From NCBI RefSeq assembly GCF_004010195.1, contig NC_057719.1:38763733-38827732 (forward strand): a DNA stretch of 64,000 bases, written 5' to 3'. Position 1 is the first letter of the stretch, and each line of letters starts with the position of its first letter. Under the pieces are notes generated by a model. That model was given only the letters and a program-made list of their open reading frames with translations. It did no database searches and was not told the DNA's origin. Positions 1-64,000 of the stretch are shown in pieces. The DNA comes from Chiloscyllium plagiosum. Taxonomy: Eukaryota. The position numbers were made by a program, and so were the translations under genes.

Positions 1-1639
1 GGTGGCACCTCAAAGAATCCAGTGTTCCCTAAACTGCTGAACTGGACCATCAACATTGATAATGGTCTATAGTTTCTGGAATGAAACTTGAACCCACCAA
101 ATTCTCAGACATTAAATTCTTCACATTTTAAGCTAAATTTATTTTACATTCACATAGATATTTGGAAAGTTGAGTCATGGAGCTGCAGGTATTTGAGTAA
201 ACATTTACCATTGGCTTAATTTACAAGAATTGAATTGATCATCCAAAATGAAATTTGAGACTGAAGTTCTAAAACCCATTTGGTGAACTAAAAATACCAA
301 AAATGAATCGTTTGTTATGATTTGTATTAGAACACTTTGAAGAGACAAAAATAGTTTCTGAATGTTCTTTATTTTAGAGAAATATTAACATTAAACATTT
401 TTAGTTAATTAAGAGTCTATTAGGAAGATCCTTTGAGGTCTAGAGCAGCACTTGTCACTTAATTGAATATTTTAATTAAGAAAAATTCTCATGTTATAAT
501 TATTCCATTTGTTCTTTTATAAGATGTAGAAGCATCAGCTGACAGGTTTTAATTTTTGGTGTTTTATGGCCTACAATGGGTGCAGTTTGAAAGCTGCAAT
601 GACTATTTATTATTCAATGAATTCACATTTGAACAGAACCTTCCAGAAAACAAGCACATCAAAGCAGAGCACGTGTCATTCTTTAAATCTTTATTTATGA
701 AAGCTCTCTCTGTAAAAATGCAAATCTGAAGAATAATTGATTGTACAATAATCAGCACTTTTTTGAAAGAACCTGAATTCTAAATAATTTTCGAGCCTAT
801 GGGGGATTTTAACATGATTGTTATGATCACTGGATAAGTCAGATCCCAGATTTGACAGATCTTGTTTTGTTTTGTTTTGGTTTAATGATGCAATCTTTCA
901 TGGAAACACAGGTATGTATTGCAGCAGATTTGGCAGTATCAAAAACTGGAAGTAAGTTATGCAAAAGAAAGAGAGACAAAAAATGATAAATATTACACAA
1001 TATGAAAGATTTTGAAGCACCCAGTAAAAATACAATTCCATTCATCTTATCATCAATTTACAGTACTCAATCATCAGAGAGAGTTAATTTCTGTGTCATA
1101 GCTATAGACTTAACTGTTCCTTTCAATTTTGGTTTCGAGAGTCTAATGGGAGTTATGAAGATGATTGTGTGACATATCCCGCATTACTTCTGTGCGATTT
1201 CCAATTTTTAAGCACACATCTGGTTTGTGACTAAGCTTTCTGGCCAAAGTTGGTGATATCTTATTTTGCTAAACAGGGTCTGATGACATAATATCAGCAA
1301 TTTTAATTTCCACCTGGGTGGGTAAGGCACAGTTATAGGGCGAAGTGTAGGCCAGCATGAAGCTGAAGAAGCTCTGGGTAGAATCTTCCCAGTGCTGAAC
1401 AATGTGAGCAATGGCAAAGAGTTGGGAAATCACATGACAGCAGCAGTAAGGAGGATCTCAATATCGAGAGCAGTCTCATTTTCCAACCAAGTATTAAAGT
1501 GTGGGATTCACCGTAGCGGTCAGCAAAAGGCCTATTTTCATGCTTTCTCATCCTCATTATTACACCATCTCACTTTATTGCTATGTAGTTTCTCAATCTT
1601 GCACACATTGGATATGAAGTAGAAGTCAGAGTGGTAACG

Positions 1640-1825
1640 TAGTGATTCCAGCTCACAGTTTGCTCTTCTGGTCCTCTATATTGGACACCACTCACCAACA
1701 TTTCAGGATACAGTCCATGGGCAGTGGCTGCATATACCACCACCTCCCCTCTCCAATTCTCCATTCTGCTAGGGCCTCCAGATCCCTATTGGCAAAGCGG
1801 GGGTGACAAAGTTTCCCCTGTCCAA
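1640..1825 (-). mobile_element. Degenerate Myb/SANT-like ORF relic of a Harbinger-type transposon
   Basis: Minus strand reads GQGKLCHPRFANRDLEALAE, like the 'PRF.D.DLE.L' start of Harbinger/NAIF1-type Myb domains. A TIR-like GGGTAGAATCTT lies at about 1376. Confidence 0.4.
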
Positions 1826-2029
1826 ACATTGTCTGGGACAATTGACTGTGCAGGGCTGCTGTGGGCTGTCAGCACTTGAGAGGGTGCTCAGCTGAGCTTT
1901 TAAGACAATGTCAGGCCAGGAGATCCTGAGAGTGGCTGGTACTTCTGCCTGTGGTAGTGGAAGAACAGAATGAGCAGCATGCCATGGGGAATGGTGATGG
2001 GTGATGGGATGAGTTTGGGAAGATAACAT

Positions 2030-2450
2030 GTACTTCAGTTATGAGCATGGATTAAGAGGTTGGGACTGTTCATGATGAAAGAAAAAGGTTGAGGATTTGA
2101 TTGAGGTTTCTATAATCATGAGCTGGCTGGATAGAGTAAATAGGGAGAAGCTATGCTGCTGTTAAAAGAGAAAAAAGAATAAGAAGGTATAGACTTCATG
2201 TGATGTGCTAAAGATGCAAGGGTAATAAGAGAAAAAAGTCTTTTACATACAGCAAGTCATTAGGGTAAGAACTGCACTGCCTGAAAATGTGGTGGAGGCA
2301 TTCAATAGAGCAATGGATGATGACTTAGACTGAAGTGATGCGCAGAGCTATGGGGAAAAGAACAGAGATTGGCACTAGGGAATAGAACTACACAGGCACA
2401 GTGGGCTGAATGGCCTTCTTCTATACTGTAACAATTCTGTGATTCTGTGA
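2030..2450 (+). mobile_element. Old CR1-type LINE 3' fragment
   Basis: Degenerate match to the CR1 ORF2 C-terminus and 3'UTR seen in other copies; ends in a gattctgtgattctgtga tail. Confidence 0.75.
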
Positions 2451-3116
2451 AACTCACTGGGCTCATGGAGAGAAGCCCTTCACAAACCTCACCCCAATTT
2501 TAGCTAATTTCTAGCAAGATTCAGTTGCCTGTATCACTACAAGGAGAGATTAAGTGACCCCCTGCGACCGAACTGGTCCTCACCCTGAACAACTTTTCTT
2601 TCCAATCCTCCCACTTTCTCCAAACAAAAGGAGTAGCCATGGGCACCCGCATGGGCCCCAGCTATCCCTGCCTCTTCGTAGGGTATGTGGAACAATCCAT
2701 CTTCCGCAACTACACTGGCCCCACCCCCCATCTTTTCCTTCGCTACATTGATGACTGTATCGGCGCTACCTCGTGCTCCCACGAGGAGGTTGAACAGTTC
2801 ATCCACTACACCAACACCTTCCACCACGACCTCAAATTCACCTGGACAGTCTCGGACTCCTCCCTCCCCTTCCTAGACCTTTCTGTTTCTATCTCAGGCG
2901 ACCGAATCAACACGGACATCTACTACAAACCTACCGACTCCCACAGCTACCTGGACTACACCTCCTCCCATCCTGCCCCCTGTAAAAACGCCATCCCATT
3001 CTCCCAATTCCTACGTCTCCGCCGCATCTGCTCCCAGGAGGACCAGTTCAAAATACGCACAACACAGACGGCCTCCTTCTTCAAGGACCGCAATTTCCCC
3101 CCCGACGTGGTCAACG

Positions 3117-3515
3117 NNNNNNNNNNNNNNNNNNNNNNNNNNNNNNNNNNNNNNNNNNNNNNNNNNNNNNNNNNNNNNNNNNNNNNNNNNNNNNNNNNNN
3201 NNNNNNNNNNNNNNNNNNNNNNNNNNNNNNNNNNNNNNNNNNNNNNNNNNNNNNNNNNNNNNNNNNNNNNNNNNNNNNNNNNNNNNNNNNNNNNNNNNNN
3301 NNNNNNNNNNNNNNNNNNNNNNNNNNNNNNNNNNNNNNNNNNNNNNNNNNNNNNNNNNNNNNNNNNNNNNNNNNNNNNNNNNNNNNNNNNNNNNNNNNNN
3401 NNNNNNNNNNNNNNNNNNNNNNNNNNNNNNNNNNNNNNNNNNNNNNNNNNNNNNNNNNNNNNNNNNNNNNNNNNNNNNNNNNNNNNNNNNNNNNNNNNNN
3501 NNNNNNNNNNNNNNN
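3117..3515. other. Assembly gap (N run)
   Basis: Run of N inside the PLE. Confidence 1.
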
Positions 3516-3761
3516 TGTTCCCTGGATGCTGCCTGACCTGCTGTGCTGTTCCAGCAATAAAGTTTCAACTTTGATCTCCAGCATCTGCAGACCTCACTTT
3601 CTTGCAGTCTTCTGCAGTCTTCTTCTTGACCTCTCCGCCTCCATCCTACTCCGACCTATCACCCTCACCTTGACCTCTTTCCACCTATCACATTTCCAAC
3701 GCCCCTCCTCCAAGTCCCTCCTCCCTACCTTTTATCTTCTCCTGCTGAACACTCTCTGCTC

Positions 3762-3797
3762 ATTCCTGAAGAAGGGCCTGTGCCCGAAACGTCGAAT
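3762..3797 (+). ncRNA. Minimal hammerhead ribozyme motif in a PLE pseudo-LTR (core intact)
   Basis: ATTC-CTGAAGA(3766-3772)-A-GGGC ctgt GCCC-GAAA-C-GTC-GAAT. Stem I is ATTC/GAAT, stem II is 4 bp, palindromic ACGT replaces stem III, and predicted cleavage is after C3793. Confidence 0.8.
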
Positions 3798-3971
3798 CTC
3801 CTGTTCCCTGGATGCTGCCTGACCTGCTGTGTTGTTCCAGCAATAAAGTTTCAACTTGGATCTCCAGCATCTGCAGACCTCACTTTCTCCTGGATCTTCC
3901 TCCTGTTCTCCTGTGAAATGCTGTGGAAACTCTTTCCTAATACTTTATAAAAATTTTCTCTTGGCATGTGA

Positions 3972-4240
3972 GTACTGCTCTGCCCTAATCAATCCTCTTC
4001 ATTACTTCATCAAAAAACTCAATCAACTATGTGAGAGATGATTTCCCACACACAAAGCCATGTTGACTATTCCTAATCAGTCCTTGCCTTTCCAAATACA
4101 TGTAAATCCTGTCCTTCAGGATTTTCTCCAACAACTTGCCCACCACTGATGTCAGGCTCACCAGTCTGTAGTTCCCTGGCTTTTCCTTTCTACCTTTCTT
4201 AAATAGTGGCACCAAGTTAACCAACCTCCAGTCTTCCAGC
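3972..4240 (-). mobile_element. CR1/HER1-type LINE RT fragment (inverted 5' part)
   Basis: PLFKKGRKEKPGNYRLVSLTSVVGKLLEKI...SQHGF motif. Confidence 0.9.
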
Positions 4241-4993
4241 AGAAAGGCAAATCAGAGCAGGACTTATACACCTAACGGTAAGGTCCTGGGGAGTGTGGCT
4301 GAACAAAGAGACCTTGGAGAGCCGGTTCATAGTTCCTTGAAAGAGGATAGGATAGTAAAAAGGCATTTGGTATGCTTTCTTTTATTGGTCAGAGCATTGA
4401 GTATAGGAGGTCATGTTGCAGCTGTATAGGACATTGGTTAGGCACTGTTGGAATATTGCACGCAATTCTGGTATCCTTCCTATTGGAAGAATGTTGTTAA
4501 ACTTGAAAGGGTTCAGAAAACATTTACAAGGATGTTGCCAGGGTTGGAGGATTTGAACTATAGAGAGAGGTTGAATAGGCTGGGGCTGTTTTCTCTGGAG
4601 CATCAGAGGCTGAAGGATGACATCATAGAGGTTTATAAAATCATGAGGGGCATGGAGAGGATAAATAGGCAAAGTCTTTTCCCTAAAGTGGGGGATTGCA
4701 GAACTAGAGGACATTGGTTTAGGGTGAAAGGGGAAAGATTTAAACGGGACCTAAGGGGCAACTTTTTCATGCAGTGTTAGTGCGTATATGGAATGAGCTG
4801 CCAGATGAAGTGGTGGAGGCTGGTACAATTGCAATATTTAAAAGGCATCTGGATGGGTATATGAATAGGAAGGGTTTAGAGGGATATTGGCTAAGTTCTG
4901 GCAAATAGGACCAGATTAGATTAGGATATCTGGTAGGCATGGACGAGTTGGACTGAAGGAAGTTGTTTCTGTGCTATACATCTCTATGACTCT
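4241..4993 (+). mobile_element. CR1/HER1-type LINE 3' fragment
   Basis: EYCTQFW...LERVQKTFTRMLPGL...TRGH; ctctatgactct tail. Confidence 0.92.
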
Positions 4994-6109
4994 GTGCTGC
5001 TAGTGTGGCACCCATTGCTCATCTCTTAATTTCCCTTAAATTAGTGCTGGAAGACCCAAATTCCTGGCCAGCACAGCCATTTCCTTTCCACTGCCCTTCA
5101 TTCTGACAGCAGGTTAAACTCTTAACAGTCTCGCCTGCCATGAGTTGGTGGTGGGTCTCTGGTCATAGGGATAGGTAAGGGGAACTAACTAAAATACCAG
5201 TTCCCTATCGGATATGTGCTGACAATTCTATCTCCTTGAAATAAACTCCCTGAGCAGTCTGTAGTTTGTCAAAGTACTGGGAAAAGGAATTTTCTAAATA
5301 TTTCCAATGGCTTTTTCGAAACAAACATTCCATTCTACCTAATTCTCATCTCACTTATTGGTGTTGTCTTGTTCTCAGATTAATATTTCATAGAACTATT
5401 CTCCATATATAAACCTAGGTATGAACCCTGGCAGGTTATACAACCACTACAGGCAAGACCACGAAACCAATTCCAGCTCTCCCTCAATCTTTTCAGCAGT
5501 TAATAGATAGCAGTCAACAGTGAGGACTATAGCTGTCTTTTTTTCTTTCCTTAAATGGTCCAAAGTCTGATTGCATTCCTCTATTACCACCTCTGCTAAG
5601 ATCTCAGGAATGTATTTCTGACTGGTTCAAAGCATCATAAATTCAGAAGAGTGCATAATTTATCTGGAAATGAGACAAAGACCAGTGGACATGCAAATAC
5701 ACAAGATCAGTCACACAATTACTCAGAGAGATTAGGCAACACTGGTTTCAGAAATGCTAAAAGCACTTCCACAAAGTTCTTTAATATAATGTTGATAAAA
5801 TAAATTTTACCAACACCACAATCTATCTTGCTTTCATTTTGAGTATAATTATTAAAGTGTTTTAGTTTTAGGGAATTATCAATGAATTACAGTTCAAGTA
5901 TTATTAGAAAAATATATGTGAATCAAACAAATGTGAGTTATTCCTATCAAGAAACAAAGTACTTCAGAAGAATATTGTCAACATGTAAAGCATAAAAACA
6001 GTAGTGCCAGCACTAACTACTTTCTACTAAACAACATTCCTCAGTTTTTTTTAAAGTATGAAATGATGAAGAAACCACAGGGTAGATTTTATCTTTGGGC
6101 ACATGGTGA

Positions 6110-6329
6110 AGAGTTGAGAGTGTGGTGCTGAAAAAGCACAGCAGGTCAGGCAGCATCCGAGGAGTAAGAGGATCAACGTTTCGGGCAAGAGCCCTTCATC
6201 AGGAATGAGGCTTGGATCTTGCCCGAAATGTCAATTCTCATGCTACTCGGATACTGCCTGGCCTGCTGTGCTTTTCCAGCACCACACTCTCGACTCTGAT
6301 CTCCAGCATCTGCAGTCCTCACTTTCTTC
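6110..6329 (-). mobile_element. Hairpin mini-element A derived from a PLE pseudo-LTR, hammerhead core on - strand
   Basis: Inverted arms plus a 3' tail; TSD cacatggtga at 6100-6109 and 6330-6339. Minus strand reads CTGATGA-A-GGGC tctt GCCC-GAAA-CGTT (6175-6202). Confidence 0.85.
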
Positions 6330-6494
6330 CACATGGTGAGGAGGCCAATCATGCTATCTGTACACTGTCATCAGTGAGAAGCCCATAGGGTTTGATTCAA
6401 ATATCATTTGTGGGACACAGGTCACATGTGTGTGATTCAGTTGCGCAGCCTAACAAGTTGAGATTTCCTGAAGTCCTGCCACCCATTTAAATAG

Positions 6495-6710
6495 GACAAA
6501 GTGAGGACTGCAGATGTTGGAGATCAGAGTCGAGAGTGTGGTGCTGGAAAAGCACAACAGGTCAGGCAGTACCCGAGGAGCAGCAGAATCGACGTTTCGG
6601 GCAAGAGCCAAGCCTCATTCCTGATGAAGGGCTCTTGCCCGAAACGTTGATCCTCCTGCTCCTCGGAAGCTGCCTGACCTGCTGTGCTTTTCCAGCACCA
6701 CACTCTCGAC
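6495..6710 (+). mobile_element. Hairpin mini-element B (same family as A, opposite orientation), hammerhead core on + strand
   Basis: TSD acccatttaaatag at 6481-6494 and 6709-6722. CTGATGA(6621-6627)-A-GGGC tctt GCCC-GAAA-C-GTT. Confidence 0.85.
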
Positions 6711-7639
6711 CCATTTAAATAGTGCATGCACTTTTTAGTATGAGTAGTCTTATCCCTGTATAAATTTGCAGAGATTTTATCAGAGATTCGGACTGCCCCA
6801 TGTCTTAGGTAAGAACTCTGAGATTGACTAATTCAGTGTTAGAGACAACACATGGTGAGTTTCTTCCTCTCAAACAAGAGCAGGCTTAGGTGAGTGGGCT
6901 GAACATGTCAGTGGACAATCACTCACAGTACATGGGTCTGGCATCAGGGCTTCAATATTCTTAGCTGAATAACAGGAGTCAGAATTATGTTTCCCCACCA
7001 TGACTATACTCGACACTTTTCTTTCCTGCTCCCTATGCTTCTTCTCCAGAAATGAGAGGCAGCTGCACCATGCCCTCTTCTCAATTTAATTAGAACCTTA
7101 TTGCTGTTGCTTTCACAACAGGTACAAACAGCATCCACCTTTTATCTGGTAGCAACTGGAAAGCTCTCCCTGCTCTGCTAATTGCTTTCATATTTCACAC
7201 TAGAGCTTTTTTTTTGCGTAGGCATCTTACCCTGTAGCTGATCATGGAGTTATCTCTAGTTACCTCTACTTAGTTATCTCTACGGATGCTGCAGCAAATC
7301 CCCTAATCACTACGGTCTATATCATCAGCTTTTCAGCTTTGATGAAATCTCAAAGTGGTGCCATTCAGGTTGTAGCACACAATCATCACTTAGCTGTGAG
7401 AGGTGTGGAGACTGTTCTGAACAGGGCTTCACTTGTATCAGGAACGTCCCACAGTATATTCCACCACAGGTTTAATAGAAGATGTGTGACACAGCTCTTG
7501 GGAGCAGCAGTGGTGCAATAAGTCACAAATAAGTAGAATGGATGGCTTTGAGGTATGTCGAGAAGAGGTGTTGGAAATCCTGGAAGCACAAACATGTTGG
7601 ATTTTGTGCCACTTTGTTTTCTTCATTGTCTGCAACAGC

Positions 7640-8030
7640 GTTTATTGCCTATTCAAAGTTGTCCTGGAGAAGATGGTGGTGAGCTTCCTTGAACCATTGT
7701 GATTCATTAGGGAAAGTAGACCCACAATATGATGTGGAGGGAGCTCCAGGATTTTTAACCAGTGACACTAAAGGAACAACATTATATTTCCAAGCCAGGA
7801 TGGTGAATGTCTTGAAGGGAAACTTGCAGATGATGGTACTCGCATGCACTGGTCCTTCTAGACAGGAACGGCTGCGGATTTAGAAGATGGCGACTAAGGA
7901 GTCTTGGTGAATTTTTGCAATGTATTTATAGATGGTACACACTGCTGCTACTTAGCTTTTGTAGTGGAGGGGGTGAATGCTGGTGGATGTGGTGCCAATC
8001 AACCAGCCTGTTTTATCCTGGAAAGGAGGG
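7640..8030 (-). mobile_element. Old LINE 3' end (CR1/L2-group family)
   Basis: Shares gagaagatggtggtgag...tttgacccag...gaggggaacttg with copies at about 29760-29950 and 36865-37130, and in + orientation at 12190-12400. Confidence 0.6.
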
Positions 8031-8294
8031 TTCTTGTGACATAGTGATCAGAAACATAGAAATATCAAATTTTACAGTACAGAAAGAAGCTATTTGACCC
8101 ATTATGACTCTACTGGCTCCCAAAAGAACTGCGAATGGCTGTGAATGAATTTGTTCGGCTTCAATGGGAAATTATGCTTGATTAGCATTGATTACTTTTC
8201 TGGACAGCTTTAATTTAAATAATTGTGTATTATATTATTAAAAATGTCAGTAAATATCAAGAGTTTCTTTTTCAGCTCATAGAATTTCATTTTA

Positions 8295-8892
8295 TTGGCT
8301 TTTATTGGTAGAGGAATTGAGTTCCGGAGCGCTGCGGTCATGTTGCAGTTGTATAAGACTCTGGTGCGGCCGCATCTGGAATATTGTGTGCAGTTTTGGT
8401 CGCTATACTATAGGAAGGATGTGGAGGCACTGGAACGGGTGCAGAGGAGGTTTACCAGGATGTTGCCTGGTATGGTAGGAAGATCGTATGAGGAAAGATT
8501 GAGACACTTGGGGCTGTTTTCTTTCGAGAAAAGAAGGTTTAGGGGTGACTTGATTGAGGTGTACAAGATGATTAGGGGGTTAGATAGGGTTGACAGTGTG
8601 AACCTTTTCCCGCGTATGGAGTTGGGTATTACAAGGGGGCATAGCTTTATATTAAGGGGGGTTGATATAGGACTGAAGTTAGGGGTAGTTTCTTCACTCA
8701 GCGAGTCGTAAGTTCATGGAATGCCTTGCCAGTAGCAGTGGTGGACTCTCCCTCTTTATGGGCATTTAAGCGGGCATTGGATAGGCATATGGAGGATAGT
8801 GGTCTCGTGTAGGTTAGGTGGGCTTGGATCGGCGCAACATCGAGGGCCAAAGGGCCTGTACTGCGCTGTATTCTTCTATGTTCTATGTTCTA
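8295..8892 (+). mobile_element. CR1-type LINE 3' fragment, distinct subfamily
   Basis: LYKTLVRPHLEYCVQFWS...LERVQRRFTRMLPG; (ttctatg)n tail. Confidence 0.92.
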
Positions 8893-9329
8893 ATAAGAGA
8901 AGCACATATTACACTGTCACAACATAACAACTTGCCCACTCGCTTATCAGCTTATTAACCAATGCCTGATCTCATGCCAGGAAGTCAGTTGGTCCAGACA
9001 AGTCACAACAGAAATCATGGGTGCCAGTGCTGCTTCGATGTGGGTCCCCAGCTGGAGTCATGTGATCTATGCTATGAGGCACTCACTGCAGGCAACCACC
9101 TTACAGACAGTTCTAATAACGCCACATGAACTTAATGTCATTGGCAGAAGCTGAGATTGAAAGTTAATGAGCTGTAATAGAAGCACAGCCACTTCAAGAG
9201 GAATGTAGAAATGTTAGGAGCTGCTAAAAGCTGCAAACATTTGCTAAAAGCCATTTAAAACAAGAAGCAAAATAAATAACAGGTTTCAGTTGAACAGCAG
9301 AAGTCACACAAAGGCAGTAAACTTTCCTC

Positions 9330-10540
9330 TCTCGGCTCTTGTCAAAATGAAAGCCATTATAAAATAGAACTGGCAGTTTTTTGATTGCAGTGGCAAAACT
9401 ATGAAATTGTAACAGGTTTAATTAATAAGGCAGAGCAGCTAAAAGTAGCTACATTTTTATTACATTTGGAGTTAGAGTTAGACTGTTTCAAAAAGTATTC
9501 CACCATGAATCTCTCCAAAGTACAGAAAGAAACAGAAATTTCAAAAGCTTGAAGGCATGTTTTGAACCTTAGGTAAATGTAACTTATGAGTGGTGTGTTT
9601 TTAATAATAGAATTCAGGATTAAAAAAGTCCATTAATAAATATGTGACTACATTAAGACAGTTAGCAGAGTCCTACGAATATCCTTATCTGAAAAAAAAT
9701 GATCGAATCAAAGATGAAATTATTTGAGGCCTAAGAGATCCTACAGTGAGACTGTACATCAACAGCTACAGTGCATACATAGGAGAACAGAGAAATTTTT
9801 CTGCAATTTGTTGAAGCAGCCCAGACCTGTGCACTAATCTGATAAGCAGTTCAGACCTGTCCACTGTGTTGAAAAGCAGCCCAAAATTTGCAGCGATGTG
9901 GAGAAAAGCAACAACTGTTCACAGAAGGACTAACAAAATGATCGAGGCTGGAGGACAAATGGCTGCTGTGGTCATCACACAAAATGGAAGAAGGCATGTC
10001 CAGTGTGGGAAAAACATTGTTTTAACTGCAAGAAATAAAACAACTTTCTCCACAAATTATTAGACAGGAAGACAAGCAATCCTATAAAATATATGGAGAT
10101 GATTGACACTGAAAAAATTGACAACTCAAGTTGAGAGGTATGAGGTGAAGTTTAGAACAATTCATTTTAAACCCTATAGCATGTTGGCATCATCAAATGA
10201 TAAAATCGTTTGTAACAATTGAAATGAAAATAGCAGAATGATAGTGTCAAACAAATATAAAGTTCTAATTGACACTGGTACTTTCTGCAATGTTGTGAGG
10301 TTCACAGATCTATGTAAAGTTACACCAGATGGCAATCCAAAAAGTGAAAGCTTTGAAGGGAGAATTGAAGCTCTGTGATGGAATGATTTTCACCCCAAGA
10401 GGCCACATTAGTCTGAAAGACCAATGAAATGACAAGACTGAAGAACTGAAATTCCAGAAATTAGACATGAAACTAAAGCCACTCAGCTCTGCAGAAGCAC
10501 GTCAAAAGCTCTGGGTATTAACCTGAAATGGTCCGGAAGA
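9330..10540 (+). mobile_element. Gypsy-type LTR retrotransposon gag-protease relic
   Basis: Broken frames give WQNYEIVTGLINKAEQLKVATFL, FEP*VNVTYEWCVFNNRIQ, IKDEII*GLRD, the zinc-knuckle-like CPVWEKHCFNCKK*NNF, and the aspartic protease motif VLIDTGTFCNV at about 10263. Confidence 0.8.
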
Positions 10541-10929
10541 AATTTATAGTGTTGCACAAGTCACTTTGATTGCCAAATAGACAAACAAACAGTGTGAGAT
10601 AGAGGAAGGGTCAGACTGCAGGCCCACAATTTTATTGATGCCAAAGTTAATAACAGAATGATTGCCTTGCCGACACAGGTTGAGGTGTCTAAGGCAATGG
10701 AGTAGCTCAACAGGCTCAGCTGAGAAGATTTTGAAACTGAATTAGACAGCACATCATTCCAACCAGCAGGTATTGCAGGAAAAGCAGACAACTTGCATGT
10801 GTGTCAATGTATGGAAAGATATTGATCAAAGAAGGACTGATTAGAATGACAAACAATTTTTGCCATGCAAGACCTGGGTGTATATGTGCAGATGTCATGA
10901 AAGAGTGATAGTGTAGGTCAAATGAGCAG

Positions 10930-11606
10930 TTAATAAAGCATACAGTTGACTAGGATTTATTAATCTAGGCATAGAGTATAGGAGCAGGAAAATTATACTA
11001 AACATGTACAGGGCACTAGTTAGACCTCAGCTGGAGTATTGTGTACAGTGTTGGGCCCCACACTTTCAGAAAGATTGTGGATTGTGGAGAAGGATTGTGC
11101 TTTGTGGATTGTGGAGAAGAGGTGTATAAGAATGTTTCCAGGGATGAGAAACTTCAGTTGTGATTGCTTGATTTGAGAAGTTAGGACTATTTTTCTTAGT
11201 GAGGAGAAAGCTAAGAGGAATTTAATAGAAGTTTCAAAGCCATAAGGGAGCTGGACAGAACACATGTGAAAAAACTGTTCCCTTCTGTAAAAGAGTCAAG
11301 AAGAGGGCTCAGATGTAAAGTAATTTGCAAAAGAAGCCAGAGAGATGTGAGAAAAAAAACTGTCTAACACAGTGGTTACAGTTGAATAGTTACAGCCTAC
11401 AATGCACTGCCAGGAAGTGTGGTGGAAGCAGGTTCACTTGAGGCTGTAGAGGGCATTAGATGTTTATTTAAATAAAAACAATATTCAGGGTTATGGAAAA
11501 AAAAGAGAATGGAATTAAGTCATAAAACTCATTCAGGAAGCTGGTACTGGTATGATGGGCCAAACATCCTCCTTCTGCACAATAGCAGTTCTGTAGTTCT
11601 CGATTC
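10930..11606 (+). mobile_element. Old CR1 3' fragment
   Basis: [17 protein letters not shown] segment and a CR1 3'UTR. Confidence 0.8.
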
Positions 11607-12189
11607 ATGAGAGCAGTACTTTGCATTTTCTATAACCTGGGTAACTCAGAGTAAATGATAATGCATGCAAATATGAGTTTTGCTTTTGTTGGATGAAAAG
11701 GTGAATGTTTGGATGGGAATTGTATTAAAATACTTCCTGGCTACTACAAATGCTGTAGTCATGAGGTACTCACTTAGGGAGGAATCTTACAGGCTGTTCA
11801 AATAAAGACATACTACAATATAAATTGTACTCAATGAACATGTAACAGAAGTTTATGTTGCCCATATTCAAATCATGTGTGATACTGTTGCATAAATACT
11901 AGAATAGTCCAAAAACAAATCTTACAAAAGCACCAGGGTGAACATATAGATGAGAATCTTATTTAATTGCAAATGATTAAATCATTACATAGTTGGAAAT
12001 TGTGATCTTATCTTCAAAGTAGTAATAGTAAAGCTACTGAGCCTGCTGTAAGTATCAAGTATATTAACGTGTATAATATTGATCATGTTGGATTTTTTTT
12101 CACATTGCAGGTGCAAGATAGCACTCGGTGTTGTTAACATCTGTGTTGGTGGTTAAGAGGGGAAAGGAGGAAATGGCTAAAGCAAGAGT

Positions 12190-12400
12190 TGATCTGCCAT
12201 ACACCATCCTGTCTTGGAACTATATCACCAATCTTTTAGTGTTGCTGAGTCAAAATCCTGGAACTCCCTTCTGAAAAGCGTTATGGGTGTTTTTGCACTA
12301 CATGAACTGCAGTAGTTAAGAATCTACTACCTTCTCAAGGGAAGTTAAGGATGGCAATAAGTGCTGTCCTAATCTGTGACAGCTTAGTCACATGAAAAAA
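12190..12400 (+). mobile_element. Old LINE 3' end (same family as 7640-8030)
   Basis: caaaatcctggaactccct...ccttctcaaggg...ggcaataagtgctg tail. Confidence 0.55.
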
Positions 12401-12699
12401 AATGCCCACGTGGACAGGCTACCATGAGTACTCTGCCTGTGCCTTGTGGATTCCTAACTGCACAGGCACCTTGTGCCAAAGGGAGGGCCACCTTGGTGGC
12501 AAGTACCACTTCTGTGGAAGAAGACCTTTCAAACTGTTTCATCTCCCCACCTTGGTCAAGACTTGCTTGACTGATCATGGTGAGGTGTTTGTTCTTTAAC
12601 TTTGTTCTGAACTGCCAGCACTGATTGCATTCATGATGGGCCTCCTACTTTCTGGCTTTGTGAACTCGAGACCAGCTAAATGTCTGCTACTGGGTCCTT

Positions 12700-13062
12700 A
12701 TTTCCACCGGGTCCTGTTCACTTATCAGTACCATAGCGTCCAGTGGTTCCCAGTTATGCAATGCATTGATTTTGAAATTCTCTCATTCTTGCTTTCAGAT
12801 CCCTTCACAGTTTCCCAACCAGCCCCAACTCTGTACTCTCCAGTGCCCCAGTAACATTCTGAGATCTCTGAGCTCGTCTAATCCTGGACTCTCAAGGAAC
12901 CTTGGTTTTAAGTGCTTTGTTATGACTATGCCTTCAGCTGCTATAGCTTTAAGGCCTGGAATTTGCTAAACCTTACCTTCACCTTATTTACGCTGTTCTA
13001 AAATTTTGTTTATGACGCTCCTGAGAGGTACCTCAGGATATTTTATTATGTTAAAGCTTCTT
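12700..13062 (+). mobile_element. L2-type LINE 3' fragment
   Basis: VQWFPVMQCIDFEIL resembles the L2 ORF2 C-terminal 'LHWLPV..RIDFKIL'. Confidence 0.6.
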
Positions 13063-13064
13063 TA

Positions 13065-13363
13065 TAGAGTCATAGAGTCATACAGCATGGAATAAAATCC
13101 TTCGGTCCAACCAGTCCATGCTGAACATAATCCCAAACTAAACAAGTCCCACCTGCCTGCTATTGGCCTATATCCTCCAAACCTTTTCTATTTATGTATC
13201 CACCCAAACGGCTTTTCAACGTTGGAATTGTATCCACAATCACCACTTCCTCAGGATGTTCATTCCATACTCGAACCACCCTCTGAGTAAAAACTTTGCA
13301 TCTTAAGTCATTTTACATTCTCTCTTCTCTCACTTTAAAAATGTATCCCCTAGTCTTGAAACA
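13065..13363 (-). mobile_element. CR1 3' end
   Basis: tagagtcatagagtcat (reverse-complement tail) followed by a CR1 3'UTR. Confidence 0.85.
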
Positions 13364-14690
13364 CTTACGAAGAGCGAGAGGTGAAAAAATAGGTCCTAAG
13401 TGAATTCATGCTCCACCCTCCCCAAACCACTCAGATAGCATCTTCAACTACTCACTGAAAGTCAAACACAAAGCTCTAGATTATTAATCCAACCATACAA
13501 TTGTTGACCTCCATTGAAATGTAAGCTTTATGGTGATGCATTTCCTCAAAGCAGCTCCTGTTCCATAGCATAACTTTACCAGAAGTGTGTTGAACTCATT
13601 TCACCACAGTCCTGCAGACCTCATGTGAGCAACATGAGTACAAGGGAATTTCTAGTCTGCAACTATCTGAAAAATGTAAAATCATAAATTCCATTCTTAA
13701 AGATAAACAGAGATAGAATCAGTACTTCTAATTAAAATCTATTTTAATTCCCAGTCTTGTCACTTTTCTAAGCATGTCCTCGTTCTGTGATAGTCTTTGT
13801 TAACTGCAGAGTGCAAACATATTACTGTCCGTGAATCAAATTGCCAGTGAAGTTTTACATATTTCATGGTGCATGGGCATAAATATTTGCCTTGTCAAAC
13901 TACTCAAGAAAACTTTGGAGCAAGTGTATAAAACACCCAGACAATCTAAGCATTTTAAGATCCAACTTTATACCAGACTGGAATTATATTGCACACACTG
14001 TCAAATACTGTGAGATAGCATCCCTGGGGGGTATCACACTGCTGCGCTTTAGTGCAAACTAAGCTTTGACTCCAAAATTATGCTACCATTTTCACAGCAA
14101 TACGCAGCCAAACTATTTTTCAGTGACTTGATACTTAGTGTAAAGATCCAATTGCTAGCAGATGGAGATGGGTGTTAAAATGGGAAGAAAGCTAGGGAAA
14201 AGCAGTACCAGTGTTTGCTACAGCATTACTGCCATTTCCTGCCTCTTGCACTGTCAAAACTGTAATTGTTTGCACTAACACTCTGGTACTAAATTGGCAC
14301 TGACTTACTAAAGCCAATTAAAATGTTGTTAATGACTCACCACACTGCTGTTATTTTGCTTAAGGAAATAAATACTTCTGTGGTGCACTGTGTTCACCTA
14401 ACTGAACTGAGGTTTGCTATTGCAAGTCGCTTTCAGCAGAGAAATGCTTAAAGTGCCAAGTGCCTGATTCAGGGATGCACTGCTTGCTATTTGCAATCTT
14501 ACTTGGCTTAGCTCCAAAGGAACATAAAGAACAGTATTTATTCAATATTATTGAAGTCTCAAATAGTAAGTATGAATGAATAAATATATGAATTATAAAT
14601 TTTGCCTTTTAACAACTTCTAAAATCTATCTTTATAAACCCTATTCAAGATTAGTGCTTTTGCAATATATATATGAATGCCGAAAGTGTG

Positions 14691-15452
14691 TGTAATGGTT
14701 ATAATGAGGTCAGCCAGTAGACCTCACAGAAGATGAGTTCCCTGACTGGGGCCATTAATCTGGTCCAAACAGCGTTCCCTTGCTGACAGATATAAACAGG
14801 AGTTAGCAAGTTTTGAGAAGACTTGTATCTCAGGTTGAGGTTCTGGATGTAAGTTTGCTCGTTGAGCTGGAAGGTTTGTTTTCAGATGTTTCATCACCTT
14901 ACTGGGTAACAACATCAGTAAGCCTCCGGATGAAACACGCGTGGCATGGCCCGCTTTCTATTTATGTGTTTAGTTTTCCTTGGGTTGGTGACGTCATTTC
15001 CTGTGGTGATATCATTTCCTGTTCTTTTCCTCAGGGGGTGGTAAATGGGATCCAAGTCAATGTGTTTATTGGTAGAGTTCTAGTTGGAATGCCATGCTTC
15101 TAGGAATTCTTATGTGTGTCTCCGTTTGACTTGTCCTAGGATAGTTGTGTTGTCCCAGTCGAAGTGGTGTCCTTCCTCATCCGTATGCAAGGATACTAGT
15201 CATGACTTTTTGCGGCTAGTTGATGTTCATGTATCCTGGTGGCTAGTTTTCTGCCTGTTTGTCCAATGTAGTGTTTGTTACAGCTTTTGCAAGGTATTTT
15301 ATAAATGCACATCCACAATAAACAGGAGTGTCAGACATTCTGCTCATTGTTATGAGCTGTCTCTAAGGGAGCTGGATCAGTGTCAATGATTCTCCACGTG
15401 TAAATAAAGGATGACTTGGTGACAGGATACCTGCCTCTGTGGAGTTATTTTG
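14691..15452 (+). mobile_element. Probable solo LTR (about 235 bp) interrupted by a PLE insertion
   Basis: Starts TGTAA, has TATAAA (14791) and AATAAA (about 15403), and is flanked by gtgtg at 14686-14690 and 15453-15457. The two halves rejoin across the PLE TSD. Confidence 0.5.
14804..15317 (-). mobile_element. Penelope/Poseidon-like element 3' fragment with GIY-YIG endonuclease relic
   Basis: Minus strand reads IYKIPCKSCNKHYIGQTGRKLATRIHEH...HHFDWDNTTILGQ...EFLEAWHS. TSD ataaacaggagt at 14792-14803 and 15318-15329. Degenerate hammerhead at 14884-14918. Confidence 0.88.
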
Positions 15453-15731
15453 GTGTGCACTTTACATTCATTCTCAACTTGTGGAAGCTCCTTCATTTAT
15501 AATTGTAAGATCTTAAAATTTAGGATAAAATTTATCAAAAGATTAAAAGTACCCCATAATTTGCAATAATGGTTGAAATGACTATGGTTGCTTCAAATCA
15601 ACTGTTTTAAACTTAAAGAGAATGGGCATGGTTAACAGATTGAGTTATACATTTCTGCAGTTACCAGTGAAGGAGGAGTTAAAAGTGATTATGCTCTGAT
15701 TAATTGTTACACTTAATTGTTGTACCATAGC

Positions 15732-16052
15732 GGTGGCATGGTGGGTGGCACGGTGGCACAGTGGTTAGCACTGCTGCCTCACAGCATCAGAGACCTAGGT
15801 TCAATTCCTGCCTCAGGCGACTCTGTGTGGAGTTTGCACATTCTCCCTGTGTCTGCGTGGGTTTCCTCCGGGTGCTCCGGTTTCCTCCCACAGTCCAAAA
15901 ATGTGCAGGTGAGGTGAATTGGCCATGCTAAATTGCCCATAGTGTTAGATGAAGGGGTAAATGTAGGGGAATGGGTCTGGGTGTGTTGCGGGTCGGTGTG
16001 GACTTGTTGGGCCGAAGGGCTTGTTTCCACACTGCAAGTAATCTAATCTAAT
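15732..16052 (+). mobile_element. tRNA-derived V-SINE (HE1-like)
   Basis: A box tggcacagtgg, B box ggttcaattcc, V-domain tgtggagtttgcacattctcc...ggtttcctccgggtgctccggtttcctcccaca, CR1-like tail (taatc)n. Confidence 0.9.
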
Positions 16053-16377
16053 AGCATAGAAAACACTTATTTATATTATTAATGTATATTATATTTCCCA
16101 GAATAGCTTGTCAATTCAATGTGTCCATGCTCATGGAAGTTTGTAAATATTAATGGCAATTTATATCTCACTTCCACACTACTTTTAGATTAAGAAGGAT
16201 GATAGTGGGATGGAAAATGAAAAATTAAATTCATCTGATATGCTGCTGAAGGTCCAACTTTTGATCAGAGCTCCATTGGATACAGGTGGGTCAAACCACC
16301 TTGTCAGGACCACAACTCTGTTTTGACTGCACCTAAATGGCCATTATTAGTTCCCCTAATCATTATATTCCTTGTGT

Positions 16378-16576
16378 CGAAAAGTGTGGCACTGGAAAAG
16401 CAAAGCAGGTCAAGCAGTATCTGAGCAGCAGGAGAGTTGGCATTCCTGATGAAAGGCTTACACCTGAAATGTCTGCTCTCCTGCTCCTTGGATGCTGCCT
16501 AACCTGCTGTGCTTTTTCAGTGCCACACTTTTCGACTCTGACTCTCCAGCATCTGCAGTCCTCACTGTCTCTCGAC
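16378..16576 (+). mobile_element. Hairpin mini-element (same pseudo-LTR family as A/B, different junction)
   Basis: Inverted arms; TSD attccttgtgt at 16367-16377 and 16577-16587. Degenerate core CTGATGA(16446)-A-AGGC ttac ACCT-GAAA-TGTC. Confidence 0.8.
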
Positions 16577-17409
16577 ATTCCTTGTGTAGCAGATATCAGA
16601 AAGCTGCAATAATCTGGGAACACAAACAAATACAATCCTTTGTATTTTGAGCATTAAGATTTTCTATGTCAACTGCTTGCTACTGTGGATGCTGCAGAAA
16701 TATGCCTACTACTCAAAGCTACTCCATGTCATTCATTACCCCTTCAAGGTGCTTCTGTAAGTTCATTTTAATAGGCTGGCTCTCTTAATTTTCTATTCTC
16801 ACATGAGTAAACTGTCCATGAGAAATGCTATTACTGCTAGCACCTCCCTCATTGAGTTTCAATGAGGACCAAAGTGCAAATTGATTGGACTTTCACCCAT
16901 ATCATTGACCAAGTGGAACACTCACTACTATTGTTGCACAGTGAAAATGACAATCAACCCACCAATGACTTGTTATGTTTGCAAGTGGTCTTGTTGGTGA
17001 AATAAATATTAGGTGCAGAATGAATATGATGTTCTTCAGATTCTATGTGGATCCATCTGAGCAATACTTGCCTGGAGGTTAAATCCGTCATCTCTCTCTA
17101 ATGAGACAGCAGTGTCTTATTCCTCTGGGACTATGGCATCTTTACCTTTATTCCAGAATTTGCATTGTCTAGGATTTTTGTGGTCTTCTATTGAACTATA
17201 AATTTCATAAAGCTTCTACAAGACATTCAAATGTTAACATGTTTTCTAATAATTTCAGCCAGCCATACTACAACTTTCCAATCTTAATATTAGTGAGTAT
17301 ATATAATTAGAATACTTTCATCCTTTAATTTTCTCCAGTTTACAGTCTCTTAGATGTGAAATTGATACTTCCTGTGTTGCTTTCAGATTGTTTAATTCAT
17401 TCACAATAG

Positions 17410-18050
17410 GTGAATTTCAGGTTGGTCAGGTTGGTTTGCGACTTGGAGCTGTGTTGAAGGTATTAGCAGGAGCATGCTGCCCTTATCATCATGGGTGATA
17501 AAACTTGTAGGTTTGGAAAGGGGCTATTCAAAGAAACCTTGGTGAGTTCTGCAAATGACTCTTGTACACACTGCAACCTCAGCAATTCTATGGAGGAGAG
17601 AGAAACTGTTGAATGTGATGAATGAGCTCGCAATCAAGTAGTCTGTTTGAGCTTTGAGTGTTGTTGGAGCTGCACCCACCCTAACCAGAGTAACATTCCA
17701 TCACACTCCTGTCTAATGCATTATATTGGGAAGGCATTGGAGAGATAGGAGATACATTACTCAACACAGAATTCTCAGCCTCCTGTAAGTTTCAGTATTT
17801 ATATGACTGGTTCAGTTCTGGTAAAAGGTAACTTACTGCTCATGAGAAATTAGTAACGGTAAAAGGTATTGATCGTCAATGTGAAGTAGTTAGGCGTACG
17901 TACACTTGTTGAAAGTGGTTATTGCCCTGGCATCATTGTCAGTTGCCAGCTATCACCTCAAGCCTAAACATAAGTCCGGATCTTGCTGCATGCGGTCTCA
18001 GACTGCTTCATTATCTGAGGAGTGTGGTGAGTATAACTGAGCACTGCATT
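17410..18050 (-). mobile_element. Very old LINE fragment
   Basis: Patchy similarity to 29340-29710 and 30400-30580 (ttccatca...aattctcagcc...gtcttgctgca). Confidence 0.45.
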
Positions 18051-19279
18051 GGCCAGGTTTCCGGCATTAACAACGATGCCAACACATGCTGAAGTAATAG
18101 TCCCAGCGGAAAACACAGCTGCATGTCCTTGAAACAATGTTACCATTAACAACAAAATAAAAATGAGACATGAGCAATATTCGAATCCCATCGTTTAAAG
18201 ACGGCAACCTACCTTCGCTCTGACGAAAACTTCAGTTCTTTGATGTATCTCCCCGATCTTGAACATTAAACGTCTCACCCTTGTTTGAAACACTATTGCC
18301 GGTCTTTCGGAAAGGTAACCATCCAGAACTGGACTGGGCCAGGGGTCCGGGTTCAAGCCCTACCTGTCCCAGAGGTGTCTAGAATTGAAAACGGTTACCT
18401 AGGATTTCATGAAGATAATCTGGATGGTACAGCACAAAACTGAAAATAATCCCTTGTGTTTACCTTGGCTGTGTTCATGCACAAAGATCCCATTTTTACG
18501 TTACCAATCTCCTCATGAAATCTGGGATATATAAATGCGTTTTTGAAAAAAAAATGCAATGCAATCACTTCGGTCTGAAACACAATTTATATCTCGCCAC
18601 TTTCATTTGTTTTAATTTAGTCTTACAGGAATCTGATCAGTTCATATTTCTGTGGGAATTCGCGCTGACATGCTGGTGTTAGTTAAATAATGACATGATG
18701 AATGTTACTCTCAAATTGATTTCCTCGCTGTGCCGGTTTAATCCTTAAAGTTGTGAATATTTTAAACTTTAAAAAGGGCAAATCTGGAGAGATGTGCAAT
18801 GAAACGTCACAACCGGCGCTCTCGATTGAGATTTTAACCTCTTCAGAGACCGGAGGGATTTCTGTTTGGTTTCTGAGGAGAGATGTCATTGTGGCTTTAT
18901 TGGACGGATCATTTATAAAAACCAAAGCCACTGCAAGGAGCATACCGGGAAACAAGACATGGCCGGAGCTTAATCAGAACCCCTTTTTCTAGTCAGTAGA
19001 ACAGGCAGCTGTGTTTAAATATCAGACAGGACTGTTTGTCAGAAAGTAGCTGATCATATATTAACGTCATCGAAAACTTCAGAGTGCTGCTGCGGCCCAT
19101 CTCCTAGATACATAATTGGTTTTCAATTTTACATTAAAGCAAGGTGCACCCGATTTTGAATAAGAGGGATGCAAAATCCTTTCAAACAACTCGTTGCTAG
19201 ATAATTAAAACACGACCAAGAATGTGTGTGTATTTATAGCGTGTCCATCATTTGATTGTGATTTTTAGAGAGCAGACAA

Positions 19280-19620
19280 GCTGGGTTTTTTTCTCCCCCC
19301 TTTTGTCTGTCTCTCCGCACCATACATGGTATAGACAGCCCTCTGCCTACAGTCTGCTCCCAGCACATTGCTGGGTGGGAGCTGCTTTGCTGACCGACTC
19401 GCACTGACTCCAGTGGTGTTTCTGTCTCTGCTCATGCCTGCACACTGATGATGTGGATGTGCTGAGAAAGCCTCCCTCTTTCTCTCTCTCTCTCTCTCTC
19501 TCACCCTGTGGCTGCCTGGACAATTGCTTGTCGTTATTATTGGGGCGCCTGACACTCGCCAGGTCCTGTCAGTGGCAGTCGCCTGCAGCTACTATAAAGC
19601 TGTCACCCCTCAAAAAACGG
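19280..19620 (+). promoter_or_regulatory. Putative promoter of the LBH-family gene
   Basis: Lies in a repeat-free, relatively CpG-rich zone (about 18200-21200). TATAAA at 19593-19598, about 130 nt upstream of a strong donor site; (CT)n at about 19480-19502. Confidence 0.5.
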
Positions 19621-19729
19621 AGACTTGTTCGGCACAAATCCAGCTCCAACAAACAAGCACACCACATACCTCCGATACCAGAACAGGCGCAAACTGCGTG
19701 CATCCCCCAGGTGTATTTATTCTCTGAAG
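19620..19729 (+). other. lbhd2: Putative non-coding exon 1 of the LBH-family gene (start approximate)
   Basis: Strong donor AAG|GTAAGA at 19729/19730. Splicing to 20446 gives TGA-AGA-ATG, an in-frame stop just before the ATG, with A at -3. Confidence 0.55.
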
Positions 19730-20446
19730 GTAAGAATCGTGCCGGTGTTTTTCACTGCTTGTCCCCATCGCGTTGCACTGTCTCCACCAGCAATGGGGTG
19801 TGGAGCAGGAGGATTACCGGGCGCCAGGAGGCCCTTTTAAAGGTAAACATTTTGCTTTCTTCTCACCACCATCGGGTACAAAACAAACCACTGACTGATC
19901 GGAATCGACGGGCAGCTTCCTGGCTGTTAGAATGGCGACAAACTGCCGCCCGGCGTCATTTCAAAGCGAGCATCGACACCAGCCATCAGGGAGTATGTAG
20001 TTTGGGAAAAGCGTTTTATTTCGGGCAGATGTGTGTACCGCCGAGGTTTGGCCTTTTGTTGGAATGTATGGGGTGGGTTTAATCCGGGGAGGGAGAAGGA
20101 AGCTGGTGAAGATGTCTGAGGGGCTCCAGGCTCTCTCCACAATGTCCTCACCTTGTTCAGGAGCAGTGTCTCGCATGGAACCCACCCGGCTGGCTTCCTG
20201 ACTAAAGGACAGCGTTCCTCACCCCTGGTTTTCACCAGCTATTGATGGAGCACTTTGGGGCAATGTTTGTATGGTTTGTTTTTAAAGAAATGTTTATTGG
20301 GTAACTTCCTTTATCATTTGAAAGCCCCCCCCATTGCAGCCACGTTAATCGGCGGCTTAATGAACATTGCCAATGGAATGAAGGCGGACTCAGGGAAGGA
20401 GCTGGATGAAGCTAACTCGGTCCGTGCTCTCTGTCTGTCTTTCAGA

Positions 20447-20533
20447 ATGACGGAAGTGATGAGCAGCTGTGAGCCTGTAATGGAGGATTTTACTTTAAAC
20501 CAGACACCAGAAGAGGGAAAACTCCCCTTTCAG
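20447..20533 (+). CDS. lbhd2: LBH-family protein (LBHD2/lbh-like), coding exon 1: MTEVMSSCEPVMEDFTLNQTPEEGKLPFQ
   Basis: Acceptor ctgtctttcag|A ATG; LBH-family MTEVM start; phase-0 donor CAG|GT at 20534, the same Q|IFPDP junction as in LBH. Confidence 0.88.
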
Positions 20534-20537
20534 GTAC

Positions 20538-20556
20538 TGTGTGTGTGTGTGTGTGT
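20538..20556 (+). repeat. (TG)9 microsatellite next to the 5' splice site
   Basis: cag|gtac tgtgtgtgtgtgtgtgtgt. Confidence 0.95.
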
Positions 20557-22809
20557 CTGAGGGAACAGGGCGATCAGTAAATATAACATTCTTTTAACTT
20601 TACATTGCTTCTCCCGATTTCCCACTCTCCCGTTCTACACAGCGGCTTGTATAGCAGCTAGCGAAGTGTCGGCTGGTTGCTAGCACACGCAGCTAATCGC
20701 CTCTGCTCCTCGTTGAGTTTATTTTTGCTCTTGTCACCAGACAAATTGTGCGAAGATTCATTTTAGCAGCGTACATTTTATCGCTGCACTGTAGGTGTAT
20801 GAAACAAAGAATGACAACTTTCTCATCTGTAAACGGGAACTATATTTGGCCTGAATGTTTGACATCTTCCTCGTGATAAAGGGGAATACTGACACACTTG
20901 TTACCGATGGCCGTTTTCGGTTCTGCCCAGAACCAGGCAGCAAAGCTCAGCTCTACAACTTCACTGGAGGTTACTCACCAACCAGGCAAGATTGAATGGC
21001 TTCAGTCATTAAATGAATCAGAAAGCTGGGGGCGTTAAGAGAGCCACGCGTTCGATATGTCAAAGGCAGCAGCGAGGTCAAGGAGAGATGATGCACAATA
21101 GTTACAGTCACGGAGAAGGCGATTTCTGCCTTTCAGGCTGGGATGCCTATTTTGGAGCGAGCAGGAGGGTTGAGAACTCTGTTGGAGTGATTCAAACAGG
21201 GAATGTGGGAGAGGTTTGCTGCAGTCCAGGAGCTGATAACACAATCTAGGATCCCAGAGCACAAGGGCAAGTTGAAGGTTTGTTTAGTGACAAGCAAAGC
21301 GAGGAAGTTTCTTTTTTAATTATGAGTAGGGGTGGTGACAATTTAAAAAAAAATAGATGAACAGTGCTCAAAGAGGAAACAATTTACATAATCAAAAGGC
21401 AGGCCATGAAGAGTAGTTGGTGTGACTAGGAATTGAGTGCAAATGGGAATTAGGTATCATGGGTGAAATGAAATTGGAGAAGACACCAGAGAGGACTTGT
21501 ATACAAATTAGATAGACACCAGGGATCAAAACTGGGCTGGTGATGAGACAGAGGGGATTAAGCTCAGTGAGGAGGGCGGGTGGGTAGAGGAAGGAGCAGA
21601 TGGTCTCTCCCAGTGATGTAGAAGTCCATTAAAGTCATGCATCTGTTGGAGCAAGGATGAATTTAAGAAAGTGACTGGTACCTGTATTAGGGATAGGGAG
21701 TTTTAAATTACCTTTCCTTATTGGAATGATTATTGACTAATGCTTTAATTGGTAAAGTTAAATATAATCAAGAAAAATCTGACAATGAAGGCTATGTGAG
21801 ACAAACTGGATCTACAAGATGATGGTGAATGTTTTCTTGGAACAAGGGCATTAACTGTGAACTTAAGGGAACAGTTGAGAACATCAACTATATTGGCCAT
21901 GTCCATAATGGCATATGGGAGGGCAAAGACAAACAGCTTTCAGTGTGCAAGAACAGTTTTCAATAAGGTTGTAAAGAACATGCTGAGGGCAGAAGGGAGA
22001 TTATAATTTAGGGAATGGCACTCACTTGTTTTTAATCTAAGCTACTGAGAAGACCACACAGTGTATTTTATCTTTGTTCAGTGTAGAACTCACATTTGTG
22101 CCCCATAGACATACATATATCTTATAGAAGTCTAATGAGTTTGGGCATAGATTGAAAAGACACCAGCCTTACCCACCCCAAGATTGCATGGCGACTGTTG
22201 GAATTTAACTAATTAAAGCTACGCAGCGTACAAGCACTGAGCACTGGTCAAGTCGGAAACGCAAACTAGTCTAAATCTGCTGAACATTCTTTTCTATTAC
22301 ATAACAAAATGTTTTACGGTAAGATCCATGGTTGTGGTCTGGTCACCAATCTTCCATATACAGATATAGTCTATGTTTAGGCTTTTTATTGATCACCAGT
22401 AATCTAGCTATTTTTCTCTTCAATAAGGATGGAACTTAAATTTTTATAAATATCTGCATTTGGTGTAAAAGTGCATTAAAATAGCAATATAGAGCTTGTA
22501 CAAATGTCAAAAGAGCTTTCTCCATTCTCTTCAATTCCTTTACTACAGAGTGAAGAAAAATTGGAATGATGCATTTCATGCTTCTGAGTGGTCAAAGGTT
22601 AGAGCAGGTCAGCACTGGTTGTTTCAACTGTAAAAAGTAGATAGCCTGACAAGACCCTGTATGTGGACAAAACTAGAGGAGAAGCATAGATTACATATCC
22701 TTATTAAAAACAATCAGTTTGAATGTATTAATTAATTTATTTTTGGATGAAAATTTTAAAAGTAAAAGAAAGGAAAGTATTGATGGTAAATAATAGTTTA
22801 TGTTTATAA

Positions 22810-23061
<252 letters not shown>

Positions 23062-23608
23062 TAAGAGTAAATAATACCAAAAAATGCCACACATGAGAAT
23101 TGTTCTGCTGACCTGAATGAAGAAGCCATGCTTCCATGCATCTGTATAAATTTTGTTCTTAAATTAGGTTTCAAGGTGTACCTTTCTTTTCAATTTGAAA
23201 GTACATGCGCTAATGACTTTCTCAGTTATTGCTTCAAGTAAAGGTATCCTATAAACCTAAAATACAAAGGCGTATTTAATCATTTCAATTGTCATTATCA
23301 GAAACTGCAAGTAGTGAGGGCTTTAAACTGAGCAAGAACTTGAGAGGTTGGAGATATGAGGAACAAAGTGTGGATAAACAAAGACACATGGGTTAAAGTT
23401 AAGGAAGCAAAATATTATTGTGGAAAATGTTATTGTGGAAAATAAAAGTCAGAGAATGGCAAGAAGAGGCAGAGAGAAAAATAATGTAAAAATATGCCAG
23501 CGGTCTAGACTGGGTGCTATAAAGATAATAAAAATTGAAAGGCTCTATATTTAAATTCCCATGATGGTCATAACAAAGTAAATGAATTGATAGTATACAA
23601 TGAACTAG

Positions 23609-24296
23609 ACTCATAGAGATGTACAGCACGGAAACAGACCCTTCAATCCAACTAGTCCATCCAACCAGATATCCCAACCCAGTCTAGTCCCACCTGCCAG
23701 CACCCAGCCCATATCTCTCCAAACCCTTCCTATTCATATACCCATCCAGATGTCTTTTAAATATTGCAATTGTACCAGGCTCCACCACTTCCCCTGGCAG
23801 CTCATTCCATACACATATCACCTTCTGAGTGAAAAAGTTGTCCCTAAAGTCTCTTTTATATCTTTCCTCTCTCACCCTGAACCTATGCCCTGTAGTTCTG
23901 GACTCCCCGATCCCAGGGAAAAGACTTTGTCTATCCATCATATCCATGCCTCTCATTATTTTATAAACCTCTATTAGGTCATCCCTCAGCCTCCGATGCT
24001 CCAGGGAAAATAGCCCTAGCCTATTCAACCTCTCCCGACAGCTCAAATCCTCCAACCCTGGCAACATCCTTGTAAATCTTTTCTGAACCCTTTCAAGTTT
24101 CACAATATCTTTTCAATAGGAAGGAGACCAGAATTGCAAGCAATATTCCAACAGTGGCCTAACCAACATCCTGTACAGCCGCAACATGACCTCCCAACTC
24201 CTGTACTCAATACTCTGACCAATAAACAAAAGCATACCAAACGCCTTCACAATCCTATCTATCTGTGACTCCACTTCAAAGAGCTGTGAACCTGCA
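23609..24296 (-). mobile_element. CR1/HER1 3' fragment (intronic)
   Basis: LERVQKRFTRMLPGL...WNELP...RHLD. Confidence 0.92.
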
Positions 24297-24419
24297 TTAT
24301 GTTCTTTCAACCTTTTCAAGGACATGGCTGCAGGATGAGAAGGTTTGGGTTTTGAATACTGAGGGATGCACGACTTTAACAAAGAATAGAAAGCAAGGTA
24401 AAAGCAGAGGGTAAGCCCT

Positions 24420-27010
24420 CAAAATCAGATATGCTATTGGTGCATACTAATTTGAGATAAGCTTTGTTTAGGAGATCAGAATTTAGAATCAGTTTGGATA
24501 GAGGTGAAGAATAGTAAGTGAAAGAATTCACTAGGAGGAGTGATCTACAGGCAAAGCTAAACAGTAACCATAAAATATGAATAAGTACTCAAGAAGAAAT
24601 ATTGAATGCTGTAATAAATGGCTAACAATAATTATGGGTGATTTCAGACTACAAATAAAAATTCATTTGGTAATAGTAACCTTATTGAGAAATTCATAAA
24701 ATGCTTTTAGGATAGTTTCTTAGAGTGCCACATTGTGGAACTGACCAGATTACAGGCTATATAGCCTTCCTATTGTGCAATGTGACAGGCTTAATTAATA
24801 ATCTCAGAGTAAAGGCACCTCTCGGTAGCAGGGATCATAATATAACTGAATGTTACGTCCATATTGAAATGGAGAAAAGTGATCTTAAGTCTAGTATCCT
24901 AAACCTCAATAAGAGCAACTAAGTGGGCATGAAAGCTGAGCTAGCTGAAGGACTTTGGAATATTAGGCTAGGCAATAGAGTGGTAGAGAAGCAGTGGCAG
25001 ACATTTAAAGGGATATTTAAAAGTACTCAAAGTACTATAAAGACAAAGAAAACATTTTTACAGTTGGACCCACCATCCATGGTTACCTAAAAAAATTAAA
25101 GAGAGCTTCACACTTAAGGAAAAGCATATAATTGCACAAATGTGAGTTACAGATCAAGTGATTAGTCAGAATATAAATTACAGCAGATAATGACTAAAGT
25201 CTTAATCAGGACAAATATGAGCATGACAGAAACCTAGCTAGAAACAATAATAGATAGCAGAATCTCTGCAGGAATCCAAAAAGGAAAAGAACAAGTAAAC
25301 ATTAGTCCTCTGGAAGGTGAGAAATGGGATTATCAAAAATCATATCAGCACCTATGAATCAGAAGTTTGAAGGAACAAAGGAACTTGGTGAAATTATAAT
25401 GACTAGAGATACAGTAGTGAGCAAACTGATGGAGCTGTAGGTTGATAAATCTCCAGGTCTTGATGAACCTCATTATAGGGTCTTAAAAGAGCTGGCTAAT
25501 GAGGTTATAGATAATTTGGTGTTAATTTTCCAAAATTCTTTAGATTTTGGAAATGTTCTATATTACTGGAAAAATATCAAATATAATTCTTTATTCAAGA
25601 AGGCTAAAAACAATAATCTATAGGTCTGTTAGATTGGTGTCTGACATAGATAGGTGCTAGATCAATTATTAAGCATGCTAAAACTGGTCACTTGGAAAAA
25701 CATGAGGTAGTTTGGAAGGGTCAGCATGGTTTTGTGAAAGGGGAATTGTTTAACCAATTGATTTGAATTCTTTGAAGAAGTAACATGTGCTGTGTATAAA
25801 CAGCCTGTAGACATACTGTATTTGGACTTCCAGGAGACATTTGACGAGATTGCATGTAAAGGGCTCACAATATAGGAGTAAGATAATAACATGTTTAGAA
25901 GATATGCTGGCTAAACAAGTGAATGTGCATAAATGGATCTTATTTAGATTGGCAGGAAATATCAATGGGGTCCCAGAGGCATTTGTGCTGAGCCCTCAAC
26001 TTTTTACAATTTAGATCAATGACTTGGATGAAATGATCAAAGGCATAGTGGCAACAATTGCAGGTGTCACAAGAATGTTGTGAAGAGGACATTTCAAGGA
26101 TGGAGATTGATGTAGATAAGTTAAATGAGTAAGCAAAAATATTGGTGGATGGAGTGTAATGTGTGAAAATGTGAAGTTGTTCTCTTTGTCTGGAAGAATA
26201 AAAGCAGTATTATTAAAACAGTGAATGATTGCAGGATGCTCAGATGCCAAGGTTTCTAGGTGTTCTAGAGCATGAGTGAAAACAGTTAATATGTAAACAC
26301 TACAAGTGATTTAGAAGGCTAATTGAATGCTATTGGGTTAAAAATCACACAACACCAGGTTATAGTCCAACAGGTTTAATTGGAAGCACACTAGCTTTCA
26401 GAGCATTGCTCCTCCAAATCATGAATGCTATTGGTTATTATACTGAGTACCGAGTATATAAGTAACATTGTTCTGCATCAGGTAAACAGAGTATTGATGA
26501 GACAACATCTCGAATATGATGCAAACTTTCAGTTTACAGGAGGTGGTTCAGAGGATGTTTACTAGTTGAGCAGGCTATGATGAAGAATTGGCCATTTCAG
26601 GTTTGTTTTCAATCAACTCTAGAAGAGTGAGGGCTGATTTGATTGAAGTTTATAAAATGATGAGGTGAACATGGAAATGGTGTTTATACTTATGAGTGCC
26701 CAGAACTAGGGGGCACAGGTTTATATTTACAGGCCACCATTTTAAACAGGGGGAGTCTTTTTTTCTCAGAGGGTTGTGCAACTTTGGAACTCTGTCTCAG
26801 AAGTTGGTGAAGGCTGGAACAATAAATATTTTCAAGGCAGTTTTAAGCAGAGGTAGATGGATTTATGTTAGAGAAGGGAATCAAATGTTATTGGGGATAG
26901 ATGGGATTATAGAGTTTGGAACACAGAGAGATCAGCCAGGATTTCATTGAATGAGAGAACAGGAACGAATAGCCTACTCTGTTCCTAAACTGTTGTTGAT
27001 TTGTATGTTT
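24420..27010 (+). mobile_element. Old long CR1 relic (endonuclease to RT to 3' end)
   Basis: IIMGDF, PLGSRDHN, KSPGLD, QHGF, YLDFQ and INDLD motifs in broken frames, in ORF2 order. Confidence 0.85.
26337..26421 (-). mobile_element. 85-bp PLE pseudo-LTR fragment (second family) nested in CR1
   Basis: Matches the arm of 28838-29212; TSD tgaatgctattgg at 26324-26336 and 26422-26434. Confidence 0.8.
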
Positions 27011-28837
27011 GCCCCCATGGTGCATTTGGTTTTGAGGTGGCAGTTAATCAGTGAGAAGGTAGTGAGTGGGAACCCCACAGCCTTTCTGCCACTCTCTTGA
27101 TTAAGCATGGGCTAGGAGGGATTGTGGATAGCCATTCCCCCGGCACCAATTAAGGTTAGTGCCCATGGGTCTTAAAAAGCTGTAGGGGTGGGCAGTGGTG
27201 CTCACTGTGCAGGGAGCATGTCAAGCAAACCAGTGTGGAATTGCTTGCAATCTTTCAGGGAGGGGAGATGGGAGAGGGATGAAGGCATCCAGTTCTTAAT
27301 CAAGGAATCGGAAAGTGGAGGAGACTGAGAACCACCCATTGACCTGCAGCTGACTGCCCCTCTCCCAGCTCCTCTGCAACATCGCTGTTAGCACTCATGA
27401 AGGAGTCAGGGATCTGACAATGCCTCTCTGGCGGCCTGCTGTTCAGTAGAGATATCAGTCACAGATTGGCTGATGACTGCCTGATTTGATGGACCTTCTC
27501 TCAAAGGGGAGATGGGGCTCTCATACTCACCAGCCAGAATCCCAGTGCATCCACTAAACACTACCCAAAATTTTGATCAGAAGAAGAAAGTTACAAATAA
27601 GAGATATTTAGGAGCTGTCTGGTATAGTTGAGGGCATCATAAAGATTGATAATCATATGCAATTTTATTTCATCAACTTCAAATTCCACATGTGAATTTT
27701 CTCCTATTATCTCCCAATCTTCTCTTGAACTATGCCAAGGAAAGCACTGCAGGCACAGTCTCTAAGGTGTTGTTCTTCATTCTGCATTTGGCCTTAGATA
27801 GAGAATAAAGATTAGCAGACTAGATTCTATTTTCACCTGACATGTATATACATGCACTTTTCACAAACTATTATTGGATTTGATGAGGATTAGTAGACCC
27901 AGCTGACTCTTTTTCACTCCCTATAGCAAAGACACTCAGGCCAATTGTCTCTGCTGTATTTTACACTTTTTAATAATGTTACAGCACATGTATATTATAA
28001 TTGCTGATAATATTTTCACTGAGAATAACATTGAGATAGACTACTGGTGTGAAGAAACATTGCATTGCATTACAGTTTTACCACATAATGGGCTCCAATT
28101 TGCAGTTGGAGTGAATGTAACTGCATTTGCTTTAAGTTAGGTTTGCCTTTGTATGTCTAGACTTTTAATTTTTTATGCTGCAGGTTGAAATGGCAAGCTG
28201 ATAACAACTGAGGGAAATGAAGCCTCTGGGACCTGAGTAAAGGCCAAGCAACTGTCTATCTCCTTAACCAACTTGATTGAAGGATTGTGAAATTAACAGC
28301 ACAAGGACTGGGAAGGATGTGCAAATTAGAATGAGTGAATACAATGTAAAATGAGATAGAAAAAGAGAGAGATAAAAAAGAACAGAAAGGAAAAGTTAAA
28401 AAAAAAACAACTAACAGATCAGCCATGATCTCATTGAATGGCAGAGCACACCCACTGGGCTGAATGGCCTACTTTTGCCCCTGAGTCTTTTGGCCTTGTG
28501 ATCAATTACTTGGAGTGATAAGACTGCACTCTAGTGATAGTTAAGTTTCAATACCGAAAGAGTTGAATACAGTTATTGATTATTGAAGTATCTATGTGAC
28601 ATAGGTTCACCCAAAGTGCTGCCTTTTCAGTTTTTTGCCTGTCAGCTTAGTGAATGAATCATTGCAATTGTGGCTTTGATTTGCAGAGCAGATAGCTTTG
28701 CATCTTTAAGATTGTTACCTGACATTATGACATGTAATATTCTGTATGAAGGCATCTGCCTTGACTTCAATGACACTCTCCCTGTAATGGAGTCAGATTA
28801 GTGTTTTCAGTCAATCAGCTATGTGCATCTAACATCA

Positions 28838-29212
28838 TGCAGAGGTGCTGGTGTTGGACTAGGGTGGACAAAGTTAAAAATTACATAACACCAGGTTATA
28901 GTCCAACAGGTTTATTTGGAAGCACTAGCTTTCAGCGCACTACTCTTTCATCAGGTAGCTGTGGAGCAGGATCATAACACAGAATTTATAGCAAAAGATC
29001 TCAGTGTCATGCAAGTGAAACGGCATATTGAACAAATCTAGATTGCTGTTCAATATATCATTACAGTGCATGACACTGATCGTTTACTATAAATTCTTTG
29101 TTATATGATCATGCTCCGCAGCTACCTGATGAAAGGGTAGTGCGTTGAAAGCTTGTACTTTCAAATAAACCTGTTGGATTATAACCTAGTGTTGTGTGAT
29201 TTTTAACTTCGC
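28838..29212. mobile_element. 375-bp hairpin element, second pseudo-LTR family, hammerhead cores on both strands
   Basis: Inverted arms of about 165 bp centred on aatctagatt (29035-29044). TSD ctaacatca at 28829-28837 and 29213-29221. CTGATGA...GAAAGCT on + (29126-29153) and on - (28927-28954). Confidence 0.85.
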
Positions 29213-29339
29213 CTAACATCAGTAGGCACAGAATACAAACATTACATGTAAGCCTGTGATATTGTAACTGTACAAATAGTCAGTGTTGCTAAATTCATGA
29301 CATCTGTCGCAACAAGAACCCAATTCTCTGTTGTATATT

Positions 29340-30580
29340 CTATGCCAATGCATGTATAGAAAACCACAAACCACGGTAGGAATAGTGATGCAGTTCCATG
29401 TCAGGGTGGCATGTGGCAGGTGTTAGGGCTGTCATGCATCTATTACCCGATTCTTCTCAGTGATGGAGTCGCAGTTCTGCATTATGCTGTTGAAGGAGGC
29501 TTCCTGCACCTATCGTAGGTGGTACTCACTGCTACTGATGTATTGACAGTAGACCAAGTGAATGCTTCATAAGTATTGTTGCAGCTCGACTTATTCAGGC
29601 AAGTGGAGCACATTCCATCATAATTCTGATTTGTAACTTGTAGATGGTGGAGAGGTTGTGAGGAATCAAAAAATGAGTAACTTACTACATAATTCTCAGC
29701 CTGTGATTTCATTTTGTAGCAACAATACTTCTTTACATTTATTATGCCTTCAGAGGATGTGAACATCACTGGCTAGGCCAGCATTTATTTCCCATCCTAG
29801 TTGTCCTTGAGAAGATGGTGGTGAGTGTCCTTCTTGAACTCCTAAACATTTCATTTGGTGTAGGACCATTCACAATGTTGTAATGGAGGCAGTTTAGAAC
29901 TTTGACTCAATGACACTAAAGGAATGATAACATAATTCCAGATCAAGATGATGCATTGCAGAACAGCTCCTGCTTCAGCTATTCTATGCTTTTATTTGCT
30001 TCAGATGTTTAGCATGCAAATAGGTCTGGGTTGTAACTTCATCAGGTCATGCTTAGGTATAATAAAACAACAAACTGTGGGTACTGAAGATCTGAAACAA
30101 AAACAGAAATTGCTAGAGAAATTCAGCAGGTCTGGCAGTGTATGAAGGAAGAAAGCAGTGTTAGCATTTCAATTCTAGTGATTCTTTATTTGATGAAGAG
30201 TCACCAGACTCAAAATGTCAAATGTGCTGTCAAATCCACAGGTGCTGCCAGACCTGCTGAGTTACTCTAGCAATTTCTGTTATTGTTTCATGTTTAGGTA
30301 TGCCTGGTGCTGTTCCTGGCATGTCCTCCTATACTCTTCATTAAATAATTTGGTTGATTAATGGTAACCCCTGCAGGAAGTTGATGATGAAATATTCAAA
30401 ATTGTAGTGATACTCAGATTCTCCCTCGTATTACTCTTCAATCCACCAAAATATGAATGCTGCCCAGGTCTTGCTGCAGGTGGGCATGAATCTATTCTAT
30501 ATCAGGAGTTTCAATTGGTGTGGAATATTGTGCAATCATCTGTGAACCTTACCCCCTCTGATACTATGATGGAGTTGGGG
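29340..30580 (-). mobile_element. Old LINE fragments hosting the 30061-30287 insertion
   Basis: Similar to 7640-8030, 17410-18050 and 36865-37130. Confidence 0.5.
30061..30287 (+). mobile_element. Hairpin mini-element, third pseudo-LTR family, decayed hammerhead
   Basis: Arms cagaaattgctagag...cagcaggtctggcag and ctgccagacctgctg...ctctagcaatttctg. TSD tcatg(c/t)ttaggtat at 30047-30060 and 30288-30301. tTGATGA-A-GAGTC acca GACTC-aAAA-tGTC at 30190-30219. Confidence 0.8.
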
Positions 30581-31306
30581 CCCAATGAGCTTCTCATCTC
30601 AGCCAAAAGGAGGAGCAGTACAACTAAGGAATTTCTCTATAATATGGCTATTTTGGAGCATACTAATTGTTGACTTTTCCTTCCTATCTCTTTATATCTA
30701 ACTCAAAAAATGCTAAGAAGAAGTTGCTTCCTGCTTGAGTTCAACAGCAACACAATAGAAAAGAAACAAAAATAATTTATGAAAATGAGAGTAGAAATAA
30801 TGGTTATACAAACTTAAACTAATAAATACATCTTCATTGGAATAGGGATTTGTTGTTTTGGTAAAATAAACATATGTTAATGACTGTTCTTTTTGTGACA
30901 TGTTTACAGGATGAATCTTCCTCATATTAGTTCTGAACATGAGGGAAACAGATGGAGTAATGATAAAAGGACAATGCCACTTAATAAATTAAACCAGTTG
31001 AATCAGCCCTAGTGACCCTTACAAGATAGATATTAACCCCATGTTTGTCATAAGTCTGTTAAAATGTTAGATTGCAAATTTTCTGTAAGAAAATTTATAA
31101 TATGTAAAGTTTGTTTCTATGAATGTAACAAATAGTGTCTTTTTCACTAATTGATGTATTATATAATAAATTACTTGGTTTTATTTTAGTCATAAGAAAA
31201 AGCTTGGATAACTGTGGATCATTCATTCAATAATTGTCTGTCTGATTATTATAAGTATCTGACTGTTGAGTTAGAAAGCGAATAATATTAATCCTTTTCA
31301 TTCTAG

Positions 31307-31395
31307 ATATATCATCACAACCCAATGTAATTCCTGAAATTGAAATAGACTATTCTGATCAAAGAACATCAGAAAACTCAAATGACGACAGCTAA
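31307..31395 (+). CDS. lbhd2: LBH-family protein, predicted terminal coding exon: (D)ISSQPNVIPEIEIDYSDQRTSENSNDDS*
   Basis: Acceptor ccttttcattctag|AT matches the phase-1 donor at 23020. Open acidic frame to TAA at 31393-31395, followed by a long repeat-free AT-rich stretch. Confidence 0.7.
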
Positions 31396-34050
31396 AAGCT
31401 GACCTGACCCAACTGGAACCCCACTGTGAATGTTTGGTCACAGACTGGAACCTGGTAGAGAACCTCGAAAGGGATTTTGAGTCAAAAGACTTGTTTGTCA
31501 AAAGGCTTCATCTGAATGTTTTGCAGTTACTTGAATTTCTGACATTATTTATGTATATGGTGGTTGATGTTACATAGAGATAGTGTTTATTGTTTATCTA
31601 TTGTCTATGTCTGAAAACCCCTGACATTAAGTATACATTTAACCATTATGTTCATATTTGATCAGCAATGTCTTTAGTTGCCTATAAAGCTACACCTATA
31701 GTAGCTGTTTTTACTCTTCCTGTTCTTCTATGTCAATCACTGGACCTGATCCAGATATTAAATTGGAGTAAAATGTTCATTTAGCAAGTATTCATTAGTG
31801 TTCCACTCATATTAGTGTAAATGTGAAACAAGTATAAGAAAAGGCAGACCAAACATATTCTGTCATCAGAAAACAAACTAGTATTGTTCACTTAGGTGTA
31901 AACACCATGGATGGATTTTGAGTTTTGGAATGCCAGAGGCGATCTGGTAGCCAGGTTCTGGAAAGTTACAATGGTTAAACACTGTGATTTATCAGCCTAA
32001 GATCATGTGGTCAGAAATTAATTAGCAATTTGAGAAAAACCCAAGTTTGAGGTCTTGTTATTCTAAACCTTTTTCCATTTGCAAGTTGAGACAGTACTGT
32101 CTGTTCCCAGGCAACAGGAGAAATGAATAGCATTGAAATAGCAGAGGAAAAGTAATACAAGGGCATGCTGAAGAGCACTATGTCTAAACTGTACCTGAAG
32201 CCCATCATATATTATTTGTGATATTTTATATGGAAAGTGTCTCTTATGTTAATGATACGGTTCATTTTGAAATCAAAATCATCCAGCCTTCTGCATCATT
32301 ACTGCAATTAAAAGTGTAAGTTTATTACTTATTTCTAGAACAAAGATGAAAAGGTGAACAGATTTTCATCCCTCTACTTTTAGACTATATTTAATTATAA
32401 AAGATGCTAGGACATTGGATAATGAGATGGTATCAAATATAGGAGAATACTTTGAAGACATTCTGAGGATATTAAGTACTGTAAGGACATAGTCTCTTGG
32501 AAATTGTGTAATCATTAAACAGTGATAAAGGTGCCTAATTTGAGCAACACTGAATTGAACTGATAGCAATGACCATGTTACGGGAGCACTGCTATGGTGC
32601 TATGTTATCAATTGCATTGTATCAGTTTAAAAATTCAAAACGTAATGCCAGTGAGGAAGCTACCCACCCTGTTTGTGTACTCATGAATGTCTCGTAGATA
32701 ATGTGTTCATTTGGAATTCAATCTCCTATATTCAGAAACCCAGCATCACATTTCCATGTCAAAATTGCCACTGAAAATATAAAGAATGTGGAAATTTCCA
32801 AAGCAATCCTCTAGTTCTTAAAAAAAAATTATTTGGATATTTTGGTTAGAAAGAAAGAAAATAGCTATTCCCTACTATACAACTCCTTTTGGCACTTAGA
32901 GTTGATTTGATTATATTGGCAAGGATAATGGAAATTGATTTAACCAAGACCACAGATGTTCAATGCAGCAATATAACAACCAAGAATATAATTGGTGTTA
33001 GTGGCATTCAACCCACAACTTATTTGAGTTAGCATGCATGTCTAACATTTACTGAGAATTAAATTAGAAAGGTTTAAAATTCCCACTGTTCAATGCTCAT
33101 TAGTCAATACACAGAGAAGACAATGAAATGAACTCTGTACCAGAGGAAAATTGTGTTGTGTTACATAACATTCACCTCCAATTGACTTATCCACTTATGT
33201 TTTGATTCCAATTCTGAAATTTGGAATGTGAAGACCAGTGTTACCTGTTACTGTATAAGTTTGGGTTGAAGATTTCCTTGAAATGTTTTAGGTCCAAAAT
33301 TCTTGTGCCTTCTGAACAGGAAAATGACACAATTTGAGAGGGATGGTAGGGGAGAGGCTGCTTCAGGTGAACACTTGTCCTGTCAGCTCTTGATGACTTG
33401 CACCTTGGGATTAGAAATCCTTTGGGAAGTAGGATATGGGAATTTTGCATCCATCCTTCTCTTGTTGCATTCCTCGACTAAATCCTGACTGAAATGGAGT
33501 CCAGCAGCTTTTACAATGTCAGTTTCCCTACTGGGAGAGAAATACATTTAAATTTTGGACCTTTTAGCCTTTTTTCTTTTAAATTCCATCTGTTTCTACT
33601 CTGCTGTAGCTAGGTGCTACAGTGAAATTCCTCCCCCTATCTCTACTGGGATTTGTTTCAATGTGCCAAAATGGTGCATGAATCCATAAAAAGTATGTAT
33701 GTTGACTGACTCCATTATTTCTGATGGAGCTTCAGTATCTGACCAGCTGATGGGCAGAAGTGCTGATCTCTGCTGCACATTTGACAATGCAGAATTACAC
33801 CAGAATGTTTGCGTCCACTGCCGATTTATATGATGGCTATATTTGTACCAGACTTCTGATTCCATCCTTACATCACGGTGGCGATGTCCTTTTAATGATT
33901 TCTGATAGAATTTAACATATCCTTAGGTGCATTCTGAGTTTACATTGTCACATTGCTGCTTTCAATTCTTTAATCCTTTACATCAACGTCAGTGATTTGA
34001 ATACTTTCAATTTATTATACCTCCGAATAAAATCTAACCATGACTCTTTC
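31396..34050 (+). other. Putative 3'UTR with candidate polyA signal AATAAA at 34026-34031
   Basis: About 2.6 kb with no recognised repeat; AATAAA followed by T/GT-rich sequence. The end point is uncertain. Confidence 0.35.
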
Positions 34051-36864
34051 ATAATTGTTGGGTTCATTTTCCACGTGTGTAACAATATGAACGTAACTTG
34101 TGACATCTGTAGTGTGCTTCCTTTTGCTAAATGTCAGCAGTCATTATGGCAGGCTGACATTCCTTGCAGCCTGCTTCTCAATGTTTGGCCTTAGTGGTGG
34201 ATGCATGAATGAATGTACCTTGCTAAAAGGGCAGATTGTCCGTGAAGTGCAAAAGTTACTTCATTCTTGCTGACCAACTGAGAACACCCGCCTTTGTTGG
34301 GCAGGGCTTTAGCTGGCAGTAACCACCAAGTTCATAAATACACAAAGAAAAAGATGATGTAAATATCAAATATATAAATTGTAACTCTTTGGTGGTGAAA
34401 ACATCTGTGAAATGCCTGCTGTCCTATTAAACCATGTACATTAATTTTCCCAGTAGTTGATTTCCATTTGCATTCTTTAAAATACACCATGTTAGCCTGA
34501 TAACGGGAGAAGGGCAGGGATTCTGAATGATTGGATAGTCTCCCACCATGCATTATTTGAAATTATATTAGCATCCAAAAATGGGGCACTGTTTCAATCA
34601 TTAGCTGTTTCCAAAATACTCACTTTAGTGAGAACTCTATACATGCCATTTTTGTGCTATAGCAATAGAACCTCATACAGCAACAGAACACATAACTCAG
34701 TCCTCAATTACGTGACTATTTTTAATTCAGTACCAGCATTTATAATAGATGTGCACATTTGTGATGCTGTACTTGAAAAAAAACAAGTCTAACTTTGTTT
34801 CTAGTAGTTTGTTTAGCAAGAAGTGTATGTGCCACTTTCTTGTTTCTACAATTCAACAACGTATCTGATACTCTGCTGAGCTGTAATTACCACACAATGT
34901 TTTGTGCGTATGGTTTCAAAATAAAACAAATTAGAAAATTTTGTCTTGAATTTTATTTTCTTACTTGTGGATTGGACACATTATTTAAAAGTTAACTAGA
35001 AAACTCTCATTATAAACAAATATGCTTCTTGATATCTGAGAAATGCTCTTTAAAAATGTATTAACTCAGTAAAGTAATATGGTTAAAAGTTTCAAATAAC
35101 TGAGATAACAGATGATTTTAGTACTGCTTAAATATTACATTAAAATATAGAGTATTAGCTGCATTCTAATGGCACTGTTCATATGGGAAAACAGTCTTAT
35201 AACTGTTCTTTCCTAAGCTTCAATTCTTTAGTTGGCACTTCTTTATCTTATTGTTTATTTCTGATTTGTTCCTGCAGCCATCGCTACTCCTGGTGAGATT
35301 CTGAGTCTTTATTTTTGTTTATACCTCCTGATACCTAATGTTTTATTAATCAGATTAGTTTGTAAATCTCTAGGCAAGACACCAAGACATCAGACAATAG
35401 GCACTAGCTGAGTGAAATTCTTTGACTGGGCAGTGATAAACTCTGCAAAGCCGGTGGATGACAGAAGATAAGAGAAACTGAAAGCTGCACAAGGAAACAC
35501 AGATAACGTGGAGGCCCAAGATGCTATATTGGATCGAATGGCCAGAGGCAGAAACTGGAAAGTTTAGGTGAAAGTGAACTCCTTGTACTGGATTCAGAAG
35601 GAAATTAAGCAGTCAGGAGTTGCAGCACTCAGGGGAAAAGTTGAGCTTTGGAAGAACTTGGGAGTCAGCAGCTAGCTTGAGATTTTAGAGATTTTTAGGT
35701 GAAATTAGGATATTGTAGCAATCAGTTTGGTATAAGATTGGGGATATTTTACCACTCATTTGTGCTGTCTGACATAATTTTGTGAAGGCAATAGTTGTAT
35801 CTGGCAGCACTTGTGGGAGCTGAAGGCTGGAACTATTGGGAGTTGGTTGACAACATGAGATCTAATAATATCTAGGAACATAGTGCATTGATTGTCATGA
35901 GTGCAGAGAGAACAGGATCTGTGAATGAGCACAAAAGTGAAAATGAGCTGTGACTTTTGACTGGGCTCAGGAGTGTAACAGAGGCCTAGCATTCCAATAG
36001 CTGAATTGAAGGAGAGGTATGGATAGATGAGTTGCAGAGGGCAAAGCCAACAGCAAGAATGACCAGGGAAGTGAAACAGGCAAAGGAAAGGCTTAAGAGT
36101 GGAAACATATTGAAAGTACTGAAAACAATATGATTCAAGTTCTGTGACCGTGTATGTACACAATTCTGCCAGCAAATGAAAAGCACCAAGGAGAGGCACC
36201 AATCTTAGAAGGTATGCATGAACATACAACATATGATTTGGGTAAAGGATTGAAGTGTTAGGGAAGTAGGTCCTTGGAAGAAGGGAGTTCATCTCAAGAC
36301 ATATGATTATATTTTGATGATATTTTGGTTAAGAATTGCTTAAATTGTTACAATTAGACATTTCAATTTTGGATGGATATGGTGGAGTTCGTGGAGAACC
36401 AACCTCATCATTCAAAAATAGTTGGCATCTTTCAGGGATGCAAGTGTTTCTTTTTTTATTGAGAGATAGTGACAAGCATCCCATTCAGTTAGGCTTCACA
36501 GATGTAAAAGAAAATTTGCTTTTACAAAAGATGCCACTGGGCATCTCAAAACCCTCCATTGCCAATTAACACTTCATTTGAAAGTGTAGTCACTATTGTA
36601 ATGTTGGAATCCTGGCAACTAAGTTGTGCTCAGTCAACTTCCAAAAACTGTCCTGTGATAATGACCAGATAATCTATTTTTTGTGGTGTTGACAAAAGGA
36701 TAAACTTTATCCAGAATGAAAGGGAAAACATTCTGCTCTTCTTTAAACCAGCACAATGGTATGATCTAGAAAGTACAGAGGATCTAGGAAGTGCAGAGGG
36801 ACATTTGTGTACATGCTCATAAATCTTTGAAGACAATAGGACATGTGGATTTTGTTTTATATTC

Positions 36865-37130
36865 ACTTGTGGGATGAGGGTGTTGCTGGTTGGGCCAGCA
36901 TTTATTGCTTATCTCGTTACCCTTGAGAAGATGGTGGTGTGCTGTTAGGGAGGGACTTCCAGAATTTTGACCCAGCAACAGTGAAGGAACGCTGATATAT
37001 TTCCATATCAGGATGGTGAGTGGCTTGGAGGGGAACTTGGAAGTGGGGATGTTTCAATGAATCTGCTGCCCTTGTCCTTCCAGATGGAAGTGGCATGTGT
37101 TTGGAAGATACTGTTTAATGATCTTTGACA
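36865..37130 (-). mobile_element. Old LINE 3' end
   Basis: gggatgagggtgttgctgg...cagcatttattgc...gagaagatggtggtg family. Confidence 0.6.
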
Positions 37131-37134
37131 AATT

Positions 37135-37740
37135 GGATAAGATGGCTAAGAATACATACGGAATACTTGTCTTTATTAGTCAAGACATTGGATGCAAAAG
37201 CAGCATAGTTATGATGTTAGTTAAGCCACAGCTGGTGTATTGTATGCCCTTCTAGTCATTATACTACAGGATGCATGTAATCACATGTGACCAGGTGCAG
37301 GTGGAATTCACCAAGATGTTACCTAGATTGGAGCAATTCACCTATAAAATGAGACTAGATAGGCTGGGGTTGTTTCTTCAGAACAGAGAAGGGTGAGGGG
37401 CATAGATAGAGTAGGTAGGAAGAAACATTTACCTTTAGTAGAGGGGATAATAACCAGGGAATATAGATTTAAGGTAAAGAGCAGAGGATTTAGAGAGGAT
37501 TTAAGGAAGAATCTTTCCAGCAAGAGGATGATGGGTATCAGAAACTCATTGCCTGAAAGGGTGGTAGTGATGGGAGCTACCACAACACTTAAGAAGTATT
37601 TAGATGGTCACTTGAAGAGCCATAACCCACAAGGTAATGGCCATGTGCTGGAAAATGGGACTAGAGTAGATAGATGTTTGATGAATAGCAAGGACACAAT
37701 GGGCCAAATGGCCTCTTTCTGTGCTGTAAAACTCTACAAG
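37135..37740 (+). mobile_element. Old CR1 3' fragment
   Basis: MRGIDRV...TREYRFKV...NSLPERVV...KKYLD. Confidence 0.85.
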
Positions 37741-38079
37741 TACCATTGATCTTTTACATCTACCCATGTCGGCAGATGGTGTCTCAATTTAATATCACAG
37801 CTGAAGACAACATCATTGACACTTTAGTGTTTCCTTAATAGTGCACTAGAGTATCTGTCGTGATTATCATGCGCAAGCCCAGGAGTGGGGCTTGAACCCA
37901 GAACCTTGTGATCAAGTGCGAGTGAGCTATCAACTGAGCTAGAGCATTTGGATGCTTTCTGGTGAATACGAAATTTGAGCTAAACAGCTTGTTTGAATAC
38001 TGAAGAGAGTGAAACACCAGAATTTGAAAGTCTTGAAAGACAGCAACATGTTTGTCATCACCATAGGTTTTCTTGAATA

Positions 38080-38835
38080 ACAACAATAATAACTTACATT
38101 TGCTTTTAACATAATGGAACACTTATCAGGATCACTATAAAACAAAATCTGACACCAAACCACTCAATGAGACATTAAGGCAGACAAGGTTAGATTTTAA
38201 GAGGGCTGTTTAAAAGGAAAGTGAAGTTCAGGTGGAGAGATTTCGACAGGGAATTCCAGAGCTTCAGGCACACAGCTGAAGGCATTACCACCAATGTGGG
38301 AGTAATTAAAAATGAAGATTCTCAAAAGGTGAGAATTGGAAGTGAACAGTTAATTCAAAGGATTGTGGAGCTAGAGAAGGTTACAAAGAGAGGGAGGGGA
38401 ATGGCCATAGAAGAACTTGATAACAAGGATGAGAATGTTTAAATCAAGGCGTGGTTTAAATGGGTGCAATGTAGATCAGCAAGCACGGGAGTGATGGGTG
38501 AACAGGAATTGTTAGGACACAGGCAGCTCAAGTCCATGGAAATGGGAGGCTGGATGGAACAGTATTAGGATAATCAAGTCTAAAGGTAACAAAGGAATGG
38601 ATGAGGGGTTTCATTATTGGATTAGCTGAGGCAAGAGTGAAGTCAGATGATTTTACAGGAGTGGAAATAGGTGGTCTTAGTGTTGACAGGGATTAATGGT
38701 CAAAAGATCATTTTGGTTAAAATATAAACAGTCTGGTTCAGACTCTGACAGTTGCCAGAGAGAAGAATGGAAGCAGTGGCTAAGGAACAAAATTTGTAAC
38801 TGCCAAAGAAAACAGCTTTGCCCTTCCCAATACTT
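38080..38835 (-). mobile_element. L2-type LINE 3' fragment
   Basis: gggaattccagagc...gctgaaggc is the reverse complement of gccttcagc...tggaattccc, also seen near 12930-12965. Confidence 0.55.
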
Positions 38836-39929
38836 AATTCCCACTGTTAGTTTTAGCAGAGCTGCAGTATGCATTTTCATTGAGGTGAATGCACCATTAT
38901 GTTCCTGAACATCTCTTAGGAGGAAACTATGGCAGATTCCATTGAAACAGCTTCACACTCCAGTGATATATGGACCGAACAAAACAATTAAAATAGTGGA
39001 GGCATTGAAATTGCGGCAGGAAGTGACCAACCATATTACTAACCATGCTCCTGCCCTATTCCGGCCTAGCTTGGGAGAATTAAAATCAGGCCTTCAACAA
39101 CTGTTCCTCTCCCATTTTTGATCTTTGCCAGTGTATGTATGCATGTGACTATGTTACTAATTCTCTCATTCAATAAATTAACATTTACCAAACAATTATC
39201 TTGTTAAACCTGATCTAGAAAAAACTCATATTTTCCATTAGTTTTCCTAAAACATATCAGAGCAGACTCAGAATCATTGCCTCCTGTCTTCATTAGCTTT
39301 GACTTTGGGGAAAATTACTGCAGTGTAATTCTGCACAAGTTTAAATTGAAATATGCTGAAAGTTCTGTTTGTTTTGTCTCTTCAGTCTTTGGTGATAACT
39401 TAAGCAAGTCTATGAACTTGAATCCTAAACCTTTAGGAGAGGTTTGGGCCACTGATTAAAGGCAGAGTTCATACTGACTTAAAGCTGCAAAAGCCAGTCT
39501 TGGCTTGACGTCATATGTGTATTAGATAACAGTAATAGCAGTAGCAAGAGGTCCGAACCATCTCTGTAGTTGGAAATCAAGTAGCATGTGGTTACTGAAT
39601 AGCAGGGTGGAAAACAGCTGATTTCCTGCTGTTTTGGTTAGGAGTCAATTGCAGAAGAACGCTGGCCTCTTGTTTCTCCTGTCCCTTGGAATGCTGATTA
39701 GACCGCAACATGTCAGGAGCTAATATACACAGTGCATACAGTGCTCATTGGTAAATGACAATTATGTTGAGGTGCTGAAAAAAAAGAGTCACACATTGGC
39801 CGTGCCCAACCTTTCTGCACCTTTCTAATCAGGTTTTCACTGCCATGATGAAGTTGGTAGAGAGTTAAACATGCTTGATTTGGCTGAGCAAAGATGGTGA
39901 TGATGTTTGTTTGAAACATAACATAATTT

Positions 39930-40260
39930 AGAGGGCGTAATGACCTAGTGATACTCTCGTTGGACTATTAATCCAGAGACTCAGGCAACATTCGGGAGAG
40001 CTGAGTTCAAATCCTGCCATGGCACATGGTGGAATTCGAATTCAATATAAAAAAATGTCTGGAATGAAGAGTTTAACGATGACTACGAATCCATGACCCA
40101 TTTGGTTCATTCACGTCCTTTCAGGAATTACACTGCCATTTGCGTACATGTGAGTCCAGATCCACAACAATGTGGTTGACTTATAACTGCCCTCTGGGCA
40201 ATTAGAAATGGGCAATATCATATTGGCCTAGCGAGTGATGTCTTAATTCTGTGAATAAAT
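39930..40260 (+). mobile_element. tRNA-derived SINE with a LINE-like tail (third SINE family)
   Basis: taatccagag...gagttcaaatcc head, and a gggcaat...tggcctagc tail shared with the 7640-type LINE. A partial copy lies at about 49180-49390. Confidence 0.6.
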
Positions 40261-42349
40261 TTTTAAAAAACCCAAGACTGAGTGGGCTGAAGGGCCTGTT
40301 TCTGTGCTGTATATCTTATCCAATCTTATGTACACAATTCTACAGCTGATCAGTATATTTAACCCGAAAGATGACAAGATCAAGTGGCGTCACAAGATTA
40401 TTTTGTTTATGAATTTTCTGTATTCTTTGGTGCATATTATATATACAAATTAAAAGGAGCAGAACTAGCTGCGGTGAACTCAATTTTAAAAATGCTCCTT
40501 CTAAATTTTTGTTTGATCTATCTCAGGTTCCTAATTGCAATGAAAAGCAGTATTGAAAATTGCTTAGTCATCAGCCACGATGAATCTTGTCTTGTGATCC
40601 ATTGGGTTACCTTTCAATTTTTTCAAGTCTTTATCAGCTTTGAAAGAGTTAGAACAGAAATGTTTTAAAAATAGTACTATTTCTAGTATAGTGAGCAGTT
40701 TATTCAGCTTTAAGTAAAATAATTTTCAAAATAAATGGTTTTGCCATTTTGTAAAATGTTAATGTAGGTGTAGATATAAATAGGTAAAAAACTGGGCATG
40801 TAGTATCCATTTTTAAATGTTTCAAGGGTACGGAAGCATTGAAGATGGGATGTGTGAGAACAGGTCCAGTGGGAGGATGCCATTTAGTAAAGAGATTTGT
40901 GTATGTGAAACAACAACCTTCAACATGGAGAACAACAAACTATTGATGCAAAACAGTGCGCAATGCTGATTTGGTATCAACACGGTCATTTTCAAACTGC
41001 ACACTCCAACCAAAACCTTGTCTTAACCTTGAACATCATGACGTTAAACTGAATCATGCTCGTACAATGTTAAAGGAATCATGAACTACGAAAATGTTTC
41101 ATTTCTGGATTATGTCTTCAGCTGTTGGTGTATTTAAATATGACTTTGAAGCTCTCCTATACTGGTTTACGTACATGGGGTGGTCTGGCTGGTCATGAAG
41201 CAGATTTTTTTCATCATTGAAAATCTGTGCTGAGAAAGGATACTTCCAGACATGGGTGACTTAGTAGAGTTCCCTTTGAGAATTAGAACTTGACTGATAA
41301 AATAAAAAGTAATCCCATAGACCAGAAAAGATTAATGGACAAAGGAGTTAAAGGAGAGAAGATAAGATCACTCAGCAGGAGACTATGTCTGCCGAGCATC
41401 TTTAAGGAAAAATTCTTTTACCTTAACCAGTGAGGATACATACAGAGACACCTACACAAAAGATGTTGTGACTGAAATCTGGCAGCTGCAGCAGCCTCAA
41501 AACAAGGAATGAACTACATTGCTTATAGCTGTCATTATTGACCAGCAACAGTAACTGGGGCTAGGCTTGCCTCAGTGGAAAATGATGGTGAGGTAAAGTA
41601 CATGAATTGAAGGGTTGAGTGCAGATAGATACAAGTTGTTGACAGGTCGCTGTAGTGATTTGAACAGCAATGAGGCTAGTGATGCTAGTAGTGCATAGGT
41701 TACAGTATTTAAAGGTTGAACTCATTCACCCTGAGAACTAATCTCGCCAGGCTGTTAAACTTAGTCTTTTGCGTCATCCACCTTCTTGGAATTCTACTGT
41801 TACCACTGACCTCCACAGTTTATTCTTTTCATCACTGTCTAAATATTTTACTAGCAGAGATCCTTATTCCCCCATGCCTAAACAACCATCAAAACCCTTC
41901 CCAGTGGTTACAGAATTGGATGACTTTTCACAATACAAGGTGTGGGGAGGAGGCAGGGGTGTAGGAATGCTCCTTAACTGATATTAAAATTATTCCCTAT
42001 CAGTTAGAGCCTGTGGGATTAGGGACAGAAGCAGGTCAGATGAAATGTGAACCAATTAGACACTCCATATCAATTATCCTGGAGGGTGGATGTGGCTTAT
42101 ATCAAAGCCCAGCACTTCACTAGGAAGAAGGGAGATGTAACAAGAAAAGTGGAAGCCTGGCACTGAGGGTGGGGCAGGCCTGCCCTTCAAACAATGCCAG
42201 ACTGGATCTAATGCCAGAGATTGTGAGGCTGAGGTGGATGGTTCTCTTCCTGGAGCTAGGCAGAAGGAGTCCACCTCATACTGTAGCGAGGGTACTTTTC
42301 TAGAAGAGAAGGAAGAATTCGGGGCACCTACCAGGAAAATTAAGACAAA

Positions 42350-42790
42350 GATGGAGGAAGCTTTTGTTGTCATTGCAGATGAGGTGGATGTTGAGGAAGG
42401 ACAAGTCATTTGATGCTTTGATGTGCACCTGACTGGAATGATGTCCTTCACATGCGGCAATCCAGTAATGGAGACAAAGCCCCAAAGGACCTGTTCCTGG
42501 AGGTGTATCGGTTGTTAAGTGAATGTGCTGAGCAGCTCTCTGGCAAATAGGAATCAGAGACCTTCAAGATATTTGTAGATATCTGTAGATATTTGTAACC
42601 TATCAGGAATGTCTGCAGCTACCCCTTCAAAGAAGTGAGAAGCAAAGAACTTTAAGACAACAGTGTCTTTCAGTGTCCCTGGCAAGGCATGGGACCAGAG
42701 CTGTGAGATATGAAAGCATTGATGATGAGGGCAGAGATATCTGTGATCATCTGGACTGGCGAGTTGCAGTGTCCTGTGAAAATGCATCTT
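42350..42790 (-). mobile_element. Harbinger (PIF/HARBI1-like) transposase relic
   Basis: HALPGTLKDTVVLKFFASHFFEGVAAD, GFVSITGLPHVKDII and VHIKAS..SFLNIHLICND parallel the Harbinger motifs 'ALNFFASGSFQ', 'GFP.VQG.IDCTH' and 'SLNVQLVCD'. Confidence 0.7.
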
Positions 42791-42950
42791 GGCAAACTAG
42801 AAGTAGTATTGTCTTCAGCAGTTTCTCCTATGTTAAGAGTTGGCCTTTGTTGCTTTTTTGTTGTACTTTCCCTCCTTATTCTGTCCTGATGCCCACCATT
42901 CTACCTTTCCTGCAAAGGGTGTTAACACAGGATCCACACTCACCCAATTG

Positions 42951-43620
42951 TCATAGAGTCATTCATGAGTGAAACAGACCCTTTGGTCCAACTTGTCCAC
43001 GTTGACCAGACATCCCAATCTGACCCAGTCCCATTTGCCAACATTTCACCCGTATCACTCTAAATCCTTCCTATTTATTTGTCCATCCAGATGCCTCTTA
43101 AATGTTGTCACTGTATCAGCCTCCACCATTTACTTGGGCAGCTGAATCCATACATGCACCACAACCTGCTTGAAAAAGTTACCCCTTAGGTCCCTTTTAA
43201 ATCTTTCCCCTCTTGCCTTAAACCTATGCCCTATAGTTTTGGACCTCTCCACTCTTGGCTATTCACCATATCCATGGTGTTCATGATTTTGTAAATCTTC
43301 GACGCTCAAGGAAAAAATGCCCCGGTCTATTCAGCCTCTCCCTATAACTCAAACCCTCCTTGCTTGGCAACAACCTTGTAAATGTTTTCTGCACCATCTC
43401 AAGTTTAACAATATCCCTCCTAAAGAAGAGTGATCAGAATTGTATGCAATATTCTAAAACTGGCCTCACCCATGTCCTTTACAGCTGTAACATGACATAC
43501 CAACTCCTTTAGTTAATGTCCTAACCAATGATGGCAAATGTGCTTACTGCCTTCTTCACCACCCTATCTATCTGCAACTCCACTTTCAAGAAATTATGCA
43601 CCTGCATCCCAATGTTTCTC
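42951..43620 (-). mobile_element. CR1 3' fragment
   Basis: Reverse complement of the CR1 3' end with a gtcatagagtcat tail. Confidence 0.88.
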
Positions 43621-44256
43621 ACAGCACAGATGCACTTCACAATGACTAACATTTCTTCTTGCGGCCACTACACCTGAGCTCTTCCAGAGTTACAAGGACT
43701 GCCTTTAAGCAGTGCTTTCCACTTACAATAAATATCTAGCCTCCTGCTGATGTGTGTAGCAATAGGTAGCACTGGTTGCTTGCAGAAATCATTTACAACA
43801 TCAGGCAATCCCACAAATTGAGAGTGCTGCCTGAATCACATTGAATGAGGGAATGTTAATTGCATACCAGGAGCCCCACTGTCATTTTAAGGCTTATTCA
43901 ATTTTATTATTGCAATATGTTAGTTTATGGATCAGCCGCAGTTCTTTATCTTAGTCTTAGCCTGATCAAGCAAAAAGAATTGAATTCCTATTTCCTTTTG
44001 TTGAGAATCAAGATGAAATATGAATACCTCAGACCACTTAAAGGTAAGTTCATTTAGCTGAGGAGCTAGAAATGTGTAAGTAATTTACGCATGTTCCTGC
44101 TACCCTCTAATATTAACGATTGTCTACTTTATTTAAATATAGACTTGTTTTTTGAACATGAAAACTTGCTGTCTTGAAGAACGTCTAAAATAATCAGTGT
44201 GTGATTTCACATGGTATGAATAGAAAACAGAACTTCCAATGGGCTTACAGTCAAAG

Positions 44257-45213
44257 ACTCATAGAGCTGTACAGTATGGAAACAGACCCTTCAGTCCAAC
44301 TCGTCCACGCTGACCAGATATCCTAAATTAATGTAGACCCATTTGCCAGAATTTAGACCAAATCCCTTTAAACCCTTTCTATTCATATACATCCAGATGT
44401 CTTTTAAATGTTGTTATTATACCACCACCACTTCCTCTGGCAGATTATTCCATGCACACACCACCTTCTGCATGAAAGGTTGCCCCTTAGGTCCCTTTTA
44501 AATCTTTCCCCTTTCACCTTAAATCTATATCCTTTAGTTTTGGATTACCTCACCCTTGGGAAAAGACCTAGGCTATTCACCCTATACATACCCCTCATGA
44601 TTTTATAAACTTCTACAGGGTCACCCCTCAGTCTCCGATGCTGCAGGGAAAACAACATCAGCCTATTCAACCTCTCCCTATAGCTCAAACGCTCCAACTT
44701 GGCAACATCCTTGTAAATCCTTTCTGAACCCTTTCAAGTTTCACAACATCCTTCCTATAGCAGGGTGATGAGAAATGAAGGCAGTATTCTAAAGCTGGCC
44801 TCATCAATGTCCTGTATAGCCGCAACGTGACCTCCCAACCCTATACTCAATGCTCTGACCAATAAAAGAAAGCATAGCAAATGTCTTCTTCACTAGCCTA
44901 TCTACCTGCGACTCCACTATTAAGGAACTATGAACCTACACTCCAAGGTCCCTTTGTTCAGCAACACGCCCCAGGACCTTACCATTAAGTATATAAATCC
45001 AGTCCTGATTTGCCTTTCCAAAATGCAGCACCTTTCATTTATCTAAATTAAACTCCATCTACCACTCCTTAGCTCATCAGGCCATTTGATCAAGGTCCCA
45101 TTGTAATCTGAGGTAACCTTCTTCGTTGTCTACTACACCTCCAATTTAGTGTCATCTGCAAACTTACTAACCATACCGCCAATGTTCACATCCAAATCAT
45201 TTATGTAAATGAC
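44257..45213 (-). mobile_element. CR1/HER1 3' fragment including RT motif
   Basis: IYINDLDVNIGGMVSKFADDTKL through to the 3' tail. Confidence 0.92.
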
Positions 45214-45261
45214 ACAAGAAAGAATGTCTTTAACTCTTCTCATTTGCTTCATATTAAGGGG

Positions 45262-46367
45262 AGAAAGTGAGGACTGCAGATGCTGGAGATCAGAGCTGAA
45301 AATGTGTTGCTGGAAAAGCNNNNNNNNNNNNNNNNNNNNNNNNNNNNNNNNNNNNNNNNNNNNNNNNNNNNNNNNNNNNNNNNNNNNNNNNNNNNNNNNN
45401 NNNNNNNNNNNNNNNNNNNNNNNNNNNNNNNNNNNNNNNNNNNNNNNNNNNNNNNNNNNNNNNNNNNNNNNNNNNNNNNNNNNNNNNNNNNNNNNNNNNN
45501 NNNNNNNNNNNNNNNNNNNNNNNNNNNNNNNNNNNNNNNNNNNNNNNNNNNNNNNNNNNNNNNNNNNNNNNNNNNNNNNNNNNNNNNNNNNNNNNNNNNN
45601 NNNNNNNNNNNNNNNNNNNNNNNNNNNNNNNNNNNNNNNNNNNNNNNNNNNNNNNNNNNNNNNNNNNNNNNNNNNNNNNNNNNNNNNNNNNNNNNNNNNN
45701 NNNNNNNNNNNNNNNNNNNNNNNNNNNNNNNNNNNNNNNNNNNNNNNNNNNNNNNNNNNNNNNNNNNNNNNNNNNNNNNNNNNNNNNNNNNNNNNNNNNN
45801 NNNNNNNNNNNNNNNNNNNNNNNNNNNNNNNNNNNNNNNNNNNNNNNNNNNNNNNNNNNNNNNNNNNNNNNNNNNNNNNNNNNNNNNNNNNNNNNNNNNN
45901 NNNNNNNNNNNNNNNNNNNNNNNNNNNNNNNNNNNNNNNNNNNNNNNNNNNNNNNNNNNNNNNNNNNNNNNNNNNNNNNNNNNNNNNNNNNNNNNNNNNN
46001 NNNNNNNNNNNNNNNNNNNNNNNNNNNNNNNNNNNNNNNNNNNNNNNNNNNNNNNNNNNNNNNNNNNNNNNNNNNNNNNNNNNNNNNNNNNNNNNNNNNN
46101 NNNNNNNNNNNNNNNNNNNNNNNNNNNNNNNNNNNNNNNNNNNNNNNNNNNNNNNNNNNNNNNNNNNNNNNNNNNNNNNNNNNNNNNNNNNNNNNNNNNN
46201 NNNNNCTTGACCTCCTTCCACCTATCGCATTTCCAACGCCCCTCCCCCAAGTCCCTCCTCCCTACCTTTTATCTTAGCCTGCTGGGCACACTTTCCTCAT
46301 TCCTGAAGAAGGGCTTATGCCTGAAACGTCGATTCTCCTGCTCCTTGGATGCTGCCTGACCTGTTGC
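45262..46367. mobile_element. Young PLE insertion with inverted pseudo-LTR ends spanning an assembly gap
   Basis: 16-bp TSD gcttcatattaagggg at 45246-45261 and 46368-46383. Left end is the reverse-complement pseudo-LTR tail; right end has hammerhead CTGAAGA(46303)-A-GGGC ttat GCCT-GAAA-C-GTC. Confidence 0.85.
45320..46205. other. Assembly gap (N run)
   Basis: Run of N. Confidence 1.
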
Positions 46368-47097
46368 GCTTCATATTAAGGGGGCCCAGCTATGCATGTT
46401 TCTTTGTGGGTTAAGTTCCAGTCGTACTCAGGTCTCTCCCCATAAATTTTTCTCAGGTATATTGATGGTTGAACCAATGTTGCTACGTGCTCTTGCCTGG
46501 AATTATAAAAAAAATCAATTTTGTTTCCAATTTCCAGCCAACTCTCACCCTCACCTGGTCCATTTCAGAGCCCCTCTTACCTTCCCAGGCATCTTGTTTT
46601 CCACTTCTGGAGATAGACTGGTCATTAATATCCATTACAAACCCACTGAATCCTACAGTTATATCTGGACTAGACTCTTCACTCCCTCCTTCCATTCTCC
46701 CAGTTTCTCCATCTCCATCACATCTGTTCTTATGATGCTACGTTCTGCAAGAAGCCTCAGAAATGTTCAAATTTTTCTTCAATCCAGGATTCCCTGGCAC
46801 CATAGTTGACAGGGCCTTCAGCCATATCCAACCTATTTGCTGCACCTGCCCTCACCTCTTTCCTCCCCTCCCACAAAAATGTTCGGGTACCCTGGCCCTC
46901 ACTTTCCACCCCACCAGCCTCCGCATCCAAATGGTGATAAGCCACCATTTCTGCCACCCCCAGTATGATGCCAAGACCAAAAACATATACCGCTCCCTTC
47001 CCTTATCAGTATTCCTCAGAGTGTGTTACTTCTGGGACATCTGGTCATATGCTCCCAACACAACCTTTTTCCTCTTTCTACTTATATCGTTGATACT

Positions 47098-47405
47098 GGG
47101 GCGGCATGGTGGCACAATGGTTAGCACTGCTGCCTCACAGCGCCAGAGACCCGGGGTCAATTCCCGCCTCAGGTGACTCACTGTGTGGAGTTTGTACATT
47201 CTCCTTGTGTCTGCGTGGGTTTCCTCCGGGTGCTCCGGTTTCCTCCCACAGTCCAAAAATGTGCAGGTTAGGTGAATTGGCCATGCTAAGTTGCCTGTAG
47301 TGTTAGGTGAAGGGGTAAATGTAGGGGAATGGGTCTGGGTGGGTTGCGCGTCAGTGTGGACTTGTTGGGCTGAAGGGCCTGTTTCCACACTGTAAGTAAT
47401 CTAAG
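47098..47405 (+). mobile_element. V-SINE (HE1-like)
   Basis: Closely similar to 15732-16052. Confidence 0.9.
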
Positions 47406-47409
47406 TAAA

Positions 47410-47945
47410 CCTACATGGATCATGACAACTGGATCTTTCCCCTCCCAGTTCAAGTTCCTCTGCAGCTCAGATGAGATATCCTTATCGCAAATACTGGGCA
47501 GGCAGCATAGCATTCTGAGCTCTCAATTCTGGTCACAGGGAACACTGTCTGTTCCCCTGAGTATGCAATCCCTGGTTACAACAATGAATGGCTCCCTGTG
47601 CCATGGTCAGTTTCTCATTCCACCCAAAGCCCCATTCTTAACTACATCGGGCACAAAAATCTCAAATCTGTTAGATATGCTCAAGGGCTGAGGCTCCTTC
47701 AGCACACCCTCCTGGGTCCCTCTATCAGCCTCACTCAGAGTCATACCCTCCTGTCCCTGACCACTGATCAAATTTGAGGCAGTTAATCTAAGAGATGTGA
47801 CTGCCTCCTGAAACACAGCGTCCAGCTAACTCTCCCCCTCCCTGAAGCGTTGCAGTGTTTGAAGCTCAGATTCCAGCTCATCAACTCTGAGCCGGAGTTC
47901 CTCAAGCAACCAACACTTGTTACAGATGTGGTCACTATGAATCAC
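47410..47945 (-). mobile_element. CR1 ORF1 relic (zinc finger/leucine zipper plus esterase)
   Basis: HICNKCWLLEELRLRVDELESELQTL, ISNRFEI and EGKDPVVMIHVG motifs. Confidence 0.8.
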
Positions 47946-48059
47946 AGTGCGACCAGCTCTCATACGTACACCATATACTCTATTCTCTCCCTGACTAGCC
48001 CCCCTCCACAGCCTCCAAGCACCTGTGTTCAGCACACACCTTTTCCCAGCTGTCTTCAG

Positions 48060-48180
48060 TTAGGATGAAGGATCATTGGACTCGAAATGTTAACTCTGTT
48101 TTCTCTCTATTGTGTTCTATCTACTGTGTTTGTCCAGCATTCTCTGTTTAGTTTCACATTTCCAGCATCCATACATCTTT
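48060..48180 (+). mobile_element. Decayed PLE pseudo-LTR (similar to the third family)
   Basis: gGATGA-A-GGATC attg GACTC-GAAA-tGTT followed by a ...tccagcat... tail. Confidence 0.55.
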
Positions 48181-48731
48181 GTGTTAATTATTACACCTTA
48201 CAATGGATTAAGTTTAAAATCAATCTATAATAAAGTACAAAAATAATTTAGTATCAGACAGAACATATTTGAGGCATTACAAGTCTATGACAGGTGAAAT
48301 TACACAATTAACACCGAGAAAGCACTGATATAATTAATTAATTGAATTTGTAAACTAAATATGACTATATTGCAAAGCCAGAAATAAAGACAGCTAACAG
48401 AAGAATAATCATGAATAATTGCTATATCTTACATAGTGGTGAGAAAGCTGGTTTCATCATTAAATTGCAAGGATTGTAGTCTGGTATTTAGTGTTTACCA
48501 AAGACTGATGCTGAATCTAAGGGAGCAATATTTCAGTGTAAGCACTCCTGATGGTGGCTGAGTGGAATTACAAACACCTGAAAGAGACATCCATAAGAGA
48601 CAACAAACTAAATCATTGTACAACAATCATTGTACAACTAAACGAAGGATGCAGTGATGCCCAATTAAACCCCCCCCCCCACCACTTCCACCCCACAACG
48701 ATTAGTACAATAGATCTTATTTATAAGAACA

Positions 48732-49047
48732 TGGGGCGGCATGGTGGCTTAGTGGTTAGCACTGCTGCCTCACAGCACCAGGGTCCTATGTCTGATTCTG
48801 GCCTCGGGTGACCGTCTGTGTGGAGTTTGCACATTCTCCCCGAGTCTGCGTGGGTTTCCTCCGAGTGCTCCGGTTTCCTCCCACAGTCCAAAGATGTGCA
48901 GATTAGGTGAATTGGCCATGCTAAATTGCCCATAGTGTTAGGTGCTTTAGTCAGAGGGAAATGGGTCTGGGTAGGTTAATCTTCGGAGAGTCGGTTTGGA
49001 CTGGTTGGGCTGAAGGGCCTATTTCCATACTGTAGGCAATTTAATCA
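48732..49047 (+). mobile_element. V-SINE (HE1-like)
   Basis: Same head, V-domain and tail as the other two copies. Confidence 0.9.
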
Positions 49048-49524
49048 TATAATATAAGCTGGAGCTAGCAACTGGGGCACTTTGTTCCTGCTCTACCATT
49101 CAATAATGTCATAGTTGATCTTCTACCTGAACTCCACTTGCAACCTTTCCCTCCCTATCTCTATATTGGTAGATCTGGAGGAGGGATGCTAGTATCACTG
49201 CACAGGTAATCCAGAGTCCTGGCTAATGGTCTTGGGGGACACAGATTCAAGTTTTACTGTGGCATTGAAATTGAATTTAAATTCAATCAATAAATTTGGA
49301 TTGAAAGCTAGTTTTATAATCAATGAGACTATCATCGATTGTTGTAAAAACACATCCACTTCACTAATGGCCTTTAGGGAAGGAAATCTGATGTTTAAAC
49401 TTGTGTGGCAATGGAGTGGAAACCAAAGCTGTTGGTCAGCAAGTGAAATGACCAAGGAGGAGTTAAAAGACTAAAGCCAGTAAGGCTAAGAGGAAGTACA
49501 GACAGGGATAGGTTACTGAACATG

Positions 49525-49766
49525 GTGGAGTCAAGACTGGAGTGGTGCTGGAAAAGCATAGCAGGTCTGGCAGCATCCAAGAAGCAGGAAAATCGACGTT
49601 TTGGGCAAAAGCCCTTCATCAGGAACGAGGCATCATTCCTGATGAAGGGTTTTTGCCCGAAACATGAATTGTCCTGTTCCTCAGATGCTGTCTGACCTGC
49701 TGTGCTTTTCCAGCACCACTCTAATCTTGACTCTGATCTCCAGCATCTGCAGTCCTTACTTGCATC
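49525..49766. mobile_element. Hairpin mini-element with hammerhead cores on both strands
   Basis: TSD tactgaacatg at 49514-49524 and 49767-49777. Minus-strand core at 49595-49622, plus-strand core at 49639-49666, arms about 100 bp. Confidence 0.87.
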
Positions 49767-49956
49767 TACTGAACATGTGGGACTGACAGGCTGAAGTGTA
49801 TGTGTATTAACACGAAGTGAATGACAGGTAAGGCAGATGAACTTACAGCCTGAATTAGTGCACATAATAATGATGTTAAAGCTATTATAGAGACTTGATT
49901 GCATGAAGGGCAAAACTGACAGTCTAGTGTTCCAGGATTTAGATATTTCAGACATC

Positions 49957-51435
49957 GATAGTCACAGGTGAGGTGCCGGAAGACTGGAGGTTGGCAAACA
50001 TGTTGCCACTGTTTAAGAAGGGTGGTAAAGACAAGCCAGGGAGCTATAGACTGGTGAGCCTGACCTCGGTGGTGGGCAAGTTGTTGGAGAGAATCCTGAG
50101 GATGTATGTATTTGGAAAGGCAAGGACTGATTCGGGATAGTCCACATGGCTTTGTGCGTGGGAAATCATGTCACACAAATTTGATTGAGTTTTTTGAAGA
50201 AGCAACAAAGAAGATTGATGAGGGCAGATCAGTAGATGTGATCTATATGGACTTCAGTAAGGCGTTCGACTAGGTTCCCCAAGGGAAACTGATTAGCAAG
50301 GTTAGATCTCATGGAATACAGGGAGAACTAGCCATTTGGATACAGAACTGGGTCAAAGGCAGAAGACAGAGGGTGGTGGTGGAGGGTTGTTTTTCAGACT
50401 GGAGACCTGTGACCAGTGGAGTGCCACAACGATCAGTGCTGGGCCCTCTACTCTTTGTCATTTACATAAATGATTTGGATGCGAGCATAAGAGGTACAGT
50501 TAGTAAGTTTGCAGATGACATCAAAATTGGAGGTGTAGTGGACAGCGAAGAGGGTTACCTAAGATTACAACAGGATCTTGATCAGATGGGCCAATGGGCT
50601 GAGAAATGGCAGATGGAGTTTAATTCAGATAAATGCGAGGTGCTGCATTTTGGGAAAGCAAATCTTAGCAGGACTTATACACTTAATGGTAAGGTCCTAG
50701 GGAGTGTTGCTGAACAAAAGAGACCTTTGAGTGCAGGTTCTTAGCTCCTTGAAAGTGGACTCGCAGATAGATAGGATAATGAAGAAGACGTTTGGTATGC
50801 TTTCCTTATTGGTCAGAGTATTGACTACAGGAGTTGGGACATCATGTTGCGGCTGTACAGGACATTGATTAGGCCACTGTTGGAATATTGCATGCAATTC
50901 TGGTCTCCTTCCTATCGGAAAGATGTTGTGAAACTTGAAAGGTTACAGAAAAGATTTACAAGAATGTTACCAGGGTTGGAGGATCTGAGCCACTGCGAGA
51001 GGCTGAACAGGCTGGGGCTGTTTTCCCTGGAACGTTGGTGGCTGAGGGTTGACCTTATAGAGGTTTACAAAATTATGAGGGGCATGGATAGGATAAGTAG
51101 ACAAAGTCTTTTCCCTGGGTTGGGGGAGTCCAGAACTAGAGGGCATAGGTTTAGGGTGAGAGGGGAAAGATATAAAAGAGACCTAAGGGGTAACTTTTTC
51201 ACGCAGAGGGTGGTACGTGTATGGAATAAGCTGCCAGAGGATGTTGTGGAGGCTGGTACAATTGCAACATTTAAGAGGCATTTGGATGGGTATATAAATA
51301 GGAAGGGTTTGGAGGAATATGTGCTGGGCACTGGCAGGTGGGACTAGATTGGGTTGGGATATCTGGTCTGCATGGAAGGGTTGGACCGAAGGGTCTGTTT
51401 CCATGCTGTACATCTCTATGACTCTATGACTCTAT
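49957..51435 (+). mobile_element. Young 5'-truncated CR1/HER1 LINE (RT domain to 3' end)
   Basis: SGVPQRSVLGPLLFVIYINDLD...SKFADD...KWQMEFN; (ctctatga)n tail. Confidence 0.95.
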
Positions 51436-53160
51436 AACAGAGAGGGATGTAAGGGTTGGGGAGGGGTGGGTTTTGCATTACTAATTAGGGGGAATATCAC
51501 AGCTGTATTGTGGGAGGAGGGCTCATCCAGCAAGGCCATATGGTAGAATTCAGGAATAGGAAGGGTGCAATCACTTTGATGGGGTTGTACTGCAGGCCTC
51601 CCAATAGCCAGCGGGCGATCGAGGAGCTGATATGTGGACAGTTCATGGAAAATGTGAAAACAACAGAATTGTTATGATGGAAGATTTGACTGGGACTCAC
51701 TTAGTGCGAGGGGCTTGGATGAGAGGGGAATTTGTTAGGTGAGTTCAGGAGAGTTTCTTGAAGCAATATGTAAATAGTCCAAAGAGGCGAAGGTCTTACA
51801 AGACCTGGTACTGGTGATTGAGGTTTCAGTAAGGGGCATTTTGGGAACAGTGACCATAATTCCATAAAAGCTTTAAGTACTTGTGGATAAAGATCAGAGT
51901 AGTCCTCAGGCAAAAGTATTAAACTAGGGGAAGGTTAACTAACATTGGGCAGGAACTGGAAAATGTAGATTGGAGCTGGCTATTTGAGGGTAAATCCATA
52001 TCTGTCATGTGGGAATCTTTTAAAGGCCAGTTAGAGATGTACAGCATGGAAACAGATCCTTTGACCCAATTCTTCCATGCCGACCAGATATCCCAACCCA
52101 ATCTAGTCCCACCTGCCAGCACCTGGCCCATAACCCTCCAAACCCTTCCTATTCATATACCCATCCAGATACCTTTTAAATGTTGCAATTGTACTAGCCT
52201 CCACCACATCCTCTGGCAGCTCATTCCATACACATACCACCTTCTTTGTGAAAAAGTTGCCCCTTAAGTCTCTTTTATATCTTTCCCCGCTCACCCTAAA
52301 CCTATGTCCTCTAGTTCTGGACTCCCCCACCCCAGGGAAGAGACCTTGTCTATTTATTCTATCAATGCCCCTCATGATTTTATAAACCTCTATAAAATCA
52401 CCCTTCAGCCTCCAACAATATTCCAAAAGTGGTCTAATCAATGTCCTGTACAGACACAACATGACCTCCCAACTCTTGTACACAATACTCTAACCAATAA
52501 AAGAAAGTATACCAAACGCCTTCTTCACTATCCCATCTACCTGCAACTTACTTTCAAGGAAATATGAACCTGCACTCCAAGATCTTTTTGTTCAGCAATA
52601 CTCCCTAGGACCTTGCCACTAAGTGTATAAGTCCTGCTAAAATTTATTTTCCTTGATTGGACTTCAGGATCAGCAGTATTCCTATGAAAGTGAAGGATAA
52701 GGATGGCAAACTTCAGGAATCTTGGATGACAAGAGAAATTGTGATCTTAGTTAGAAAGTAAAAGGAAGCATACATAAGGTTTAGGAAACTGAGGACAACA
52801 GAGCTCTCGAGGAATATAAAGAAAACAGGAAAGAACTTAAACAAGGAAGTAGGAGGGCTAAAAGGTTCCAGGTAATGTTTTTAACGAACAGGATTAAGTA
52901 TTTTAGAGATACATAAGGAGCAAGAAAGTAGCTCGGGAAAGGGTAGGTCTACTCAAGGACAAAAGAGAACCGCACAGAGCCAGAGAAAGTGGGTGAGGTC
53001 CTTAACAATTACTTTGCATATTCACAAAGATCTTGGACAAGGTGGATGGTGAGTCTTGAGATGGGTATGTTGATATTTCAGGGCATGTCGATATAAAAAA
53101 AGCTGTTAGGTGTTTTGAAAAATATTAAGGGAAACAAGTTCTCAGGACCTGTATCCCCTG
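51436..53160 (+). mobile_element. Older CR1 endonuclease/tether region with a nested insertion
   Basis: RGGGFALLI, GLYCRPPNS and HFGNSDHNSI motifs. Confidence 0.75.
52033..52652 (-). mobile_element. CR1 3' fragment nested in an older CR1
   Basis: IEVYKIMRGIDR...WNELPEDVV, with an internal deletion relative to other copies. Confidence 0.9.
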
Positions 53161-53169
53161 GTGTCTAAA

Positions 53170-53552
53170 AGAATGAGAGGATATCTCATTGAAAATTATA
53201 AAGTTCTGACAGGGCTGGACTGACCGGATGCAGAGATAATTTTCCTTTGGCTGGGAAGGTCCAGAATACAAGCTTTTAGGATACATGGTAGACCATATTG
53301 AATTGTGAAAGATTTCTTTATTCAGAAGGTGTTGAACCTGTGGAAGTTTTTGCCACAAAAAGCTGTGGAAATGAAGTCACTGACTATATGAGAATGAAAT
53401 AGATTTATGGCGACTAAATGTGTCAAGGTTATGAGGAGAGCATGGCAATATGGTGTTGAGATAGAGGATCAGCCATAATCATGTTTAATGATGGAGCAGG
53501 CTCATGGGCCAAATAGCATATTCATGCTCCTAATTTCAATGTTTCTATGCTC
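53170..53552 (+). mobile_element. CR1 3' end, other subfamily
   Basis: atctcattgaaaattataaagttctgacagggctggac...gaggatcagcca...tttctatg tail. Confidence 0.75.
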
Positions 53553-55539
53553 TATTAAAAAGGTATCCATCTCACCTTCAGTCATTCTCTCAGTGCAATG
53601 GAACCAGCTTAATCTGTTCAATCAGTCAGTTATTTGTATGTAATGTGCAGAACCAAGAAAAAAATAACATGAGCAACGAGTGTTGTTCATAAACTTCAAG
53701 ACATCTGTCTCAACTAGAATCTGGTGGTTGTGGTATAAGTTATGTGAGCTAGCATATAGGGTGACACTCTGAACATATCAGTTTGATAGTGATGTTTGAG
53801 TTAAGAAGCTACATCGTATTCCTTGTTTAGTATTGTTCAAAACAACCTGAGTAATAGGTACATTGCCTTGTATTGTAGAATTTGTTCTACATATATCAAG
53901 TATTGTATCAGATAACCTAGTACGATTATCTTGTTGCATTTAAGGTGTATTTAAAGATATTATAAGCTTAGACTAATGCCAAATTTTGAATATTTGCCAA
54001 GTTTATCTGTCATGACATAGTAATGGACATGCGCAGTGATATATAAACAGCAGCTTGGAAAGATCTTTCAGATCTCACGTGTATGCGATTTCTTGTCCTT
54101 GATTAAAATGTTAATTCAGGTTCAGCCACATGACGACTATTTTTGAAATATATTATCAAAAGCCAATGTTAAAGGGTATTTGAATCAACATAAATAGATA
54201 CATGGTCATGTACTTTGCATGATATTCAAAAGTGTGATTAAAATCATTCAAATCACCACATTTAAATGCTGTTGGAAAATTTACTGCATATATCAATCAT
54301 ATCAAACATACTCTCAAAGCACTATCCAAAATTAAAATTAAAATAATCAGAAAATGTTAACATTTTGCATTATATTTTCTAACACAATTTTCAAGATTCT
54401 CCTACAGACTGCTATTTATACTTTTATTGTTCCACAACTGAGACCTCCAGAGAAAGCTGCTTTGTTCGGTTTCGTGCATTTGCATGCCTTAATCTCTCTG
54501 TGACGTCTGTACATTGTCGCCATGACGATCACTTGCCTCAAGTGAGTCAGAAAGCTGTGCAGGGAAAACTATCAGGTTTTCTGAAGAGCATAAATTCAGC
54601 ATGTGGCAACACCGAAATACCAAAAAGATAGATGATTTTTTTTAAAGAAATGTAAACCTAAATTTAGACTCTCTTTTGTTAGATCCTGAAGCAAGAACAA
54701 TTTTGTCATTGCACAAGCTCAGTGCAGTTGTAGAAGATGTACTGTTACTGACAGATAGGCATTCATTCTTTACATTCTGAATCGGCAAGCATTTCAATTG
54801 AACTTTCAGATGATTGTACATATATTAGTAAACACTTCAGTAAAAAGCTATAGTCACTTTTATCATGATATTCATGCTGGCTTCAAACAGAAATGAAGAA
54901 ATGAACATGGTCACAAGCTCACTGTAGACTGATGTATTTGTACCATTATGACCATGGCAACATCTGTTGTCTTTCACATGTTATTCAACACTATTAGGAC
55001 AATGTTTGAATTTTAATTTTTTTCACTCTGTTATTCTAAATATATGGTTCTAATATTGAAATGTACTACCTTTGAAAATTAATCTTTTTATCATCATAGG
55101 ACTGGAAAAATAACAACATTTTTAGAGACAAATCATTTTGCAAATTTTAACTGAAGCTAAAATAATTCTCCAAAGTTAAAAGTGCAGTTAACTATTCTAT
55201 CAATTCTTTAGGCCAAGTCTTAGAATATTTCAACTAAGTGTTTTTCATTGTGTTTAATGGAGGGCTTTTCCTCTGTAAGAACCAATCAGCTTTCTTGCAC
55301 TATCATCACAAACTCACTTTATTAATGAACTACTCCAATCCCATAATGCTCCTTTCATCCAATGCTAGCTGGATTCCACCACTATCCTTAGTTGGAAAAA
55401 CACATCACTGCAGGGGTATCCCAGAATGGATTAGCATCCCTGGCATCTATGGTTAAAAGCCCATTGTACTCCCGGACAAGCGTGTCAGTCTAGAGCTGGC
55501 CTGCATGGTTTGCGACATTTGCCCTGGCTATGGTACTGA

Positions 55540-56299
55540 AGGGGGAATTAGCACCTGACTCTGTGTGAAAGGAAGTAGTGTAGGATGGGGGTGGTGCAGA
55601 GAACTTTCCCCAGGACTTGCAGAAGAGGCCATGACCCCAGATCCTGCCAGCTTTGACCGAGGCAACTCACCTAGAACACATGTTCTCAGCTGTCTGGAGG
55701 ATTGTACAGCAGTGTAGGAACAGAGTCAATGACCTTCTACATTATCTCATATTTACTCTATCTCCATAGCTCAGAGATGCAGCCTGGTCCAATCAATGAT
55801 TTGGGTGCCTGTTCCTTTATGCAAAGCATCCTTGTAGGAGCATTGTAATGATGGGTGCTGGTGTATCCTGAGGAACAGCAGAAGTGTACTTTGGGTGGAT
55901 TAAAGGTGTGTCAGGATGGCTATTAGAGGTTGACATGTATTGGATGCCAAAATCCATGGATGTAGGGTACATGTGGATGCTGACCATACATTGGTGCCCA
56001 GTGTCCAGGTGGAAAAAGTGGTGAACTGAAGTCACCTATTGAGATTTTCTTGTCAGGAAATATCAGTGTCTATTTTCCTTGCAGCAGCTATTAAGTCAAG
56101 ATGCTGTACATTACTAAGGTGAGATGTGTATTTAATGAGCATGCTAATAAGTAAAAATCTCTGTTAACAGACATCTAACCACTGTTAAATGAGAATCTTG
56201 ACTCAACATCCAGAAAGCTGACACTGAAAAAGGCCTCACTCAACTGTAGTCATCCCAGATTTTTTTCTCCATTACTCATGGTGTTATAAAATTCCACCC
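55540..56299 (+). mobile_element. Harbinger-derived element with a Myb/SANT relic and right TIR
   Basis: FPQDLQKRP*PQILPALTEA and VWRIVQQCRNRVNDLL (about 55600-55740); ends taaaattccaccc at 56287-56299. Confidence 0.6.
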
Positions 56300-56302
56300 A
56301 GA

Positions 56303-58400
56303 GGGCAGAATCATACATCGTTTTGGTGAAGTGTGAGCTCCGCTGAATTTTTGGAGAGATTCCCAGCAAAAGCCTAGTGAGATGTCTCACTGTACCTTAT
56401 CAAAGATGCCTCATATTCTCTATTTACATCTGATTCCAGCCTCATCTTACCGTGGACCATTCTCAGTCAGTGGATATCTACCGAAAGACCAGCATTACTT
56501 GTACCCATGCCATCTATAAAAGGCCACTGTTTGCCAAACAAGCTCTGGCATTCTGAAGCAGCCTTGATTAGTCAAGGATTTTTGCAAAAGATGTCTGAGA
56601 AAGCAAAGATGTCACTGTGATTCTCCAACAGGAAGTTGTATAACCTGGTCAAGGAGGTACTGTAAAGGAGAGGCATCCTTATTCTGGAGAACTAACAGAA
56701 GAGGCCACGCTACCAGACCCTGGCACCCTGGACTAGAGTCACCACCTGAGTCGTTATCTCATTGGTCCCCAGAAACAGCCAGCAGTTCAACAAAAAGTTC
56801 AATTACTTTCTCTGCTCTGCCAGGGGTAGCTGCTACACTCTTCTCTCTGGAGTCCAAAACTGGAAGGCATAGGTTTAGGGTGAGAGGGGAAAGATTTAAA
56901 AGGGATCCAAAGGACAATTTTTTCACGCAAAGGGTAGTGCGTGTATGGAATGAGTTCCCAGATAAAGTGGTGGAGGCTGGTACAATTACAACATTTAGAA
57001 GGCATCTGGATGGGTATATGAATAGGAAGGATTTAGGGGGAATATGGGCCAAAACCTGGCAAAGGGACTCAATTTTTTCAGGATATCTGGTTGGCATGGA
57101 CGGGTTGGACAGAACGGTATGTTTCTGTGCAGTATATCTCTGTGAGTCTATGACCCACAAGTCATTCTATCTCTGCTACTGCACCCGCCTTCCACAAAGG
57201 CTAATGCTCTGCCACTCTCACTAGTGCCTGCAATATCTTCCCTTACTTGCTCTTACCCCTCCCTCTGAACTTTGCATATCACTAACCCTGAATGGTCTCT
57301 GCGCTTCCTCCTCCTTCCCTTGGAACAAATCTCCACCTTTCCTCTACCTGCAGCAACTCTAACAGTTGCATCGCTCAATTTTATCTTACTCAATTCCTCC
57401 CTTTAACTTATGACAGGAGAAAACATCCCATGACAGGGCAGAGAGATCCCATACAGGTGGGAAGGTGCCTGACATTATACCCCTCACCCCCTACAAGGAA
57501 AAGATCCTGGTCCTCACAGGAGAAGACCGGGACCACTCCTGAAGGAATCGCAAAAGATCCCTGTTCCACCTACCAAGTAAGTACCACTCTTCATTCCACT
57601 TCATCACCCACAGTAACCCCATTGTTGGTCTTATTCATTGCACATCACTTCCAATCACTGGCCGCAATATGTTCTCTACCCTGTTTCTTGAAAGTACAAT
57701 CAGCATCTTGACACATGCATAGTGAAACAGCCAGCCCCTCAGTGTATCTCACTGTGACAGCTCTGTAGCCAGCCAAAGAAGAAATACCCCAGGCTACCGA
57801 CTATCGAAGGGCTGTTGGAGACCAGTCACCCGTTCAGCCCCTGGCAGAAGAGGATGCCATGGTGACAGCATACAAGGACCTTTTTCCAAATGCACAGAGA
57901 AGAAGAGGAGCGGCAGTGGTATGTGGAAGGCAATTACTCACAATGGTGCAGGAGTGCAGCAAATCGTGCGTCAGATTGGTGGCTGCCATGGAGAGTCCAC
58001 ATCTTCAGGTACCTCTGGAAAGGCACACAGATCTGCACCCCATCACCCTCCTATTGGTATCTAGGAGTGAAGGCATGGTGATAGGGGTCAGGGAACCTAG
58101 TATGGATTTCAGTAGCCCTTCCTTATAAGGAAATAGGACACTGTCATGAGACATTCCTCTGGAAGAGAAACCAGTCCCTTAGATATCTTCACTAAGGACA
58201 CTCCAACAATGGCTGGGCCATTGACATTTACCCTGCCTGGCTCCCTCTCTTGCTTGGAAGCTTAGGTTGAGAAGGGTCTATTTGGATCTGGCAAGATGAT
58301 CCTGGGCATTTTCAACCCCTCCAGGCACAAACACCAGTGGTGTTGCATGCCCACACCTCCAGGGCCAGTGGGCTCCACTGTCACACAGACTCCTTCCACC
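56303..58400 (+). mobile_element. Harbinger-type element: TIR plus intron-containing Myb/SANT (NAIF1-like) gene relic
   Basis: Starts GGGCAGAATC. 56591-56824 reads MSEKAKMSL*FSNRKLYNLVKEVL*RRGIL...WTRV...RNSQQFNKKFNYFLCSAR. The exon from 57417 reads EKTSHDRAERSHTGGKVPDIIPLTPYKEKILVLTG, with donor gtaagt at 57577. Confidence 0.75.
56845..57152 (+). mobile_element. CR1 3' end inserted in the Harbinger intron
   Basis: FFTQRVVRVWNEFPDKVVEAG. Confidence 0.9.
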
Positions 58401-58442
58401 CAGCAGCAGAATTTAGGAGTATACTAAGTTGTAGATGCATTG

Positions 58443-59386
58443 AGTCATAGAAATGTACAGCATGGAAACAGATCCTTCAGTCCAACTAGTCCATGCAGAC
58501 CAGATATCCCAAACTAATCTAGTCCCATTTACCAGAACCCAGCCCATATCCCTCTAAACCCTTCCTATTCAAATGCCCATTGGGATGCCCTTTAAAGTTT
58601 GCAATTGTCCTAGCCTCCACCACTTCCTCTGGCAGCTCATTCCATAAACACACCACTCTCTGCGTGAAAACGTTGCCCCTTAGGTTCCTTTTATATATTT
58701 CCCCTCTCACCCTAAACCTTTACCCTCTAGTTCTGGACTCCCCCACCCCAAGGAAGAGACCTTGTCTACTTACCGTATCCATGCCCCTCATGATTTTATG
58801 AACCTCTATAAGGTCACTTCTCAGCCTCTGACGCTCCAGGGAAAACAGCCCCAGCCTGTTCAGCTTCTCCCTATAGCTCAAATCCTCCAACCCTGGCAAC
58901 ATCCTTGTAAATCTTTTCTGAACCCTCTCAAGTTTCACAACATCCTTCCTATAAGAAGGAGGCCAGAATTGTACACAATATTCCAACAGTGGCCTAACCA
59001 ATGTCCTTTACAGCCACAACATGACCTCCCAACTCCTGTACTCAATATTCTGACCAATAAAAGAAAGCATACCAAACACCCTCTTCACTATCCTATCTAC
59101 CTGCCACTCCACTTTCAAGGAGCTATGAACCTGCACTTCAAGGTCTCTTTGTTCAGCAACACTCCCTAGGACCTTACCATTAAGTGTATAAGTCGTGCTC
59201 TGATTTGTTTTCGTAAAATGCAACACCTCGCATTTATCTAAATTAAACTCCATCTGCCACTTCTCAGCCCATTGGCCCATCTGATCAAGATCCCCTTGTA
59301 ATCTGAGGTAACCTTTTTCACTGTCCACTACACTTGCAATTTTGGTGTCATCTACAAACTTACTAACTATACCTCCTATGTTCAGA
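58443..59386 (-). mobile_element. CR1/HER1 3' fragment
   Basis: SKFVDDTKI...VRPLLEYCVQFW...WNELP. Confidence 0.93.
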
Positions 59387-60699
59387 TGTAGTAGGAGGGA
59401 TAGGAAGAAGAAAACATCTTGAGGGCACTGAGATGGGATGGGTGACAATGCACTGTACATTATTTGGCACTTTTCTGTAAATGGCACTGTTTTGATCTTA
59501 AATTTGGCAGTTTGTCTCTATGTAGCCCTAAATGTAACTGTGGCAGCATGAGGCATAACTTCATATCTACATGAGATGTACCGTAGCTCAATATCTGCAT
59601 AGACAGCCTCCTGCAGCATCCAAGGAGCAAGAGGAACAAGGTGCACACAAGCCAGTCGGTACTACAACATCCCTATTCTTTTCTGAGCCTCTGTGCTCAA
59701 AAGCGTTGTTGTGAAAGAGGTGCTCAGACTGGGACAGGGCATTGGACAACAAACAGAGTGTCACGTGCACTAGGATGGACAAGGAGTAGGGAGCTAGCAC
59801 GTTTGCATCCAGTGTTTGGGTCTGTATAGAGTGTTGTTTTGGTGGGTCTTGCAACCCCTTCTTCAAAGGTCAAGCCATTTACCACATCCACACCAAGGGT
59901 GAGTGCAGCAGTCATTTCCATCTCATTGCACACTTTAGATTCCCAGCATGATCGAAGGTGACAGTGAGCATACCTCAGTGAGTGATTTGAAGCTTCTACT
60001 TCTACATATTGGTGCGACCCTGACATCCAAATCCCCTTTCTGGAAGCCCTTTCCATAAGCCTCCAAGTACCCAGTGAAATCCATCTCCATTAGTATGGAC
60101 TTGCTCACCCTTTGCTCCCCCCGCCCCCAGAATATGAGGTGAGCATGCCAGGTATGATTACACACTATTCACCCCCTTAAAACCAGGGCATTGCTGATTG
60201 TAGGTGAAACCCCTTTCCGCTTCCTATCCATTCCATCTTTTTGTCCTTTGCAGATACTGTTGCTCCTTCTTCACAATTCTTATCCATCCTTCCTCTTAGC
60301 TTGCAGCTTTGAAGCCTGAAGAAGAGCCTGCAAAGTCTCTTTCCTGTGACAGTGATGGCCGGTACCTGCCTATCTCAATTTCCCTTAGTTTCTGTGGATG
60401 ATTTGACCATGGACTACCCCCTCGAACAATATAGTGGGGAAGTGCCAGTCCCCTGACTGGTAGCTGTTCATCTCACCGACTGCATTCACCTCAGTCACTG
60501 GGATGACGACTTGGGACCCACAGCACTGACGGTGACCCACTTGTCAGACTTCAGCAGCATGGACTTGCTGAGACAGAACATTCTGACCAGATGCCTGACT
60601 GTGGCCAATCCCCTGGACTGATGTCAGAATCTGCCCTCGACATACTGTCCCAGGACTCCCTAGGTTCCTCCATGGATGTCAGCAAGGACAACCCCCCCT

Positions 60700-61175
60700 A
60701 AGATTTGCAAGGATGTTGCCAGGGTTGGAGGATTTGAGCTATAGGGTGAGGCGGAGCAGGATGGGGCTGTTTTCCCTGGAGGGTCGGAGGCTGAGGGGTG
60801 ACCTTATAGAGGTTTACAAAATTATGAGGGGCATGGATAGGATAAATACACAAAGTCTTTTCCCTGGGGTCGAGAAGTCCAGAACTAGAGGGCATAGGTT
60901 TAGGGTGAGAGGGGAAAGATATAAAAGAAATCTAAGGGGCATGCAGAGGGTTGTACGTGTATGGAATGAACTGCCAAAGGATGTGGTGGAGGCTGGTACA
61001 ATTACAATATTTAGGAGGCATTTGGATGGGTATATGAATAGGATGGGTTTGGAGGGGTATGGGCTGGGTGCTGGCAGGTGGCACTAGATTGGGTTGAGAT
61101 ATCTGGTCGGCGTGGACAGGTTGGACCAAAGGGTCTGTTTCCATACTGTACATCTCTATGACTCTATGACTCTAT
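60700..61175 (+). mobile_element. CR1/HER1 3' fragment
   Basis: MLPGLEDLSY...TRGH...; (ctctatga)n tail. Confidence 0.93.
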
Positions 61176-62212
61176 CACTGCTTGCTTGCTGCTCATGCAA
61201 TGTGTTTGCCAAACACACTGGTGGCACATGATGCAGATGTGAGATTGATGGGGTATGGTAGGGCAGAGAGGTTCTCGTGATGAAATTCTGGAGGGGATGG
61301 CTAGTCTTAGCCAACAGTAGGTTTTGTGGAATTAGGAGCAGCATTCCAGTTTTGCCAATGATGACCAGTGTCGACAGCATATCCTAATGTAGCCAGCCCA
61401 TTAAAAAAACAATGAAGACCAATTTGTATTCCAATGTGTCTCATGCATAGTGCACAAGATCACAGATTGCAAATCTCATGACTTTACAAAGTATCTTCTT
61501 TTAAAAATGCTCACATATGTCCTGTGGATGCAGGGAATGTGCTGGCTGGATTAATTAAGATAGCAGACTGAGTTGTTAAATAGCTGTTCCTTACAGCTAA
61601 ACTACAAATGCATGCAGCAGCACTAGATAGAGGGAAGGAGGGACAATGGCAGAACTTCTCCTTTTAAACAATGTCTTCCAGAAGGAACTATAAAGTGGGC
61701 ATATTTCCAGGAACACTGTCAGAATGGTTTTGCAAGAAGTAGCCAAGCAAGATAATTCAATCTTTTATTTACATATGTTGATGGATCAGATACAAAAACT
61801 GCTCACTGGCTTTCAGATGATTTTCAAAAGAATTAATGCTCTGAGTTTTCCTAATTTTCATTACACAGCCTTATGATGAATGCCAATAAAAGTTTATCAT
61901 TTCACAGTGGTCGCATATGCAAGGCACTCAGGCAATTGTTGAGCACTTTGAAAAATGCACACACATGCTGATATCACTGCATGAGACTCCATTGCTGGCA
62001 TAGAAATATGCCTCCAGTGTTGTATACAAATCTTGCTTTTTAGGATTAGCAAATATGCTGCTAACCACACATGCTGGATGTCCATAGACTCACATAAAGT
62101 GACAAAAATTGGCATTAGGGTCCATTTAGTTTTTTGTTCCAAATTTCCATCTTGCGTTTACTTAAAAGGAAAGGAACAAACAGTACATGGTTATCTCATA
62201 TCAATCACTGGA

Positions 62213-63512
62213 GCGACTCAGTTGGTGGACATCTCTTTTTGAGTCAGAAGGTTGGTCTTTCAAATTCCTGTCCAAAAATCTGTGGTCCCGATCCAGGCTA
62301 ACAATCCCACTGTACTGAACAATTGCCACACTCTCAGAGGTGACAACTTATGTTTGTGAGTCCAAGCCTGCGACCAGTGGTGTATCACAAGGATTGGTGC
62401 TGGGACTTTTGCTGTTTGTTATGCATGTGAATGTAGATGGTATAATTAGTTTTGCAGATAACACAAAAATTAGTGCTGTTATTGATAGTGAGGAGTATGG
62501 TTCAGGCTACAATCTGATATTGATCAGCTGTTCAATTAGACAGAGCAATGGCAGATTGAATTTAATCCTGATTAGTGTGAGGTGGTTCATTTTAAGAAGT
62601 CTAATAAGGGAAGGATATACATAATGAATGATAGTACATTAGGGATTACTGAGCAACAAAAGGGATCTTAATGTACAAGTTAGATTCCTGAAGGTGTTGG
62701 CACAGGTAGACAAGGTGATGAAGAAGGCATACAGGATGCTTGCCTTTAGGAGCCAGGCATAGAGTGTAGGAGCTTGTTACTATGTGTAGTTCCAGCCCTC
62801 ACATTGTTAGAAGGAGGTGATCACACTCAAGAGGGTGCACTTGAGATTCACCAGGATGTTACCTGGATTGTAAGACTGGCTAGGCTGGGTTTGTTTTCCT
62901 TGGAACAGGGGAAGCTGAGGGGGCATGTGATTGAGGTATATAAAATTAGGAGAGCCATAGACAGCGTAGATTGTGAGAATCTTTCCCCATGGCAGATGTG
63001 TAAAAGTTTAAGGTGAGGAGTAATGGTTTAAAGGAGATCTGAGGAAAATCATTTTCACCCAGAGGATGGTAAAAATATCAAACATGCTTTCTGAGAGGCT
63101 GGTGAAGACATGTACTCTCGCAACATTTAAGAAGCATGTACATAGGCTATGGGCTAAGTGCATGTAAACGGGATTAGGGTAGTTTGGTGTTTTATGGTTA
63201 GTATAGTGGACCAAAGGGCCTGTTTCCACGCTATGTCATTCTTTAATTCTATGAGTCCATCTTTTGTCTAAAGCAAAAACATTAAGGTTCTGTATTCTTC
63301 TTGGATGGGTATACAAGATTCTCTGACAATATTTTAAAGAAGAGCAGGTGAATTCTTCCTGGTATCCTGGCCATAATGTATTCGTGTACAAACATCACTT
63401 CTGGATGTTGTTACAGATACTGGATGCATATGGGTTCCCTATTTTATAACAATGACCTCACTTCACAAAAGTGCTTCATTACTGTTAAACACTGTGAGAT
63501 AACCTGAGGTTG
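62213..63512 (+). mobile_element. DeuSINE-type SINE split by a CR1 insertion
   Basis: Head ctcagttggtgg...gagtcagaaggttg (62213-62340); the core resumes at about 63255 with aagaagagcagg...tcctggcca. Confidence 0.55.
62345..63254 (+). mobile_element. Old CR1 RT to 3' fragment
   Basis: TSGVSQGLVLGLLLF...FADNTKI...LGLFSLEQ. Confidence 0.88.
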
Positions 63513-64000
63513 TCCTTGAGGTCTTTTCTTTAGATTGCCCTTATAATTAGGGGACTGGAGGCCATAAAGTATACAGTGATTGGAAAGGTCAGGCATCTCC
63601 TGCTAAGGGTTAGTCGCATCCTTCATTTATTATTCTTTCTTTTACATGTGTGTGTGGGAGTCGGGGAGGTGGGGGTGAGCGCTGCAGGGCGGAAGGAGGT
63701 TTTGGCCACGTTTACACTTTCTTGCAAAACTGCAAAAGAAATGTCAGAGGATTAAAGGTCAGGGCTCCTTAAAATGGACACAATGACTTTATATAATATA
63801 AGTGATGATGACAAGTAATGACAGTAGTGGAAATGCAGAAAATTACTGCTATTTATCTTTTGCTCATTCTCCCTTATAACGTTTCCTTCTGTAACTTGGC
63901 TGCTGTGCCCCTATAAAATTATTCATGATGTGTTTTTGATCTGTGTAAGCATTTGTATCTCTCTTTTTTAAAAAATTCCAATATCATGTTCAACAAATGT

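Follow-up and report, generated by a model that had tools for sequence, protein, structure and literature searches.

What is the origin of a short element in a shark genome that folds into a rod and carries a hammerhead motif on each of its strands? The locus in question, positions 49525-49766 of the 64-kb stretch of Chiloscyllium plagiosum DNA analysed here (the window), had been singled out in an earlier note for its viroid-like layout. The features on which that note rested, one hammerhead motif per strand, 16 nt apart and inside an 11-bp target-site duplication (TSD), were verified by coordinate: the duplicated sequence, TACTGAACATG, lies on the plus strand at 49514-49524 and again at 49767-49777, and the CTGATGA boxes of the two cores start at 49639 on the plus and at 49622 on the minus strand. 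Between the duplications stand two inverted arms of 101 nt each (49528-49628 and 49633-49733), which are 84% complementary and enclose a loop of 4 nt. With core C3 numbered 0 and the predicted cut placed between +27 and +28, the minus-strand arm (49528-49628), a 5'-truncated end of a Penelope-like element (PLE), ends about 94 nt downstream of C3 and has no tail; we refer to it as the near arm. The plus-strand interval 49633-49733 is the paired part of the tailed or far arm, a second 5'-truncated PLE end, which continues into a one-sided PLE tail of 33 nt (49734-49766, plus strand) and ends about 127 nt downstream of C3.

Folded separately, the two strands give rods of z = -18.0 (plus) and -17.3 (minus), with none of 200 shuffles equally stable. 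The rod shape described in the earlier note thus stood, while its length is about 207 nt instead of 240 bp, since the tail at 49734-49766 falls outside the rod. At the centre (49623-49638, assigned to no strand), two copies of the natural core-upstream sequence overlap at a self-complementary motif. The left junction was unchanged in an independent run (98 nt, 49472-49569), so the element is not an assembly artefact.

Are the two ribozymes intact? The hammerhead call is a by-eye match to the published description of minimal hammerheads, whose core boxes, extra base before helix II, missing helix III loop and short helix I are all present; Rfam returned no hammerhead family match at E ≤ 1 anywhere in the window. 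The minimal type I cores occupy 49595-49622 on the minus strand, with a predicted cut between 49595 and 49594, and 49639-49666 on the plus strand. Hammerhead catalysis requires G12, and position 17 cannot be G. In the minus core, G12 has become A at 49602, a CpG site at which reads of the family show the other letter. The plus core has G16.2 changed to A (49664), C17 to G (49666), which is a transversion at the cleavage nucleotide, G1.1 to A (49667) and a helix II C to T (49650). Because the minus core has lost G12, and the plus core has lost G16.2 and carries G17, both cores of this copy are predicted to be dead. The lesions named in the earlier note (GAAA to AAAA and CG to CA) do both lie at CpG sites, but the changes of C17 to G and G1.1 to A in the plus core had been overlooked. 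The majority sequence of 30 exact-core loci disagrees with the plus arm at 8, and with the minus arm at 5, of 82 positions. Genome-wide, the intact-core motif of 39 letters has 2,071 exact occurrences, and both cores are intact in two of 15 core-reaching random pairs and in three of 15 selected loci, two of these three being neighbouring duplicates.

Two features of the core region may be recorded in their own right. In the interval corresponding to 49642-49695, subfamilies with T at core position 7 have an ATG within the core that opens a 17-codon frame; the frame of a lizard PLE likewise starts inside its hammerhead. The six bases before the core (49633-49638) resemble an initiator motif, and the commonest arm ends in the family are at -4 and -3.

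To which parent do the arms belong? Searching the genome with the copy gave 3,394 candidates, 40 of which were scored, and the window itself holds five further loci of the family, two of them with natural upstream sequence. Walking upstream from the same core in long copies leads into a GIY-YIG frame and then into a reverse transcriptase (RT) frame, both broken in the copies read. One of five decayed parent frames matched RVT_1 in Pfam and the other four missed it; the closest database proteins, from bamboo shark, are 82-85% identical and point to a host among sharks of that lineage, and relatives carry RVT_1 together with GIY-YIG. A search of the genome for the GIY-YIG family gave a single weak match, and a PDB sequence search gave none. 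All six long copies inspected are 5'-truncated, the longest sharing about 3.2 kb, and none of the six supplied a full-length parent with a 5' pLTR. From this linkage in sequence, we take the arms to be pLTR ends of a Penelope-like retrotransposon that encodes an RT, a Cys linker and a GIY-YIG endonuclease. The linker of the parent reads C-x4-C-x2-C, and a C-x2-C lies between the two motif halves of the endonuclease. A CX2-5CxxC linker between RT and endonuclease and a CCHH in the endonuclease are described as Neptune and Nematis features (PMC8557442), and the parent shows both the Cys linker and the endonuclease cysteines. Neptune is favoured over Nematis because only Neptune and Poseidon are reported from vertebrates in a 2026 preprint (bioRxiv 10.64898/2026.07.22.740005). 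The parent is thus likely of Neptune type, a clade assigned by motifs rather than by a tree.

The layout of the copy proved to be common and regular. We sampled large contigs in 134 arbitrary stretches of 10 kb. The first 120 (1.15 Mb) held 235 arms, with 61 head-to-head and three tail-to-tail pairs, and all 134 (1.29 Mb) held 201 arms and 47 pairs under stricter cut-offs and with edge arms dropped. Extrapolation to the whole genome gives 130,000-190,000 head-to-head pairs; this copy's layout with both cores complete is shared by 12 of the 47, or about 33,000 genome-wide by extrapolation. A TSD, by a lenient match, flanks 47 of the 61 pairs, compared with 22 of 300 mismatched-flank controls. 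The 3' ends of the arms are bimodal, near ends falling at +75 to +95 and far ends at +120 to +129, and a pair nearly always combines one of each (58 of 61 and 46 of 47; p = 3e-13 against one half for the latter). Pairs of two far arms occur in neither sample, and 57% of unpaired arms are far. The copy studied here shows what is seen in EN+ PLE insertions: a 5'-truncated copy that is inverted and abuts at the 5' end, a one-sided tail of 30-40 bp (33 nt here) and a TSD (11 bp). Together with the RT/GIY-YIG linkage, these family statistics show that end-inversion of a PLE makes this layout, as the earlier note had supposed.

The other ends of the arms are equally structured. Of 201 arms, 91 have their 5' end at -12 to +3, nine at -44 to -13, and 30 are longer, so that the density of ends is 5.7 per base at -12 to +3 against 0.28 just upstream; the same pile-up near the core is seen in unpaired copies with a TSD. 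A further peak among arm ends, considered as a fossil of ribozyme cutting, was rejected. Of 67 downstream arm ends, 15 lay at +27 to +31 (p = 6e-4 when tested against a uniform distribution), including a segment-edge artefact, L083. Two independent genome-wide pattern lists, read by eye and confined to pairs whose other arm keeps the core, did not reproduce the peak, with 15 of 100 listed of 877 (about 16 expected) and 4-6 of 100 listed of 6,011.

The window offers several neighbours of the copy. An older asymmetric palindrome of the same kind lies at 16383-16566; this one and the copy at 6.5 kb draw weak, false matches to microRNA precursors in Rfam. At 45265-46371 a longer inverted insertion has an 18-bp near-duplication on each side, with its tailed arm on the minus strand, an inner run of N and its tail-less arm on the plus strand. 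A head-to-tail partial tandem of another subfamily, with A at core position 7 and a perfect 4-bp helix I, lies beside a run of N at 3516-3885; such a same-strand tandem is the form that could give a dimeric, active hammerhead. The window also has CR1-type LINE fragments that include an inverted pair of 385 nt (49930-52500), and two copies of a SINE-like repeat (47097-47404 and 48732-49044); RNA reads ending in poly(A) are numerous for the family of the first copy.

What kind of event joins two ends in this way? We regard it as probable that the copy consists of two short, mutated PLE ends, likely of Neptune type, joined head to head within an 11-bp TSD, likely in one insertion event by priming from both nicked strands. 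Priming from both nicked target strands is favoured by the combination of one tailed with one tail-less arm and by the stop of arms close upstream of the core. In the proposed sequence of steps, the enzyme of the element would nick both strands of the target, and each would prime reverse transcription on element RNA. One cDNA would begin at the far start site, around +125, and so include the tail, and the other at the near site, around +90; both would reach a fixed stop near -10 to -3, probably the 5' end of the RNA. The cDNA ends would often be trimmed and then joined via short self-complementary overlaps. The order of priming and the RNA end are what we infer from these patterns. As an end of the transcript, the stop left no further trace: RNA read ends do not pile up in a poly(A) single-cell library of which 2% was read, and a cap-derived G before the -4 base is not in excess among 56 unpaired arms (5 G against 4 A, a comparison of low power).

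A precedent for such priming comes from in vitro work on a lizard PLE: both target strands are nicked and extended, and synthesis begins at two internal sites, between which the tail lies (PMC11167929). The site reported there at 111-118 nt into the frame corresponds, by placement of the start codon, to about +113 to +126 here, close to the far ends. However, the start site in vitro did not differ between strands (PMC11167929), and the strict rule of one far and one near arm would therefore need some further asymmetry.

The main rival keeps the PLE identity but has a single strand fold back on a short palindrome and copy itself, with trimming afterwards. Self-priming of this kind, on an antisense template, was proposed by Arkhipova et al. 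(2013; PMC3846280), and it would account naturally for arms of one subfamily: partner arms agree in the subfamily letter at the loop-2 site in 22 of 23 cases (8 expected), and are 93.4% alike as opposed to 87.5% alike to other loci, although 5 of 40 fall into the lower half of the ranking. This concordance, though, fits fold-back copying, gene conversion and two primings on one RNA equally well. Small palindromes at many centres also suit a fold-back, as does the self-complementary hexamer that some long copies carry immediately 5' of the core. Against it, of 47 pairs the tail-less arm has the greater 5' reach in 24 and the tailed arm in 12, with 11 ties, a distribution that a single fold-back cannot yield; the tail-less arm stops at a fixed second site that unpaired copies use too; and many centres are short overlaps or contain inserted bits. 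Fold-back stays the main rival for two reasons. Asymmetric deletion at palindrome centres after insertion could shorten either arm and so make the tail-less one look longer, which weakens the case against fold-back, and in vitro the start was strand-independent. On balance, we consider fold-back unlikely and two-strand priming the better account of the pairing.

If each pair is built at its own insertion, the centres should differ, and they do so to a large extent. Two half-cores within 30 nt of each other occur at 2,825 exact loci genome-wide, and the 50 of these that were listed hold 48 distinct centres by eye. Such per-copy centres argue that the hairpin is rebuilt at each insertion instead of spreading as a unit. 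The earlier note had counted uniqueness of the centre junction to this copy against its own reading, and the junction is unique in part: the exact 28-nt form was found once among 34 loci fitting a degenerate pattern, yet a perfect-palindrome relative, two substitutions away, recurs at 31 loci. This recurrence speaks for a non-autonomous, palindromic mini-element that would be transcribed and retrotransposed as a unit; also in its favour, the best 30 matches share the length and ends of this copy, although similarity to this copy was itself the basis of the ranking. But the recurrent centre comes with different arm subfamilies (15 loci fetched by its pattern span at least three), and long copies have the self-complementary hexamer AGGCCT at the position of the centre (e.g. 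locus L142). A recurrent centre in at least three subfamilies and a natural self-complementary hexamer imply that the centre can re-form on its own. Besides the distinct centres, a unit of this kind is opposed by the lack of a consistent letter difference between tailed and tail-less arms (one of 82 positions, a CpG site). We therefore regard a retrotransposed hairpin unit as very unlikely and largely refuted.

Two cases of shared centres deserve mention. In the window, the palindromes at 6119-6324 and 6499-6704, 175 bp apart and each with its own TSD, have an unusual asymmetric centre in common. Copying of one from the other, or from a single RNA, may explain this and would make the pair a local departure from the rule of rebuilding at each insertion. 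Elsewhere, two palindromes 1.2 kb apart (L234 and L235, at G000:C1:10199827 and 10201065) have a near-identical unusual centre of 23 nt, with all four cores intact.

Could such a rod nevertheless live as an RNA? In a viroid-like or retrozyme-like reading, it would be cut by the hammerhead of each polarity, circularised and copied at the RNA level. A highly paired rod whose two strands both bear a hammerhead motif invites this idea, although these are motifs only and both are mutated here. It gains further from the copies that retain both cores, from RNA reads that match the family in both directions, and from the circles of plant retrozymes and viroids, which also hide the ribozyme by pairing (PMC7229834). 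Viroid and retrozyme circles arise when multimers are cut at sites on the same strand and the products are closed, as described in PMC7761336, PMC7229834 and bioRxiv 10.64898/2026.07.22.740005. Here, the arms are inverted, unlike the head-to-tail units of a retrozyme tandem, every one of which has a type I hammerhead, and a single cut site per strand yields no unit-length monomer of the kind that lies between two same-strand sites in a viroid. The element ends at the TSD and at RT start sites, not at cut sites, and its two polarities are two copies of one motif. Minimal hammerheads, moreover, did not cleave as monomers in the experiments described in PMC4209133.

Folding poses a second obstacle, since on both strands the antisense arm is made before the ribozyme. 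Freeing the core with helix II is predicted to cost 39.1 kcal/mol on the plus and 32.1 kcal/mol on the minus strand, for the whole element and the nascent RNA alike, compared with about 4 kcal/mol in a lone arm; the predicted probability of helix II is 1e-14 and 1e-10, and by these predictions the ribozyme does not fold in the nascent strand, as it would in a viroid. The caveat in the earlier note that the long hairpin competes with ribozyme folding was well placed, the effect being large (32-39 kcal/mol as predicted). In this model, a hairpin transcript would hide the ribozyme on either strand, with no self-cleavage, circularisation or replication to be expected.

Nor do the RNA reads point to a discrete molecule. 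In the poly(A) single-cell library (2% read; species by label), 2,485 reads match at 85% likeness, 26 of them at 99% or more, and none of the 2,485 lies on the unique flanks beside the element; reads on the family with none on unique flanks make this a family-level signal. The read ends show no pile-up, and the library, of a type poor for circles, gave no sign of circular or discrete RNA. The rod fold is present on both strands, and no back-joined read stands among the joints listed for this library. With no pair of cut sites on one strand, no circular or discrete RNA seen and a centre particular to each copy, the viroid framing of the earlier note is not supported, and we judge a self-copying RNA here to be highly improbable; its viroid-like look is most likely a by-product of insertion. 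An equally slender chance attaches to a weaker version, in which some young rods with both cores intact are transcribed and, aided by the protein of the element or by a partner RNA, are cut and closed as rod-like circles. If true, Penelope end-inversion would be a standing factory of tens of thousands of rods, and a route from a retrotransposon to vertebrate viroid-like RNAs.

What can be learned, then, from this locus? The copy at 49525-49766 is a dead insertion without sign of function, and its layout is a published form of PLE insertion that is very common in this genome. A literature search whose coverage left out most subscription papers found none on these shark stubs, and none joining Penelope, inverted terminal repeats and twin priming; on Penelope-like elements and hammerheads in sharks it found a single review. 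The importance of the family is modest and lies in two points. PMC8557442 describes the way in which PLEs form inverted ends as undefined, and the near-strict pairing of tailed with tail-less arms, with a stop upstream of the ribozyme, makes two-strand priming directly testable in the system of PMC11167929. For viroid-like RNA discovery, the family is a warning that shark rods with hammerheads in both polarities, at about nine per megabase, can be genomic retroelement debris.

Among known systems, the closest are the EN+ PLE insertions, Pen2a_Av and others. As in the shark, a 5'-truncated copy is set head to head, with a one-sided tail of 30-40 bp and a short TSD (PMC3846280; PMC8557442), a palindrome at the junction, and a parent with RT and C-terminal GIY-YIG (PMC3846280). 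In PMC3846280 the pLTR is inverted, a tail of 31 bp sits at one end, the TSD measures 9 bp and head-to-head junctions contain palindromes; the same scheme appears for PLEs in PMC8557442. Here, by comparison, both halves are only 95-135 nt long and hold no ORF, the stubs number about 10^5 by extrapolation, and the rule of one far and one near arm has been quantified. The minimal hammerheads of metazoan PLEs share with the shark cores the type I order, the extra base before helix II, a G-C first pair of helix II, the short helix I and the absence of a loop 3, with a palindromic CG (PMC4209133). Pairs of hammerheads on opposite strands, 100-700 bp apart, were already noted in Schistosoma, where helix II has 7-8 bp as opposed to 4 bp here (PMC4209133); the shark motifs are only 16 nt apart. 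PAc, the green anole Poseidon element of PMC11167929, resembles the shark family in having its hammerhead near the front, in nicking and extending both target strands, and in having two internal RT start sites, one on either side of the tail, at a similar distance from the ribozyme. It belongs to another clade, the shark parent having a Cys linker, and its start site is strand-independent in vitro. Avsunviroidae and viroid-like circular RNAs are likewise small and highly paired with a hammerhead motif on both strands, and metazoan non-LTR retrozymes carry a PLE-related type I hammerhead (PMC7761336, PMC7229834, bioRxiv 10.64898/2026.07.22.740005); these, however, are circles from same-strand tandem multimers, whereas the shark element is an insertion in DNA, inverted in layout and with a single cut site on each strand.
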